Assembly: GCA_963729625.1 (NCBI GenBank)
Contig: CAVSOU010000011.1
Location: forward strand, 1 to 64,000
Source of the DNA: an uncultured bacterium
Lineage (GTDB): Bacteria; Chloroflexota; UBA5177; JANWHV01
DNA: 64,000 nt
Reading direction: 5' to 3'
Numbering within the stretch: the stretch's first letter is position 1; each line of letters opens with the position of its first letter. A program made the translations under genes and the position numbers. Positions 1 through 64,000 of the stretch are shown here, in pieces. The notes beneath the pieces are model-generated. The model was not told the DNA's origin and searched no databases. It saw nothing but the letters and a program-made list of their open reading frames with translations.

Positions 1-330
1 TTGAACGTACAGTGGCGCCGGACAGCCGTCAAAGCACCGAGCCGGATTGCCACTACAGGCGTCGCCTGGCCACGGTGGCCAAGGACTAGTAGTTTTCGTC
101 TGTGGCCAGATTATGCTCTGTCACGTAGAGTGCCTACCAGCTTGTCTAACTATGCGCATCGACACGCTGGGGCTCGCGCGACTCGCAGGCCGACTACAGG
201 CGAAACTGTGGCATCGCGAGCGCGAGTGCCGTGGGCGCAAGTGTTCAGTGCCGGCGCGCTTCGGCCCGTCGATCCGTGAACCGGTCGTCTTCTTCCGAGC
301 CCTCGTCATCTGCGTCCAGAAGCCGTGCGG

Positions 331-346
331 TAGAATGAATGCCATG
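331..346 (+). promoter_or_regulatory. sigma70-type -10 box for a probably leaderless mRNA
   Basis: TAGAAT at 331-336 lies 7 nt before the ATG at 344; no Shine-Dalgarno in between. Confidence 0.5.
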
Positions 347-745
347 GTGGAAGATGACGATATCTACTGGAGCAAGGCCGAGGAAAGCCTGGCCGGCGCA
401 GTTAGCGAGTATGCCAATCGCCGTTACAACAACATGGCGAATCGCTGCTACTATGGCTGCTTTCAGGCTGCTATCGTCGCGCTCCGCGCGGCTGGGCTGG
501 TACCCCCTTCGCGGCAAGCGGTGTGGAGTCATGAACAGGCGCAGGCCGTCTTTGCTGGCGAACTGATTGCTCGTCGCAAGGTCTATCCGGCCGAACTGCG
601 GGACGTGCTGTCACGCCTCTACCTATTGCGGGAGGCGGCCGACTACAAAGAGGATCTGGTGAGCGAGTTGCAGGCAAGACGGGCGTTGCAGCGGACCCGG
701 GCGTTTCTGGCAGCGGTTCGGGCCCAAGGGAGGACGATGCAATGA
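344..745 (+). CDS. HEPN domain protein
   Basis: KAEESL...ANRCYYGCFQAAIVAL, SHE and LREAADY (R-x4-Y) match the UPF0332/HEPN pattern; start at 335 or 344. Confidence 0.85.
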   Translation: MVEDDDIYWSKAEESLAGAVSEYANRRYNNMANRCYYGCFQAAIVALRAAGLVPPSRQAVWSHEQAQAVFAGELIARRKVYPAELRDVLSRLYLLREAADYKEDLVSELQARRALQRTRAFLAAVRAQGRTMQ

Positions 746-1086
746 ACGACGCCTACTGGGCAGGGCTAGACGAGCGGTGCAAAGCTGCTGTCCAGGAGTT
801 GAGTGCGCTTGTCAGGCAGCACTATCCGAGCGCAAGCGTTCGCGTCGGACCTGCCGAAGAGGATCCGCATGTGACCCATCTGACCGCGATGGTAGACACG
901 GACGATCCTGACGAGGTGACCGACCTCGTACTCGACCGGATGCTGGCGTTCCAGTGGGACGAGCAGATTCCCGTCTACGTCATCCCGATTCGGACCCCAG
1001 AGCGAGTGGCGACATTGCGCCGGCAGCTGGCGTCATCGCGCTGGGCGTCGCCGGAATTGCCGCTACCGCCTGCGGCGCATGGATGA
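742..1086 (+). CDS. small acidic partner of the HEPN protein, possibly a degenerate minimal nucleotidyltransferase fold
   Basis: ATGA overlap with the HEPN stop, GGAGG SD, 114 aa; no canonical GS-x-A-R-G...DxD motif. Confidence 0.6.
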   Translation: MNDAYWAGLDERCKAAVQELSALVRQHYPSASVRVGPAEEDPHVTHLTAMVDTDDPDEVTDLVLDRMLAFQWDEQIPVYVIPIRTPERVATLRRQLASSRWASPELPLPPAAHG

Positions 1087-1542
1087 ATGCGGCGCGCACC
1101 AGCGGCGACCTGGAGCGACACAACAGGATTGGCGCCGTCCTGCTGGTGGGCGCGTTGGTGCATGCATATGCATGAGGCCGCAAGGCAACGCCGCGTATTG
1201 GCACCGATTCCTGGCGACCAGTGCTGTTTGAAGGAATGCGCACGCGATGGGCGCAGGTATTGTGTGCCACTCGTATTCCACGGCACGCCACTGGCGCTCG
1301 TGCTCGGCCGGTTCGGCCCCTCCATCGGCACTTCATCCTGCAGATGAGCCAGCACCGTGGCGATCGTGGTCGCCGCGGGCACTGGGAGATCCGCGTCGGA
1401 GTGCCGGGCGCGTATTTCCGCCACGAGCGCCAGCAGGTCGTCATCTCCGTGATCGGGGAACGCTGCCTGCGCCTGCATGAAACCACCTCCTTACCGTGCC
1501 TTCACTCTACGCCGAGCACCGTGTACCGCGCCATCGGCGTGA

Positions 1543-2030
1543 TTACCCGCGCGTCAGCGCCGGTTGGAACGCTGCATGCGCACGGTCTCTCACCAGCGCA
1601 AGATCGGGCATGAACGTCGCCGTACGGACGTCCTTGCCCCGGCGGGTTGCAGGCGCCCTGCCGGTGCCCCTGCACGTCCTGCGCAGGCGGATCTGCGCGG
1701 GATCGCTTCCCGGCTGCACCGTGAAGTCGTGCTCGACCTGGCTCTGGTTGCCGTGGAAGACCATGTCCACGCCGAGACACACGTGCTGATAGGCCACGCT
1801 CCCGTAGGTGGGAATGTTGCTGAGCTATGCACTGGGGTCGCTGCCGATGAAGTAGTTGGCCGCGCCGGGCAGCGGCTGCTGCACCGTGAGCGATGCCTGG
1901 TTATCGGCGCCGGCACGCTGCAGGTCCACGACGGCAGCGGTGGCTGTCGCGCTCACCGTGACGTGCGTGGTCGCGGCAGCCGTGGCAGTCGCAGCCGAGG
2001 TGGCGGAGGAGGTGGCAGTGGACACGGCGC
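1543..2030 (-). pseudogene. fragment of the N-terminal domain typical of SBBP/beta-propeller surface proteins, plus a Thr/Ala linker
   Basis: LPGAANYFIGSDP and YQHVCLGVDMVFHGNQSQVEHDFTVQPGSDPAQIRL are split across reading frames. Confidence 0.55.
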
Positions 2031-2674
2031 TGATCCAGGTGACGAACACAGGCATCGTGCCCGAGACCTACTCCATCGACCCGCGGCTGGCTGCCGGCCA
2101 CAGCTACACGCTCCCGGCCATCCGGCCTCCCGCGAGCGGCACCTTCACCCTACCGTTACACACCACACCACGGCTCTACGTGCCGCCGCGCACCACCGGG
2201 CTCGACGTGCTGGCTACCTCACCGGTACCGATCGACATGGTGGCGGGCTGGTACGATCCCGCGCTCCTCGGGCGGACGGGGACCAACGGAGGCAGATACA
2301 CCAGCGAAGTCACCTTCACCGCGCCGGAACTACCGCAGGGCATTTGGGGCGCTTCCCCGAATGAGATCGGACCCTTCATTGGCCCCGCACCCTCCAGCAC
2401 GGTGAGCGTTGCGTACACCTTTACCACTGAGGCGCTCGATCCGGCGGTCAGCGCCGGCACGGGCAATGTGTGGGCGTCCCTGATGGGCGGATCGAACGCC
2501 TACACGCCGCTGACCCTGGGGCCGGGGCAGACCGGCACGATCGCAGTCATCTTCACCCCCAGCAGCACCAGCGGCACGCGGGTCAACGGCAATCTCTACC
2601 TTGAGACCTATGACGCCAACGCCGTATTCAGTGATGAGGTCGCCGCCGTCCCCTACTCGTACACTATCCGCTAA
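2030..2674 (+). pseudogene. C-terminal beta-rich fragment of a secreted protein, resembling the tails of large S8 proteases
   Basis: IQVTNTG...DPRL...LTLGPGQTGTIAVIFTP...GNLYL; no signal peptide, catalytic domain or convincing start. Confidence 0.45.
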
Positions 2675-2697
2675 CCGGCACAGCCGTGCTTGATCTT

Positions 2698-2741
2698 GGC
2701 CTCACCCCGACCTTCGCTACGGCGCCACTCGGGGTGAGGCC
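2698..2741. terminator. 13-bp-stem inverted repeat between convergent genes (terminator or REP-like)
   Basis: GGCCTCACCCCGA ... TCGGGGTGAGGCC. Confidence 0.5.
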
Positions 2742-2900
2742 GAACAGGCCGGCAAGGCGCGGTCTATGGCGGAAGGGCGGCCCGAGCAGCGGTTCCGTGG
2801 CCTGAGAGCCGCTTGTCCACGCGTAGCGCGAGCCGCCTATCGACAAAGAGCAGTCCAGAAAACTCTGCTGCCACGGGTCTGTGCCGGCGATGCCGGCCAC

Positions 2901-3530
2901 TTAGCTGAGCAGGCGTCGCACCTCGGTTGCCACCGCATGACCCAGCGCTGCGTGTTGGTCCGCCTCGAAGTGTATGCCGTCGAGCGGGCTCGATTGAATC
3001 AGCTGGGCCGTGTCCAGGCACGCGCATCCCTTCCACTTGGCAACAAGCCGGTAATACTGCCCCAGCTCTCGCGACTTCTCAATCGCTCCCTCAAACACGC
3101 CGGAAAAATCGGTCAGCTTGATTACGGCTGGTGGGGCAAGCAGCAGCACGCGGGGCGCGCTTCCGTTCGGCCCCATTCCGCTGTGAAGCGCTACCTCCGC
3201 CAACAGGCCGGCCGCCTCGGCGATGTCCGACGGGCGCAGGCCAAAGCGCGCCTTGAGGTCGTTGGTACCCAGCATGATCGCCACGAGGTCCACCGGATGG
3301 TGCGAGTCCAGGCACGGCACGAGGTAGTCCTTGCCGTTGCGGTACTCGGTGACAGGGTCGTCCCAGACGGTGGTGCGACCGTTGAGCCCCTCTTCAATCA
3401 CCACATAGCCGTCGCCGAGCGCCCGGCGAAGAACGCCGGCCCATCGGACGTCTGCAGGAAATCGCTCGCCGGTCGCCGGATTGTACCCCCACGTATTGGA
3501 GTCGCCGTAACACACGATCGTTCTGGTCAT
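2901..3530 (-). CDS. SGNH/GDSL hydrolase (arylesterase-like)
   Basis: YGDSNTWG, EEGLNGRT, MLGTND and DGIH blocks; GGAGG SD. Confidence 0.93.
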   Translation of the reverse strand: MTRTIVCYGDSNTWGYNPATGERFPADVRWAGVLRRALGDGYVVIEEGLNGRTTVWDDPVTEYRNGKDYLVPCLDSHHPVDLVAIMLGTNDLKARFGLRPSDIAEAAGLLAEVALHSGMGPNGSAPRVLLLAPPAVIKLTDFSGVFEGAIEKSRELGQYYRLVAKWKGCACLDTAQLIQSSPLDGIHFEADQHAALGHAVATEVRRLLS

Positions 3531-3828
3531 CGTTCTCCCTCCAGGTGCCGAGGTATGCGTCATAGGGGAGACGCCGGCGCCCCGCCGCGTGACTACCCTT
3601 TGCAGGCTGAAGATATGCCAGATCGTGTCGATGGGGCAAGTCGCGGTCGTGGTGGGCACCATCCTCGCGATCTTCGCGTTCGCGGTGGAAGATCGGCTCG
3701 GACGGGCGTGGGGTTCGCCGCGATCCCGGTACTCCGGCGCTCCTGGTGCAGGTGTGACGCCGTCGGCTCTCCCAGCGGTGGGAGTGGCAGGCGCCGGCCA
3801 GCCTGGCTTGTCTTCTCGTGGCCGGGAT

Positions 3829-4230
3829 CTACGTGTCGCCAATCATGGTCGCATGGGCGCGGAGCCAGGCGTCTAGGTCGGCAACCGCTCGATCGACAGT
3901 TCCAGCTGTGAGCGCGGCCAGCATAGCCTGCGCGGCTTCGAGCGGCTCGGCCGCAATGCGGGTGCCGTTGGCACGTAAGAACAGGTAGCCCGCCGCAAGA
4001 GCCGTACGCTTGTTGCCGTCGACAAAGGGTTGGTTGTGGACCATACCGGCGATCAGCGTGGCCGCTTGTCGCACCAGGTCTGATCCTTCGTAATACGCGG
4101 TCGTTTGCGGTCGTGCCACGGCACTCTCGAGAAGTCCCTCATCGCGCAGCCCGGCTGCACCACCATAGCGGGCAAGGAGATCGTCATGGAGCGCAACAAC
4201 GTCGGCCATGCTCAGGTGGGCGATACTCAC
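3829..4230 (-). CDS. doc: Fic/Doc death-on-curing family toxin
   Basis: GLRDEGLLESAVARP and NQPFVDGNKRTA; overlaps the upstream antitoxin. Confidence 0.9.
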   Translation of the reverse strand: MSIAHLSMADVVALHDDLLARYGGAAGLRDEGLLESAVARPQTTAYYEGSDLVRQAATLIAGMVHNQPFVDGNKRTALAAGYLFLRANGTRIAAEPLEAAQAMLAALTAGTVDRAVADLDAWLRAHATMIGDT

Positions 4231-4454
4231 CGATCGGCAAGGTAGCGAAGATCGGCGTCCAGTTCCTCGCGAATGGCGGCAAAGTCCGCTTGGAACACGG
4301 GCGAGAGGATGGGGCGGACCCGCGTTTCCAACTCCACACGGCGCACTTCGACGCTCACGTAGTCGCCTACAGTGATGTGCTGGCGTTCCATCTCTTCGCG
4401 CGGGATAGTGACACTATAGCTGTTGCCGATCTTACGCACTTTCTGGGTGATCAC
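4227..4454 (-). CDS. AbrB/MazE-type antitoxin
   Basis: KVRKIGNSYSVTIPRE swapped-hairpin motif; 4-nt overlap with doc. Confidence 0.88.
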   Translation of the reverse strand: MITQKVRKIGNSYSVTIPREEMERQHITVGDYVSVEVRRVELETRVRPILSPVFQADFAAIREELDADLRYLADR

Positions 4455-4467
4455 GGTGTATACCTCC

Positions 4468-4482
4468 TATACACAGTATACA
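4468..4482 (-). promoter_or_regulatory. -10 box with overlapping palindromic operator of the TA operon
   Basis: minus strand TATACT lies within the palindrome TATAC-TGT-GTATA, directly upstream of an AGGAGG SD. Confidence 0.6.
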
Positions 4483-4659
4483 TGAAACCTGGCGCTCCGG
4501 TCACGGATCGCCCGATCGTGATCGGGCGCGTGGCTTGCAGCGGCTCGACACCGGGGCATATGCTCAAGCATGGCATGCCGGCCGGCCATGCGCTGCCGCG
4601 TGCGGCGATGAAGCCGGCGTGTTTGTCGTCGATTGGCCGGAGAGTCCTGGGAGAACAGC

Positions 4660-5298
4660 ATGATACCGTTGAGCCCGGATGAGCTGTTGTCGACCACGCG
4701 CGCCGTACGCAAGCGTCTTGATCTGACGCGGCCCGTGCCGCGGGCGGTGCTTGAAGAATGCCTGGCCCTCGCCCAACAGGCGCCGTCCGGATCCAATAGT
4801 CAGCGCTGGCACTTTGTGCTGGTGACCGACCCGGCCAAGAAGGGCGCGCTCGCGGAGATCTACCGGGTTGGCTTCCGGCAGTATGTCGCCGAGTCGCTGC
4901 CGCCCACCGGCGTTGAGCCGTCCCGACTCGCCGCCTGGCACCGGCTGCGGGACTCGGCCCAGTATCTTGCGGACCACCTGCACGAGGTGCCGGTGCTGGT
5001 GTTGCCGTGCATCACAGGGCGTACTGACGGCCAGTCGGCCGAGGCTCAGGCGGGGACGTGGGGGTCGATTCTTCCGGCCGTGTGGAGCTTCATGCTGGCC
5101 GCCCGGGCACGTGGTCTTGGCACCGCTTGGACGACCCTGCATCTGCAGGGGGAGCGGTCGGCGGCCGAGGTGCTCGGCATCCCCTACCCCGACGTGATGC
5201 AGGTGGCACTGATCCCGGTCGCCTACGCCGTCGGGGCAGCATTCAAACCGGGCCCGCGTTGGCCGCTCGACACTCTGCTGCATTGGGATCGCTGGTAG
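4660..5298 (+). CDS. nitroreductase family protein
   Basis: LLSTTRAVRKRLD, QAPSGSNSQRWHF, LAARARGLGTAWT. Confidence 0.92.
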   Translation: MIPLSPDELLSTTRAVRKRLDLTRPVPRAVLEECLALAQQAPSGSNSQRWHFVLVTDPAKKGALAEIYRVGFRQYVAESLPPTGVEPSRLAAWHRLRDSAQYLADHLHEVPVLVLPCITGRTDGQSAEAQAGTWGSILPAVWSFMLAARARGLGTAWTTLHLQGERSAAEVLGIPYPDVMQVALIPVAYAVGAAFKPGPRWPLDTLLHWDRW

Positions 5299-5470
5299 TG
5301 GGTCAAGTGCGTTGCTCACAGCCATTGCCGCTTCGTGTGAGACTCCGGCCTTCAGGCCGCGGGTACCCATAAGAGTGGGTGTCCTCACGTACTGAGCTAA
5401 CTGTGGCCTTCAGGCCGCCCAGACTCTCGCGCTCCGGGAAAGGCCATGAACGTGACAAGTGACCCAGTAG
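5299..5470. repeat. MITE/REP-like element, copy 1
   Basis: imperfect terminal inverted repeats TGGGTCA.../...TGACCCA and two internal GGCCTTCAGGCC; left end recurs at 50070. Confidence 0.6.
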
Positions 5471-5993
5471 TGGTGGAGCGTTCAGTCGCAATTGCCAGTT
5501 TCAGGCTGTGCCCCTCAGCTAGGTGAATATAGCCTCCATCTGCGGAAGGATGGCAGCGACGGGCCGACTGCGGTCGGGCGAGCGCGGCGGTTTTCATGCG
5601 CGGTGGTGGTCCGCGGACGATGGAAAACTAGGTGGAGTGCTAGGCCAGGCAGGATAACGCAGCGGCGAGTGGCCGGTTGTCCCAGGGGACCACGATGCCG
5701 CACTCCCCGTCCGAAGACCTGCCCGCGAGGGGTGCCAACGCCCAGGCCCGCCTTGCCGCCATCCGCGCCGACCAGGCGGGAATAGTGTCCGAGTTGGCGC
5801 AGGTTTCGCCGTACTACCATGCCTTCAGCGTGGTCAACGCCGTCTCTGGACATGCTATCCGCCGCATGATCATGCACTGGCATCGGGCCCCGGTGCAGGT
5901 CAACGCGATGGGCGCATGTGTCACACACACCATTCACGGCTGCGCAGAGTCTACGTGGGGCTCTGCACGCCCTGCACGCAATCGTGCGAGACT

Positions 5994-6599
5994 TTAGTAC
6001 CGCACCAGGACTTCCTCGGCGTGGACGCCGGCGGGAGAGGGGCCGAGGTCCAGCATGCCGTCACGGTAGTAGCCCTGTTGCGTCGGGATCGGCCACATCT
6101 CCGGATACGCGATGCCCCCCGCCGCCATCGGGTTGTGCACCGCGCGCACCATGCTCGGACCATAGAACGTCACCCACTCGTCGTAGACGTAGAAGTACCA
6201 CGAGGCCGGGCTGAAGTAGCCTTTGCCGTGCCCGGTCATGTAGCAGAGGCCGGTGAAGGCGGTGCTTCGCCAGAGCTGGGCATCGCATAGCGGACTGAGG
6301 TCGCTGCCGCTGCCTGCGAGCGTCGCCTCATACTGGAACGTGGCGCTGCCGGCAGCATCGCTCACGATATCCATGGTGATCGCGAGGGTGACGGCGCCGG
6401 GCGCATGGTCGGCCCGCCCGCAGACCAGACCGGGACCGTGGCCGGGCTCGCAGTGCCAGACGAGCTGGGCTACCCAGTGCCCGGCCAGCGATGGGCTGCC
6501 GATCGCCGCGCCTGCCTGCCGCGGCATCGCGGCGCACAGCATGGCCAGCGACAGGAATGCCGCGCACGTCGCGCGGAGCAAGATGTGTATCGCCTGCAT
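5994..6599 (-). CDS. secreted hypothetical protein
   Basis: GAGGAGG SD, signal peptide (FLSLAMLCAAMPRQAGA), four Cys in the mature part. Confidence 0.7.
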   Translation of the reverse strand: MQAIHILLRATCAAFLSLAMLCAAMPRQAGAAIGSPSLAGHWVAQLVWHCEPGHGPGLVCGRADHAPGAVTLAITMDIVSDAAGSATFQYEATLAGSGSDLSPLCDAQLWRSTAFTGLCYMTGHGKGYFSPASWYFYVYDEWVTFYGPSMVRAVHNPMAAGGIAYPEMWPIPTQQGYYRDGMLDLGPSPAGVHAEEVLVRY

Positions 6600-6909
6600 G
6601 TCTCTCCTCCTCGTATGCTGCAACAGCACGATGTGCTCCCTCGGCGAGGACGAAGGGCGCCGGTCGCCATCGCGCTCGTTGCCACCGGGCCCTCCCCTCT
6701 ATCCGCCCTTCACTCTGCGCCCACAGGCGCTGCGGAAACAGGCGCAGAGCCCGGCGAAACCCACATGATCGGGCACATGAGTGGCCCGGGTGCACACACC
6801 TCCAGGCGGAAAACGCACACGCCGCCGGTCCGAGCGCGCCTCCATGCTGTGCTATACTGGCAGCAGCCATGACCGCGGCATCGCTTGCCGCGCGTTGGGG
6901 GTTCCGGGC

Positions 6910-9902
6910 ATGGTGGAGAGCACAGCCAGCCCATTTGGCGACCTGCTCAAGCGGCATCGCTTGCGCGCCGGGCTCACGCAGGAGGCGCTGGCCGGGCGCG
7001 CCCGGCTGAGCGTGCGGGCGATCAGCGACCTGGAGCGCGGGGTCAACCGCGCACCCCATGCGGACACGCTCGGCCTGCTGGTCGGCGCGCTCAGCCTGCC
7101 GCCGGGCGAGCGCGCCCGGTTCGAGGCGCTCGGACGAGGGCGCCTCGAGGGCACACCGGCCGGCCCCCGCCCGCCGGCACGGCCGGGCCGGCCCCGCCAG
7201 CTGCAAGGCTACGCGCCGCCCGCCATACCGGGTTGGATGTGGGACACCGCGTTGCCCTTGGTTGGGCGCGAGCGGGAGGTGGCCGTGCTGAAGGCGCACC
7301 TGGCCGGCGAGGGACCGCCGTTGCTCGTTCTCGCCGGGGAGCCGGGCATCGGCAAGACCCGCCTGCTGCAGGAGGCGGCGTCCCGGGCCATCCCGCGGAG
7401 TTGGGCGGTGCTGGCGGGCGGCTGCGGCCGCGGAGCCGGCGAGCCCTTTGCCCCGCTGCTGCAGGCCCTGGAGCGGCATGTGGCCAGCCGGTCGGTGGCA
7501 GCCCTACGCGCGGAGCTGGCGGGCTGCGCCTGGCTGGTCCGCCTGCTCCCCGACCTGCCGCCTGAGGCGCTCGAGCCGCTGCCGCACTGGGTGCTGCCGC
7601 CGGAGCAGGAGCGCCACCTGCTCTTCAAGGCCGTGGGCCGCATCCTGGCCAACCTGGCAGGAGCGGCCGGCACGCTGCTGCTGCTGGACGATCTGCAGTG
7701 GGCAGGCGCCGATGCCTGCGACCTGCTCGCCAGTCTGCTCCGCCAGCCGCCGGACATGCCGCTGCGCGTGGTGGGCGCCTACCGCGATACGGAGGTCGGG
7801 CCGGAGCACCCGCTCGCACTGGCTCTCGCCGAGCTGGGCGACGCGCAGCTGGTCAGCCAGCGGACGCTCAAGCCGCTTGCCCCGCCCGAGGCCCAGGCGC
7901 TGTTCCTGCGCGCCCTGAGCGAGCCGGGACAGGACGGCGCGGCGCTGGCCGCGCAGGTTGCGTCGCGCGCCGGCGGCGTGCCCTTCTACGTGGTGAGCTA
8001 TGCGCGGAGCGTGCGGGGCCGGCAGTCCGAGGAACGGGCCACGCCGGGCGTGCCCTGGGACCTGCGCCAGAGCATCCGGCGCCGTGTGCAGGTACTGCCC
8101 GAGGCGGCGCGGACGCTGCTGGGCACGGCGGCGGTGATGGGCCGTGTGGTCCCTCGTGCGCTGCTCCTGGAGGCGGTGGCACTGCCCGAGGGCGAGGTGC
8201 TCGATGCCCTGGAGCAGGCCTGCCGGGCCGGGCTCCTGGAGGAGACTGGCGACGACGCGTACGCCTTCGTGCACGACCTGATCCGCGAAGTGGTGGAAGC
8301 GGACCTGGGTCTGGCGCGGCGACGCCTGCTGCACCGGCAGGTGGCCCAAGCCCTAGAACGTGGGTCCGGCAGGCCGCCGCTGGAGGCGCTGGCCTTCCAC
8401 TTCCGCGAGGCCGGAGACGCGGCCCGGGCTGCGATCTACCTGGAGCAGGCCGGCGATAGCGCGTCGGCGCAGTTCGCCCACGCGGCGGCAGCGGCGCACT
8501 ACCGGCATCTGGTCGCGTGTCTGGAGGGACTGGGGGTGCCGAGGCCGACCTCCTGCGTGCCCGTGAGAAGCTGGGCCGTGTCCTGGCATTTCGCCTGGAG
8601 CAGTTCGACGCCGCGCTGGCAGTGCTCGACCAGGCAGCGGGCATGCTCCGCCGGGCGGGCGACCTGACGGGCATGGCCAGGGTGGAGACGCTGATCGCAA
8701 GGATCTACGCGAGCAGGGGGCCCTTTGCGGCCGGGATAGCGCGCCTGCGGCCGATCCTGGCCGAACTGGAGTCCCGCGGCCCCTCCGGCGAGCTGGCCGC
8801 AGCGTACTCGAAGCTGGCCGATCTGTATGTCAACGATGCCCAGATGGACAGCGCGTTGGACCATGTGACCCGCGGCGAGGAGATCGCCCGTGCCTTGGGC
8901 GACCGCGCCCTGCTGGTCTCCGCACTCGCAAGCCGGGCCTACGTCTGCATCCTGGCCAGCCGTGCCGACGAGGCGCTCCGGGCGGCCCAGGAAGCGGCAG
9001 GATTGGCGAGACCCGAGGACGGTTGGGGGCCCTACCACGGCCTGGCCTGGATCCATGAAGAGCGAGGGGAGTACGAGCTGGGCAGGCAGGCCGCCGAGCG
9101 CCTGCTCGCATGCGCGGAGCGGGCACACGATCAGGGTGGCATCGTCAATGCCAGGAGCCGGCTGGGGCTGGACGCCTTCCTGAGCGGCGACTGGGCCGCC
9201 GGCCGCGCCTATCTGGAGCGCGGCGTGGCCCTCGCGGACGAGGCGGGCTTCACCGACGGCTTTGACTACACCCGCCCTCGCGTGGATCTGGGGCGACTCC
9301 TGCATGCCGCGGGCGCCTGGGACGAGGCGGCGCAGTGCTTTGAACAGGTACTGGCTGTCTCTGGAGGAACGGGCGAGCGCCTGCACGCGCTCATCGCTCG
9401 CGCCCTCCTCGCCGAGCGCGACGTGCTTACCGGCCATCCCGAGGCAGCCTGCGCGCAACTCCTCACGCTCCTCGACCGGCCGGGTCAGGAGGAGCGCATC
9501 GTGACCCAGTATGTGCTGCCTGTGCTGGCCTGGGCGCAGCTCGAAGCGGGCCAGATCCATCAGGCTGCCGTGACCGTGGGCGAGGCGCTCGAGCGGGCGC
9601 GGCGCGGCACCTGCCGGCTGGCCTGGGCACAGTTGCTGCGCGTGCGGGCCCTCGTGCTGCTGAGGCAAGAGCGCTGGGACGAGGCGGAGCAGGCACTGGA
9701 GGAGGGCCTGGCGCTGACGCGGAGCATGCCCTACCCGCACGGCGAGGGCCGGCTGCTGGAGGTCTACGGCCGCCTGCACCTGGCTCGCGGCGACGCTGCG
9801 GCCGCCCGAGCCTGCCTGGAGGACGCGCTGGCCATCTTCCGGCGACTGGGTGCGCGTGCGGATATTGCAAGTGCCGAGCAGCTGCTGGCCACGCTCGGCT
9901 GA
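6910..9902 (+). CDS. XRE HTH - AAA ATPase - TPR transcriptional regulator (frameshift near 8535)
   Basis: GLTQEALAGRARLSVRAISDLERG, Walker A GEPGIGKT, Walker B LLLDDLQW, TPR-like C-terminus; the two ORFs join at a G-run; TG-TATACT box at 6850-6858. Confidence 0.88.
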
Positions 9903-10163
9903 CGAGTAGCAAGACCGGCTTCTGTGTCCACGCGTTATGGCAGGCCTTGATTGCCGCGTGCCGGCGTTTGAGATATCGGCCCAGGGATCGAATTGGGGCA
10001 GACATCTGTAGGCCATACCGGCGGGTTCTGGGCGAGCAGCGTATGCATGACAACAACCCAGCACGTTCGTGGTCGGAGTAGCGCGGTCGCTGGCGCTGAG
10101 AACCGGGATGGCAGCCGAGCGCCCGGCCAAAACTGCTACGATTGGGAGCAGGATGGAGCGCGA

Positions 10164-11168
10164 ATGACTGAGCCTCGAGGCTTCGGGTGGCCTGATGTGG
10201 GCCTGCTGTGTGCGGCCGTGCTCTGGGGGCTCAACTACACCGCCGTCAAGGTCGCATTGGGTGATCTGCCCCCACTGGTACTCGGCTCCATGCGCTTCTC
10301 AATCGCCACCGCGCTGCTGTTCGGGTTGCTCGCCTCCGTGGAGCGTGGGGTTCGAGTGGCCCGTGCGGACCTCGGGCGATTGATGCTGATGGGCGCGCTA
10401 TCCATCGGCATAAACCAGGTACTGTTCCTTGACGGGCTGCGCCGAACCAGCGCGTCAATCGGCGCTATCATGTTTGCCTGTGCGTCGGCCTTTACCATTC
10501 TGCTGGCCGTCCGCCTCCTGGGCGAACGCGCGAGCCAGCGCCTCTGGGCAGGCATCGTGCTCGCGAGCGCGGGCATCGCGCTCATCGTCGGCCTCGGTGC
10601 GCCCGGCGGCGCTGGGGCAACGTTAGGAGAAGTGGAGGTCTTCTTCAGCGCACTGGCCGTGGGTCTGTCGTCTCTGCTTGCCAAGCGCGTGCTGCAGCGC
10701 TACTCCGCGCTGCGCGTGACTTCCTGGTCGGCCTTCTGGGGCTTGTGCTGCCTGTCTCCGTTCGCCGCGCGAGAATTTCCCACCGTGCACTGGACGGCCG
10801 TGCATCCGCACACGTGGGCCGCGCTCGCATTCACGGCCGTCGGCGCTTCCGTTGTCACGCTCATGCTCTGGTACGCGGGTATTGCCCGGGTCGGCGTGAC
10901 ACGCGCGACCGTCTACGGGTATCTGCAGCCAATCCTCGGAGTTGCCTTTGCCGCGCTCTTGCTGGGCGACCAGCTCAGCGCGCGCCAATGGGCTGGCGGC
11001 GCCGTGGCACTGGCGGGTACGTGGCTCGCCAGCTCTGCTACCCTGGCCCGTGTAAGCCGCGCGTCCGCACCCGAAGCGGAGCGCAGCCCAGCGCCTGCAC
11101 TTCAGCATCCAGCACTGCCCAGGCACCCCGTGGGCGTGATCACGACATCGGTGGACGGCGACCGGTAG
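10164..11168 (+). CDS. EamA/DMT family transporter
   Basis: LWGLNY..VK, about 10 TM helices, YLQPILG. Confidence 0.9.
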   Translation: MTEPRGFGWPDVGLLCAAVLWGLNYTAVKVALGDLPPLVLGSMRFSIATALLFGLLASVERGVRVARADLGRLMLMGALSIGINQVLFLDGLRRTSASIGAIMFACASAFTILLAVRLLGERASQRLWAGIVLASAGIALIVGLGAPGGAGATLGEVEVFFSALAVGLSSLLAKRVLQRYSALRVTSWSAFWGLCCLSPFAAREFPTVHWTAVHPHTWAALAFTAVGASVVTLMLWYAGIARVGVTRATVYGYLQPILGVAFAALLLGDQLSARQWAGGAVALAGTWLASSATLARVSRASAPEAERSPAPALQHPALPRHPVGVITTSVDGDR

Positions 11169-11282
11169 CCTGCACCGGTCCGTGGCCGCCCGTGAGCGCC
11201 GCCACGACCCATGATCTCGGAGTGCATAATACCCATGTAGCTCGTTCAAAACAGCACCGTGCGCGCATTCCAGGAGGACAAC

Positions 11283-12242
11283 ATGAACCCAACTGAGCGT
11301 ATCGAACGAGTCAAGCAGGCCATGCTCTGCATGCAGCGAGCCGGCTGGGAACAGGGAGTCGCCGCACAGGCCCTCCTGGAGCTGAAGGACGTCGACAGCC
11401 TCGTGCTGCTGGCCAAGGACGCCGTCGTGCGGCAAGCCGAGGACGGCCGGCCTGCTGTGCTGGGCTCCGAGAACAACGTGACGGATCCGGCCGCGAACGG
11501 GGAACCGCTGCTACAGGCCGGGGTTGTCACCGGATCGCCCGTCTTCAAGCAGGCAGCCGACCGCCTGCTCGACTACCTGCTGTACACTGCTCCGCGCACG
11601 GATGACGGCACGCTGTGCCACCTGTGCGACAGTGTCCAGGTGTGGGTGGACTCCATCTATATGGCGCCTCCGTTTCTTGCCGTGGCCGGGCGGCCCGACG
11701 AGGCGGTGAGACAGATCGATGGCTACAGGGGCATGCTGTGGAATCGAGAAGCACGCCTGTTCTCTCATATGTGGGACGCGGGCAAGCGCCAATGGATCAG
11801 GCAGGACTTCTGGGGCGTGGGCAACGGATGGGCAGCCGCGGGTATGACGCGGGTTATTCTCGCCCTCCCGCCCGAGATGCGTGATGCGCGGCAAAAGCTG
11901 ATCGCGTACGTGCGGGAGGTGCTCGACGGTTGCCTGGCGTATCAGCGGTCCGACGGTCTCTTCCACGATGTGGTCGACAGGCCGGATACCTTTGTCGAGA
12001 CGAACGTCGCACAAATGCTCGCGTACAGCATCTATCGTGGCGTGCGTGCCGGCTGGCTGGAAGCCCGGTACCTCGCGGCGGCGGACAGGATGCGGGATGC
12101 CGCGCACGGCAAGGTCGACGCCTACGGGCTTGTGCAGGGCGTGTGTGGGTCGCCGACCTTTACCGGCCCTGGAACGGCAACCGAGGGGCAGGCATTCTTC
12201 CTTCTTATGGAGGCCGCCTATCGCGACCTGAGCCAACGCTAG
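11283..12242 (+). CDS. GH88/GH105-family unsaturated glycuronyl hydrolase
   Basis: WVDSIYMAPPFLA, FWGVGNGW, FVETN. Confidence 0.88.
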   Translation: MNPTERIERVKQAMLCMQRAGWEQGVAAQALLELKDVDSLVLLAKDAVVRQAEDGRPAVLGSENNVTDPAANGEPLLQAGVVTGSPVFKQAADRLLDYLLYTAPRTDDGTLCHLCDSVQVWVDSIYMAPPFLAVAGRPDEAVRQIDGYRGMLWNREARLFSHMWDAGKRQWIRQDFWGVGNGWAAAGMTRVILALPPEMRDARQKLIAYVREVLDGCLAYQRSDGLFHDVVDRPDTFVETNVAQMLAYSIYRGVRAGWLEARYLAAADRMRDAAHGKVDAYGLVQGVCGSPTFTGPGTATEGQAFFLLMEAAYRDLSQR

Positions 12243-12395
12243 CTTCCCGCCCGAAGCAAGCCAGATTCGCTCCCGGATCCTGCTACCCGTCAGGGCTGCG
12301 TCAATGGGGTTCGCCTGTGCCTGCGAAAGGATTACACGCGGCCGTCGTTACTATCTGGGAGAGGGTAAGACGACGGAAAGGGTTGTTCGTCCAAC

Positions 12396-13286
12396 ATGGA
12401 GTCAATGCTCCGGATGTCGCTCGCGGTAGAGCCGGCTGATCCGATCCGGCCCGCCCGCTCGCATGGTGCCGACGAATTGCTGGTCGCTCCGTTCAAGGCT
12501 GGTGACGTACGCGCATTCGACGCGCTCTTCGCCCGCTACGGCCGGCCTGTCTTCGGCTACATCTATCGCAGCGTGGGCGACCCCGCGCTGGCCGAGGAGT
12601 TGACGCAGGATGTCTTCCTCAAGGCCTTCTTGCACCTGCGCCGCACGGCGACGGATACGATCTTCAAGGCCTGGGTCTACCGAATCGCTACCACTACCTG
12701 CATCGACGCGTACCGTGCCGCGGCGCGGCGCCCGGACCCGGTTCGCGACGAGGAGGCCCTGACGTTACTGGCCGATCGCGATACCAGCGATCCCGAGCAG
12801 CGCCAGGTTCAGCGAGAGCAGCGCCGCGCCGTGCGGATCACGCTGAACGCCGTGCCGGACCACTACCGGCAAGCGCTGATCCTCCGGCAATTGCAGGGCC
12901 TGTCGTACGCGGAGATTGGCGAGGCGCTGGGAATCTCTGTCGAAGCTGTTACGCACGAGCTGGGGCCTGACTACCTGGTGATCCGCCAGGGCCTCAACTT
13001 CAGCGGCCGGATCGCCTTAGTCGACATCGCTGCCGTGCACGCCACTGAACGAAAGCCCACGCATTTTCCTCTGCAGCTCTATCGGCATACTCTGTTTGTC
13101 GCCCTGTGGCCGGCCAACATGGTGGCAATACGGCTGTGGCGGCCCCAGAGGTTCCGCCTGTTCCACGCGCTGCCGGTATGGAAAGTGCGTGAGATCGTGA
13201 TCAACGTGGACCGCCGCGACGCGTTCATCGCCGACTTGCGGGCGCGGGTGGCCGCCGTCCAGGTGCCTGAAGCACAGAGCAAGTGA
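12396..13286 (+). pseudogene. ECF sigma factor truncated in region 4 and fused in frame to an unrelated C-terminal segment
   Basis: AEELTQDVFL, WVYRIA and LSYAEIGEALG, then an abrupt switch after EAVT. Confidence 0.7.
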
Positions 13287-13331
13287 TACGAACCATGAGT
13301 ACCCGAACTTGACGCGCTCCGTGCTGCATCG

Positions 13332-13844
13332 CTAGAGCGGCGTTGCCATGATCGGCGTGATTGAGAGCCTGCCGCCGCACGGTGTGGCGCCGTTGGCAGG
13401 CACTACGATAGTGATCGTCTCATCAGGCGGCGTCACGAGGTAGTAACCGACCGGCGGGCAGGTCTCGCTGCCGGTTGGAACGTCCGCATATATGAATGTC
13501 GCATAGGCGGAGGCGCCGGGCTTGACGAGAATCGTCTTCTTCGGCTCGCTCGGAAGCTGGCTGCCGGTTCCCCAGAGCAGGCGCGTGGTCATGTTCTGGC
13601 CGGTCGCGCTGACCAGCTGCATGCCTGGGAAGCCGTAGAACGAGCACACGGCTGAAGCGACCGAGCGGAAACGCAAGGTGATGGCGATATGCCCGGCAGC
13701 CCCGTTGGAACCGCTCACGCTCACGTACAGGCGGCCGCTGTGGCAGCGTGGCGCGGCACTCGCGGCGGCGGTTGGCCCGCGGCTGACGGTAATGGTCGTC
13801 GCGATGAGCGCGACGGCGGCCAGGAAGCGAGTTGCGGTGCTCAT
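13332..13844 (-). CDS. DUF4232-like secreted protein
   Basis: signal peptide; PRC..L, GAAGH, CSFYGFPGMQL, VTPPD. Confidence 0.8.
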   Translation of the reverse strand: MSTATRFLAAVALIATTITVSRGPTAAASAAPRCHSGRLYVSVSGSNGAAGHIAITLRFRSVASAVCSFYGFPGMQLVSATGQNMTTRLLWGTGSQLPSEPKKTILVKPGASAYATFIYADVPTGSETCPPVGYYLVTPPDETITIVVPANGATPCGGRLSITPIMATPL

Positions 13845-14428
13845 GGGTGAGGCCTCCTCTAGGCATTGGCAGCTGACACGCAGGCTGCGCGGCATGGTCA
13901 TACTGCAGTGTGCCATGACCTGGGACCTGTGTGCCACGTGCGTTGTTGGGTTTCGGTGTCACATTGAGCTGGTAGCCTGTCACCCGTTTTCGTTCTCGGC
14001 TGCCTGACACCGCGCTGGGTCGGGCTGCCCGCGCCCCGCCCGGTATCAGGCTGCCCCAACGCCGCCTACAACTGCTCGGCGTGCAAGCCGGCGTGACTTC
14101 CAAGGCAACTGCGCGAGACGACCGGTCGGTGGTTGGCGTCTGCATGGCCAGAAGGCGATAAGGATTGACCGCCTGCCAGCCGTCCGCCTGTCGGATCAAG
14201 CGGCAGCAGGCGTGCTTGCGGGAGATCGCGCCGACTATTCTGAACACACTCGCGTTTCACGAATTCACGGCGGGATTGTGTATTACGTGACGTCCTGCAA
14301 TTATCGAGGTGTGGATCTCGGAACGCAACGTTTCAGCACCCTGACACGGGTCGCCGCGAACCCGTACGTGACGTGCACTCCAGCGGCGCGCGGTGCGAGC
14401 CGCATATGTAGCGCCGACCCCGTCAAGG

Positions 14429-14860
14429 TCACGCCGCAAAGAGCATGTCTCGCCCATAGACCATCTGAATGAGATGCTGTGGCTGATTGCCTACCGGGTG
14501 CAGTTGCATCATCAGGTCGCTGCCCGCCACCGTGGCGCTCGCGACCGTGAACAGAACGTCCCGGTACGGCCTGTCCGTCATGCTGCTGAAGCCGTTCTGC
14601 GCCAGCGAGCGGCGCGGCGCCAGGTCCGCCTTCGCCTCCCTGGCGTTCAGGTAGTGCATAACCAGCAGCCCCACTGGTCGGCCACCCTGGTCCCGGTAGC
14701 CGATGCCAAGCTCCACGTACGGGTGGAGCTCCTTTAGCAGCGTGCCCGTCACCGAGTGCTCGTACCCCTCGGCGAGCAGCTTTGTGCTACTGAGATCCGG
14801 CGCACAGGCTCCAGCGCCAGGCATGATCACGGCTGCAGCCATCGAGCCCAGATGGCTGAT
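14429..14860 (-). pseudogene. C-terminal fragment of a hypothetical protein
   Basis: protein-like composition only in the 3-prime half of ORF 14429-15058; no clear start. Confidence 0.35.
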
Positions 14861-15029
14861 GGTGGCTGGCGTCCAGGGATCCAGGCCGCACGATGTGCCT
14901 GGTGCTTCGGTGCATGCGCACGCCAGTCCACGAGCCGAACGCCGCCCAGACGGTGTCCGCGTGCCTGGACTGCTCGCCCTCCTTCCGTCAGCTCGCGGCA
15001 GCACGCGGGCGGCAACGGCTGCGGTCGAG

Positions 15030-16811
15030 TTACTGGGAACACGTGGGGTTGCACGCACGCACGGTCAGCTTGTACTGTCCATAGGCCACCGCACCGGGGT
15101 GGTTGCGGGCGTAGGTCAGCGTTCTCGCAATCGTCGACACCTTTGCCTGGCGAGACACGGTAATGGGAAACTGCACCGGCTTGTTCGACATGGCCCGACC
15201 GAGCACCGTCAGTGCCGACACGTACGGCAGGTCAAATTTGACGACCTGCGGCACCAGAGTGAGCGGTGTGACCACCACGTAGGTGATATGCGCGACCGCG
15301 CCGTTCGTGGCGTCCGTGCCCTCGCCGGGTGGATTTATGGTGAGTGTCTGCCCGGTGATCTTGCCCTCGACCGGAAGACTGAAGTGGATCGGTGTGTCCG
15401 GCAGTACCGCCTTGTGAAAGAGCAGGGCACCGATTACCAGCTTCGGATAGAGCACACGCAGGGCGTTCTCGCTCACGGTGAAATCAGTGGCATCGCCCTC
15501 GAACTCGCCGGTCAGCTTGACCGGGCCGTGCCCTGTCGCGTCTTTGGAGTAGCGGAGCGTCAGCGTGCCCTGGAGACCCATGTTGTATTTCCACCACGCC
15601 GTGCCCTTGTCGCTTAGGGTGGCTGCCAGGCTTGCGGTGAACGGCCCGACGAATTGCTCGCAGTAGTAGGAGAACAGATCCTGCGAGCTTGCGGCGACCG
15701 CGCCCTTGGCAACCTTCAGGAGCCCATCGAAGAAACCAACCGGAGCATCGGCGGGGTCAATTTTCTCCAGTGCGTCGCGCAGCTTGGGATCGTAGGGCAG
15801 GTGGACGACTTCCTCTTGCCAGTTCAGACACTGGACATTGTCCTCGAGCCCGAGGCCGGTTCCTGCTTTGTATTTGTCTTCGAAGTCGGCCAAGGCATGC
15901 ATGGGGCCTTGGAGCTCCGTGATCAGGTCGACGAGCGCGGTGAGCTCCTTCTCCAGGTGAGCCACGTCGTCGCACCGCACCGTATCGGAGTCGTCTACGT
16001 GCATCTCGTCACGCAGCGTCGACTCCATGGCCTTGGCCTTATCGTTCCAGTCCCCGAGTTGCTTCAGCAGTCCTGCAAACTGCGCCTGGTCGCGAGGAAA
16101 GTCCTTGATCGTGCCGAGCACGTCCTGCAGCGAGTCGGAATACTTCTGGATCTGCTTGAGCGCCGTGGCCATCTGTGGCCGCAAATCGTCGAGCTTGGCA
16201 TGCAGATCCTCGGCAGCGGGCGAATCCGGCAGTGCCTGCAGCAGTCCTTCGACGTGATGCTCGATGTCCACGCCTAGCTTGCCCAGCTCCGGATCGGGAT
16301 CGGGCGGGCCGAAGCCGGGATCCACCTTGAACGTCGTAATACCGACGGCGCTGCCGGCCGGCGACTCGACGCGCACGTGATACGTACCAGCCTGGCCGGT
16401 GAGGTTGAAGCAGACCGTGAAGAACCCGTCGGTTTGACGGATCGGCGCGGATCCCGCCGCGGCGTTGGCTCCACTGGGCAGAGTCACGGTCAGCTTGATC
16501 GGGCGGTTCGCAGCGTCAACCGGTGCATTGCCCGATATGAGCACCATATCGCTTTGGCCGATGCCGGATTCGGGTGTGATTTTCAGCTGAAAACTGGCTG
16601 GAGGCGAAGCAAGGACGGCGCTCGAGGAATATACAGCCTGAATACGATCGACGATGGCAGGCGCAGCTCCGACGGGTGCAGACCGGGCGCCGGTCACGGT
16701 GGCCGCTGCCATGAGGCCCAGCACGATTACGGATCGCCGGATCGACGGCAGCATACCTGCCGGGTGCACAGGTCTCGCTGCCTTGCAGGATCTGTAGCGG
16801 TGCGTGCGCAT
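15030..16811 (-). CDS. large secreted hypothetical protein (Ig-like, helical/coiled-coil and beta-rich regions)
   Basis: purine-rich SD before ATG 16811, hydrophobic signal segment, typical GC3-rich codons. Confidence 0.7.
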   Translation of the reverse strand: MRTHRYRSCKAARPVHPAGMLPSIRRSVIVLGLMAAATVTGARSAPVGAAPAIVDRIQAVYSSSAVLASPPASFQLKITPESGIGQSDMVLISGNAPVDAANRPIKLTVTLPSGANAAAGSAPIRQTDGFFTVCFNLTGQAGTYHVRVESPAGSAVGITTFKVDPGFGPPDPDPELGKLGVDIEHHVEGLLQALPDSPAAEDLHAKLDDLRPQMATALKQIQKYSDSLQDVLGTIKDFPRDQAQFAGLLKQLGDWNDKAKAMESTLRDEMHVDDSDTVRCDDVAHLEKELTALVDLITELQGPMHALADFEDKYKAGTGLGLEDNVQCLNWQEEVVHLPYDPKLRDALEKIDPADAPVGFFDGLLKVAKGAVAASSQDLFSYYCEQFVGPFTASLAATLSDKGTAWWKYNMGLQGTLTLRYSKDATGHGPVKLTGEFEGDATDFTVSENALRVLYPKLVIGALLFHKAVLPDTPIHFSLPVEGKITGQTLTINPPGEGTDATNGAVAHITYVVVTPLTLVPQVVKFDLPYVSALTVLGRAMSNKPVQFPITVSRQAKVSTIARTLTYARNHPGAVAYGQYKLTVRACNPTCSQ

Positions 16812-16891
16812 GTCGTTCCCCCTTCTATCTCGGCCTCTCGTGCCGTGGCGTCCTCTATTGCTCAGTATGCGGCGCCTGCTGGTAGGAAGCC

Positions 16892-17386
16892 ATGAACAGG
16901 AACGGAACACTGGACGAACAGTCAGACGGCACCAATCAATGTGCTCCGCTATCACGTCATCCTCTTGCTTCCGAGGCCAATCGTACCGACATGAAGAAGC
17001 TGGCCGATCTGCTCGACGCGCGCCTGATGCTGGCGCCGGACCTGCCCGCAGACGCGCCGGAAGACGAGCGCCCGTACCTGACGCTGAACCGGGGCTACGA
17101 CTACGACGCCTGGCGGGACACCACCCGCGCCCACGGTTACATGCCGCACATTCCCCGTCGCGCCAGCAAAGACCGTCCCCTGCCGCCGCCAACCGACTCG
17201 CAGCGGCACCCAGCGCGCAGATGGGTCGTGGAGCTCGCACACGCGTGGTTTAATCGCTTCCGCGCTCTTCATATCCGCTGGGCCAAGAAGGCCGAGAACT
17301 ACCTCGCGCTGCTCGACCTGGCCGCCGTTCTCCTCATCGAACGCAAGCTCCGCTATGCCCGCTCATTTCCTGGATAGGCTGTTAGT
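16892..17386 (+). mobile_element. IS5-family transposase remnant with probable right end
   Basis: NRGYD (degenerate DKGYD), RRWVVE..HAWFNRFRAL.IRW.KK.ENY; ends in GGATAGGCTGTTAG; N-terminus missing. Confidence 0.8.
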
Positions 17387-17503
17387 GGGCTGGCTGAGCA
17401 AGCACTCGCCGTGGTCGTGCCGCGGCGCGACCATGTGTCCACAATGTGGCAGGCTTAAGTAGTGCCTGTCACCAGCGCACGGAAGCGAGAGGAGGCAAAG
17501 AGA

Positions 17504-18448
17504 GTGATCGGCGCTACCCCGCCGACTCAGGGTTTGTTTGCGGCTCTGGAGGCCGAGCGTCCTCTCCAGATCGTCGGCGTGATCAACGCCTACGCGGCCT
17601 TGCTCGCCCAGCGCGCCGGCTTCCGCGCGCTCTACCTGTCCGGCGCCGGCGTCGCCAACGCGTCATACGGCCTGCCCGACCTGGGTCTGACTACCCTCGA
17701 CAACGTGCTGGAGGACGTGCGCCGCATTACAGCCGTCACGGATCTGCCGCTCCTGGTCGATGGGGATACCGGCTGGGGCGGGGCGTTCATGATCGCGCGC
17801 ACGGTAAAGGAGCTGGCCAGAGCCGGTGCGGCGGGACTGCATCTTGAAGATCAGGTGCAGGCCAAGCGCTGTGGACACCGGCCGAACAAGTCACTCGTAC
17901 ATACCGGCGAGATGGTCGATCGCATCACTGCCGCGGTTGATGCAAGGTCGGACCCGGCGTTCGTGGTGATGGCGCGTACCGACGCCCTGGCCGGCGAGGG
18001 CCTGGACGCGGCGGTCGAGCGCGCGGTCCGTTACGTGGAGGCGGGGGCTGACGCGATCTTCGCCGAAGCGGTGACCGATCTCGACCACTATCGCCGCTTC
18101 GCCGAGGCAGTGCGTGTACCTGTCCTGGCAAATATCACCGAGTTCGGACGAACTCCCCTGTTCACCCTCGCGGAGCTCCGCGATGCCGGGGTCGGCCTGG
18201 CCCTTTATCCGCTGTCGGCCTTTCGCGCCATGAGCGCCGCCGCTCTCGACGTGTATGTGACACTGCGCCACGATGGCACGCAGCGGGAATCCGTTCCCGC
18301 CATGCAGACGCGAGCCGAGCTCTACGATGTTCTCGGCTATGAAGCATTCGAACGCAAGCTGGATGAGCTCTACGCCCGGGAGGCAACCCGAGCCAATGTG
18401 CCTCTGGAAGACCGTGACGAGCCAGGCGTGGACTCTGAGAAGCAGTGA
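17504..18448 (+). CDS. prpB: 2-methylisocitrate lyase
   Basis: [30 protein letters not shown]. Confidence 0.95.
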
Positions 18449-19890
18449 GCGCTCACACCGCCAATCCCAGCCGGCCGCCCGATGACATCTTGCAGGACAT
18501 CGCCCGCTACGTCGCCGCGGGCCGCATCGAAAGCGACGAAGCGTATGCCACGGCCCGCCTCGCGCTGGCGGACGCCTTGGGCTGTGCGATCCTGGCCCTG
18601 CGCTACCCGCACTGCACCAGGCTATTGGGCCCGCTTGTGCCGGGGACGGTCGTGTCGCACGGCGCGCGCGTGCCCGGCACCGCATTTGAGCTCGATCCCG
18701 TACAGGCCGCCTTCAATATCGGGAGCATGGTGCGCTGGCTCGACTATAACGACACGTGGCTCGCCGCCGAATGGGGCCACCCTTCCGACAACCTGGGTGG
18801 TATCCTCGCGACGGCCGACTACGAGAGCCGCCGGCGCCTGGCCGCGGGACATGAGCCGCTCGCGATGCGCGATGTGCTGACGGCGCAGATCAAGGCCTAC
18901 GAGATTCAGGGGATCCTGGCGCTCACTACCAGCCTCAACCGCGTCGGACTGGACCACGTTCTCTTCGTAAAGATCGCCACGGCCGCGGTCGTCACGGGGC
19001 TGCTCGGCGGGACGGAAAACGACGTCATCGCCGCCGTCTCGAACGCCTGGCTCGATGGCGGCACGCTCCGCGCCTACCGCCACGCGCCGAACACGGGGTC
19101 GCGCAAGTCGTGGGCGGCCGGCGACGCGACCAGCCGAGGGGTGCGCCTCGCGCTGCTCGCCATGGCGGGCGAGATGGGCTACCCGGCCGCGCTAACGGCC
19201 GCGATCTGGGGCGTCGACGACGTGATCTTCCGAGGCAAGCCGGTGGTGTTGACCCGCCCCTTGCGGTCGTACGTGATGGAGAACATTTTGTTCAAGGTGT
19301 CGTATCCAGCCGAGTTCCACGCGCAGACGGCCGTCGAGGCCGCGGTCGCGCTGTCGCCGATCGTGCGCCACCGGCTCGACGAGGTGGACCGGATCGTACT
19401 GACGACACAGGAGTCCGCCCTGCGCATCATCGACAAGTCCGGCCCGCTTCACAATCCTGCCGACCGGGATCATTGCCTCCAGTACATGGTGGCGATTTCG
19501 CTGATCGCAGGCAATCTGCGTGCCGATGACTATGAAGACGCTGCTGCCGCCGACCCTCGAATCGACGCGCTGCGTGCCAGGATGGAGGTGGTCGAGGATC
19601 CGCAATTCAGCCGTGACTACCTGGATCCAGACAAGCGGTCCATCGCAAACGCCGTGCGAGTGCGGTTTCGCGACGGCTCGTCGACCGAGAACGTGGTGGT
19701 GGAGTATCCCGTGGGACACCGTCGCCGTCGCGGCGAGGCTATCCCACTGCTCGAAAGGAAACTGATCGACAACCTGAGCACGCTGTTCCCGCCGGACCGT
19801 CGCGACCTTCTCGTGCAGATCTGCCGAGACCAGGAACGGTTGGAGCGTATGCCGGTTCCCGACTTCATGCGCCTGCTCGCGCCCATGTAG
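18445..19890 (+). CDS. prpD: 2-methylcitrate dehydratase
   Basis: [44 protein letters not shown]. Confidence 0.96.
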
Positions 19891-19966
19891 CTTCGACACA
19901 ATAGGATTGAGCGCATCGCCATCCGCGGGCGATCACTCCGGGGGAAAGGCGGGGAAACGTAAGGTC

Positions 19967-20482
19967 ATGGCACACACTGGTATGCCCGAGCCGGATCGGC
20001 CTTGGATGCCGGGTTATGGCATCTCCGAGGAGCCGGTAGATCCGGCAACCTGCAACTGGAATGCTATTGGCGATAAGCTCGCCCACGCGCGAAACTACTG
20101 GATTTCCAGCATGTGCCCGAACGGCAGACCGCATGCGATGCCCGTTTGGGGACTGTGGCTCGATGGCGCGCTGCACTTTTCTACAAGCCGCGCATCGCGC
20201 AAGGGCCGGAACCTCGCCGGCAATCCCCACGTCGTGGCGCATCTCGAAAGTGGGGACGACCTGGTAGTCGTCGAAGGCGTCGTGGAGGAAGTCGTCGATT
20301 CCTCCGTTCTTCTTCGCTATGCGGATGGCTATGACGCGAAATACCACCTTCAGCCGGATACTGCGAATGCGGACGACGTGACCTACGTGGTGGTGCCGCG
20401 CGTCGCCTTCACCTGGCAGGAGAGCGCGTTCGTGGACAGCGCGGTGCGCTGGAAGTTCGGAGCCGGGGAAGCGCGTGGATAG
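19967..20482 (+). CDS. pyridoxamine 5-phosphate oxidase-like (split-barrel flavin/F420-binding) protein
   Basis: YWISS..PNGRPHAMPVWG, SRKGRNL..NP. Confidence 0.85.
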   Translation: MAHTGMPEPDRPWMPGYGISEEPVDPATCNWNAIGDKLAHARNYWISSMCPNGRPHAMPVWGLWLDGALHFSTSRASRKGRNLAGNPHVVAHLESGDDLVVVEGVVEEVVDSSVLLRYADGYDAKYHLQPDTANADDVTYVVVPRVAFTWQESAFVDSAVRWKFGAGEARG

Positions 20483-20622
20483 CTCGCTTCTTAGCTTGAG
20501 CTTGCTCCGGCGCTGCCGACTGCATGACCACCTGCCCCACGGCGGTTGGCCTTGACCGAGAAGAGATGGCAGGATAAGATACTGTGGAATGACTGGTCTG
20601 ACTAGTTTGAGGATGCAGCGTG

Positions 20623-20877
20623 ATGGCACGGCAATGGCAGGTACAGGAAGCCAAGGCGCGTTTCTCGGAGGTAGTGGAGCGCGCTATGGCCGGCGAGGCT
20701 CAGGTCGTGACGCGGCGTGGCCGGCCGGCCGTAGCCGTGATCCCGTATGAGGAGTACGAACGGTTACACGGAACGACGAGCGCCTGGGACCTTTTCAATG
20801 GCGCGCCGCGTCTGCGCGACGGCGATCTGCTCATCGAGCGCGACATGACGCCGGTACAGCCCGTCGACTTGGGCTGA
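20623..20877 (+). CDS. Phd/YefM antitoxin
   Basis: WQVQEAKARFSEVV, VTRRGRPAVAV. Confidence 0.92.
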   Translation: MARQWQVQEAKARFSEVVERAMAGEAQVVTRRGRPAVAVIPYEEYERLHGTTSAWDLFNGAPRLRDGDLLIERDMTPVQPVDLG

Positions 20878-20880
20878 GCC

Positions 20881-21309
20881 GTGCCGTATCTCCTGGATAC
20901 TGACGTCGTATCCGAGGCCTTACGACCTGCCCCAAATGTGCAGGTTGTCTCGTGGCTGACGGCACAGTCGAGCGCCACGGTATACCTGTCAGTGCTGACG
21001 ATTGGAGAAATCGAGCAGGGCATCGTTCGCTCCTCCCACCCTCGGCGAGCGGAGCGCCTCCGGCACTGGCTGAACGCGGAGCTGGTGCCGAGCTTTGGGG
21101 CGAGAATTCTGCCGGTCGATGCCGATGTGATGCGACGATGGGGCCTGATCACCGGACAGGCCTTGCAACAGGGCCGACCGGTTGGCCTGATGGATTCGCT
21201 GTTGGCGGCGACGGCAATCGCGCATGGTCTGATCCTGGCGACGCGCAACACCAGAGATGTCGCTGCGCTGCCAGTGCAAACCCTCAACCCGTGGGGGCAG
21301 AACCCGTAG
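20881..21309 (+). CDS. vapC: VapC PIN-domain toxin
   Basis: YLLDTDVVSE, D.LLAATA, TRNTRD. Confidence 0.92.
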   Translation: MPYLLDTDVVSEALRPAPNVQVVSWLTAQSSATVYLSVLTIGEIEQGIVRSSHPRRAERLRHWLNAELVPSFGARILPVDADVMRRWGLITGQALQQGRPVGLMDSLLAATAIAHGLILATRNTRDVAALPVQTLNPWGQNP

Positions 21310-21480
21310 CTAGTGCGCTACTCTTGTGTCCAAGTCCGAGCTTGTGCCGGGGCGGCTTCGCGCGTTGCCCTGAATAGACGCTTGCACACATCTTCGCTAT
21401 AAGGCCCGGAGAGAGCGACACTGTCACCAGGCGCAAAGTAGCTCCATAGCCGGGCGCTCAAAGCATGTGGCGGCGAAAGA

Positions 21481-22692
21481 CTACGTTGCCACACGCGACG
21501 CGCGCCGCTTCGGCAGCGATACGCCGTCGATTTCGCCCACCGTGCTTCGCTCAAGCGCGTCCCGTGCCGATGCCAGATCGGGCTGGAAGAACGCCTGGGC
21601 AATCATGGTCGGGACCACGGCTGACAGGATCACCACCGTTATCAGGATCGTGTATTGCGACTGCGTGATCAGCTTGTTTGTCAGACCGAACAGCGCCGAT
21701 ATTGAGCCAAAGGTGAGGCCGGTGCTCATAAGGAGCGTGAGGTAGGCGCTGTGCTGCTGCCGTATCCGGAAGCCGCGGGCCGTCGGCCATACCCCGATTG
21801 CCTTTGCGCCCAGCTTGACGATCAGGAACAGGGCGATCAGGCCCGCTCCGGACACGATCGCCGGCAGGGAAACGTACAGGCCCGCCTTGAGAAAGTAGAA
21901 CGGCGTGAGCAGTGAGAAAGCGATCGAGCGCATGCGCTCGACCAGCACGCGGTCGTGCACGAACACGCCGGCAATCACCAGCCCGACAAGGTAGGCGGGA
22001 AGCACGGCCTCGCTGTTGGCGCCCTGCGCCAGCCAGCCCAGAAACAGCAGAACGACGAAGATGAACTTGACCTCCGGCTCGGAGACGCGGCCTCCCACGG
22101 TCGCGATCACAAAGCGCGTCGCCCGAGGCAGGATGATGAGCGTCACGCATGTTACCACGGCGAAAAGCAAAAGCCAGCCGTTGAAATTGGCGAAGAGCAC
22201 GCCGAGGGCCAGCACGGTACCCAGGTCCGTGACAAAGCACGCGGCGAGGATGAGTTTGCCCAGGTCGGTCCTGTTCAGTCCGGTCTCGACCATCACGGCG
22301 TACACGATAGCCACGGACGTCGTCGACAAAGCAACGCCGGCAATCTCAGACGCGTGCAGATTCCAGCCCACGAGGAATCGGGCCACGAGCAGCGCGCCCA
22401 CGAACGGAAACGAGAACGAGACGATGCCGATCGTCACTGCCGGCTTGACGTGCCGGCGAAGCGCATCGGGATCGATTTCGGCGCCGGCGAGAAACGTCAG
22501 CAGTACGGACCCGAATCCGGCCAGGAAGTCGATGAAGGGCACGGTATGCAGATGGAGGTAGTTGCCCCCTACGACGCCCATGGCGATCTCCACCAGGGCC
22601 ACCGAGATGCCCACGCGAATGGAGATGACGCTCGCCACGAGCGCTAGCGCCAGCCAGGCCGAGGCCACGAAGTAAATGCTATTTGTATCCAC
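21481..22692 (-). CDS. cation:proton antiporter (CPA2-like)
   Basis: about 12 TM helices, LSTTSVA, ACFVTDLG, MSTGLTFG. Confidence 0.9.
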   Translation of the reverse strand: MDTNSIYFVASAWLALALVASVISIRVGISVALVEIAMGVVGGNYLHLHTVPFIDFLAGFGSVLLTFLAGAEIDPDALRRHVKPAVTIGIVSFSFPFVGALLVARFLVGWNLHASEIAGVALSTTSVAIVYAVMVETGLNRTDLGKLILAACFVTDLGTVLALGVLFANFNGWLLLFAVVTCVTLIILPRATRFVIATVGGRVSEPEVKFIFVVLLFLGWLAQGANSEAVLPAYLVGLVIAGVFVHDRVLVERMRSIAFSLLTPFYFLKAGLYVSLPAIVSGAGLIALFLIVKLGAKAIGVWPTARGFRIRQQHSAYLTLLMSTGLTFGSISALFGLTNKLITQSQYTILITVVILSAVVPTMIAQAFFQPDLASARDALERSTVGEIDGVSLPKRRASRVAT

Positions 22693-22768
22693 GAGAGCCC
22701 GCACCTTTCACCGGCGTGACCGTGCGGGCGCTTGCTGCTGTGTCGCGGTAGCTGCTGTCTACCGGCAC

Positions 22769-22808
22769 AAAAATGCTCCCGACCGGCCAATCTCTGACCT
22801 ATCAGGAG
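22769..22808 (-). terminator. putative intrinsic terminator forming the riboswitch expression platform
   Basis: minus strand GCTCCTGAT...GTCGGGAGC followed by ATTTTT; overlaps the aptamer 3-prime end. Confidence 0.6.
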
Positions 22809-22866
22809 CCATCAGCAGAAGTCCTGCGGTTTCAACAACGGCGTTGCGGCGGTCCTCCATCGCCTA
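22803..22866 (-). ncRNA. fluoride riboswitch (crcB motif)
   Basis: minus strand GGCGATGGAG..CGCC...AAACCGC...GCTGATGGCTCCTG matches the consensus; TATCAT -10 box about 7 nt upstream. Confidence 0.88.
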
Positions 22867-23190
22867 TGCAATCATGATATCATGCACGATGAGCTAGTGC
22901 CAACCAGCCGCCAGGGCTGGTCAATTCTCGTAACAGGCGCGTGTCAACGGGCCTGGGACCGCCGGGGATCCGCGTGCGGGTGTTCTGCCCGCCCCGTCCC
23001 GCGAATCACCTGCCCACGACCTCGGATGGCGGCGACTCGCGCCTCCGCCTGCGACAGACATACAGCCCTGGACCAGCCAGTAGTCGGGCTGTCACGTGCC
23101 ATGTCCAGGGCGGTGAGTCTCGTCTTGCTGCGGCGCGACCGGCACGCGTCGCCACGCTGGATGCACCGTGGCGACCTGGAACGCCGCTCT

Positions 23191-23613
23191 TCAGCGCACG
23201 ATAAGCACATCGCATGGCGCGTGGCGGCTCACCTTCTCGGCCGTTGTGCCCATGAAGGAACCCCAGATGTGCGAATGCCCGGCATGGCCCAGCACGACCA
23301 GGTCGAAGCCGCCTTCCCTGGCAACGCGCACGATCGTCTGCGCGGGGTGGCCCGGAACCACCTTGGTCGAGAGCGTCCAATCCTGTTCAGTGGCCACCTG
23401 CAGCGCCTGCTCCTGCACGGCGCGGTAGTATGCGTCGCGCTCTTTCTTCACCTCGTCGAACTCGTCGATGGTGCCGGCATAGGTGGGCAAACCTTCCTCG
23501 ACGGAAAGGCAGCAGAGCTCGGCTCTCTGTTCGCGAGCCAACTGCGCGGCGACGCCGAGAGCCTTTGTCGACGAAGACGACCCGTCGTAGCAGGCCAAGA
23601 TGCGGTGAAACAT
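23191..23613 (-). CDS. universal stress protein
   Basis: ILACYDGS, GHPA, DLVVLG..G.S....MGTTAEKV.RHAPCDVLIVR. Confidence 0.92.
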   Translation of the reverse strand: MFHRILACYDGSSSSTKALGVAAQLAREQRAELCCLSVEEGLPTYAGTIDEFDEVKKERDAYYRAVQEQALQVATEQDWTLSTKVVPGHPAQTIVRVAREGGFDLVVLGHAGHSHIWGSFMGTTAEKVSRHAPCDVLIVR

Positions 23614-23961
23614 GGTTACCTCCTCTGGCGGCAGCGGTCGCGGGCTCAGCATCATCACGAGTGGCCGGCACGCCGCCTCCCACGCAGCCTTGGTGGTCGC
23701 GTGGAGCAGCCGGCCACACGCGAGGGTCACCTGCAGACTGACCGGTCCTGCGCCACCCCAGTGTCAAGCACGCCTCTGCCGCCGCAGACGCGATCCCCGA
23801 CCCTACCTGAACAGAGCATAGACCTGCTCGAATGCGCGGTCAACGATTACTTTTCTTATGGCCGGCTGGCGGTGGCTTCAGCTGGGAGTACTGGACTGGC
23901 TGTCCACCGGCTCCCTACACTTGAGAGGAACAGTGAACGCCTGAGGATCTTGAGGGGCCGG

Positions 23962-25056
23962 ATGAACGACGCATACCTGGTGCTGGCCGACGGCATGGTC
24001 TATCCCGGCTACGGATTTGGCGCGCCGGTCGAGGCGCACGGCGAAGCGGTGTTCACCACGGGCATGGTGGGGTACCCGGAGAGCCTGACCGATCCGTCGT
24101 ACCGAGGCCAGATCCTGATCTTCACCTATCCGCTGATCGGCAACTACGGGATTCCGGCGCAGTCGGAGGAAAACGGGGTGGCGACGCAGTTCGAGTCGAA
24201 CGAGATTCAGGTGCGCGGCCTGGTAGTTGCCAGCTACTGTGCCGAGCCGAGTCACCACGATTCGATCCGCAGTCTCGGCGATTGGCTTCTCGAGCACGGC
24301 ATTCCAGGCGTTCAAGGCATCGATACGCGCGCGCTGACGCAGCACCTCCGGCACTTTGGCGTGGCCGCGGGCCGGATAGTGCGGGCGCGGAGTCTTGATG
24401 AGGCGCGCGCGGCGGTGGTGCCCGCGGCCGACCTGTCCGGCCTGCTGCCGGAGGTCTCGGTTGGACGGCCGCGCATGCTCCGGCCCACGGGCGGCCAGAC
24501 TGGCCCGACTGTGGCGGTGCTTGACTGCGGAGTGAAGAACAACATCCTGCGTTCGCTCTTGGCGCGCGGCGCCGGTGTGCTGCAGGTGCCGTGGGACATG
24601 GATCCCTACGCGTGCGGAGAGCACTTCGACGGCGTCCTGGTCTCGAACGGGCCGGGCGACCCGAAGGACGCGGCGCCCACGATCGCGCATCTGCGGCACA
24701 TGCTGCAGCGCGAGGTACCCATCTTCGGCATCTGTCTTGGCAGCCAGATCCTGGCTCTGGCAGCGGGTGCGGACACGTACAAATTGAAGTTCGGGCATCG
24801 CGGCCAGAACCAGCCATGCAGGGACGTGGACACGGGCCGCTGCTACATTACGAGCCAGAATCATGGCTATGCTGTGGAGGAGTCGACGCTGCCGGACGGC
24901 TGGGAGCCCTGGTTTCGCAACGCCAACGACGGCACGAATGAGGGCGTGAGACACCGCTCCAAGCCCTTCCGCGCCGTGCAATTCCATCCAGAGGCGCACC
25001 CCGGTCCGGAGGACATGGGCTTCCTGATCGACCAGTTCCTCGCGGAGCTTGGCTGA
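23962..25056 (+). CDS. carA: carbamoyl-phosphate synthase small subunit
   Basis: GEAVFTTGMVGY, TDPSY, SNGPGDP, GICLG, SQNHG, QFHPE. Confidence 0.95.
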   Translation: MNDAYLVLADGMVYPGYGFGAPVEAHGEAVFTTGMVGYPESLTDPSYRGQILIFTYPLIGNYGIPAQSEENGVATQFESNEIQVRGLVVASYCAEPSHHDSIRSLGDWLLEHGIPGVQGIDTRALTQHLRHFGVAAGRIVRARSLDEARAAVVPAADLSGLLPEVSVGRPRMLRPTGGQTGPTVAVLDCGVKNNILRSLLARGAGVLQVPWDMDPYACGEHFDGVLVSNGPGDPKDAAPTIAHLRHMLQREVPIFGICLGSQILALAAGADTYKLKFGHRGQNQPCRDVDTGRCYITSQNHGYAVEESTLPDGWEPWFRNANDGTNEGVRHRSKPFRAVQFHPEAHPGPEDMGFLIDQFLAELG

Positions 25057-25233
25057 CGTGTTGTGGGGCGACACGGGACTTGGTTTTCGTGACGTGAATC
25101 TCTGGCCGCGTGCGCGGAAAGTATGCTACGCGGCACTTGTAGGCAGAACACGTCGTCGCGAGCGCCCTGGCCAGCACCAGATCGCGGGAGACCTTGGTAT
25201 GAGGATCCGACCCTGCCCACGGAGCGGGCGCCA

Positions 25234-25599
25234 TCAAGGGAGTGGAAGGAGTCGCAGTCGGCTGTCGCTGGGATCAATGGTCAGTATGGCACCGGCTTGC
25301 AGCTCCGACTCCACTTGCTTGACTGCCGCGACGACGTGTCTGCCGATACTGTCGGGGCTGACGTCGTCTGCACGTAACTGTATGACGCTTGGTTTCTGAC
25401 CGCCTGTCGCTGCCAGGATCGCGCTGTAGTCCAGATCGTGGGTCAGGACGATAAAGTCTTGCTCGACGGCATATGCCATGAGCTCTGCGTCTGGTGCGTC
25501 ATGCTTACCTACTGCCGCCCAGTGGATCGCGGCTATGCCTTCATCGGCCAGGCGGTCAACCCATTGCGGCGAGAGGTTCATGTCGACAAGCAGCTTCAC
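25234..25599 (-). CDS. DUF5615 PIN-like toxin
   Basis: MKLLVDMNLSP, LTHDLDY. Confidence 0.88.
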   Translation of the reverse strand: MKLLVDMNLSPQWVDRLADEGIAAIHWAAVGKHDAPDAELMAYAVEQDFIVLTHDLDYSAILAATGGQKPSVIQLRADDVSPDSIGRHVVAAVKQVESELQAGAILTIDPSDSRLRLLPLP

Positions 25600-25826
25600 G
25601 CGTTGGCCAGCTGGATTTCGCGTTCTTCAGCGAGCCACGCAGCATAGCGAAGTGCCTGCATGATGTCCTCAAGCTCGATGTACGGGTAGTCGGCCAAGAT
25701 GCTCTCGATGCTATGGCCGACACCGATCTGGCCGACAAGCATTCCGACCGTAACGCGCGTGCCCCGTATGCAGGCCTTGCCCCCCATCACTTCGGGTCGC
25801 TGGGAAATGCGGTCAAATTGCGTCAT
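25596..25826 (-). CDS. DUF433 antitoxin
   Basis: PEVMGGKACIRGTRVTV, ILADYP, EDIMQALRYAA. Confidence 0.9.
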   Translation of the reverse strand: MTQFDRISQRPEVMGGKACIRGTRVTVGMLVGQIGVGHSIESILADYPYIELEDIMQALRYAAWLAEEREIQLANA

Positions 25827-26016
25827 GTCGATCTCCTGATGCTGTCTATCGTGATGGTATCGAGAACGCAGGCCATTGTGTCCAACACCGGCTTCGGATG
25901 TTCCCCCAGGCAGCGTTGCCGGCACTGAACGTACCAGAAACTAACGTAGGCCGCCGTCTCAAACGTTGAAGAGCCATCCTGTGCTGCCTTCAACGAGAAG
26001 CACAGGGAGTTTGCTC

Positions 26017-26286
26017 ATGGCTGAGCTCATTCGGGCAGTGTATGAACATGGGCGACCGCGTCCACTCGATCCCGTAGGCTTGACTGATGGTCAGGAGATT
26101 CGGTTGACTGTTGTCTCCGAGCGCGAGCAAGTGCGACTGGCCCTTGTTGATCTGCTGATGCCACTCGCCAAGGAATCCGCGGGTCCCCTCGACGAGTCGG
26201 CGATGCTTGCTCAGCTCGACGCGGATCTTCGAGGCCGGGTGGCAGTATCCGACGCCATCCTGGAGGAGCGTCGAGAGGGGCCGTGA
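26017..26286 (+). CDS. AF2212/DUF104-like antitoxin
   Basis: IRAVYEHG...PLDPV.L..GQEIRL; C-terminal SDAILEERR. Confidence 0.8.
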   Translation: MAELIRAVYEHGRPRPLDPVGLTDGQEIRLTVVSEREQVRLALVDLLMPLAKESAGPLDESAMLAQLDADLRGRVAVSDAILEERREGP

Positions 26287-26460
26287 CAGCATTCTTCCTG
26301 GACAGCAGCGCCGTAAGAGTTCAGACCTGAGGTAAAGCAGTCTGAAGTGCCTCGATGCAGGCGACCTGATCAAGCGCAATGTGGCCGAGCCAGGTACGAT
26401 CTGGGTGCGCGCGCTGTGCGCTTCTCCTGCGGGCCATAGTGTCCTGGTGGCCGCGCATTC
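26283..26460 (+). pseudogene. interrupted and truncated VapC toxin
   Basis: MTAFFLDSSA, a 53-bp insertion, then LIKRNVAEPGTIWVRALC; the rest is missing. Confidence 0.7.
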
Positions 26461-26540
26461 GCGCAGGCTGCTCTGCCTGGATCCGCAACTGCCTCCTCCC
26501 CGGCGGATCCCTATCGCCGTGGGGATAAATCGGCGGCTAC

Positions 26541-27783
26541 CTAGCGCTTTGCGGACATGTACGTGGCGATGTCCTTGCGCACCTGCTTGAGTGCCGTCGC
26601 GAGTGCCTGCCGCGGTGACGCCTTCCCTTGCAGGACGAGGTTGATCGCGTTGCCCTCTGGGTCCCAGACCTGGGACATTGCCGGCGTGTTCGGCATCAGG
26701 ATGCCCGCGCTGATTGCCGCTCGGCAGCCGCCTGCAGCGCGTTCGGCGTGAAGCCGGGCGCGACCTTGAGCGTCGGCAGGCGATCTTCATACCTGGCGGT
26801 GATCGCCTGGCCGTTCAGGCTGAGGTACCGTGCCAGGTCCCAGGCGGCGGCCTGCTGCTTGCTGTAGCGGTTGACCGCCCACACGCGGATGCCCACGAAC
26901 GGCCTGCTCACGCTGCCGCCCGGCATGGTCGGGATGCTTGCGGCGCCCAGGTCCGACCCCAATGTCCCGGCATAGGAGTCGAGATTCCACGGGCCGTCGA
27001 GGATCATCGCCGCTCGGCCGGACTGGAATGCGGTGGTGACAAAGGTGTAGTCGGCCTTCTTCGGCACGATGGCGGTGAGCGACTGGATAAACGAAGGGCC
27101 TCTACGGCGCTGGCATTGTCGAGCCCGATGTCCGTGATGTCGACCTTCCCGCCCTTGCTCCCGAAGATGTAGGCGCCGTCGCCGCTGTATGCCCAGAAGT
27201 TGTAGTACAGGCCGCCCGTGATCCAGTAGAGAAAGCCGTACTGGTTGCCTCTCGTCATCTTCCTGGCTGTAGCGATCAATTGCGCCCAGGTGGCGGGAGG
27301 ATCGTGCACCAACCGCTTGTTGTAGAACAGCAGCAGGCCGTCTTCGTCGTGCGGAATCGAGTACGGCACGCCGTCAACCTGGGTCGCGCCGAGCGCGTAT
27401 GGCTGGTACTTTGCTTGGTCGGACCCGCTGAGCACGCCGGCCGGACGTGGCGCAATCAGCTTGGCTACCGCGTAGCCGCCTTGCTCGTCCTCCGGAAGGT
27501 AGATGAGGTCCGGGCCGTCTTTGCTCTTAGCCTTGGGCGGGAACTGACAGGGGATGCAGTTGGCACCCCCGGGCTGGCCGAAGCTGACGAACTTCACGCT
27601 CAATCCGTTTGCGGCGCCCCACCTGTCCGCCAGCGCGGCAAGCCCGTCCAGCGCCGGAATGGAGTTCAGATCTTCCCACACGACGATGGTCGCGCCGGCA
27701 CGCTGAGAAACCGCGTGCGCGCCGCCCGTGGGCGGCAGGACGGCCAGCACGATAGCTACGGCTGCGAACAGGCTTCGTCTCAT
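26541..27783 (-). CDS. maltose/cyclodextrin-type extracellular solute-binding protein (frameshifts near 27085 and 26720)
   Basis: signal peptide, GPDL, LFYNK, PPATW, AMILDGPW, MPNTPAMSQVW. Confidence 0.82.
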
Positions 27784-27816
27784 CTCTCGTCCTCCCTTGA
27801 CAATCGTGTGTCGCAA

Positions 27817-30800
27817 TCATGGATAGGCGGGACATGTCCTCTGATACGGCAGGCCTCCCAGGTAGTGCTGCCACTCGCCGAGAGTAAGGTTCCGCCCGGC
27901 CTCCTGGCAGACTCGCTGCTCCAGCACCGCGGGATCGATGGTCCAGAGCCTGAGCGTCTGGTCTGTGCCAACAGACACCAGCGTCTTGCCGCCTGGTCCA
28001 AAGGCCACGCCCCACACACCGCCCGTGTGCCCGGCGAGCGCCGGGCCCACCGCCAGCTGGGTCGCCACGTCCCACAGGCGGATGGCCTCGTCGTCGCCGG
28101 CCGAGGCGAGTGTCGCGCCGTCCGGGCTGAAGGCAACACTCCGCACCACGGCGTTGGCGACCAGCGGTGCGCCGATTGCGCGCGCCGCCGCCGTGTCCCA
28201 CAGGCGGATCGTCCCATCGGCGCCGCCCGAGGCGAGCGTGCGGCCGTCTGGACTGAAGGCCACACCGTAGACGGCGCCGGTGTGCCCGGACAGCAGCGTT
28301 CCCCGGTGGTCGCCGCTCCCCAGGTGCCAGAGCCACACACTGCCGTCCAGGTTCCCGCTGGCCACCATGCTGCCGTCGCGGCTGATCGCCACGCTCCATG
28401 CTCGCGCGGCAGGCCCGACGAGCGGCGGGCCGATCACCTGCCGCCGAGACGGATCCCACAAGCGGATAGTCGCGTCCGCGTCGCCCGCGACCAACACCCG
28501 GCCGTCGACGCTGAACGCCAGGCTCTCGACGGCGGCCCCTGCCGGATCGGTGAGCGGTGCGCCCAGAGGCCGGCAGCGGGCCGTGTCCCACAGTCTGATC
28601 GTCGCGTCGTCGCCGCCGGACGCCAGGATCCTGTCGTCAGGGATAAAGGCCACGCTGTTGACGTAGTCGGTGTGGCCGGCCAGCGGGTTGCACCGCAGCC
28701 GGCGCCCGGCCAGGTCCCACAGGAGAATCGTCTTGTTCGCTCCTGCAGAGGCTGCAAGCGAGCCGTTCGGGCTCAAGGCGACGCCGGCAGAGGGATTGGC
28801 GCTACCGGGCAGGGGAAGACCCAGGGTGTGAGCGGCGGAGACATCCCACAGGTCCACCGTGGCAGCCTGGCCGCCCGAGGCGAGCAGGCCGTCATCCGGG
28901 CTGAACGCCAGGTCGGTCACGCCATTGCCGTAGCTGAGGCCGGCCGCCATGCCGGCCGCGGGGCCCGCGAGCGGCGCGCCGAGGGGCTGCCCGCGCGGCA
29001 TGCTCCAGAGCTGGATAAAGCCGTCGGTGCTGGCCGACGCCAGTAAGGCGCCATCATGGCTGAACGCCACACTGTAGACGGCCTGCGGCCCTTGCGCGAG
29101 CGATTGGCCGAGGGGCCGCCGGTGTGCCACGTCCCAGAGCTGCAGCCGTCCGTTGGCGTTCGACGCCAGGATCGAGCCGTCATGGCTGAACGTTACCGAA
29201 GAGACGGAGGCCAAGGCGGCGGTTTCGAGCAGCCCGGCGATCGGCCGGCGCCTGGGCGCGTCCCACAGCCAGAGCGAGCCGTCGCTGCTGCCCAGGGCCA
29301 GGGTTCTGCCGTCCGGGCTGAACGCCATGTGTAGATGGCGCCTTGCTGGCTCGCAACGAACGTGCCGATCAGGCGGCGATGCGCCACATCCCACAGCCTG
29401 ATAGCATTCGGCGTGTAGGCCGCGACGAGGATGGTACCGTCGGCGTTGAAGGCGAGCGCCGTCACGGCATCGGCAGGATTGCCGGTGCTGAAGTCGCCGA
29501 CGCCGTACCGGTGCAGCAGGTCCCAGACGACCGGCACCCCGCCGGCACTGTACGCCATCAGATTGCCACCGGCGCTGATGGTCAAGGCGGCGAGCGTACT
29601 CGTAACACCGCGGGCCATAACCGAGGGGCTCTGCTGCCGCAGGCTTGCCACGTCCCACTGCCGCACGGCGCCTCCGAAGCCGACCGCGCTCAGGCGCCTG
29701 CCGTCGGGGCTGAAAGCGACGCTCATCGCGCCGACTGGATCGCCCTGCAACACAGCGGCCAACCTGTTGTGCTGGTGCTGGAAGCTCTGCAACAACGCGC
29801 CCCGGGCCTCTACCGTGCTCGCCAGGCGATTGGCTTCCACGCTCAACAGCAGCGCGAGCGTGGTCTGGTTGTCCAGGTGACTCACGGCCTGCAGCGCCAG
29901 CGTCGTCGACAGCGCCAGATCTCGCCGGGCAAGCGCGGTGGCTTTGGCGGCGGCTTCCTGACGCTCGCTCGTCCGCGCCGTGCTGGCTGAGTTGATCGCC
30001 ACGGTCGCCAGCCCGGCTGCTACCGCGAGGAAGACCAACAGTGTTGCTGCCAGCACGCGCAACCGGGAGGCTGCGCGCCGTTCGAGCGCCAGCTCGTGCG
30101 CCTGGCGCTCCCGTTCTGCTGCTGCCCGCTGCGCCTCCGTCGCCATGCCGGCTGCCACGAACGCTGCCTCGCTCGCGCTGGGCAAATTGCGCGCAGCCCA
30201 GTCGCGCGCCTCCAGCAGCAGCGCGCCGCGGTAGAGGTAGTCGGCACCCCGGCGCTGGCGCTCCCACTCCGCCGCGTCGGCGCCGACGGCCTGCTGCAGC
30301 CTGATGTCCTCCCGCGCTTGCTGCAGCCAGGATCCGAGCCGCTCCCATTCGCGGAGCAGCGCCTCGTGGCTGACCTCGATCGTGGCGCCGCCCTCACCCT
30401 CGCTCGCGCTGAGCAGACGGGCGGCGACAAAGGCCTCCGCGGTCTCATGCAGCAGGCGGGTCCGCGCGGGATCCTCCAGCACCAGCTCGTGCAGCGCGGC
30501 CCGCCGCCGCATCGTCTCCTGTTCGCCGGCGCCGGGCGTGACCAGTCGCAGGAACAGGGCGCGGCACAGGTGCCGCTGCTCCTCGCTCAGCAACGCCGCG
30601 TAGACCGCCTCGGCATGCCGGGCCAGGGTCCCCCGCACGCCACCCAGCGCCCGGTAGGCAGCGCCCGTCAAGCGGCGTCCTTCTCGGCGCAGCACGAGCT
30701 GCTCCAGCGTGAACTGCAGCAGCGGCAGTGCGCCGGCCTGGCCGCGCACCTCGAACAGCAGGTCGCCCACCAGGTCCGCGTCAAAGGTGAGCTGCACGCC

Positions 30801-32249
30801 GGGCAGGGCAGCCGGGCCCTCAATGGCAGCGCGGAGGTCGGCCGGCGTCATGGGCAGCACCGTCTTGGTGTGCCCGTCGAGCAACGCCGCCAATTCGGGA
30901 TAGGCCAGCGGCCGGTCGTAGAAGTCCGCGCGCAGGGTAAGGATGACGAGCACCGGTCCTCTGGGCTCGGTCGCCGCCGTCACCAGGAGGTCGACGAACT
31001 GCTGCCGCTCCGCTTCGTCGGTCGTCAGCGTGAACAGCTCCTCGAACTGATCCACAACGAGCACCACGCGACTGCCGGCCACAGGTGCCAGCCGCAAGCC
31101 GAGCAGATGGAGCCCGCGCGCCGAGATCCCAATCGGCGCGAATGGCCTGCACGGGCGAGGCGGGCAGGGCCGCGGCAAGCGCCACGCTCAGCGCTTCGAG
31201 CGGGTGTGCGCCCGGCACGAGCGGTGGCAGGTAGACCCACGCCGCGCTGCCGGGCACTGCGCCGCGCTGCAATCGGGGCAGCAGACCGGCCAGCACCAGG
31301 CTGGACTTGCCCGACCCGCTCGGCCCCACGACGGCCAGACAGCGCGGCGCCTGTTCCTTCTCGCCGGCCAGCACCGCCAGCAAGCCGGCAACCGCTGTCT
31401 CGCGGCCGAAGAAATCGCCGGCATCCGCGGCGCGGAAGGCGCGCAGCCCCTTGTAGGGGTTGCGCGGTTCGCCCGGCGCCGCGCCCTCCGGCGGCGCCCC
31501 ACGGCTTGCCTCGGCCGGAAGGCCGCCGCGCAGCAGCGTGACGATCTCGTCGAGCGCCGCGGCATAGCCGTCGCCGCGCGCGTCCAGGTACTGCATGCCG
31601 CCCCAGCCCAGGGGCACACACTCCAGCCACGCCTCGCCTGCCAGCCACAGCGGGTATATCGGGCGTCGGTAGAGCTCGGCAACGCGCAGCTCATCCGCCA
31701 CGTAGCGCGAGGATCGCGCCTCGGGCGAGCCGAGATAGAGAACTGCCCTGGCGGCGCGAATGGCATCACGTGCGTCTAGCTCCCACCCTGGGGTACCGGG
31801 CTGGAGCTCCTGCGTGGCGCGCCACGGCCGGATGCCCCACGCGAGCAGATCGGCGCCGAGGCGGGCGACCAGCGCGCGATCGGCCCGCGCATGCACGAGG
31901 TAGACGTCGGGTGCCTCCGCCTCGGACGGAGAGGTATCCGCGTCGCCGCCCCTGGGCAGCAGCCCGCCCGGCAAGGGGGAGGCCGGGGATCCCGTTGCCG
32001 CGACCGCTCCGCTGCGCGCGTCGAGCCGCCGGGCTGCCGCCGTCAACCGCGCTCGTTCCTCATCGGGCAGGGCGAGCGCGTCCGTCAGCAGGCGAGGGTC
32101 TCGCCCTGCGGCGTCTGCCGGACCCCGCGCTCCAGGGCGCTGATCGCCGTGGCGCTCAGCCCGGCACGTTCGGCCAATGCCTCCTGGGTCAGGCCGGCCG
32201 CCACGCGGGCACGTCGCAGCAGTTCCCCAAACGACGGCGCTTGGACCAT
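27817..32249 (-). CDS. XRE HTH - TIR - STAND NTPase - TM - WD40 repeat protein (three frameshifts)
   Basis: LTQEALAERAGLS, TIR-like DVYLVHARAD...SRYVADEL, NPYKGLRAF, GPSGSGKSS, VVDQFEE, LPLLQF, SHEALL, many AFSPDG/LWD repeats; ORFs join near 32100, 31130 and 29335. Confidence 0.85.
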
Positions 32250-32376
32250 GGCAGGCACCCGAGTCCCTTCCCCCGGGCACGCCCCAGCACGTCGCCACGG
32301 ACCGGCTGGTCCGTGCGCGAGGTGACCCATACCAGTCTACCAGACTTGCTGGGGCTCCGCCAGCGCGATCAGCCCG

Positions 32377-32424
32377 CTGTACGGCTTGTTGTACGGCCAG
32401 TTGTGCGGCTAGTTGAGCGCCTTG
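32377..32424. repeat. four tandem 12-bp imperfect repeats in the divergent promoter region
   Basis: CTGTACGGCTTG / TTGTACGGCCAG / TTGTGCGGCTAG / TTGAGCGCCTTG. Confidence 0.65.
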
Positions 32425-32551
32425 TGCGTGGCCTGCCACAGCAGCGGCGACCAAGCTAGAGGCGTTCGCAGATCACAGTCCGCTGGACCAAGAGAGGAGG
32501 CCTGCCAGACACGCGCTGACCCGCCGCACACAGCCGTCTGGCGAATCTTCG

Positions 32552-33849
32552 ATGAACGCACATCGCACCGCGCACCGCAGCCTGTTCCGAGCGCTCTCCC
32601 TCCTGCTGGCAGGAGCAGGACTTTTCGCTTTGCTCCCCCAAGGCATCGCCTTGCTGCGCACGGGCAGCTTCGCGGCGCGAGCCGCGCTGCCCGCCTGGTC
32701 CGCGCCAACCACGCTGCATCGGGGTCTGCACCTCTTGCCCGGCACCCGCCGCGTGGACTATGGGCCGCTGCCACCCCTCACCCTGCTCGGTGAGACGACG
32801 AGGTTCCCGGCCAGCGTCGATCTCAGCCGCTACGCGCCGCCCGTGGGCGACCAGGGCTGGGTGAGCGACTGCGTGGCCTGGGCCGCCGTCTACACGCTCG
32901 CCGGCTGGTACGTCAACGAGCAGCATGCCGCCACCGGCTACTTCGCGCCGCTCTACACCTACAGCCAGATCGACGGCCATCAGGATAAAGGCAGCTGGGA
33001 GTCACAGGTCCTCGCGGCCGCGCAGCAGGGCATGCTGCCGCTGGCCGACTATCCCCAGGGCAACTACGCCTGGCGCAGCCGGCCCACGCCTGCCCAGCGC
33101 GTCCTGGCCCGGCATTTCACCCTCACCGGCGTCACGTACTACCCCGGGCAGGCGGCCCGCATCGGCGACCCGCGCGACTGGGACACCAACCCTAACCGGG
33201 TGCGCACCTCCATCGAGACCGCGCTCGCCGCCGGCCACCCGGCGCTGATCGGCATCGCCGTCTATCCCAACCTCTACAACGCCACCGCCACAAGCGCCTG
33301 GGTCGCGCCGGTGCCGGCGGATCCATCCGGCTCATTGGGCGGCCACGAGCTCGTCGTGATGGGGTACGACAACGCCGGCGCCTGGGTCGAGAACTCCTGG
33401 GGCACAAGCTGGGGTCTTGACGGCTACGCCGAGATCTCCTGGCCCTACCTGGAGGCCAATACCTCTGCCATCATCACGGCCGACGCCCTCCGCGTCACTG
33501 CTGCCTCCGCGACGCATCCGGCACGAGCGGAGCAGCCGACCATCACCATACTGCGACCGTGCTGCGCGACGGCGCGTCGCAGCCGCGCGCAGTAATCCTG
33601 GCCAACGGCGAAGAAGTCGCCTTGACCGGCACCGGCTTCAAGCCCAATGAGACGGTCTCCCTGTACTGGGACGGCCGCTATCACGGCTACGTCACCGCGC
33701 TCCCGGACGGCACCTGGAGCGTGGAGTGGTACGACCACCAGCAGGTCCCGGCCAGCGCCCACAACATTCGGCCCGCCTCTGGTAAGCATGTCCTCGAAGC
33801 TCGTGGCAATCAGGGCACTGACGCGAGCATGGCGCTGACGGCTGCCTGA
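32552..33849 (+). CDS. secreted C1 (papain-like) cysteine peptidase with C-terminal Ig-like domain (frameshift near 33560)
   Basis: PASVDL, DQGWVSDCVAWA (Cys), GGHE (His), ENSWG (Asn); tail LTGTGFKPNETV.LYWDG. Confidence 0.88.
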
Positions 33850-33889
33850 CCGTGCCTTCAGTTGATGTTCGGTGCGGTATCTATAGTTA

Positions 33890-34049
33890 GTGCTCACCAC
33901 CGATAGCGAGCTCAGGTATTTACAGCATCGAGCATCGCCACGACGTTCTCCGGCGGCACGTCCGCGAGGACGTTGTGCACCTGCTGGAACACGAATCCGC
34001 CCCCAGGACGCATGATCTCAACCTGCCGCTTGACATGCTCGCGAATCTC
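33890..34049. repeat. 160-bp direct repeat, copy A (duplicated 3-prime end of the URO-D gene)
   Basis: aligns ungapped with 40309-40468, about 13 mismatches counted by eye. Confidence 0.92.
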
Positions 34050-34248
34050 CAAGGGTACTCGCGCTTCCGTTTCGCTGACGGTCGTGTGACCCGCGCTCGT
34101 TGCACGTCGGTAGGAGTGGCCGGCTAACCCTGGAAGCGCAATGATTCTGTCAATTCTCGCCTGGCAGACGGAATGTCGGCGATCCATGGCGAGCGGTCTT
34201 CCTGGTCAAGGAAAAGATGCTCGAAGAAGCCCGCGCTTCATGCACCAC

Positions 34249-36308
34249 TCACAATCCTCCCAGCTCCAGCGTCTGCGCGGCGCCGGCCTCCAGTGCGACG
34301 CTCGTCCGTCTGTCACCCAGAGATACGTGCGCTACGCGCGTGCGGTCGGTTGTGTTGCGGATGGTCACGGTCGCCTCGCCGTTCCGATAGCGCGCCGTTA
34401 ACGCGAACCCGTTTGCTAGCAAGTCGCGGAACGCGCAGTCCGTCCATCCCGCCGGCAGCGCCGGAAACAGGCGCAGCTCTCGCCCTCAGCCTGCAAGAGC
34501 AGGGCGTGCAGCGCGCTGCAGAGCGCCGCCTGCGCCGTGCTGAAGTACTGGAAATTCCACGTGCCGTCGGGCTTCACGTATTCCGCGCATCCGCCTTGTG
34601 CGCACAACGCGGGACGGGTGAGTTCCAGTTGCTCCCACGCTGCCTCCGGTTTTCCCTGGTACGCAAGGATACGGGCTACGACCCCGGCCGCCCAGGGAAA
34701 GCCCAGCTCATTGTTCCCATGGCCGACCATGCGGCCGGCGTACAGCGCCCGATAGGCGTCGACCGTCGCTCGGGCGCGCGGATCGCGCGCTGGCAGCACG
34801 CTGGCAGGATAGATGGGTGCAAGCGAGCTGCTGTTGAGGCGGTCCTCGTCGCGAGAAGCCTGGAAGTACCGGCCATTGAACAGCGAATGGAGCGTCGGGC
34901 GCAGCAGGTGAGCGGCAGCGGCGCACCGCCGCCCAATGGCATCGTTACGTCCGAGCAAGCGTGCCGCGACCGCGACGTCTTCGAGGAGGCGAAGCGCGGC
35001 GGCTACCGTGGCGCCATCGTTCACGACAAGCGTCGTGCCCTCGTGGGAGCCCACCAGTGGCTGGGTCACGAGCACTCCGCGCTCCTCCACGAGTACCGCG
35101 TGCAGCAGGAACTCGGCCGCTCCGGCCATCAGGTCATAGCCTTCCGCCAGTGCCGCGCGGTCACGCGTGGCCCGGAAGTCGGACATCACCATGTGCGCCA
35201 GAATAGGCGTGTTGTGAACCTGGAGGCGCTGCGCCACCCACGGCGTGTAGGCGCTGTCTCCCTGATGCGTGGTCTCCCAGTTCCAGTGCAGTCCGGGCGC
35301 GCCGAACGTGTCCCGCGCGTTCTCCGCCGCCTTGCTCCGGGTCCGGGCCAGGAAACGCCAGGCTTCGCGTGCCGGCAACACGTAACCCGCCTCGAGCAAT
35401 GCCCGCTGCACGAAGGCGCCGTCCCAGAAGATGTGCGAGTTGTACGCCCGGCGCAGGTTGTTGACCGGCAGCCCGCCCGACTCGCGGTGCTGCATGGCCG
35501 AGAACATGTACATGCTGAACTTGTGGAGTCGCTGGTAATCGGCATCGGGTATCTGAATCGTCCCCCGCGCCGGGTCAGGCCTGCGCTGCCCGGGCGACTG
35601 GGGGAGCCGCTGCCAGGCCTGGTGCTCCGCTGGATACCGCGTACATTCGAGCACCGCCCACCAGGCCAGGCGGCGACCGCGCAGACGCACCCACGCTCCT
35701 CGGGTGTCTCTGCCGGCGCCCTCGCCAATGCCCGCAGCCGGCAAGAGGCGCAGCGCGCACTGGTGCGTGCCTACCCGATACTGCCAGCCCGGCAACTCCT
35801 CGTCCAGCGGCGCGTGCTCGCTGGTGGACTGGACCCACTCCCTATCCTCGGGCCAAGTCCCCGGTGCCACGAACGCGACAAGCGAGATTTCCTCGCTCGC
35901 CTCCACGGAAAAGTGCAGCGCCGGTAGATCGGCGGCAAGGCTGGTTTCGATGGCCAGTGTTACCCCGCCGTCGAGCAGCACCGTCGTTCGCAGTACTCCT
36001 GTTTCCGCATCGACCCGCTGATCGGCTCCATGCGGATGCAGCACGGCGCCGCGCTCATCGACCAGCTCGTACCAGGCGCGGCGAGCGGCGCAAGCTGAAA
36101 CACGGTCCCGCCGGGCGGCAGGGAATGGAAAGCCACGGGATCGTCGCCTTCCTTGAACTGGCGATCGTCGGCGTAGTAGGTGTCCGCCTTGTACCAGTAA
36201 CAGCGATCGAGACCCTGCGCGGCCTCGGTTGACACGCAGCCCAGGGGGCCGAGCAGCACTGCGTCTATCCCGTTCCCCAGAAACGTGGTAGCTGCGCAGC
36301 TCGCTCAC
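34249..36308 (-). CDS. GH65-like (alpha/alpha)6 glycoside hydrolase/phosphorylase (frameshifts near both ends)
   Basis: YNSHIFWD motif, LFPALP..W C-terminal domain, position beside a sugar ABC operon. Confidence 0.7.
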
Positions 36309-36587
36309 CGCCGCTCCAGAGGCGCGGTCGATCGTCGGACGATCGGGCTCTGGTAGACCACGCGACGCGGCGGACAGGCACGCTCCACCAGCGGCTCGAC
36401 GGGCAGCTCCACCACGTTCACGCCGATCGCGTGGTTATCCTGCCGGATGCTGGTCAGCGGCGGCTCGGCATGCTGGGTGACCAGCGTGTCGTCAAACACT
36501 GCGAGCGACATCGTAACCGTTGAGCGCTCGGGAGGTGGTGGTGACCGAGAGATTGGCGGCCCTGGCGACATCTTTGATCGTCGGCAT
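36305..36587 (-). pseudogene. LacI-family repressor with a large internal deletion
   Basis: MPTIKDVARAANLSVTTTSRALNG joined directly to SLAVFDD...PPLTSIRQ...IVRRST. Confidence 0.85.
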
Positions 36588-36599
36588 ACCTATCCACCC

Positions 36600-36812
36600 A
36601 AAACGTTTTCAGTCCTGCTTGAAATCATAGGCTCCGGCAAACGCGCCGTCAACGTCCTCGCCGCTCTAACGCAACCCACCTGGTTGCCCGGTGATCTTGC
36701 CCGTCCCACGCTGAATCGGCGTTCTGCAGCACGTGCTGACCTATCGGGGTGCTGGGCTTGACAAATGTCCGCTGGTGGCCGATTATCAGTACGAGCATTA
36801 CAGAAACGTTTC
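36600..36812. promoter_or_regulatory. LacI-type operators and sigma70 promoter
   Basis: palindromes AAAACGTTTT (36600) and GAAACGTTTC (36803); TTGACA(36758)-17 bp-GATTAT. Confidence 0.7.
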
Positions 36813-36961
36813 GGATAGAATCGAGGCACCGGCTCAGCTCTGCCGGCAGGCGAAGGGGGGTGGTTGCGCATCGCCGGCACGCCGCCAAACAGACCAGCGG
36901 TATACACAGTCATACTGTTCAATATGGTTCGGCGTTTGCATCTGCAATTGGAGGACATGCA

Positions 36962-38331
36962 ATGAACCTTGCCACACGGGTGCTCGCAATAAGCACCCTG
37001 GTAGCAATCGCCCTGCCCCTGAGCTCACCGGCACGGTCCACTATCACCCATGCGGCTTCGACTTGCACGGGAGCAGGGTTGGCCTCAACGTCGCCGGCTG
37101 GGCCAGCGCGAACTCCGAGGCCGACATCGTTCGCCACGAGCTCGACCTCTTCTCTCAGGCGAACCCCTGCATCTCGGTCTACTACCATCCTATCCTCGGC
37201 AACTTCCAGCAGAAGATTCAGACCGAATTCGCCAGCGGCGATGAGCCCGACGTGTTCTACGTCAGTCCCGACATGATTTACAACGAGAGCAAAGCCGGCA
37301 AACTGCTCGATTCGACGCCCTACCTGTCGAAGGACGGCTTCAATCTGGGCGCCGAAATCCCCGCGTTGCTCAAGACGTTCCAGCTCAACGGAAAAACCTA
37401 TGGCCTGCCGAAGGACTGGGCCACGCTCGGCGTCTTCTACAACAAGGGCATCTTCGACGCCAAGAAGGTGCCCTATCCCACCAACAACATGACCTACGAT
37501 GATCTGCGCGTGCTGGCGGAGAAGGTTTACACCGCAGGCTCGACTTCCGCGACGACGACCTACGGCATCATGATGCCGTCAGACCTCGGTCGCTTCAACG
37601 CCTTCATGTATGGCTTCGGTTCCAATGTCTTTGACCCTGTCACGAACAAGATCCTCTTCAACAACGCCAAGGCCGTCGCCGCGCTGAACTACTACACCAG
37701 CTTCCAACTGACGGACAAGTCCGGTACCATCCCCGGCACCGTCGGTGATGCTGGTAGGCGATCCTTGGCAAGGGCAAGGTTGCCATGGTGATCGAGGGCA
37801 ACTGGCTGACCCCTAGCTGAAACCCAGATCCGAGGAAAGTATGGCATGGCCGATATTCCGACGGCCGCTGGCCGCGCTGACCCCGTCTACACGAATGCCT
37901 GGGGTGCCTCTGTCGACACGGTCAAGGCCGGAACCGCTGCCGCTGCCGCCAAATTGATCGAGTTCCTCAGCGGACCGGTCGTCCAGAAGTACCAGACCGA
38001 CATCGGCTTCTCGCTGCCGACCCTCACCGCGCTGCTGAGAGATCCCTACCTCAAGGCGCATCCCGAATCCGGCAACCTCGCCGCCTCCTACTCGGTCGGT
38101 CAACTCGGCAGCTACGGTGCGTACAACAGTCAGGTGAACACGGTCCTGAATAACGCTATTACCAAGGTTCTGCTGGGCAAGATGACGCCCGCTCAGGCCA
38201 TTGCGGACGCCGCAAAGACCCTCGAGAGCCGAGATCACAGCGGTACCGTAAGCCAGCCAGTGACTCTTGCTCTGGGCGCGGTCGAATGCTACGTTCGTGC
38301 CACGCCCAGCACAAACCACCAGGTCGCGTGA
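36962..38331 (+). CDS. sugar ABC transporter substrate-binding protein (several frameshifts; end uncertain)
   Basis: signal peptide, PDVFY, YGLPKDW, VFYNK, AMVIEGNW. Confidence 0.8.
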
Positions 38332-38340
38332 CAGGTAACA

Positions 38341-38380
38341 CCGCGGATCGCCGGGGACCATGGTTCCCGGCGATCCGCGG
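38341..38380 (+). promoter_or_regulatory. intercistronic stem-loop after the SBP gene
   Basis: CCGCGGATCGCCGGG ... CCCGGCGATCCGCGG. Confidence 0.65.
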
Positions 38381-38398
38381 CAGTGGAGGACAGGCTGG

Positions 38399-39354
38399 AT
38401 GGACGTGCCCGCGTCGAACAGGACCGTGACGCCGCATCTCACGTTCCCGCGCCGCCGGGCGCTGCGCAAGGCGCTGCGCCGTAACGGCACCGCATATCTC
38501 TTCCTCCTGCCCTATCTCTTCATCCTCCTTACTTTTACGCTCGGGGCCGCCGTGTTTGGGCTGGCCCTCAGCCTCTACCATGTGAACTACGGCATCGACA
38601 CCCCGCGTTACATCGGCCTCGACAACTTCCGCTATCTCTGGGATCAGTTCCTCCATAATCGTGACAACTTCGAGTTTGCCATCAGCCTCAGAAACATCCT
38701 CCAGTACGCCGTCGTCGTGATCATCGGACAGACGGCGCTGGCTCTCTGCTACGCCCTGCTCCTCAATCGGCCGGTCAAGGGCCGCTCCTTCCTGCGCACC
38801 GCGATCTACCTGCCGTCGGTCACGTCGTCCGTGGCCATCACACTGATCTTTCTTTACCTGCTCAGCAACGGCGGCGCGCTGAACGCCTTCCTGTCCATCT
38901 TCCATATCCAGGGACCGAACTGGTAAACGACCTGGCAACTGCCCTCTGGGCGATCATGATCCAGAACATCTATACCACGGCGCCGACGTTCATGATTCTG
39001 TTCCTGGCCGCGCTCCAGGGTTTGCCGGCCCCGCTATACGAGGCGGCCAAAGTGGATGGCGCCGGCACCTTGGCCCTGTTCCGCTGGGTCACCCTGCCAC
39101 TCCTCCGCCCGACCATGTTCCTGGTTGTCGCCCTGGGCACCATCGGCTCGTTGCAGACCTTCGATCAGATTGCCATCGCCACGAAGGGCGGCCCGCTGAA
39201 CGCCACGGTCACGCCGGTCTGGACGATCTACGACACCGCGTTCCTTCAATACCACTTCGGTTTGGGCGCTTCGATGGCCGCCGTGCTCTTCGCCATCATC
39301 TTCGTCATTACGATGGTCCAGCGGCGTTTCATCGACGCCAGTATCGAATACTAG
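38399..39354 (+). CDS. carbohydrate ABC permease (frameshift near 38925)
   Basis: AYLFLLPY, YIGLDNF, LYEAAKVDGA (EAA motif). Confidence 0.87.
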
Positions 39355-39363
39355 GAGTGCCGG

Positions 39364-40264
39364 ATGGCGACAGTCGCCTCGCGCAGGACCACGGGCGTCA
39401 CCGCGCGTGCGCCAAGAACGCCGCGATGGCTCATCGCCATGGTCATCGTTTATGCGCTGCTTCTCGTCTTCTCGTTCATTGCCCTGTCCCCGTTTGTCTT
39501 CGCCGTGCTGTCGGCTTTCAAGACGGCCGACAAGGTGCTCGAGTAACGCCGCGCCTGATCCCCAATCCCTGGACGCTCTCGAACTTCTCTGACCTGCTCA
39601 ACAATCACAGCACCGACGTGCAGTTCACCCGCTGGTTGGTGAACAGCCTGTTCTACGCCGTGTCCATCGCCGGCCTGAACCTTCTCTTCAGCTCAATGGC
39701 GGCCTTCGCCCTCGCGCGCCTGCAGTTCATAGGCAAGACGTTCTGGTTCTGGATCACGCTTGCCGTGATGATGATCCGGGCGAGATCAACTGGATGAGCG
39801 TCTACATCATCCTGAACCATTTCGGCCCGTTCAACCTGATCGACACATATTGGGCCGTGATTCTCCCCGCTGCGGCGCAGCCGTTCTCGGTCTTCCTGAT
39901 CACCCAGTTCCTGAAAAGCCTGCCCGTCGAGGTCGAGGAGGCGGCAACGATCGACGGCGCCTCGAAGTTCCGCACGTACTGGCAGGTCATCCTCCCGATG
40001 GCCCGGCCCGCTCTGGTCGCGGCGGGCATCTTGAGCTTCCAGGGCGCCTGGAACTCCTTCGTTGCCCCGCTCCTCTATCTCGATTCCTCTTCCAAGTTCC
40101 CTCTCACCGTGGGCCTGAACTTCTTCAATGGCACCTATAGCGCCCAGACCAACCTGATTCTCGCCGGCGCCATGTTCAACACACTCCCCATGGTGATCAT
40201 CTTCTTCGTCTTCCAGCGCTACTTCATCCAGGGAGCCGCCACCAGCGGCCTGGCCGGACGTTAG
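39364..40264 (+). CDS. carbohydrate ABC permease (frameshifted)
   Basis: WLVNS, AAFALARL, EEAATIDGA, PLTVGL, FQRYFIQG. Confidence 0.87.
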
Positions 40265-40308
40265 TCGACGACAGCATCCGCGCTCGTCGAGGAAAACCGA
40301 CAAACCTG

Positions 40309-40468
40309 GTGCTCATCACCGATAGCGATCTCAGGTATTGACAGCGTCGAGCATCGCCACGACATTTTGCGGCGGTACGTCCGCGAGGACGTTGTGCACC
40401 TGCTGGAACACGAATCCACCGCCGGGACGCATGATCTCAACTTGCCGCGTGACATGCTCGCGAATCTC
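40309..40468. repeat. 160-bp direct repeat, copy B
   Basis: matches 33890-34049. Confidence 0.92.
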
Positions 40469-41555
40469 TGTCGGGCGTGCCGTGCGACAACAGCCACTGC
40501 GTATCGCAGCCGCCACCCCAGAACGTGATGTCCTTGCCGAAGTCGCGCTTGAGCCCGGCCGCATCCATGCCTGCGCAGCTGATCTGCACCGGGTTGATCG
40601 CATCCAGCCCGGCATCGATGAGATCGGGCAGCAGTGGGCGCACGCCGCCGCAGCAGTGCAGCATGACCTTCACGTCAGCCAGTTCCTTTGCGCGTCTCCA
40701 CAATCTGCTGTGACGGGGCTTGAAGAACTCGCGATACATTTTCGGCGAGATCTGTGGCCCCGTCTGCATACCCAGGTCGTCGCCGAAGCCGATCACGTCG
40801 ATGGAGGGACCTACCAGGCCCAGGTACTTCTCGAGATCGACCAGATGCAGCTCCATCAAGCGATCGAGCAGATCGTGAGCGCGATCGGGCTCGCCGGCGA
40901 GCAACATCAGGAAATTGTCGTTCCGGTAGAGGAATTGTCCCCACTCCAGCAGGTTGCCCCCGAACAAACCCACAATCGCGCGATCGGTCAGCGCCTGCAG
41001 GCGCTGTGCGCCCGCGGTGAACAGCGCGTCGCCGTCTGGCCCTTCGACGAGCGGCCCGGGAGGGCTCGCGGTCGACCACATGCATTCCGCCATCACCTCG
41101 CGCAGCGCCTCATGCCGGGGCTCATCCACCGCGAACGGGTAGTAGGCGGTCTCAAAGTACAGCGCCCCATCCGGCATCTGGGCAGAGACTCTACCCGTCC
41201 TGGAGCGCAATACCCACCTCTGCTGCTCACGCTCCGGCAGGCACCAAACTGGAACCTGGCAGGGCGTGCCGTCTGGCAATGTCCAATTCGCCCAGTCTTC
41301 GTCGCGCAGAGAGAATCCCCGTCCCAGCTCGATCGTGTCGATGCCGAACCGATCGAGGACGTCGTCGTCGACGACTGCCAGTTGCTGCACGATGTCGTAG
41401 ACGCGAACCGGCTTGTTGGGCATGCCCAGGTGGTCGCGGAGTCTGCGATAGGCGATTGCGGAAATCCCCGACGAGCGGTGTCCCGAGAAGTCGATTGGCA
41501 CCTTGTCGGATTCTTGATGGCGCAGGGCGGTGAGCACGCGATCGCGTGAATTCAT
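40331..41555 (-). CDS. uroporphyrinogen decarboxylase/MtaA-CmuA superfamily protein (frameshift near 40480)
   Basis: MNSRDRV..AL.H.E.DKVP, GDDLG.Q, HCCG, NPVQ, FWGGGCDTQ, GGGFVF..VHN. Confidence 0.88.
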
Positions 41556-41588
41556 GGCGATCTCCCTTCGCAAGCACGGCGGGTCATC

Positions 41589-42938
41589 CTACCTCTGTGG
41601 CGCCCCGGGTGCCAGGCCGAGCAGCAACCGGGGGCTTTCGTAAAGCACCGCACGAGCGACCTCGAGTGCGCTCTCCACGCTGTGCTGTCCCTGCGCGACC
41701 TGCTCGGCAAGCACGTGGGCGAGCTGCTTGCGCACCATCACAGCCTTTGCGTAGGCCCACTCGACCACGTAGGCGTCTGAGAAGAACCCTATCTGTTTGC
41801 TCCACGGCAGCATGTCCAGGCGCTCGGCGATTACCGCGCGGATCACGGAAGGGAAGAAGTTGTGCCACCAGTAGCCGGCCAGGCTCAGGTTGGGTAGTTC
41901 ACGCGCAAGCGTGCAGAGCGACTGATTGCCGTGTTGGCTGGCCAGGAAGCACTGGAACCGGATACGCGGGTGCCGGCCGACGATCTCCGCCAGCTGCGTG
42001 ATCGTTCGTTGTGGCAGGAGACTCGCCGTTTCGTACGGCATGGGCTCCGCGCCCAGCGAGAACTGGAAGACAAGGCTGTCTGCAAGCGGCTCAAACGCCG
42101 TCAGGAACGCTTCGTTGATATATGATGCGTAGACGTCGCGCTCTCTCGGACCGGCTTTCTCGCGGCGCGCCAGCGCTGCTGCCAGGTCCGCGTCACCGGG
42201 CACGGAATAGTCAATATTCGTCGACAGGTGAGTGGCCGTGGCGACGATCCGATCGCTGGGAATGTTGGCCACGTAGTGACTGACAGCAGCATGTACGTCG
42301 TCAAGCGTGCGTATCCGTCGATCGGTAGGAGGGCGCGCGCCCGATCCTATCGGTGTCGACGCCTCAGGCTGGCGGCCCCAGCAGCGCTCAAGCTCGTACA
42401 GCGCGGTATCATGTTCGCCCCACTGGCAGCGCGTGAAGAACCCCCATTCCAGCGCGTACTGGAAACGGGCATCGTCCACGCCGTCTCCGCGCCGCACGAC
42501 TTCAGTCACCGATCGCGTGATACCGGCCCGGTCCAGAATACTGTACGACCACTGGCGATCGCGAGATCTCTCCCGAATGATGTCGTCGAGACGGCGCCAG
42601 TTGTCGGCGGTGATCGGCTGATGCCAATCGTAGAGGTCGGCAAGGATCACGCGCAGGCACCATGCCGAGCTCGTGTTCTGAATGTGCGGAAGGAAGGGAA
42701 TCGCCTCCTCAATGCGAGCGCGCGCTTCCGCATCGCTCGGCCACGAGGGGAAAGCAGTGAGGCGGGCCCCGCTCGGGCACCCGGCCGCGTAGAGATCGCT
42801 AATCACCATGTGGTACAGCAGCACGTCGTGGAGACCCTGTGCGCCCAGGCTGCCGCAGGTGAGATGCGTGTGGGCGTCGAGCAGTGGCATCGTGGCGAGG
42901 GCCTGCTCGATCTCGCCGGCTGTTGCTGTCGCGTTCAT
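41589..42938 (-). CDS. amidohydrolase-fold protein, uronate-isomerase-like
   Basis: DAHTH, GYWWH, FFSDAY. Confidence 0.7.
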   Translation of the reverse strand: MNATATAGEIEQALATMPLLDAHTHLTCGSLGAQGLHDVLLYHMVISDLYAAGCPSGARLTAFPSWPSDAEARARIEEAIPFLPHIQNTSSAWCLRVILADLYDWHQPITADNWRRLDDIIRERSRDRQWSYSILDRAGITRSVTEVVRRGDGVDDARFQYALEWGFFTRCQWGEHDTALYELERCWGRQPEASTPIGSGARPPTDRRIRTLDDVHAAVSHYVANIPSDRIVATATHLSTNIDYSVPGDADLAAALARREKAGPRERDVYASYINEAFLTAFEPLADSLVFQFSLGAEPMPYETASLLPQRTITQLAEIVGRHPRIRFQCFLASQHGNQSLCTLARELPNLSLAGYWWHNFFPSVIRAVIAERLDMLPWSKQIGFFSDAYVVEWAYAKAVMVRKQLAHVLAEQVAQGQHSVESALEVARAVLYESPRLLLGLAPGAPQR

Positions 42939-42976
42939 AGTGAATGCTCCTTCACCAATGCCCCGATGCTGACCGA

Positions 42977-43618
42977 CTAGAGCGAAGCCAGCCACTCGCG
43001 GATTTCCTTGGGGTTTTCACGAAACATGAGCGATCCCGGCACGATCCAGTCGGCGCCGGCCGCCTTGAGCACCGGAACCGTCTCGCGGCGAATGCCGCCA
43101 TCCGCTTCGATCTCGGTCGTCAGGTGCCGGCTCCTCACGATCTCCTTCGCCGCGCCTATCTTCCCCGGCACTCTGGGGTCCATCGTCGCTCCCTTGATGC
43201 CCATCGCCGTGCCGCACACGGCCACGATGTCCAGGTCAGGCCAGTAAGGTTCAAGGACCGTAACAGGCTCCTGCACGAGGAGCGACACGCCCGCCCTCAG
43301 TCCGAATGACTTGATGACCTTGATCACGGTCCCCGGCTCGTCGGTGGCGTCGAAGCAAAATATCAGCGCATTCGCTCCCGCCTCCGCGAAGGGCGCGATC
43401 CACGCCAGCGGATCTGTGACCATAATGTGGACCTCGAACGGGAGCGTTGTATGTGCCCGCAATGCGCGAACGAGATCCGGAAAGAAGAGCAAACTGTTCA
43501 CGTAGTGACCATCGGCAACGTCAAAGTGGAAGCTGTCAGTATATGGTTCTACGCGTCTGATTTCATCGCCAAGCCTTGAGAGATCGGCGGACCAAAGGGA
43601 TGCAGCGCATTTCAGCAT
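42977..43618 (-). CDS. ribulose-phosphate 3-epimerase family protein
   Basis: HFDVADGHYV, EVHIMV, IEADGGI. Confidence 0.9.
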   Translation of the reverse strand: MLKCAASLWSADLSRLGDEIRRVEPYTDSFHFDVADGHYVNSLLFFPDLVRALRAHTTLPFEVHIMVTDPLAWIAPFAEAGANALIFCFDATDEPGTVIKVIKSFGLRAGVSLLVQEPVTVLEPYWPDLDIVAVCGTAMGIKGATMDPRVPGKIGAAKEIVRSRHLTTEIEADGGIRRETVPVLKAAGADWIVPGSLMFRENPKEIREWLASL

Positions 43619-43664
43619 CGATTACTCCTCAGCTCGGACGCGCGTCCGACAGGAACATGAGCCA

Positions 43665-44490
43665 TTACCAAACGGCCTCCTCGACGGGAATGAGCGGCCG
43701 GACAAACTCATCGAGGAATCTCTGAACTTCCGCCACGTGGCGTTCTCTGCTTACCGCTTTCGGCGTCAATTCGCGAAAGGTCGCGAGCGGGATCGCGCGC
43801 GCAAGTGCCTCTCCGTACTCGAACGGATGAACGGGATCCTGCCGGCTGGCGAGCACGAGCGTTGGGACGTCGATGACAGCCAGGTCGGCAAGGCTACTGC
43901 ACGGCGCGTCCGCGGGCAATCGCTCAAGCTTGGACACCGTCTCGCTTGCTCTGGGGTGTGTGAATTGCCCAACCAAAGACGCACCGGCATCAGCGGAGAT
44001 TGCCTGCGTCTGCACATAGAGGTCCGATTGCCTGAAAAGCTCGAGCCCGTGCTCCGCGCCGTGGCGGCGAATCAGGGCAGCAATGGCGCCGTAGATCTGC
44101 GACGTTGTGCGTATTGGGACCGTCGAGCCACGCCGGGCGCGAGAGGACGAGGGCGATGACGCGATTGGGGTAGCGGAGCGCCAGGCTCAGCGCGACCGCG
44201 GCCCCTAACGACACGCCGCCGACGATCGCGCGTGGGAGGGACAGCGTATCCATCAGCGCGATCACGTCGTCGGCAAAGCACGCGATACTGAGTTTCCCGC
44301 TGTCTCCCAGCGGGCGGGTTTCGCCATGAGCGCGGAAGTCCATGGCCAGGAAGCGACACCCCGGAGGAGGCTGAAACAGTCCAAACGGCTGGCCAACGTC
44401 GCCGCCAAGCCCGTGCTGGAAAACGAACGGCAGTCCGGCGCCCTCGTCGCGGTAATGGAACGTGATGCCGTCTCGCTCGAGGAATGGCAT
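43665..44490 (-). CDS. alpha/beta hydrolase (frameshift near 44090)
   Basis: FQHGLGG, DFRAHG, GVSLG, DPVHP. Confidence 0.82.
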
Positions 44491-45365
44491 CAGCCTGTAT
44501 CCTGGCTTCTCTGTGGCGCCGGGCTGTCGAGAGACTGCGCAAGCTTCGTTCGCAGAAACGCAACGCTCTCGTCGACGTCGGCCTCTGTAAGGCCGTGCAG
44601 AATCAAGGGTCCCGAGAATCCGGTCTGGTGGAGGAGCGACAGGTAGCGGTCGTAATCGAGCAGACCGCGACCGGCCGGCTCCTGACCCGACTCGCCGTCG
44701 CGGCTCAGGTCCTTGGCATGGGCGACGACGATCTCGGCGCCAAGCAGCTCGAACGCTTCGTCCAGCACGGCCGTCATGCGCGGCAGCTCGCCGTGGTGGA
44801 AGAGGTTGGCGGGATCCATCACCACCTTGAGAAGCGGTGAACGGAGTTCGTCGAGGAGGCGCCGCGCCTTGACCGCCGAGTCGACCACATTTGTCACCTC
44901 CGGTTCGAAAGCCAGCGTGACGGAGAAGTCTTCCGCGATGCGCAGCGCCTGCTGCATCGAGTCGAGCAGATCTTGCCAGGCCTGAGGAGTATCGCTGTCC
45001 ACGTGTTTGCGCCACATGTTGTCCGGGTCGCGCGTGCCCGTGCACAGCGTGATCACGTTGGTGCCGATGCTCCGGCATGACTGCGCAATCACACGCAGCC
45101 GGGCGAGGCCGGTTTGCCGATGGCTTGCGACCGGATGGATCATGTTGAACGTGCCGGACACGGCTGCCATGCGTAGCGATCGGCGACCGACCTGAGCACC
45201 GATTTGCTCGCATGTAGCAGGTTCAAGAGAGTCGGGCATGCTGGGCATGCCGGCGCATGCGAAGTTGAACTGGATCGTGTCCAGCCCGTGCGCGACGACG
45301 GCGTCCAGCGTCGCTTCGAGACTGGGGCGCACGAAGGTCTTGGCAAAGATGCCGAGCGAATTCAT
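44490..45365 (-). CDS. sugar phosphate isomerase/epimerase (xylose isomerase-like TIM barrel)
   Basis: LAFEPE, VMDPAN, AHAKD. Confidence 0.88.
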   Translation of the reverse strand: MNSLGIFAKTFVRPSLEATLDAVVAHGLDTIQFNFACAGMPSMPDSLEPATCEQIGAQVGRRSLRMAAVSGTFNMIHPVASHRQTGLARLRVIAQSCRSIGTNVITLCTGTRDPDNMWRKHVDSDTPQAWQDLLDSMQQALRIAEDFSVTLAFEPEVTNVVDSAVKARRLLDELRSPLLKVVMDPANLFHHGELPRMTAVLDEAFELLGAEIVVAHAKDLSRDGESGQEPAGRGLLDYDRYLSLLHQTGFSGPLILHGLTEADVDESVAFLRTKLAQSLDSPAPQRSQDTG

Positions 45366-46438
45366 ACGCTGCCTCCTACATCGGCCAGTGAAACCGTCTT
45401 GCCGGATCTCACGGACTGGCGTATGGCAACCAGGGCCTGCATGGCCGCGACGCCATCGTCGACGGTCGCGCCGCGCTGATCCGCGCCCTGGAGTATGGCG
45501 TCGGCAAAGCCCTCAATCTGGAGCTTGTAGGTATAGGCGTCTTCCCCGAGCGGCCTGTGGAACTGCCCGTCCTTGGCGGAGAAACATTCCACGTCGCTGG
45601 CCTTGTGGAACCACGGTAAGTACGTGGTGCCGGCAACGCTGCCAAGCTCGCCGTATGCCCGGAACCCTTCCGAGAAGTCACCGCGAATGGGGATGGTCAG
45701 GTCGAGGTGGCCGAGCGCGCCGTTGCGATAATCGACGTCGATGAACCAGCAGTAGGCGCCGGACTTTAGCGCCAGGCGCGCAGATACCGCGAGGATCTCG
45801 CCGCCCAGGTATCTTGCCGTATCCACCAGATGGCTGCCATGGGTCAACAAGAAATAGCGCTCCTTGTCGGCCTTTGGATCGCCGGGAGGCCGTGTCGCAT
45901 GACTGCTCTTCTCGGGGATTGGTTGCAGGTTATCGGTCATGGCGTACCGATAGGTGGAGTCGCAATACCAGGCCTTGAGAGCCAGAAGCTCCCCCATATC
46001 CTCGGCCATGAATTGCTGCGCAAAGGCGATTCCGGGATCGAAGCGCTTGTTGTTGGCCACTTGAAACACCAGGCGCGTGTCGCGAAGCTCCGCGCGAAGG
46101 GCTTCACAGTCGTCCAGATCGACGCCCAACGGCTTCTCGACCAGCACATGCTTGCCCGCGGCGATTGCCTTACGTGCAAGTGGAACGTGGAATTGGTCGG
46201 CTGTCGCTATGATCACCGCCTCCACCTGGGGGTCGGCCAGCATCGCGTCGTACGTGCCGTACGTGACCCGTGGGTGATGAACGGCGGCCATTTGAGCTAG
46301 CAGGTCGCTCGCGGTATCACACATTGCATAGAGCTCAGCATTATGTGCCTTGCGACACGCGTCGAAATGGGCGAACTGGGCGATTGGTCCGCACCCGAGC
46401 ACGCCAATACGAAGCAGGCGATCGTCCTTTCTCATCAT
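45362..46438 (-). CDS. Gfo/Idh/MocA oxidoreductase
   Basis: IGVLGCGPIA, GKHVLVEKP, HGSHLVD. Confidence 0.92.
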   Translation of the reverse strand: MMRKDDRLLRIGVLGCGPIAQFAHFDACRKAHNAELYAMCDTASDLLAQMAAVHHPRVTYGTYDAMLADPQVEAVIIATADQFHVPLARKAIAAGKHVLVEKPLGVDLDDCEALRAELRDTRLVFQVANNKRFDPGIAFAQQFMAEDMGELLALKAWYCDSTYRYAMTDNLQPIPEKSSHATRPPGDPKADKERYFLLTHGSHLVDTARYLGGEILAVSARLALKSGAYCWFIDVDYRNGALGHLDLTIPIRGDFSEGFRAYGELGSVAGTTYLPWFHKASDVECFSAKDGQFHRPLGEDAYTYKLQIEGFADAILQGADQRGATVDDGVAAMQALVAIRQSVRSGKTVSLADVGGSV

Positions 46439-46535
46439 TGCCCTTTCAAATAGCGCAGGCGATGCGGACCTGCGAGCACCTGCACACCACTATGGCGCAC
46501 TGAATTGTGGTGGTCCTGCCTGACCACCACGTCGT

Positions 46536-47324
46536 TCATTGCAGGATTTCGCGGGCACTCCTCCCATCATGGATCACCGCTTTGAAGGCGCGAATCGTCT
46601 CGCCGATCCGATCGGATCCCCAGATGTTCCTGCCAATCGTGGCGCCGCGCGCTCCACACTGCACGACGGCTGCCATCATGTTCAGCGCTTCCTCGAGCGT
46701 TGGCGTGGCGGGACCGCCCGCGGCGACGAGTGGTACCGGGCAGTCGGCGACGATCTGCGCATACGCCACTGCATCGCCGCAGTAGGGCGTCTTCACGATG
46801 TCGGCGCCCGCTTCTACCGCGCAGCGCACGGCCCACGCGGTGTCTTCGGGCTCGAAGGACACGGTCGGGGTCCCGCGCATATCGCGCGCATAGATGTGGC
46901 AGATCACCGGCAAATCGAAGCGCTCGGCTGCGCGCACGCAGTCGGCCACCACGCGCAGGTGCGCGGCTTCCGTGTCGCCACGAATGAACGCGGCCACGGC
47001 CACGGCGTCCGCGGCCAGGCGCACCGCGTCTTCGGGTGTCGCGAGCTGTTCACATGCCGTGTCGTCGGCGCGTGCCGCTGTCGTCTGCAGGATCAGCGGG
47101 ATGTGCCCGGCATAGGGCAGCCAGGCCGACTTCGCAATGCCTTTGTGCATGGTGACGGCATCCGGCCGCGCTTCGACAATGGCGTCGAGCGTCCGCATGA
47201 TCTGCCGGAGACCTTTCGGCAGTCCCTCGCCATAGCCGATGAAATGGTCCACGGCAACCGAGCAGAATCGCCCCGAAGGGTGCGAGAACAGCCGGCGTAA
47301 CCGCGCTTGCTTTCCAGTCGTCAT
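46536..47324 (-). CDS. class I aldolase (DhnA/LsrF-like)
   Basis: AVDH, GADIVKT (Schiff-base Lys), AGG, GRNIW. Confidence 0.9.
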   Translation of the reverse strand: MTTGKQARLRRLFSHPSGRFCSVAVDHFIGYGEGLPKGLRQIMRTLDAIVEARPDAVTMHKGIAKSAWLPYAGHIPLILQTTAARADDTACEQLATPEDAVRLAADAVAVAAFIRGDTEAAHLRVVADCVRAAERFDLPVICHIYARDMRGTPTVSFEPEDTAWAVRCAVEAGADIVKTPYCGDAVAYAQIVADCPVPLVAAGGPATPTLEEALNMMAAVVQCGARGATIGRNIWGSDRIGETIRAFKAVIHDGRSAREILQ

Positions 47325-47534
47325 ATCTCTACTCCTGCGCTGTCGCGCAACTGATGCCCGCCAACCATGCTGCGCTCTGCCGGCGGGCGTATCACAGCGC
47401 GGTTCTCGACCCGGTACGATGCCACCAACCGGTCACGCCTCGGACAAAGCGACACCCCGGCACGCGCGACCTGCCGTGTCGGGAGCCGCGCCTGTCCGAG
47501 TACGGGCATGGCGCCGCATGCAGCAATTGCCAGC

Positions 47535-47563
47535 ACAGTAACAGAAGGTACTGAAAGTGTCAA
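47535..47563 (-). promoter_or_regulatory. sigma70 promoter of the leftward catabolic operon
   Basis: TTGACA-17 bp-TACTGT on the minus strand. Confidence 0.65.
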
Positions 47564-47913
47564 GAACGGATTAGGGTGGAGAAAGAAAGGATCACGCTTG
47601 CCTTAATTTTCTGTATACGCGTTACGGTTATTCGGGCGTGACCACGCCAAATTGCTGCTTTAGGCGCGGACAAGGTACGCTGTTTGCTGGTGCCCAAACC
47701 ACGCGACGGTCTTTGATTTGCTGTGTCTCCCCGCCCGGCCGCAGCCGGCGGGCCCACGCCGAAGGTGGGGATCCTCCTTCCTGCCGCAGCAGGAGACGCC
47801 GTGCCATCAATCAAAGTCGGCGGAGGCAAGCACTGGGCTGCGCGGCGCGCCCCGCACGAAGCCGGTCCGTAACCGAAAGCCTCCGAACACGTTACGCCCA
47901 TGAAGCGAAGGTC

Positions 47914-47942
47914 TTGACAAATGCATCGCAAGCCTTTACAGT
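47914..47942 (+). promoter_or_regulatory. sigma70 promoter
   Basis: TTGACA-17 bp-TACAGT. Confidence 0.7.
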
Positions 47943-47973
47943 TGCGGCGTGTTAGGGCAAGGAGTCTTGCGAA

Positions 47974-49248
47974 ATGCTGACGTCACGTGAACGTGTCCAG
48001 CTTGCACTGGCGCATCAGGAGCCCGACCTGGTACCGCTCGACCTTGGCGGCACCACCTCGACCGGCATGCTGGTCAATACCGTCTACCTGCTCCGGCAAG
48101 CCCTCAAACTCGATCCCCCCGGGACACCGGTCAAGGTGACTGACACCTATCATATGTTGGGGGAAATCAAGCCGGACTTGCAGGCGGTGCTTGGCGCCGA
48201 CGTGGTGGAGCTGAGCGTGCCGGCAACGCGCTTCGGCGACACGAGCACTGGTTGGAAGGAGTGGACCGCGTTCGACGGCACTCCCACGCTCGTCCCTGCC
48301 GGCTTCAACACCAAGCGTGAGGCGGACGGCAGCATTCTCATGTACCCCGGGGGGGACCCGTCGGTCCAGCCGTCGGCGCGTATGCCGCAGGGAGGCTGGT
48401 ACTTCGACGCCATTGAGCGACAGCAGCCCATCGACGAGGAGCACCTCAGCGTCGACGACAATCTGGAAGAATACACGCTCATCTCGCAGCAAGATCTCGA
48501 CTATCTCGGCCGCGAAGCCGAGCGTTTGTCCCACACCGGCAAGGCCGTCATGGGCGCGTTCGGCGGCACAAGCTTTGGCAATGTCGTCCGTGTCGTGGGC
48601 ATGGGACTCAAGCAGCCCAAAGGCATCCGCAGCGTTGCGGAGTGGTACATCAGTCTGAGCGGGCGGCGCGAGTTTGTCTACGAGCTCTTCGACCGCCAGT
48701 GCGCGCTGTCCCTGCGGAACCTGGAGCGGATCCACCAGGCGGTGGGTGAGCGTATCGATCTCGTCTTTCTCACGGGCACCGATTTCGGGGCGCAGAACGG
48801 CCCGCTCGTGTCGCCGCGAACGTACCATGACCTGTTCCTGCCGTTTCACGCGCGGCTGAATGCATGGGTGCACGCGCATACGACGTGGAAGACGTTCATG
48901 CACTCCTGCGGCTCCGTCTGGCGCTTGCTCGACGACATTGTCGACGCCGGATTCGACGCGATCAATCCGATCCAGACTTCGGCGGCAGGCATGGATCCGG
49001 GCGCGATCAAGGCCAGGTACGGCAGCCGCGTGACCCTCTGGGGCGGTGGCGTCGATACGCAGCACACGCTGCCGTTTGGCACGCCCGAGGACATACGGGC
49101 GATGGTAAAAGAACGCATGCAGGTTTTTGGTCCTGGCGGCGGCTACGTGTTCAGCACGATTCACAACGTGCAGGCAGGCATCCCAGTCGAGAACGTGCTG
49201 GCATTGTATCGCGCGGTCAATGACTGTCGGAGATATCCGCTGGCGTAG
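47974..49248 (+). CDS. URO-D/MtaA-CmuA superfamily protein
   Basis: MLTSRERV..AL.HQEPD.VP, TDFGAQ, HSCG, LWGGGVDTQ, GGGYVF..IHN. Confidence 0.9.
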   Translation: MLTSRERVQLALAHQEPDLVPLDLGGTTSTGMLVNTVYLLRQALKLDPPGTPVKVTDTYHMLGEIKPDLQAVLGADVVELSVPATRFGDTSTGWKEWTAFDGTPTLVPAGFNTKREADGSILMYPGGDPSVQPSARMPQGGWYFDAIERQQPIDEEHLSVDDNLEEYTLISQQDLDYLGREAERLSHTGKAVMGAFGGTSFGNVVRVVGMGLKQPKGIRSVAEWYISLSGRREFVYELFDRQCALSLRNLERIHQAVGERIDLVFLTGTDFGAQNGPLVSPRTYHDLFLPFHARLNAWVHAHTTWKTFMHSCGSVWRLLDDIVDAGFDAINPIQTSAAGMDPGAIKARYGSRVTLWGGGVDTQHTLPFGTPEDIRAMVKERMQVFGPGGGYVFSTIHNVQAGIPVENVLALYRAVNDCRRYPLA

Positions 49249-49263
49249 TGGGGGCTCAGAACG

Positions 49264-50052
49264 ATGACCACACCAGAGGCCGTCAGACCGCTCCTGACGA
49301 CGGAGCGGCGAGAGCGAATCAGCGCTCTCGTGCAACAGCGCGGCGTGGTGCGCGTGAGAGAGCTGAGCGACCTCTTCCACGTGTCCGAAGTGACGATTCG
49401 CAACGACCTCGACGCCATGGCCAACGAAGGGCGGCTGCAGCGCAACCGGGGCGGGGCCGTGGCTGTTGCCTCGCCCAGCCTGATCGTCGCGTTCGAACAG
49501 CGCGCCGGCGTGAACCTCGAAGCGAAACGCCGCATTGGCCGGGCCGCCGCCGCCCTGGTGCGGCCACACGATCGCATCATTCTGGATTCCGGCACGACAG
49601 TCATGGAGATGGCGAAGTGCCTCTACGACCACGGTCCGATCACGGTGGTCACGAATGCGCTGAACGTCGCCACGCAGGTCGGGGTTGGCCTGGACGTCGA
49701 CGTGGTGGTCGCGGGCGGGTCCCTGCACCGGGGCAACATCTGCACGTTTGGCCCGCAGGCAGAGCGCGGGCTGGCCGATGTGGTGGTGAACAAGGCCTTC
49801 CTGGGCACCTACGCACTGGACCCCGATGTGGGCCTCACCGATCTGTCCATCGAGCTTGCATCGGTCAAGCAGGCCATGACCCGCGCCGCACGTCAGGTGA
49901 TCCTGCTGGCCGACTCCAGCAAGTGGGGCACGGTCGGTTTTGCAAAGGTCCTCCCTCTCTCCGGGGTGCACACGTTCGTATCGGATACGAACCTGCCTAC
50001 CTCGGCGCGCGCCGCAATGGAACGCCTCGGCATCGAAGTGCTGCTGGTCTAG
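49264..50052 (+). CDS. DeoR/GlpR transcriptional regulator
   Basis: VSEVTIRNDL, RNRGGA, LDSGTT, LADSSK. Confidence 0.93.
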   Translation: MTTPEAVRPLLTTERRERISALVQQRGVVRVRELSDLFHVSEVTIRNDLDAMANEGRLQRNRGGAVAVASPSLIVAFEQRAGVNLEAKRRIGRAAAALVRPHDRIILDSGTTVMEMAKCLYDHGPITVVTNALNVATQVGVGLDVDVVVAGGSLHRGNICTFGPQAERGLADVVVNKAFLGTYALDPDVGLTDLSIELASVKQAMTRAARQVILLADSSKWGTVGFAKVLPLSGVHTFVSDTNLPTSARAAMERLGIEVLLV

Positions 50053-50069
50053 TGCGCCGAGCCACGTCA

Positions 50070-50128
50070 GTGGGTCAAGTGCGTTGCTCATGGCCGTTGC
50101 CGTATCTGAGACTCCGGCCTATCAGGCC
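50070..50128. repeat. MITE/REP-like element, partial copy 2
   Basis: GTGGGTCAAGTGCGTTGCTCA...TGAGACTCCGGCCT.TCAGGCC shared with 5298-5358. Confidence 0.65.
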
Positions 50129-50469
50129 TCAACGTTGCCCACAAATCGCCTGCTGGAGAACGAGGCCGTAACACTTCCTCGGCGGCGCCCACAGACGCGC
50201 GAAGCAGGGCCATGCTACAATTCGGGAGCGCGCCCAAGGCTGAGCGCCGCCTCCGTGCGTCGCATGGGGGCTACGGCTAGTATTAGGGCCTGTGGGTAGG
50301 TACAAGTCTCGTGTGCCTCCGCCCGACAAGATAGGCATCGCTGATGCAGCCCACCGGTCTCTACCTGACCGGTGCGTCGTTGTACCCATGAAGTTGTTGC
50401 AAGCAGGCCCGACTTGGGACTGGGGAGGTGCCGTGTATGGACAGCAGGTCGCGATCACATGGCCCTACG

Positions 50470-51435
50470 ATGAAGTGTCAAGAGGACAATTCAGCGGGCG
50501 TGCGGGAGTTTGTGCGGCGCTCTCTTTGTCCCGCCTGTGAGTCGGATGGCGCGAAGATCCTCTATCAGTCCTCGTACGACCATGGACCCGTTTTCGACAT
50601 GCTCTCGAAATACTACTCGAGGCCATGGGAACCACAGTACCTGCGTGGGGCGACCTACTGCCTGGCGCGGTGCCGCTCCTGCCGGCTGGTGTATCAGGTT
50701 GATGTGCCGTCCGACGAGTTGTTAAGCAGAATCTATGAGCACTGGATCTCAGACGATCCGGTGAGAGATGTACGTCTCCGGTGGAGCGGTGGCGAGAATA
50801 GCTATGCGTATGACTTCCAGGAGATAACCGCCGCCATCAGCGTCCTGGGTGGGAGACCCTGGGAGATGAAATTCCTCGATTTTGGCATGGGTTGGGGTGA
50901 GTGGTGTCATCTTGCTCTCAGTTGTGGGGTTGAGGCGTTCGGATCAGAGCTGTCTTGTGCACGAATCATGCACGCCCAGCGAAAGGGAATCTGTACCGTC
51001 ACCTGGGACGAGATTCCCAGTCACGAGTTTGACATGATTAACTCCGAACAGGTATTTGAACACCTCGTGGAACCGCTCCTCGTCCTCCGTCACTTGGCCC
51101 TAGCGCTGAAGCCACACGGGCTCCTCAGGATAGCAGTACCGAATGGCGAGGATGTCGAGCGCCGACTACGCGTGGGGAACTGGACCGCGGCGCGAGGCAG
51201 TAGAAACAGCCTGCACTGCGTGCACCCGCTCGAGCACATCAACTGCTTCAGCCGACATTCACTTGTTCGGATGGCAGCGTTAGCTGGCCTGAAGCCGTTT
51301 GCCATTCCACTCAACGTTCAGTATTTCAGGAGTATGGCGTGGACATCTGGAAAGCGCATGGTTCGGAACCTTGCTCGCCCGCTGTACCGTAGCTTGCTGC
51401 ACCGGGGCACCTGCGTGTTCTTCGTGCGGTCCTAG
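50470..51435 (+). CDS. class I SAM-dependent methyltransferase with N-terminal CxxC pairs
   Basis: CPAC...CRSC, FLDFGMGWG, VFEHL..P, IAVPN, EHINCF. Confidence 0.85.
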   Translation: MKCQEDNSAGVREFVRRSLCPACESDGAKILYQSSYDHGPVFDMLSKYYSRPWEPQYLRGATYCLARCRSCRLVYQVDVPSDELLSRIYEHWISDDPVRDVRLRWSGGENSYAYDFQEITAAISVLGGRPWEMKFLDFGMGWGEWCHLALSCGVEAFGSELSCARIMHAQRKGICTVTWDEIPSHEFDMINSEQVFEHLVEPLLVLRHLALALKPHGLLRIAVPNGEDVERRLRVGNWTAARGSRNSLHCVHPLEHINCFSRHSLVRMAALAGLKPFAIPLNVQYFRSMAWTSGKRMVRNLARPLYRSLLHRGTCVFFVRS

Positions 51436-51874
51436 CTCGCGGAAAGCTTGTCGTCCTTGCGCTATATGTTCACATCACCAGCGCGTCGTCCTGCAGGTGT
51501 ACCCCGTCGATACTCCGCCGGCCGTGTCCACCTGCAGCATGCTCGGTGTAAGGGAAAGGGCTGAAGCCCGGGGCGTCGTCACCAAGCGCCGGTCATCACG
51601 ACCCAGGCTCGCAGTTCACCGTTCTGGCTGCATCCGCAGCTCGTGGCGAAACGTGGGTAAAGATAAGGCCTTCAGGCCCGGGTACCCGCTCGCTCTCAAG
51701 GGTCGGTATCGCATCGGAATGGGTGGATCCTCTGGGAAACCTACCCCTGTGAGGTACCCGCTCGGGGGTGCGGAGCACACGGGAGCGGGTCGTACCCTCA
51801 CCTGCTCGCCCCGGGGCACCTGCGTGCGCGTCGTCGGTCGCGCCTCCAGGCTGCCCCTGGTGGCAACCTCTCGG

Positions 51875-52678
51875 CTATTCGACGCCGCGCAGGACGGCAG
51901 CAGGGTCGATGCCGCGCAGCATCATGCCCTGGCCGCGTGACAAATGTGTCTGTATCGTGGGCGGATCGAGCGGGTCGCGCATCTGAACCAGCACGGTGGT
52001 TCGCGCCTCGGAGCTGACGTTGATGCCGGAACCGTGAATGGTAAGGTAGCTGAAGAACAGCACGTCGCCTGCCTTCGCCGGGCAAGGGACCGCCAGGGTC
52101 AGTGGGTACCTATCCAGCGGCAGGTGCCAGTTTCCCTCCGGAATGTGCTCCAGTGGCCCCAGCTTATGACTGCCCGGCACCATGCACACGCAGCCCTTCT
52201 CCACCGGCGCATCGTCGAAATGGACTATCGCCGCGATCATGCTGTGTCGCTCGTGCGGGAAGAAGGGGTGGTCCTGATGCAGCGGAAAGGGTGACCCCTT
52301 TTCGGGTGGCTTGATGAACATCTTGGTGTGGTGCAGTTGCACGTTCGGACTGCCGATCAGCGCCGCGGCGACGCCGGTCAGCCGCTCGTCTACGATCAGC
52401 CGGCTGAACGCGGCCGAGTAGAACTGCACATTATGGCAGCCGAGCAGCATCGTGGTGCCCTGGCCGCCGCCTGCTGCTTGAGCGCTTTGCCAGGTACTCT
52501 CCAGCGACGCATTTGCCGAGAGTCGCCGTGCCAGGTCGTGGCACTCCCCGCGATACGTCTCGGCTTCCCCACGTGTGAGGAGTCCCTCCACCAGCACGTA
52601 GCCGTTCTCGCGATAGAACGTGCTCTGGTCCGTGCTCAGGGCAGACTGTGCCGTCATCACCATCGGTCGCTCCTTCAC
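51875..52678 (-). CDS. PhyH-family Fe(II)/2-oxoglutarate dioxygenase
   Basis: ENGYV, LHQD, PGSH, IHGS...R. Confidence 0.9.
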   Translation of the reverse strand: MKERPMVMTAQSALSTDQSTFYRENGYVLVEGLLTRGEAETYRGECHDLARRLSANASLESTWQSAQAAGGGQGTTMLLGCHNVQFYSAAFSRLIVDERLTGVAAALIGSPNVQLHHTKMFIKPPEKGSPFPLHQDHPFFPHERHSMIAAIVHFDDAPVEKGCVCMVPGSHKLGPLEHIPEGNWHLPLDRYPLTLAVPCPAKAGDVLFFSYLTIHGSGINVSSEARTTVLVQMRDPLDPPTIQTHLSRGQGMMLRGIDPAAVLRGVE

Positions 52679-53014
52679 TCCAAGGCATGTAGGTACTCTG
52701 CGTTCGCAGCCGCTATCTCATTTATACGTTACTCACGAATATTCTGAAGACCGCGGCTTGGCGATGTAGTGAGCCCCCCTCTCCGCCGTACAGGCCAAGC
52801 CCGCAGCACCGCCTCCGACAAGGTGCGTTGACCGTATCACATTGCCGGAATTCGGTTGTGATACGCGGTCGACAAACCCGGCGTTCACTTCGATACGGGC
52901 GAGAGACGCCATGGCTTGTCTTTGCACGGAAGGCAAACGCCTGGTTTGAGCGCACAGGAAGGAAATGGAAAGCAATCGCAATCCAGAAGATGATATTTCG
53001 GCAGTCTCAGATAG

Positions 53015-53043
53015 TTGACTCCTTCAAATACTTGTGTTATTGT
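53015..53043 (+). promoter_or_regulatory. putative sigma70 promoter
   Basis: TTGACT-17 bp-TATTGT. Confidence 0.5.
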
Positions 53044-53334
53044 TCCGCCATCAGGTGCTGCTGAGGAGCAAACCCTGTGGGAGTAGAGACTGCATCGCGA
53101 CCCGATCTGTGGTTGGAAAGGAGGTAGTGGTTCCTCGCCCGGCGGCTCGGATGCACCATTGCCGTGCGCAGCGGACCTTGACCGTCGGGCGCCTTAACGC
53201 ACTATGCGGGGTAGGGGTGACCGGTTACGGGTGCCTGGGTTGATGGGGCGGACGAGGCGGATACTGACACAGCGCGGCGCTGCGCGGCTGCGAATTCATC
53301 AAAGAGCATGACACTCTGTGTGAAGGAGTTGGCC

Positions 53335-54351
53335 ATGAAATTCGCTATCTCGAATGTGATGAAAATCCGAAAGCGTGGGGCGTTCAGGGGCCTGCTCCTG
53401 GCCTCCCTGATCGTCGTGCCGTCGGTAGTAACGAGCTCGACTGCCCCGACAGCGACTCACGCGGCGGGCAAGATCAAGATCGTGTACGTGAATCCGCTGC
53501 CCTCCACGCCTGACTGGGGACGGTCCGGCCGCTACTTCCAGCAAGCCGCGGCGAAGCTCGGGTACCAGGCGACCGTCGTCGGCCCCAACACGTTCGACAT
53601 TCCGGCCATGATCACGGATATTCAGGATGCGATTGCCGCGAAGGCCGACGTTATTATGACATGCGCCTGCACGGGCGGCGCGTTCGACGCCGTTCTTAAG
53701 AAGGCGCGCGCGGCCGGAATCGTCACGGTCACGATTGCCGCCGATAGCGGTCCGAACACCCGCGACGTGTTCCTGGGCACCAATTACCCGAAGCTCGCTC
53801 GCGATGCGGCCATGGCGTTCGTAAAGAAGATGAACGGTAAGGCGAACATCGGGCTTGTACAAACGGACGGCACGACGCCGAATCAGGTTGCTGAGGTCAG
53901 TGCCTTCAAGGCGGCGCTGAAGCCCTATCCGAATATGAAGGTCGTGGCCGCCGTCTACGACAACAGCGACGCAGCTATAGCGGCGCCCAAGATGTCGCAG
54001 ATGCTCATTGCCCATCCTGAAATCAACGCCATCTGGACGGTCGAAGGCGCGGCGCCCGGCGTGGCGGAAAGCGTGCTCAAGCAGGCTGGAAAGAAGCCCG
54101 GTGATGTAGCGGTCCTGGGCATCGACCTCCAGGTGCCGGTCAAGATTGCGATTCAGCAGGGCTGGATCTGGGCCACGCAGTATCAGCAATTCTTTGATGC
54201 TACGCCCCTGGCCGCCAAGTGCGCGATCGACATCAAGGAAGGCAAGAAGATAAAGAGCAGCGTGATCGATACCGGCTCGCTCTTCATTACCAAGAACAAC
54301 ATTCCAGCCAATCTTCCGCCCAAGGACGAGGTCTTGCCGAACGCATGCTAG
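53335..54351 (+). CDS. RbsB-like sugar ABC substrate-binding protein
   Basis: AAGGAG SD, signal peptide, IQDAIA, FLGTN, HPEINAI, IDTG. Confidence 0.88.
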   Translation: MKFAISNVMKIRKRGAFRGLLLASLIVVPSVVTSSTAPTATHAAGKIKIVYVNPLPSTPDWGRSGRYFQQAAAKLGYQATVVGPNTFDIPAMITDIQDAIAAKADVIMTCACTGGAFDAVLKKARAAGIVTVTIAADSGPNTRDVFLGTNYPKLARDAAMAFVKKMNGKANIGLVQTDGTTPNQVAEVSAFKAALKPYPNMKVVAAVYDNSDAAIAAPKMSQMLIAHPEINAIWTVEGAAPGVAESVLKQAGKKPGDVAVLGIDLQVPVKIAIQQGWIWATQYQQFFDATPLAAKCAIDIKEGKKIKSSVIDTGSLFITKNNIPANLPPKDEVLPNAC

Positions 54352-54414
54352 TCACGCGATCTAGAGGTACACTCCGGTCAATGCAGTGACCTGAACCGGA
54401 TTTCTCGGTAGGTA

Positions 54415-54447
54415 CGTGGAGTGCGGGAGCACAACCCGCACTCCACG
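54415..54447 (+). promoter_or_regulatory. intercistronic stem-loop after the SBP gene
   Basis: CGTGGAGTGCGGG ... CCCGCACTCCACG. Confidence 0.65.
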
Positions 54448-54494
54448 CCTGCCGTAAGTGGTTGGATGAGTTTAGCAGCACAGGGACTTGATGC

Positions 54495-55244
54495 ATGACG
54501 CCGCCAGGCGATCTTGTCTTGCGCACGACGGGTATATCGAAATCCTTCGGACCGGTGGTCGCGCTCCGTGATGTAGACCTGGAGGCGTACTACGGTGAGA
54601 TCCTTGCCCTCGTGGGCGACAACGGAGCGGGCAAATCGACGCTCGTGAAGGTGCTCGCCGGTATTCACAAGCAGGATGCAGGAGAGCTTCGCATCGATGG
54701 CAAGGTTGTGAACTTCAGCGATCCAATTGCCGCGCGCGCGGCTGGAATTGCCACGGTGTTTCAGAACCTTGCGCTTGTCGAATGCCTCGACGTTGCCCGC
54801 AACGTGTATCTGGGGCGCGAGCCTACTGTAGGGCCGTTTGTGCAGCAGCGACTGATGGTCCGCGAGGCAGCCGAGAGCTTGCGCAGGCTGAAGATCAATG
54901 TGCCCTCGGTCCGTACGACGGTGGGCTTGCTGTCCGGCGGCCAGCGGCAGGGCGTTGCCATCGCTCGAGCCGTGGCGCAGGGGGGCAGGATCATCATCAT
55001 GGACGAGCCGACGGCGGCGCTCGGGGTGCAGGAGACCCATCGCGTCGAGGAGATCATTCGAGAGCTGCGGGATCAGGGGCACGCGGTGATCGTCGTCAGT
55101 CACGACCTGGAACTTGTGTTCCGCATCTCCGACCGCATTCAGGTCCTGCGCTTGGGCCGGCGTGCGGGCGTGGTAATGACGCGAGAGACGACCCGCGCCC
55201 AGGTGGTAGAGCTGATCACCGGCGTTAGAGCGGAGGCATCCTGA
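54495..55244 (+). CDS. sugar ABC ATP-binding protein (single domain)
   Basis: GDNGAGKS, LSGGQRQ, MDEPTAALG, SH. Confidence 0.94.
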   Translation: MTPPGDLVLRTTGISKSFGPVVALRDVDLEAYYGEILALVGDNGAGKSTLVKVLAGIHKQDAGELRIDGKVVNFSDPIAARAAGIATVFQNLALVECLDVARNVYLGREPTVGPFVQQRLMVREAAESLRRLKINVPSVRTTVGLLSGGQRQGVAIARAVAQGGRIIIMDEPTAALGVQETHRVEEIIRELRDQGHAVIVVSHDLELVFRISDRIQVLRLGRRAGVVMTRETTRAQVVELITGVRAEAS

Positions 55245-56350
55245 TGCCGCCCGACGATGTGCCGGGAGCCGCCGTACTGCCCCCCACTGATTCAGACCCC
55301 GCGCCGTACACGGACGGAATCGTGCCGCGGAGCCTGACCCACGTTGCTTCAATCACGCCGGCCGGCAGCCGGTGGCAGACCTTCGTGCGGACATCGCCTG
55401 AACGAATACTTCAGAATCCCCAATCCGGCATGGTGCTGGCTCTGATTGTCTTCTCGGCTATCATCGCGTCGCGGAACTCGCTGTTCCTGTCTCACGCCAA
55501 TATCATCGAGATCCTCCGTTCGTCGGTGTACATCTTCATCATCGGTGTGGCCGCAACCTTCGTCTTCGTCTCCGGTGGGCTGGATCTATCGGTCGGCTCG
55601 GTCTTCGCCGTCGGGTCGATCGGCACAGGGTACATGCTCGTGCACGGCGTGCCTGCCGTGTTGGCGATCCTGATCGGCATAGGCTTCGGTGCGCTCACCG
55701 GCGTGATCAACGGCGTCATCATCGTCTATTTCGGCATTCCGCCTCTGATTACCACCCTCGGAATGCTCTACGTGGCCAGAGGCGTGATCACGGTGGTCAC
55801 CGGCGGCGTGCCTCTGTACCCGTTCCCGGACCAGTTCAACCAGATTGGCGAAGGCGATCTCTGGGGCATCCCGTACCTGGTGATCTATGCCGTGGTCATC
55901 GGCATTCTTGGTCATGTGATTCTGGAGTACACGCGTTTTGGCTTCGACGTGCGCGCGACGGGCGGCAACCACGAAGCAGCGCGGTCGACCGGCATCAGGG
56001 TGAACCGCGTCTCGATGACGGTCTATATCGCGAGCGGCATTTCCGCCAGCTTCGCGGGCATGCTTCTGGCAAGCCAGCTTGGTTCCGGACAGCCAAGTGT
56101 CGGTCAGGGCATGGAATTGCAGGTCATTGCCGGCGTGATCATCGGAGGTACAAGCCTCTTTGGCGGCATAGGCAGCATTATCGGGACCGCCCTCGGCGCC
56201 CTGCTTCTGGCCGTGATCACCGACGGGCTGGTCATGCTGAGCCTTGACCCCTCGTACCAGAACATCGTCGTCGGCGTGGTTATCGTGATCGCCGTGGGTC
56301 TGGACCGTTTGCGGCGGCTTCGGATGTGGAAGCGTGGAGTCACGCAGTAG
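55244..56350 (+). CDS. RbsC-like ABC permease
   Basis: GGLDLSVG, TRFG....GGN.EAA..TGI, IGGTSLFGG. Confidence 0.93.
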   Translation: MPPDDVPGAAVLPPTDSDPAPYTDGIVPRSLTHVASITPAGSRWQTFVRTSPERILQNPQSGMVLALIVFSAIIASRNSLFLSHANIIEILRSSVYIFIIGVAATFVFVSGGLDLSVGSVFAVGSIGTGYMLVHGVPAVLAILIGIGFGALTGVINGVIIVYFGIPPLITTLGMLYVARGVITVVTGGVPLYPFPDQFNQIGEGDLWGIPYLVIYAVVIGILGHVILEYTRFGFDVRATGGNHEAARSTGIRVNRVSMTVYIASGISASFAGMLLASQLGSGQPSVGQGMELQVIAGVIIGGTSLFGGIGSIIGTALGALLLAVITDGLVMLSLDPSYQNIVVGVVIVIAVGLDRLRRLRMWKRGVTQ

Positions 56351-57513
56351 CCTGGGCCTCACTGCCGCGGAGCACGCGGATTTCCAGCGACTGTTCTCGG
56401 CGCGCCTGGATCGGGTAAAGGCGACGACCGCTGATATGTTCGCCTTCAGGCAGCTCGATCGGCCGCCTTTCTGCGTGAACGGCGCCTGGTACTCGCTCTT
56501 CGGCCAGGATAGCCATACTGTCCCCGAAGCACTATTTCGAAGACCCTGCCGTCATGACGAGCTTCCAGGAGCGCTCGTACTACGAACAGGTCCGGGACGT
56601 GGCCGACGATTTTGTGCCGTATCTGGTGCCGTGGCTTGGCACTGCCGTGGTTGCATCGGCATTTGGCGGTCGTGTCGAGTTTCTGCCCAGGCAGGATCCT
56701 GCCACCGACCCGCGCTCCTACCCGGTCGCGACGCCGGAGGATGTCCGGCGGCTGCGAATTCCCGATCCCGAGATGGACGGCTTGATGCCGCGGGTGCTTC
56801 GCCTGCAACGCTACATGGTGGAGAACAGTTTCCTTCCGGTCGGCATAACCGATCTGCAAGGCCCGCTGACGACGGCGAATCAGCTCATGGGCTATGACCG
56901 TCTCATCTACCTGATGGCGGACGAGCCCCTCGCGGCGCATGAGCTCCTGGAGAAGATCACGGAGGCGCTCATACGCTGGGTAAAAGCGCAGAAGGCTGTC
57001 ATCGGCGAAACACTCACCGAGTGCATTGGCGATCAACTCGTCTATACGGGAAGTAACGCGGGCGTGTGGCTCGCCGACGACGACGCCGTGATCATGTCCC
57101 CGAAATACTATCGCGAGTTCGTCGTTCCTTATAACTCGCGATTGCTGCGGGAGTTCGGCGGCGGCTGCTTGCACTTCTGTGGCGCTGCGTGCCACCAGAC
57201 CGACAACTTCCTGGCCACCGATGGTCTTCGAGCGATCAACGTCTACACTTTGCACAATGCTCGCGCGTTTCGAGAGCTCAAGGAGAGGCTTGAGGGCCGG
57301 ATCGTGCTATTTGCCTGCGACTATGCGCCGCTTGAGCACCGGAGCTACTTCCGCGATCTGCTCGACGATCTCTCGCTCAGAGGCCTGGCAATTAACCTCC
57401 ACTATTCCCCCATTGTCGCCCTGTTGCCCGGTGGCAGATACGAAGCCGTGCAACGAGATATGCGTTCGGGTCGAGATGCGGTGTACACGTATTTGCATCG
57501 GCGCTTCGGCTGA
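56334..57513 (+). CDS. divergent URO-D superfamily protein (frameshift near 56535)
   Basis: DLQGPL, LADDDA..MSP..Y.EF..PY, LHFCG. Confidence 0.75.
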
Positions 57514-57514
57514 G

Positions 57515-58093
57515 CTACCCGGAACCGTCTCCCCTTTCCGACGCGCCGGCGCAGCGAAGTGCCCGCCGAACGCGCGCGCCGACCTCGTACAGGGCGTCTC
57601 TTGCTCGGTCCACCGAATCGGCGTAGTGCAGGAAGCCATGGATCATCCCCTCGTAGCGGATGAGCTGCACAGGCACGCCCGCATCGAGCAGTCGGTGCGC
57701 GTAGAGCTCTCCCTCATCGCGCAATGGGTCGAATTCGGACAAATTGCCGCCCGCACTGTCGCCGCCCACTGCGATGCAGCCGGCGTCTCCGCCCAACTCC
57801 GCGGCGTGCTGAGCGATCCATGTGGCAGCGGCGAAGCAATCGTTCACAGCCGCTGGAAACGGATTCTCCGGCGCCAGTCGATAGTCAACCGACACCGTGA
57901 GGCACCTAGCGCCGTTAGTCAGCGCGCGGCAGATGGCATCGTGCGTGTCCAGGTTGTTGAGTACCCAGCCACTTCCGTGGAAATACAGGAGCACGGGGAA
58001 GGGCGCGGTCCCATCCGGCGCATAGAGTCGGACCGGGATCGCCCCGGCAGGGCCCGGAATAGTGCTATTCTCGACACGCGCGACGCGCTCCAT
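57515..58093 (-). pseudogene. hormone-sensitive-lipase-type esterase with an internal in-frame deletion
   Basis: HGSGW, VDYRLAPE, GDSAGGNL joined directly to EFDPLRDEG...HGF. Confidence 0.8.
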
Positions 58094-58455
58094 TTCCTGC
58101 CTTCCTTTCCAACATGCTGCCCACGGGCAACTCGCGGCTAAGGCCCGCTGGCCTCCCTCGCGATGCTGCCATATATAGCGTAGCGAGGCGGTTGCCGTAT
58201 CGTGCCGGCGAAGATGCACCCCTGCGGCAGGTGCGCCTTCCCGGCCGCGGCGGCCGTATCCCACCGCACGTCCAGGCCCATAAGGCCACCCCGGCCGCGC
58301 ATCCGAAAAGGGTTAGCCGGCAGCGGCCGGATGGGCGCGGCAGCTTCACGCTACGCGATTGTCCCACCCGGGTGTCGATGCAGGATCTCTGGGTCGTACA
58401 TGGAGCGCACGTGTCGTCGAAACAGGGTGACACGAGCTAACCGGGGGCGTGGCCG

Positions 58456-61275
58456 CTAGCCCACGCTGTGCTGTTGTGCCAGGCTCGGCACAAGGCTTAG
58501 GAGCGTGCCCTGTTGGTCGACCAGCTGATCGGCAATGCAGCGCAGGAGCGCATCGACTACCTGAGGGTCCCATTGTAGCCCGCGGCCCTGGCGCAGGATA
58601 CCCGCCGCCTTGGCGACAGACATGCCGGGGCGATACGGTCGGTCGCTGGTCATCGCGTCGAAGCCGTCCGCTACCGCGAGCACCCGCGCCCCGAAGGGGA
58701 TGGCCAGCCCCTTGAGCCCATCCGGGTACCCCCTGCCATCCCATGCTTCGTGGTGGTGCCGCACAATCGTAATGCCGCGCGTGAAGTCCTGATACCCTGC
58801 CAACACCTCGGTTCCCCTCACCGGATGCGTCTTCATGAGCGCAAACTCGGCGGCGGTCAGCGCTCCGGGCTTGTTCAGAATCGCGTCAGGAATGGCGATC
58901 TTGCCGATGTCATGCACGCGCGCGGCCGAGAGAATCAACTCACAGTCGGGACCACTGAGCTTCATCTCCCGCAGGATTTGGCCACAGTACTCTTCAACGC
59001 GCCGCGAGTGGCCGCCGGTGCAGGGATCGCGCAGATCTACCGTCTCGGCCATACTCTCTAGCAGCCGGTGGGTGGAGTCCTGCACGTCGTGCAAGTGCTT
59101 CGCTGCCTTGTAGACCAATGCCCCGGGTACCACAAGAAGCACCAATGCCCATTCCGCGCGCTGGGAGACCAGTACCCCAAGGAAACCGACCAGGTACTGT
59201 ATGCCGTCGGGCACGGCGGTGTCGCCGGCAAGTGCACGCAGCACGCGCAGCGGCCGCTCCCCCGTCATGGGAGCCACAATCAGCGGTAGGGTGACGAAAT
59301 CGCCGGCCCACAGCACCAGGGCCGATGCTGCAAGCATGAGTAGCGCGGCGTCTCCCGGAGCGGGTACGTGGGCCACCAGATTGCCCAAGAGCACGACGAG
59401 CACCCACCGGGCGACAGCCGTGGCAATATCACTCGGATAGAGCTTGCGCTGCTCGCGCACCGATACTTCCCCGAGCAAGGTGCCGAACCCGGCTGCAACC
59501 AGAGCAAGCGGCAGGGGCAGTAACGCGGCGATTAGGAAGTACGCCATCGTTGAGAGTTGCACCTTGACGTGGAGACGAATGTGGATAGGGTACTGGTAGG
59601 CCACGACGACCGCGGCGGCGAGTGCCATCGCTTCCAACGTCACGCCCAGCGGTGCCGATCCAAGCTGGACCGCCGGCGACTGTAGCGCCGCGACCGTTGC
59701 CGCCACGGCCAGGAGCATAGTGGCGAGCGCCATCCCAGGCTGGGGCAACAGAGGCGACAACCGCTCCCAAATGGGCACTGCCCTCGCGCGGCCTGCTGGT
59801 CGTTTGTGGCCAGTGTCGCCGGCCAGACTCGCGGGCGCCTGATCACCGCCTTCTGCCTGTAGTTGCCGTGCGGCTGCCGACGTCGGAGTCGCTATCGCTG
59901 CGAATGCGGCAGCGCCCGCGGGTATTGCCAGCGGGGCGCGATCATGCACCTCGCCGTGCGCCTCAGCTGGGACCGGCATCGGCATCGTCGCGGGCCCGGC
60001 GTGCTGTGCCGGCTCCTCCTGCCTGCCCTCGTCCGTTGTCGCCGCGACCGCCTTTCCCGCCGGCTGCGGGATCCGGCGGTCCCACGAGAGATCAGATGCG
60101 CGCACCACGGTATTGCGTCCGCGGGTCTTGGCCTCGTAGACCGCCATATCGGCGGCAAAGATCAGCTCCTCCGAGGTGCTCCCGTCCTGCGGATAGCAGG
60201 CCACACCCAGGCTCATGGTCACCCTGATCGGTTCGGCAGACGTCGCGACCGGAAAGCGCGCGTCGGCGACGGCCCGCCTCAGGCGCTCGGCCAGAGTCTC
60301 GGCCACATAGGGATCGGCCTCAGGCGTGACCAAGAGGAACTCCTCACCGCCGAAGCGGCCGCCGATGTCGTACTCACGCATAGTCTGGCGGATGACCTGG
60401 CCGATGCCGGCCAGGACCGCATCGCCGGCAAGGTGCCCATAGCAGTTGTTGACATTGCGCAGCAGGTCGAGGTCGGCCATGATCACGGCGAGAGGCCGCT
60501 CAAAGCGGCTGGCGCGGTTGAGCTCCGCGCTGAACAGGGTTTTGAAGTGCCCAGCGTTGGCCAGTCCGGTCTTGCTGTCGATGGCGGCCAGGTGCTGGAG
60601 CTGCGGGATCATCAATGCCCGGTACATCAGCACGAGCGGGGTGAGGGCAGGCACGATGAAGATTGGATGGAGCTGCCAGAGCGTGGCAACCACCAAGCCC
60701 AGGCAGGCCAGGACCAGGTCGGTCAACGTACTCGAAAAGTCGAGCATCTCGGAGTCGTGCCAGCTCACGCCGCGGGCCAGGACCAGGGCAAGACCCAGAA
60801 GAACCCGGTTGAGGAGCACGTAGCTGAGCGCCGCTACCAGCCCCCTGATTGCCGGTGCGGCCGCGGAATCCGAACCACCTAAGGCGGTTAGCGCCACATA
60901 CAGCCAGTAGGCGCTCAAGCCGGTGAAACCGGTCATGGCGATGTTGAAGGGCTGGAGGTACCAGGCGCGCAGGTGCGGGCTGCGCTGCCAGCGCTCCTTG
61001 CCCCACTCGATCAGATGGGGAATTGCCACCAACAGCACAATCAGGAAAGGAGGCAGGAGCAGCACGCCGGCGAAGAAGAAGATTGGGCTGGTGTAGAACA
61101 GGACGTGGTTGGGCGCTTCCGCCTTGAATAGCTGCGCGAGCGTCGCCAGCACGGTCAGCGCCGCGAACGTACCCCAGGCCGCTGGAGTCGGGGCGAAGCG
61201 CAGCACGGCAAGGGTACTGAGCAGCAGGCCGGAGCCGAGTACGCCGCCCACGTAGGCGCGGGCGCCAATCGACAT
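58456..61275 (-). CDS. membrane protein with TM module - GGDEF - linker - TM module - HD-GYP
   Basis: DLD..R.VNN.YGHLAGD, REYD I-site, GGEEF; HDIGK, HHE.WDG.GYP, DAMTSDRPYR; two multi-TM blocks. Confidence 0.92.
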   Translation of the reverse strand: MSIGARAYVGGVLGSGLLLSTLAVLRFAPTPAAWGTFAALTVLATLAQLFKAEAPNHVLFYTSPIFFFAGVLLLPPFLIVLLVAIPHLIEWGKERWQRSPHLRAWYLQPFNIAMTGFTGLSAYWLYVALTALGGSDSAAAPAIRGLVAALSYVLLNRVLLGLALVLARGVSWHDSEMLDFSSTLTDLVLACLGLVVATLWQLHPIFIVPALTPLVLMYRALMIPQLQHLAAIDSKTGLANAGHFKTLFSAELNRASRFERPLAVIMADLDLLRNVNNCYGHLAGDAVLAGIGQVIRQTMREYDIGGRFGGEEFLLVTPEADPYVAETLAERLRRAVADARFPVATSAEPIRVTMSLGVACYPQDGSTSEELIFAADMAVYEAKTRGRNTVVRASDLSWDRRIPQPAGKAVAATTDEGRQEEPAQHAGPATMPMPVPAEAHGEVHDRAPLAIPAGAAAFAAIATPTSAAARQLQAEGGDQAPASLAGDTGHKRPAGRARAVPIWERLSPLLPQPGMALATMLLAVAATVAALQSPAVQLGSAPLGVTLEAMALAAAVVVAYQYPIHIRLHVKVQLSTMAYFLIAALLPLPLALVAAGFGTLLGEVSVREQRKLYPSDIATAVARWVLVVLLGNLVAHVPAPGDAALLMLAASALVLWAGDFVTLPLIVAPMTGERPLRVLRALAGDTAVPDGIQYLVGFLGVLVSQRAEWALVLLVVPGALVYKAAKHLHDVQDSTHRLLESMAETVDLRDPCTGGHSRRVEEYCGQILREMKLSGPDCELILSAARVHDIGKIAIPDAILNKPGALTAAEFALMKTHPVRGTEVLAGYQDFTRGITIVRHHHEAWDGRGYPDGLKGLAIPFGARVLAVADGFDAMTSDRPYRPGMSVAKAAGILRQGRGLQWDPQVVDALLRCIADQLVDQQGTLLSLVPSLAQQHSVG

Positions 61276-61509
61276 CGCTGCCCGCCCTTCACTCGCCAAG
61301 CGGCGCCCTCTGCGCCGCGCTCAGCACTTGCTAGTAGACTAGCATTGCTGCACGCGGGAGTCGCTCCCCCAGTTGGGAGGTGTCCCGCGGCCAAATCTGC
61401 CGTTAGCCACTCGCTGACTGGTCGGACCGTCGCCGATCACTCAGAGCTGGATGCCCTGCGACGCGAGGAAGATCGAGGGCGGGCACGACCCTGACACCCG
61501 TGCCCACGG

Positions 61510-63044
61510 TCAGCTGCCCCAGTAGTCGCTGCCCCAGTTCACCGAGCCCCAATTGACGCTGCCCCAGTTCACCGAGCCCCAGTTGACACTGCCCCAGTTC
61601 ACCGAACCCCAGTTCACGCTGCCCCAGGTGACAGGCTGGCTGCCGGTCCACAGCAGCTGGCTGGCAGCTATCCCGGTGTTTGATGTGGCAGTCGCTGTGC
61701 CGTGCACCGCGGCGTAAGCATCCACCTCGCCCGCACCCGTGCCCGCGCCCACATAGTGAGCCGTAGCCTTCAGGCGATATTTGACTTGGTCGGGATTGAG
61801 TGCCGGGTTGGACTGCAGCAAGAGCGCCACCACGCCGGACACCACGGGAGCCGCCATGGACGTGCCCGACATCCGCAGGTAGATGCTGCCGCTAGGCCCA
61901 TTGACCACGTTGGCCGGGTGCGCAACACAGATGACGCAGTTCACATTCCCGGACAAGCTCACCAGGTTGCTTCCAGGCGCCACCACATCCGGCTTGCTGA
62001 ATCCGTCTGTGGTGGTCCCGTACATGGAGTACGTGGCCAGCGTATGGTTGGCCAGATTGGTCGAACCGTGATCGTCCACCGCGCCCACGGTGATCACGAA
62101 GGGATCGTTAGCAGGCGCGTAGACGCCCCCGCTGTTCCCCGCGGAGACCACGACGACGATGCCGTTGAACCAGAGTATCTCGACGGCAGCGTCGATCGGG
62201 TCCACGTTGTAGGAATCCGGAGCTGTGCTGTTGAGCGAGAGGTTCACGACGCGGATATTGTAGGTCTGCTTGTGGGCGAGCACCCACTGCAAGCCCTGGA
62301 CGACGTTCGACGCGGTGCTCGCGCCCTGGTCGTCGCTGACCTTCACATTGATGATGTTGGCGCTCGGCGCTATCCCGACATAGGCGCCGTTTGATCGACT
62401 CGCCGTTGCCGGCAATGATGCCGGCGACGTGGTCGCCGTGGCCATACATGTCCGTGACCGACGTGTTGGGGCCGCTGTTGAACGCGACGTTGGCCACCAA
62501 CCGGCTGACACCCAACGGCGTGTACAGGTCTTGCGTCGGATTGACGCCGCTGTCGACGACCGCGACGCCGACGCCCTGCCCCTGCAGATACGCAGGCCCT
62601 TCATTCCAGACCCGTGAGGCGCCCACATCCTGAGGATTCGAGACTCAGCAGATTCGCGGTGTTGATGCACTGCGTACAGGAGCTGGCATGCACGACCGGT
62701 GCGTCGGTCGAGACCCACCGTACCGATGCTGCGCCCGCCAGCTTGGGCAGCATTCGTGCCCGTATGGTCGCGCTGAAGCCGTTGATGATCGGCAGCAGTA
62801 CTCCGACCTTGCCGCCTAGCGCGTGCACCAGCTCTTGTGCGCTGGTCGTTGAGCCCGTCGCCTGCACGATGACTGTCACCGTGGCCCCAGGCCGGGCCGC
62901 AGCTAGTTGCAGCAGGACAGGCTGCGCCTTGAGCGACTGAGCACGCGCTACGGTCGCGCTCGCCGGTGGTACCGCGAGGATCGCGACGAGCGCCAGGGCA
63001 GGCAGCCAGCGCCACTTGTTGGACCAGTGACGCGTCGTCTCCAT
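61510..63044 (-). CDS. secreted S8 subtilisin-like protease with C-terminal Trp pentapeptide repeats (frameshifts near 62630 and 62395)
   Basis: signal peptide, I9-like propeptide, VVDSG, GHGDHVAG, SAGN, SGTSMA. Confidence 0.92.
61513..61632 (-). repeat. 15-bp coding tandem repeat, VTW-(GSVNW)6-GSDYW-GS
   Basis: the six GSVNW units differ only at synonymous positions. Confidence 0.95.
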
Positions 63045-63187
63045 GATAGTAATCCCTCCAAATTTCACGATAACCTTACCGGCTCTGCCGGAATCAGTGC
63101 ACCAGGACCGGCGACTCTGTCGACGCGCCTCCAAATGGGTGCATCCGCAGCTTGCATGACCGGTCTCCGTCCTCCGCCACGCCACGC

Positions 63188-63700
63188 CTACGATCCCCAG
63201 CTCACGTTTGGCTTGACGGTCGAGGCGCTGCCGATAACGGTGAGAATGGGCTGGTTGCTCATTCCTGCCACCTGGACTTGCGTGCTGCCGAGCCAGGCAT
63301 TGCCGGATTCGTGGACGGTCACCGGCACACTGCCACCCGTCGTGGTGACCGTGGTGATGGTTGACACAGTCTGGTCCGTGCGGTCGGCGGTGTAGGAGTA
63401 CGTTTCTTTCCCCTGCAGCGCGCCGCCGGTAGCGACATATGTCGTCACCACGGTGCCCACGGGGCCGTGGACAGCATAAGAGATACTCTGAACTTGCGTG
63501 CTGCTTGCGCTCACGTCGACGCCCACATTGATCTGCGAGGTCGCGCCCGCTCCTGAGGCGTCCGCGATCCAGATGATCGGTCCGGCGCGACTTCCTACGG
63601 CGGCGCGCACTTCCGGCGCGTGTGCCCAGCCGCCGGCCAGAACTCCGGCTAGCACCGTCACGCCCATCAGGGCACGAACCCCACGTACAACCTTCGTCAT
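63188..63700 (-). CDS. secreted 170-aa Thr/Val/Ser-rich protein ending KPNVSWGS
   Basis: AAAGGGAG SD, signal peptide ending VRA-A, beta-rich body. Confidence 0.8.
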   Translation of the reverse strand: MTKVVRGVRALMGVTVLAGVLAGGWAHAPEVRAAVGSRAGPIIWIADASGAGATSQINVGVDVSASSTQVQSISYAVHGPVGTVVTTYVATGGALQGKETYSYTADRTDQTVSTITTVTTTGGSVPVTVHESGNAWLGSTQVQVAGMSNQPILTVIGSASTVKPNVSWGS

Positions 63701-64000
63701 AGTTTTCTCCCTTTGTATGGCGATGCCAACCCGTCGAACGCTGCCGCACACGCGTGCCCATCGGCGGCCGGTCACACTCGCTATCGTATGAGAAAGACGC
63801 GGCCTGCGCATCACCTGTGTAGGCATCACTCCATCAGGTACTGGTTCTGGCTTTATGGCACTGTTTGCTTCCATTTCGCCCCAAGAGGTCGTTGCCGAGC
63901 ATGCATTGGCCCCAGCCCATCCGAGCCGGGACGACACTTGTGCCTTACCGGAGGCGATCGCCTGATTGAGGCCTGGTCATAACGTTGAGGACATGGCTGT

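Follow-up and report, generated by a model that had tools for sequence, protein, structure and literature searches.

The locus analyzed here raises a puzzle: Why do two neighboring secreted proteins end in the same tripeptide, WGS, beside the gene for a membrane enzyme of cyclic di-GMP (c-di-GMP) metabolism? The three genes lie in a window (the whole stretch of 64,000 nucleotides analyzed) from contig CAVSOU010000011.1 of an uncultured member of the Chloroflexota, where all are co-oriented on the minus strand (58456-63700). Re-reading of the frames bore out the original prediction on this arrangement, as well as on the WGS endings of ORF1 and of the subtilisin-family (S8) protease. Such endings are not due to chance, since only 27 of the 216,508 stop-to-stop frames in this genome finish in WGS, while the ending WG[SL] is retained by all three ORF1 paralogs of the genome and by 10 of the 11 rows in the first ORF1 alignment. 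The genome contains three cassettes with identical gene order. The best explanation is that the cassette constitutes extracellular peptide or protein signaling wired directly to c-di-GMP; gene order, motifs, protein families, fold model and co-occurrence form the observed part of this explanation. We have found no published description of such a cassette, in a search that covered openly accessible papers and the main text of the MASE9 preprint discussed below.

ORF1 (63188..63700, minus strand) encodes 170 amino acids from an ATG at 63700 that has a ribosome-binding site, with a signal-peptide-like start and the C-terminus KPNVSWGS immediately before the stop. It had been taken for a simple peptide precursor, an idea that we have abandoned: ORF1 is instead a secreted, folded beta protein that ends in a short tail, and in which a signal peptide (residues ~1-33) precedes an all-beta domain (~35-160) and a disordered end finishing in NVSWGS (model pLDDT 68, below 50 in the tail). 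The domain belongs to a large, unnamed family of secreted proteins encompassing 379 clusters, the majority without a Trp tail; its consensus, CRxDP, lies behind the signal peptide and has Ser for Cys in the window's subfamily. ORF1 has no match in Pfam or NCBIfam, and fold searches with its domain gave no clear match (best Z 5.2), none with Foldseek at E 0.001 and none usable in the Atlas, which is evidence neither of a new fold nor of missing relatives.

The S8 gene (61510..63044, minus strand) encodes a signal peptide, a propeptide-like region and the catalytic Asp, His and Ser, distributed over three frames in the assembly: the middle piece contains Asp and His, the last one Ser. Two pieces match PF00082, and the VDSG, HGDH and GTSM motifs could be located. 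The nearest protease of solved structure is that of the Tk-SP/AprX-like S8A subtilases (3afg, profile E 2e-70), which share the propeptide and the Asp-His-Ser triad with the window family but differ in having Gly166 where the latter has Tyr or Phe, and a folded C-terminal extension where the latter has an array of Trp pentapeptides. Aligned to Gly166 of subtilisin E, this position is Tyr in the window and Tyr or Phe in 99 of 117 homologs. Residue 166 sits at the S1 pocket's base and shapes its preference, according to the available text of PMC3378952. In our own reading, a bulky side chain there would favor a small P1 residue. The tail (61510..61632, minus strand) reads VTW(GSVNW)6GSDYWGS-stop, namely VTWGS, six VNWGS and DYWGS, with synonymous codons varying from unit to unit. 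Trp-pentapeptide tails are present in 119 of 120 S8 homologs, with 5-17 Trp per run and a mode of 8 (66/119); 85 of these 119 have their last Trp third from the C-terminus, as do both ORF1 and the protease of the window. A DNA pattern search for such tails in five genomes returned scattered matches, in controls too, and no array.

The protease domain and its tail thus stand as originally read, but not the assumption of one open frame, for two frameshifts had been overlooked. Each amounts to one extra base by reading-frame comparison, at 62636..62642 and 62395..62401 (minus strand), and both are possibly assembly errors. The alternative, which concerns the window copy only, is that the gene is a true pseudogene and that the cassette works through ORF1 alone or through the protease of the paralog elsewhere in the genome, the frame of which is intact. 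We regard this as possible, if somewhat less probable than its opposite. It would fit two separate insertions neither of which falls in a homopolymer, and a lineage that loses the protease repeatedly: only a tail remnant is left in the third copy, and genome G001 has ORF1 and receptor while no such protease was found in it. In the second copy, an IS-like remnant parts ORF1 from S8. From G001 and the third copy it follows that a dedicated protease is dispensable or replaced by others. Conversely, in-frame stops are absent, each piece is 52-77% identical to intact family members, and the density of frame breaks detected with paralogs over the first 75 kb of the contig (10 breaks, 34 kb covered) is ~16-fold that over the remainder (7 breaks, 376 kb); they are dense also on small contigs, a pattern resembling poorly polished ends of long-read assemblies. 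No intact full-length relative more than 77% identical to the window's protease was found. Methylation errors at TCGA were considered for both frameshifts and rejected: TCGA lies near 13 of 95 detected breaks against a background of 13%, in a screen that missed both S8 breaks. Among the listed reads, the pieces that agree fully with the window reach into each of the three genes but span neither frameshift; two DNA runs contain this DNA in small shares, and no RNA run is listed for it.

The third gene (58456..61275, minus strand) encodes a receptor of 939 amino acids with the architecture TM1-GGDEF-linker-TM2w-HD-GYP, deduced from domain searches and motifs; its start is more likely the ATG at 61275, as in the paralogs, than the TTG at 61299. 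Motifs and Pfam agree with the earlier reading of intact enzyme domains on this minus-strand gene. In the GGDEF domain (60112..60588; Pfam 1e-40), GGEEF is preceded by an RxxD inhibitory site located five residues upstream, and the HD-GYP phosphodiesterase domain (58558..59052) retains every motif sought, namely HxxRV, HDIGK and HHExxDGxGYP (Pfam HD_5, 1e-37). The first membrane module, TM1 (60592..61275), is the candidate sensor of Trp peptides; the second, TM2w (59074..59757), is a distant relative of TM1 (hhalign probability 60%, E 9e-5) that pairs with the beta-domain family.

The TM1 model (pLDDT 94) combines long helices with two short ones and a beta hairpin, and its fold is that of ECF S-components. 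The top 15 rows against solved structures (all those with Z at least 8) are S-components, with Z values of 9.0-14.9, and the next, unrelated row has 7.7. RibU (5kbw) superimposes with Z 14.9 and rmsd 2.7 Å over 159 residues and NikM/CbiM (4m5c) with Z 14.7 over 188; a second NikM/CbiM structure (5x3x), BioY, FolT and ThiT are further S-components of this comparison. Identity to these proteins is 6-18%, and TM1 differs from them in being fused to signaling enzymes; no EcfT/EcfA energizing module is present among the cassette's genes. We infer that TM1 serves as a sensor, not as a transporter.

In sequence terms, TM1 is called MASE9-like because PF20972 is matched at E up to 0.05 by 16 of 59 rows of TM1 and by 10 of 34 of TM2p, although not by the window's module, nor by any other protein of this genome. 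The nearest Atlas clusters to TM1 are also MASE9 (score 0.85), a lead only. As described in the available text on MASE9 enzymes (Galperin and Chou, 10.1101/2021.11.05.467447), these likewise have a polytopic module that contains a short hairpin, shows conservation of aromatic and Asn residues and is joined to HD-GYP, GGDEF or EAL, just as the window's modules precede GGDEF and HD-GYP. The window receptor differs in having two modules per chain and in scoring below the Pfam model. No ligand of MASE9 is known to that paper, which presumes binding to take place inside the membrane, and its main text names no peptidase or peptide partner (10.1101/2021.11.05.467447).

How general is the association of these genes? 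A genome search with a single protein found nothing, whereas one with an alignment gave 602 matches, of which the best 80, representing 70 loci, were kept, thereby biasing the set to close relatives. TM1 is present at 47 of the 70 loci, and at 47 of the 63 with at least 1.5 kb downstream, leaving 16 of 63 with room and no TM1 (all among the best 80 of 602 matches). Approached from the receptor, strong TM1 matches number 18, in 12 of 301 sampled genomes; 14 adjoin such a protease and 2 more a WGS-ending ORF1, while the last two (in G070 and G210) have no Trp partner within 15 kb. The conserved synteny of protease and multi-TM receptor that had been predicted is therefore confirmed; genome G278, for its part, has a protease with an odd tail and no TM1. 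Adjacency of small secreted ORFs was predicted too, and holds in part. Eleven secreted or hydrophobic ORFs of 38-70 amino acids ending in [SQNT][VF]xWN abut the protease at 10 of the 70 loci, the other 60 having no such partner (best 80 of 602 matches). Of 8 distant MASE9-like genes, 6 have a hydrophobic mini-ORF ending in Trp upstream, as have 4 of 281 controls. None of thirteen small partner ORFs exceeded the cut-off of any NCBIfam model. A metagenome scan yielded two short contigs only; on metagenome contig L009, ORF1 is followed by the start of an S8 gene.

The beta domain shows an association of its own. Its gene lies within 4 kb of TM2w at 17 of 35 places, and beside 16 of the 20 strong TM2w matches; the remaining 18 of the 35 lack a TM2w at that distance, 5 of them at contig ends. 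In a pair from G002, a tail-less family member goes with a receptor made up of TM2w-HD-GYP only. At the 70 S8 loci (best 80 of 602 matches), beta protein and TM2w occur at the same 3, and in another cassette (L001) ORF1 is paired with a TM2p receptor. The beta domain of ORF1 is hence a candidate second ligand, which pairs with TM2w independently of the protease and the Trp motif.

Co-variation of tail and partner, also foreseen, is partial: the residue after Trp matches, while the residue before it matches in 3 of 11 small ORFs, differing in the other 8, as it does in this genome's two full cassettes. In partial Mantel tests, which ignore kinship, the distance between tail units correlates with that of TM1 (r 0.61, partial 0.31) more than with that of the fused protease domain (0.33 and 0.07), and TM2p is also weaker. 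The correlation with TM1 reflects one deep split of the receptor tree, with Asn after Trp in 16 of 18 members on one side and 0 of 15 on the other; independent pairs were unable to attain significance, and an AU test for matching the protease clade gave p 0.075, with no rejection. One partial Mantel test also linked the pre-Trp residue with the HD domain, but this link disappeared on collapsing a single clade, which calls for caution with the method. Clade-specific columns of TM1 gather in its hairpin, at residues 50-62. A complex prediction of TM1 with residues 135-170 of ORF1 scored 0.01 (mark 0.32), which weighs neither for nor against their binding.

In mechanistic terms, we consider it an even chance that the protease cuts after small residues, that TM1-GGDEF senses the peptides of the VNWGS/VSWGS type so released, and that the beta domain acts as a signal for TM2w-HD-GYP. 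ORF1 and protease would be exported through their signal peptides; with Tyr in place of Gly at the floor of its S1 pocket, the protease would cleave after Ser, Asn, Thr or Ala, and not after Trp. The predicted products, six VNWGS and one DYWGS out of the protease's tail plus VSWGS out of ORF1, would each carry Trp third from the free C-terminus, in the register of the natural chain ends. For the intact paralog the corresponding predictions are ASWGS and DYWG from the tail and ANWGS from its ORF1. The outward-open pocket of TM1 would take the W-x-x end and thus set how active the following GGDEF domain is; the beta domain, freed or intact, would be a second input, read by TM2w to control HD-GYP. 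The receptor would then join two sensor-enzyme pairs that elsewhere stand apart, TM1-GGDEF (with Trp-tailed partners) and TM2w-HD-GYP (with the beta protein), and ORF1 would be the corresponding fusion of both ligands. A signal of this kind would indicate cell density or protease activity. More speculatively, and on balance doubtfully, MASE9-like modules at large may be S-component-fold receptors for secreted polypeptides, one branch reading W-x-x C-termini from protease tails and another a folded beta protein. With both receptors and both ligands fused here, a single cut in ORF1 would rebalance c-di-GMP synthesis against degradation in a two-input, protease-gated quorum switch.

Release by cleavage is not the only way to read the same pairing. 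TM1 may recognize the W-x-x end while still attached to protease, ORF1 or membrane mini-proteins, so as to anchor, sequester or count them, with proteolysis only trimming or destroying the signal. The cassettes with receptor and ORF1 but no protease (G001 and the third copy) are consistent with this, as are the many partners consisting of a single hydrophobic helix ending in Trp, and ORF1 itself, whose one motif already has a free C-terminus. Stand-alone TM1 genes without an enzyme domain, found between tandem proteases at four loci (L062, L069, L026 and L067), fit as well, although they are also compatible with a peptide sink. We nevertheless judge this reading rather unlikely, for six to ten identical internal units are of little use unless excised, and in nearly every case the partner is a protease whose S1 pocket is altered. 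It is still less probable that the tail is structural (a short pentapeptide beta-helix, or a segment for stacking or matrix binding), adjoining the receptor through a shared c-di-GMP-controlled surface program while TM1 senses an unrelated small molecule: the tail does match Pentapeptide_2 (PF01469) above cut-off (E 1e-8), S-component relatives bind riboflavin, biotin, folate, thiamin or Ni/Co, and TM1-less proteases and partnerless TM1 modules exist, yet the lone five-residue unit carried by partners such as ORF1, a secreted peptide of 60 amino acids and the mini-ORFs can form no helix and is kept beside the same module, run lengths of 5-17 Trp point to no fixed number of coils despite the mode of 8, and the post-Trp residue tracks the receptor clade.

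In Rap-Phr and other RRNPPA systems of Bacillota, the available texts describe exported precursors that extracellular proteases (subtilisin, Epr, Vpr) cut to pentapeptides (PMC3601957; PMC11343458). Some of those precursors contain duplicated pheromones, whereas here the repeats sit on the protease itself, and their peptide is imported to a cytoplasmic TPR reader, whereas the candidate receptor here is membrane-borne, a module of a c-di-GMP enzyme (same sources, in part). No cytoplasmic TPR peptide receptor was found among the genes of the window cassette or their direct neighbors. In the ComQXPA system of Bacillus, ComP is a membrane protein, and its external reading of the signal as a polytopic sensor is similar to what we propose for the candidate receptor; its output goes to a kinase and regulator, in contrast to the GGDEF and HD-GYP domains here. 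As far as the available texts go, ComQXPA and the StheQ/StheX pair of Chloroflexota have the signal Trp second or third from the C-terminus, here third; the cassette precursors differ in carrying signal peptides, and the receptor of StheX is not known (PMC4008528; PMC13731918; 10.64898/2026.08.29.745113). Prenylation of the ComX kind was rejected, as no cassette has an adjacent prenyltransferase; the three polyprenyl-synthase matches of this genome lie on other contigs or ~50 kb from the Trp genes, and no Trp peptide adjoins the weak one.

The orphan sensor MASE9, distributed from Thermotoga to Streptomyces, now has exact candidate ligands (VNWGS, VSWGS, DYWGS and a secreted domain of 125 residues), and the S-component fold of TM1 indicates where to seek the ligand pocket. 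If the proposed signaling is true, a transporter fold has turned into a peptide receptor, a protease bears its own signal cassette, and peptide signals enter c-di-GMP without kinase or transcription factor. It would also provide a route of cell-cell signaling for Chloroflexota, where the sole reported Trp-peptide pair that we found, StheQ/StheX, is described in the available text without known receptor or role. Regarding expression, the 73 kb comprising the three cassettes and a fourth site gave no Rfam match at gathering score, c-di-GMP riboswitch included; no sigma-70 promoter-like sites were found, and terminators showed no excess. Around the other copies, a TPR-like ATPase is encoded ~2 kb past the receptor of the second, and a gene for a c-di-GMP-binding glycosyltransferase lies behind the third cassette, which suggests matrix polysaccharide as one output.

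The three co-oriented genes of the original prediction, ORF1, S8 protease and receptor, lie in that order on the minus strand. The window makes up the first 64 kb of contig C11, and judging by the names given to homologs and related loci, the genome belongs to Chloroflexota. The secreted ORF1 (63700-63188) indeed ends in KPNVSWGS, the protease tail runs VTWGS, six VNWGS and DYWGS, and the receptor carries an RxxD site besides the expected GGEEF and HD-GYP motifs; in the whole genome (5.4 Mb, 21 contigs) just 27 of 216,508 stop-to-stop frames terminate in WGS. The claim of a secreted S8 gene needs to be qualified: gene and tail are present, but the coding sequence is spread over three reading frames, which had been overlooked; single inserted bases near 62642-62636 and near 62401-62395 (minus strand) shift the frame. 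None of the listed read pieces spans either site. Paralogs reveal 10 frame breaks in the 34 kb covered at the window's end of contig C11 versus 7 in 376 kb elsewhere on it, a density by which assembly error is the probable cause; genuine decay, in keeping with the loss of this protease seen in the window's lineage, is the less probable one. A URO-D-like gene (56334-57513), frameshifted near 56524, and a convergent alpha/beta hydrolase gene (57515-58264), seemingly without its middle part, are further signs of errors or decay here.

Alignment search finds three ORF1 genes in this genome. In the second cassette (L001, contig C7), ORF1 ends in HANANWGS and is separated by a broken transposase-like, IS-like remnant (L001:11855-12781) from an intact protease of 526 aa, whose tail consists of ASWGS units plus DYWG; the receptor has the architecture TM1-GGDEF-TM2p-GGDEF-EAL, TM1 being the first membrane module and TM2p or TM2w the second. 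Tail and ORF1 of these two full cassettes agree two residues before Trp (V/V, A/A), and the residue just before Trp is swapped between them (N/S, S/N). The third cassette (L014, also C7) has a three-unit tail remnant, an ORF1 ending NTNAGWGS, a secreted peptide of 60-70 aa ending SAGWGS and a TM1-GGDEF-TM2w-HD-GYP receptor. Directly behind the latter (L014:10153-13945) lie genes for a polytopic membrane protein and for a GT2 glycosyltransferase that carries a c-di-GMP-binding domain of the MshE type (above the cut-off for NCBIfam NF053729); together they likely constitute a c-di-GMP-controlled polysaccharide output. An upstream region of about 120 bases (L014:5647-5886; C7 about 500.6-501.7 kb) recurs with the small peptide as a near copy standing alone on contig C10 (L015:8900-9290; about 420.9-421.3 kb), with no TM1 receptor beside it. 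The C7 copy precedes the tail remnant, in which a stop stands in place of the last Trp codon, and the C10 copy a possible 10-codon ORF ending AGWGS; near-identical 60-70 aa peptides (CxxCH motif, SAGWGS end) follow both. Two genes flanking the third cassette (L014:1615-5181 and 14064-16706) each encode a LacI-type sugar-binding domain, fused in one case with PAS-GGDEF-EAL and in the other with a histidine kinase.

Among the best 120 protease homologs listed of 3,890 at E 1e-60 (8,000 scored), 119 have a Trp tail, with a unit that is uniform inside one protein and different between proteins (most commonly SVNWN, 26; SASWG, 20; SVNWG, 17; SVSWN, 14; plus others), and in 85 of the 119 the last Trp is the third residue from the C-terminus. 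Tyr or Phe occupies the position aligned to subtilisin Gly166 in 99 of 117 homologs; since this position forms the base of the S1 pocket and influences which substrates are favoured (PMC3378952), the Trp-tailed proteases may favour small P1 residues. A cut after Ser would yield VNWGS, in the register of the natural C-terminal ends; Asn precedes the last five residues in most ORF1 homologs. A same-clade protease with a different, longer tail unit, of WNSSQWSTVQWYRGL type (L147:6695-8341), occurs in genome G278, where no TM1 receptor was found.

The anticipated synteny of the protease with a multi-TM c-di-GMP gene holds: TM1 is present in 47 of 70 S8 genome loci (from the best 80 of 602 matches), or 47 of the 63 having at least 1.5 kb downstream, most commonly as TM1-GGDEF-TM2p-HD-GYP. 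Conversely, TM1 matches under 1e-40 in 301 genomes of the phylum number 18, spread over 12 genomes; the protease adjoins 14, a WGS-ending ORF1 without protease adjoins two (our third cassette and one in G001), and two have no Trp partner within 15 kb. At four loci (L062, L069, L026, L067; e.g. L062:2409-3110 and 5835-6536), stand-alone TM1 genes of ~235 aa that encode no enzyme domain sit in between tandem proteases with Trp tails, possibly as peptide sinks or anchors; L028 shows such an alternation too. Compared with 48,161 chains, the TM1 structure model (pLDDT 94) has 15 fold matches with Z of at least 8, every one an ECF S-component. By hhalign, TM2p is a homologue of TM1 with a probability of 98.8% and TM2w a more distant one (60%). 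Pfam MASE9 weakly matches 16 of 59 TM1 rows and 10 of 34 TM2p rows, and neither of the window's own modules; in the main text of the paper describing MASE9, the domain is assigned no ligand and peptidases are not mentioned (10.1101/2021.11.05.467447). Tad/Flp-like pilus genes adjoin the protease-receptor cassette in L004 (G008) and a beta-protein/TM2w pair in L103 (G018).

The proposal of ORF1 as a signal precursor may hold for its Trp end, but the body models as a folded beta domain (about nine strands, last decamer disordered) of a large secreted family. ORF1 had no match in Pfam, NCBIfam, Atlas and fold searches. A family profile search gave 379 clusters; among the 149 listed, 132 carry CxxDP immediately behind the signal peptide, whereas only three end in the Trp motif, these with Ser replacing Cys as in ORF1, so in the window's lineage the tail was appended to a secreted domain that already existed. 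The beta domain occurs in 16 of the 301 genomes, nearly all of the window genome's class. Its genes lie within 4 kb of TM2w at 17 of 35 places (14 within 700 bases), TM2w being absent near the other 18, five of them at contig ends, and 16 of 20 TM2w matches under 1e-40 have a beta gene next door. The typical layout is a beta gene followed by TM2w-HD-GYP, without protease or Trp motif; in L001, ORF1 is paired with a TM2p receptor. Beta gene and TM2w are found together in three families of the class and with the genes in either orientation, among kin that are not independent. The ORF1 homologs P0006, P0007 and P0009 (ends AVNWGS, LVNWGS, NVNWGS; longest contig of each 4,129 bases) probably form a tandem array on one contig.

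How might these parts work together? To the following scheme, which joins observed gene order, families, fold and co-occurrence to export, cleavage, binding and output that we infer, we give an even chance: the exported protease would cut W-x-x pentapeptides from its own tail and from ORF1, these would bind TM1 and set GGDEF activity, and the ORF1 beta domain would act on TM2w and HD-GYP. Across the 25 loci in which every domain is present, distances between tail units follow those between TM1 modules (correlation 0.61, partial 0.31) more closely than those between protease domains (0.33, partial 0.07) or between TM2p, GGDEF or HD-GYP domains; the TM1 correlation persists after dropping one outlier and collapsing one clade. 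Asn follows Trp with 16 of 18 receptors of clade B and 0 of 15 of clade A, the two branches of the receptor tree, and the window's lineage combines a clade-A hairpin with Gly after Trp. The correlation reduces to this one split, with too few independent pairs, and a protease clade that matches the split could not be rejected either (p 0.075), whence the co-variation is consistent with a peptide-receptor pair, short of proof. On another, rather unlikely reading, the Trp motif acts without being cut off and serves as a tag for docking or counting. A structural tail in a neighbourhood kept by co-regulation is less likely still.

Extracellular release of pentapeptides would recall Gram-positive Phr signalling, in which peptides are cut outside the cell (PMC3601957) and some precursors are duplicated (PMC3601957; PMC11343458); a Trp near the C-terminus, as in ORF1 and the S8 tail, is found in ComX and StheX (10.64898/2026.08.29.745113). 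Unlike these systems, the window's cassette has no TPR receptor, prenyltransferase or kinase and so, by its gene content, belongs to neither. Literature searches for the cassette or its parts in non-subscription journals gave no published description. The cassette is real, conserved and apparently undescribed; its putative role would be a variant of peptide signalling in which two candidate classes of ligand act on an orphan family of receptors.

Small secreted ORFs beside the protease, also foreseen, occur at 10 of the 70 S8 loci: 11 ORFs of 38-70 aa with a hydrophobic or signal-like stretch, at most 200 bases away, ending in SVSWN, TVSWN, SVGWN, SFSWN, QVNWN or NVNWN; at the other 60 no small Trp-ended ORF lies within this distance. 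Scan scores of at least 11 number 16 on the cassette strand and 5 on the opposite one. Co-variation of tail and partner ends held for the residue after Trp (11 of 11) but not for that before it (3 of 11). Of 8 distant MASE9-like genes whose upstream DNA was long enough, 6 are preceded by a hydrophobic mini-ORF with Trp as its last or next-to-last residue (two further loci were too short; two of the six positives are from one genus), and the remaining two have a Trp-tailed protease and a non-hydrophobic Trp-ended ORF, respectively; control genes have such a mini-ORF in 4 of 281 cases, or in 72 of 281 if hydrophobicity is not required. At L132, L133, L134, L135, L141 and L149 (e.g. L150:1123-1212), unannotated-looking hydrophobic ORFs of 27-36 aa, with ends like AGAGQKWF or AGGAGFKGW, are immediately followed by MASE9-like HD-GYP or kinase genes.
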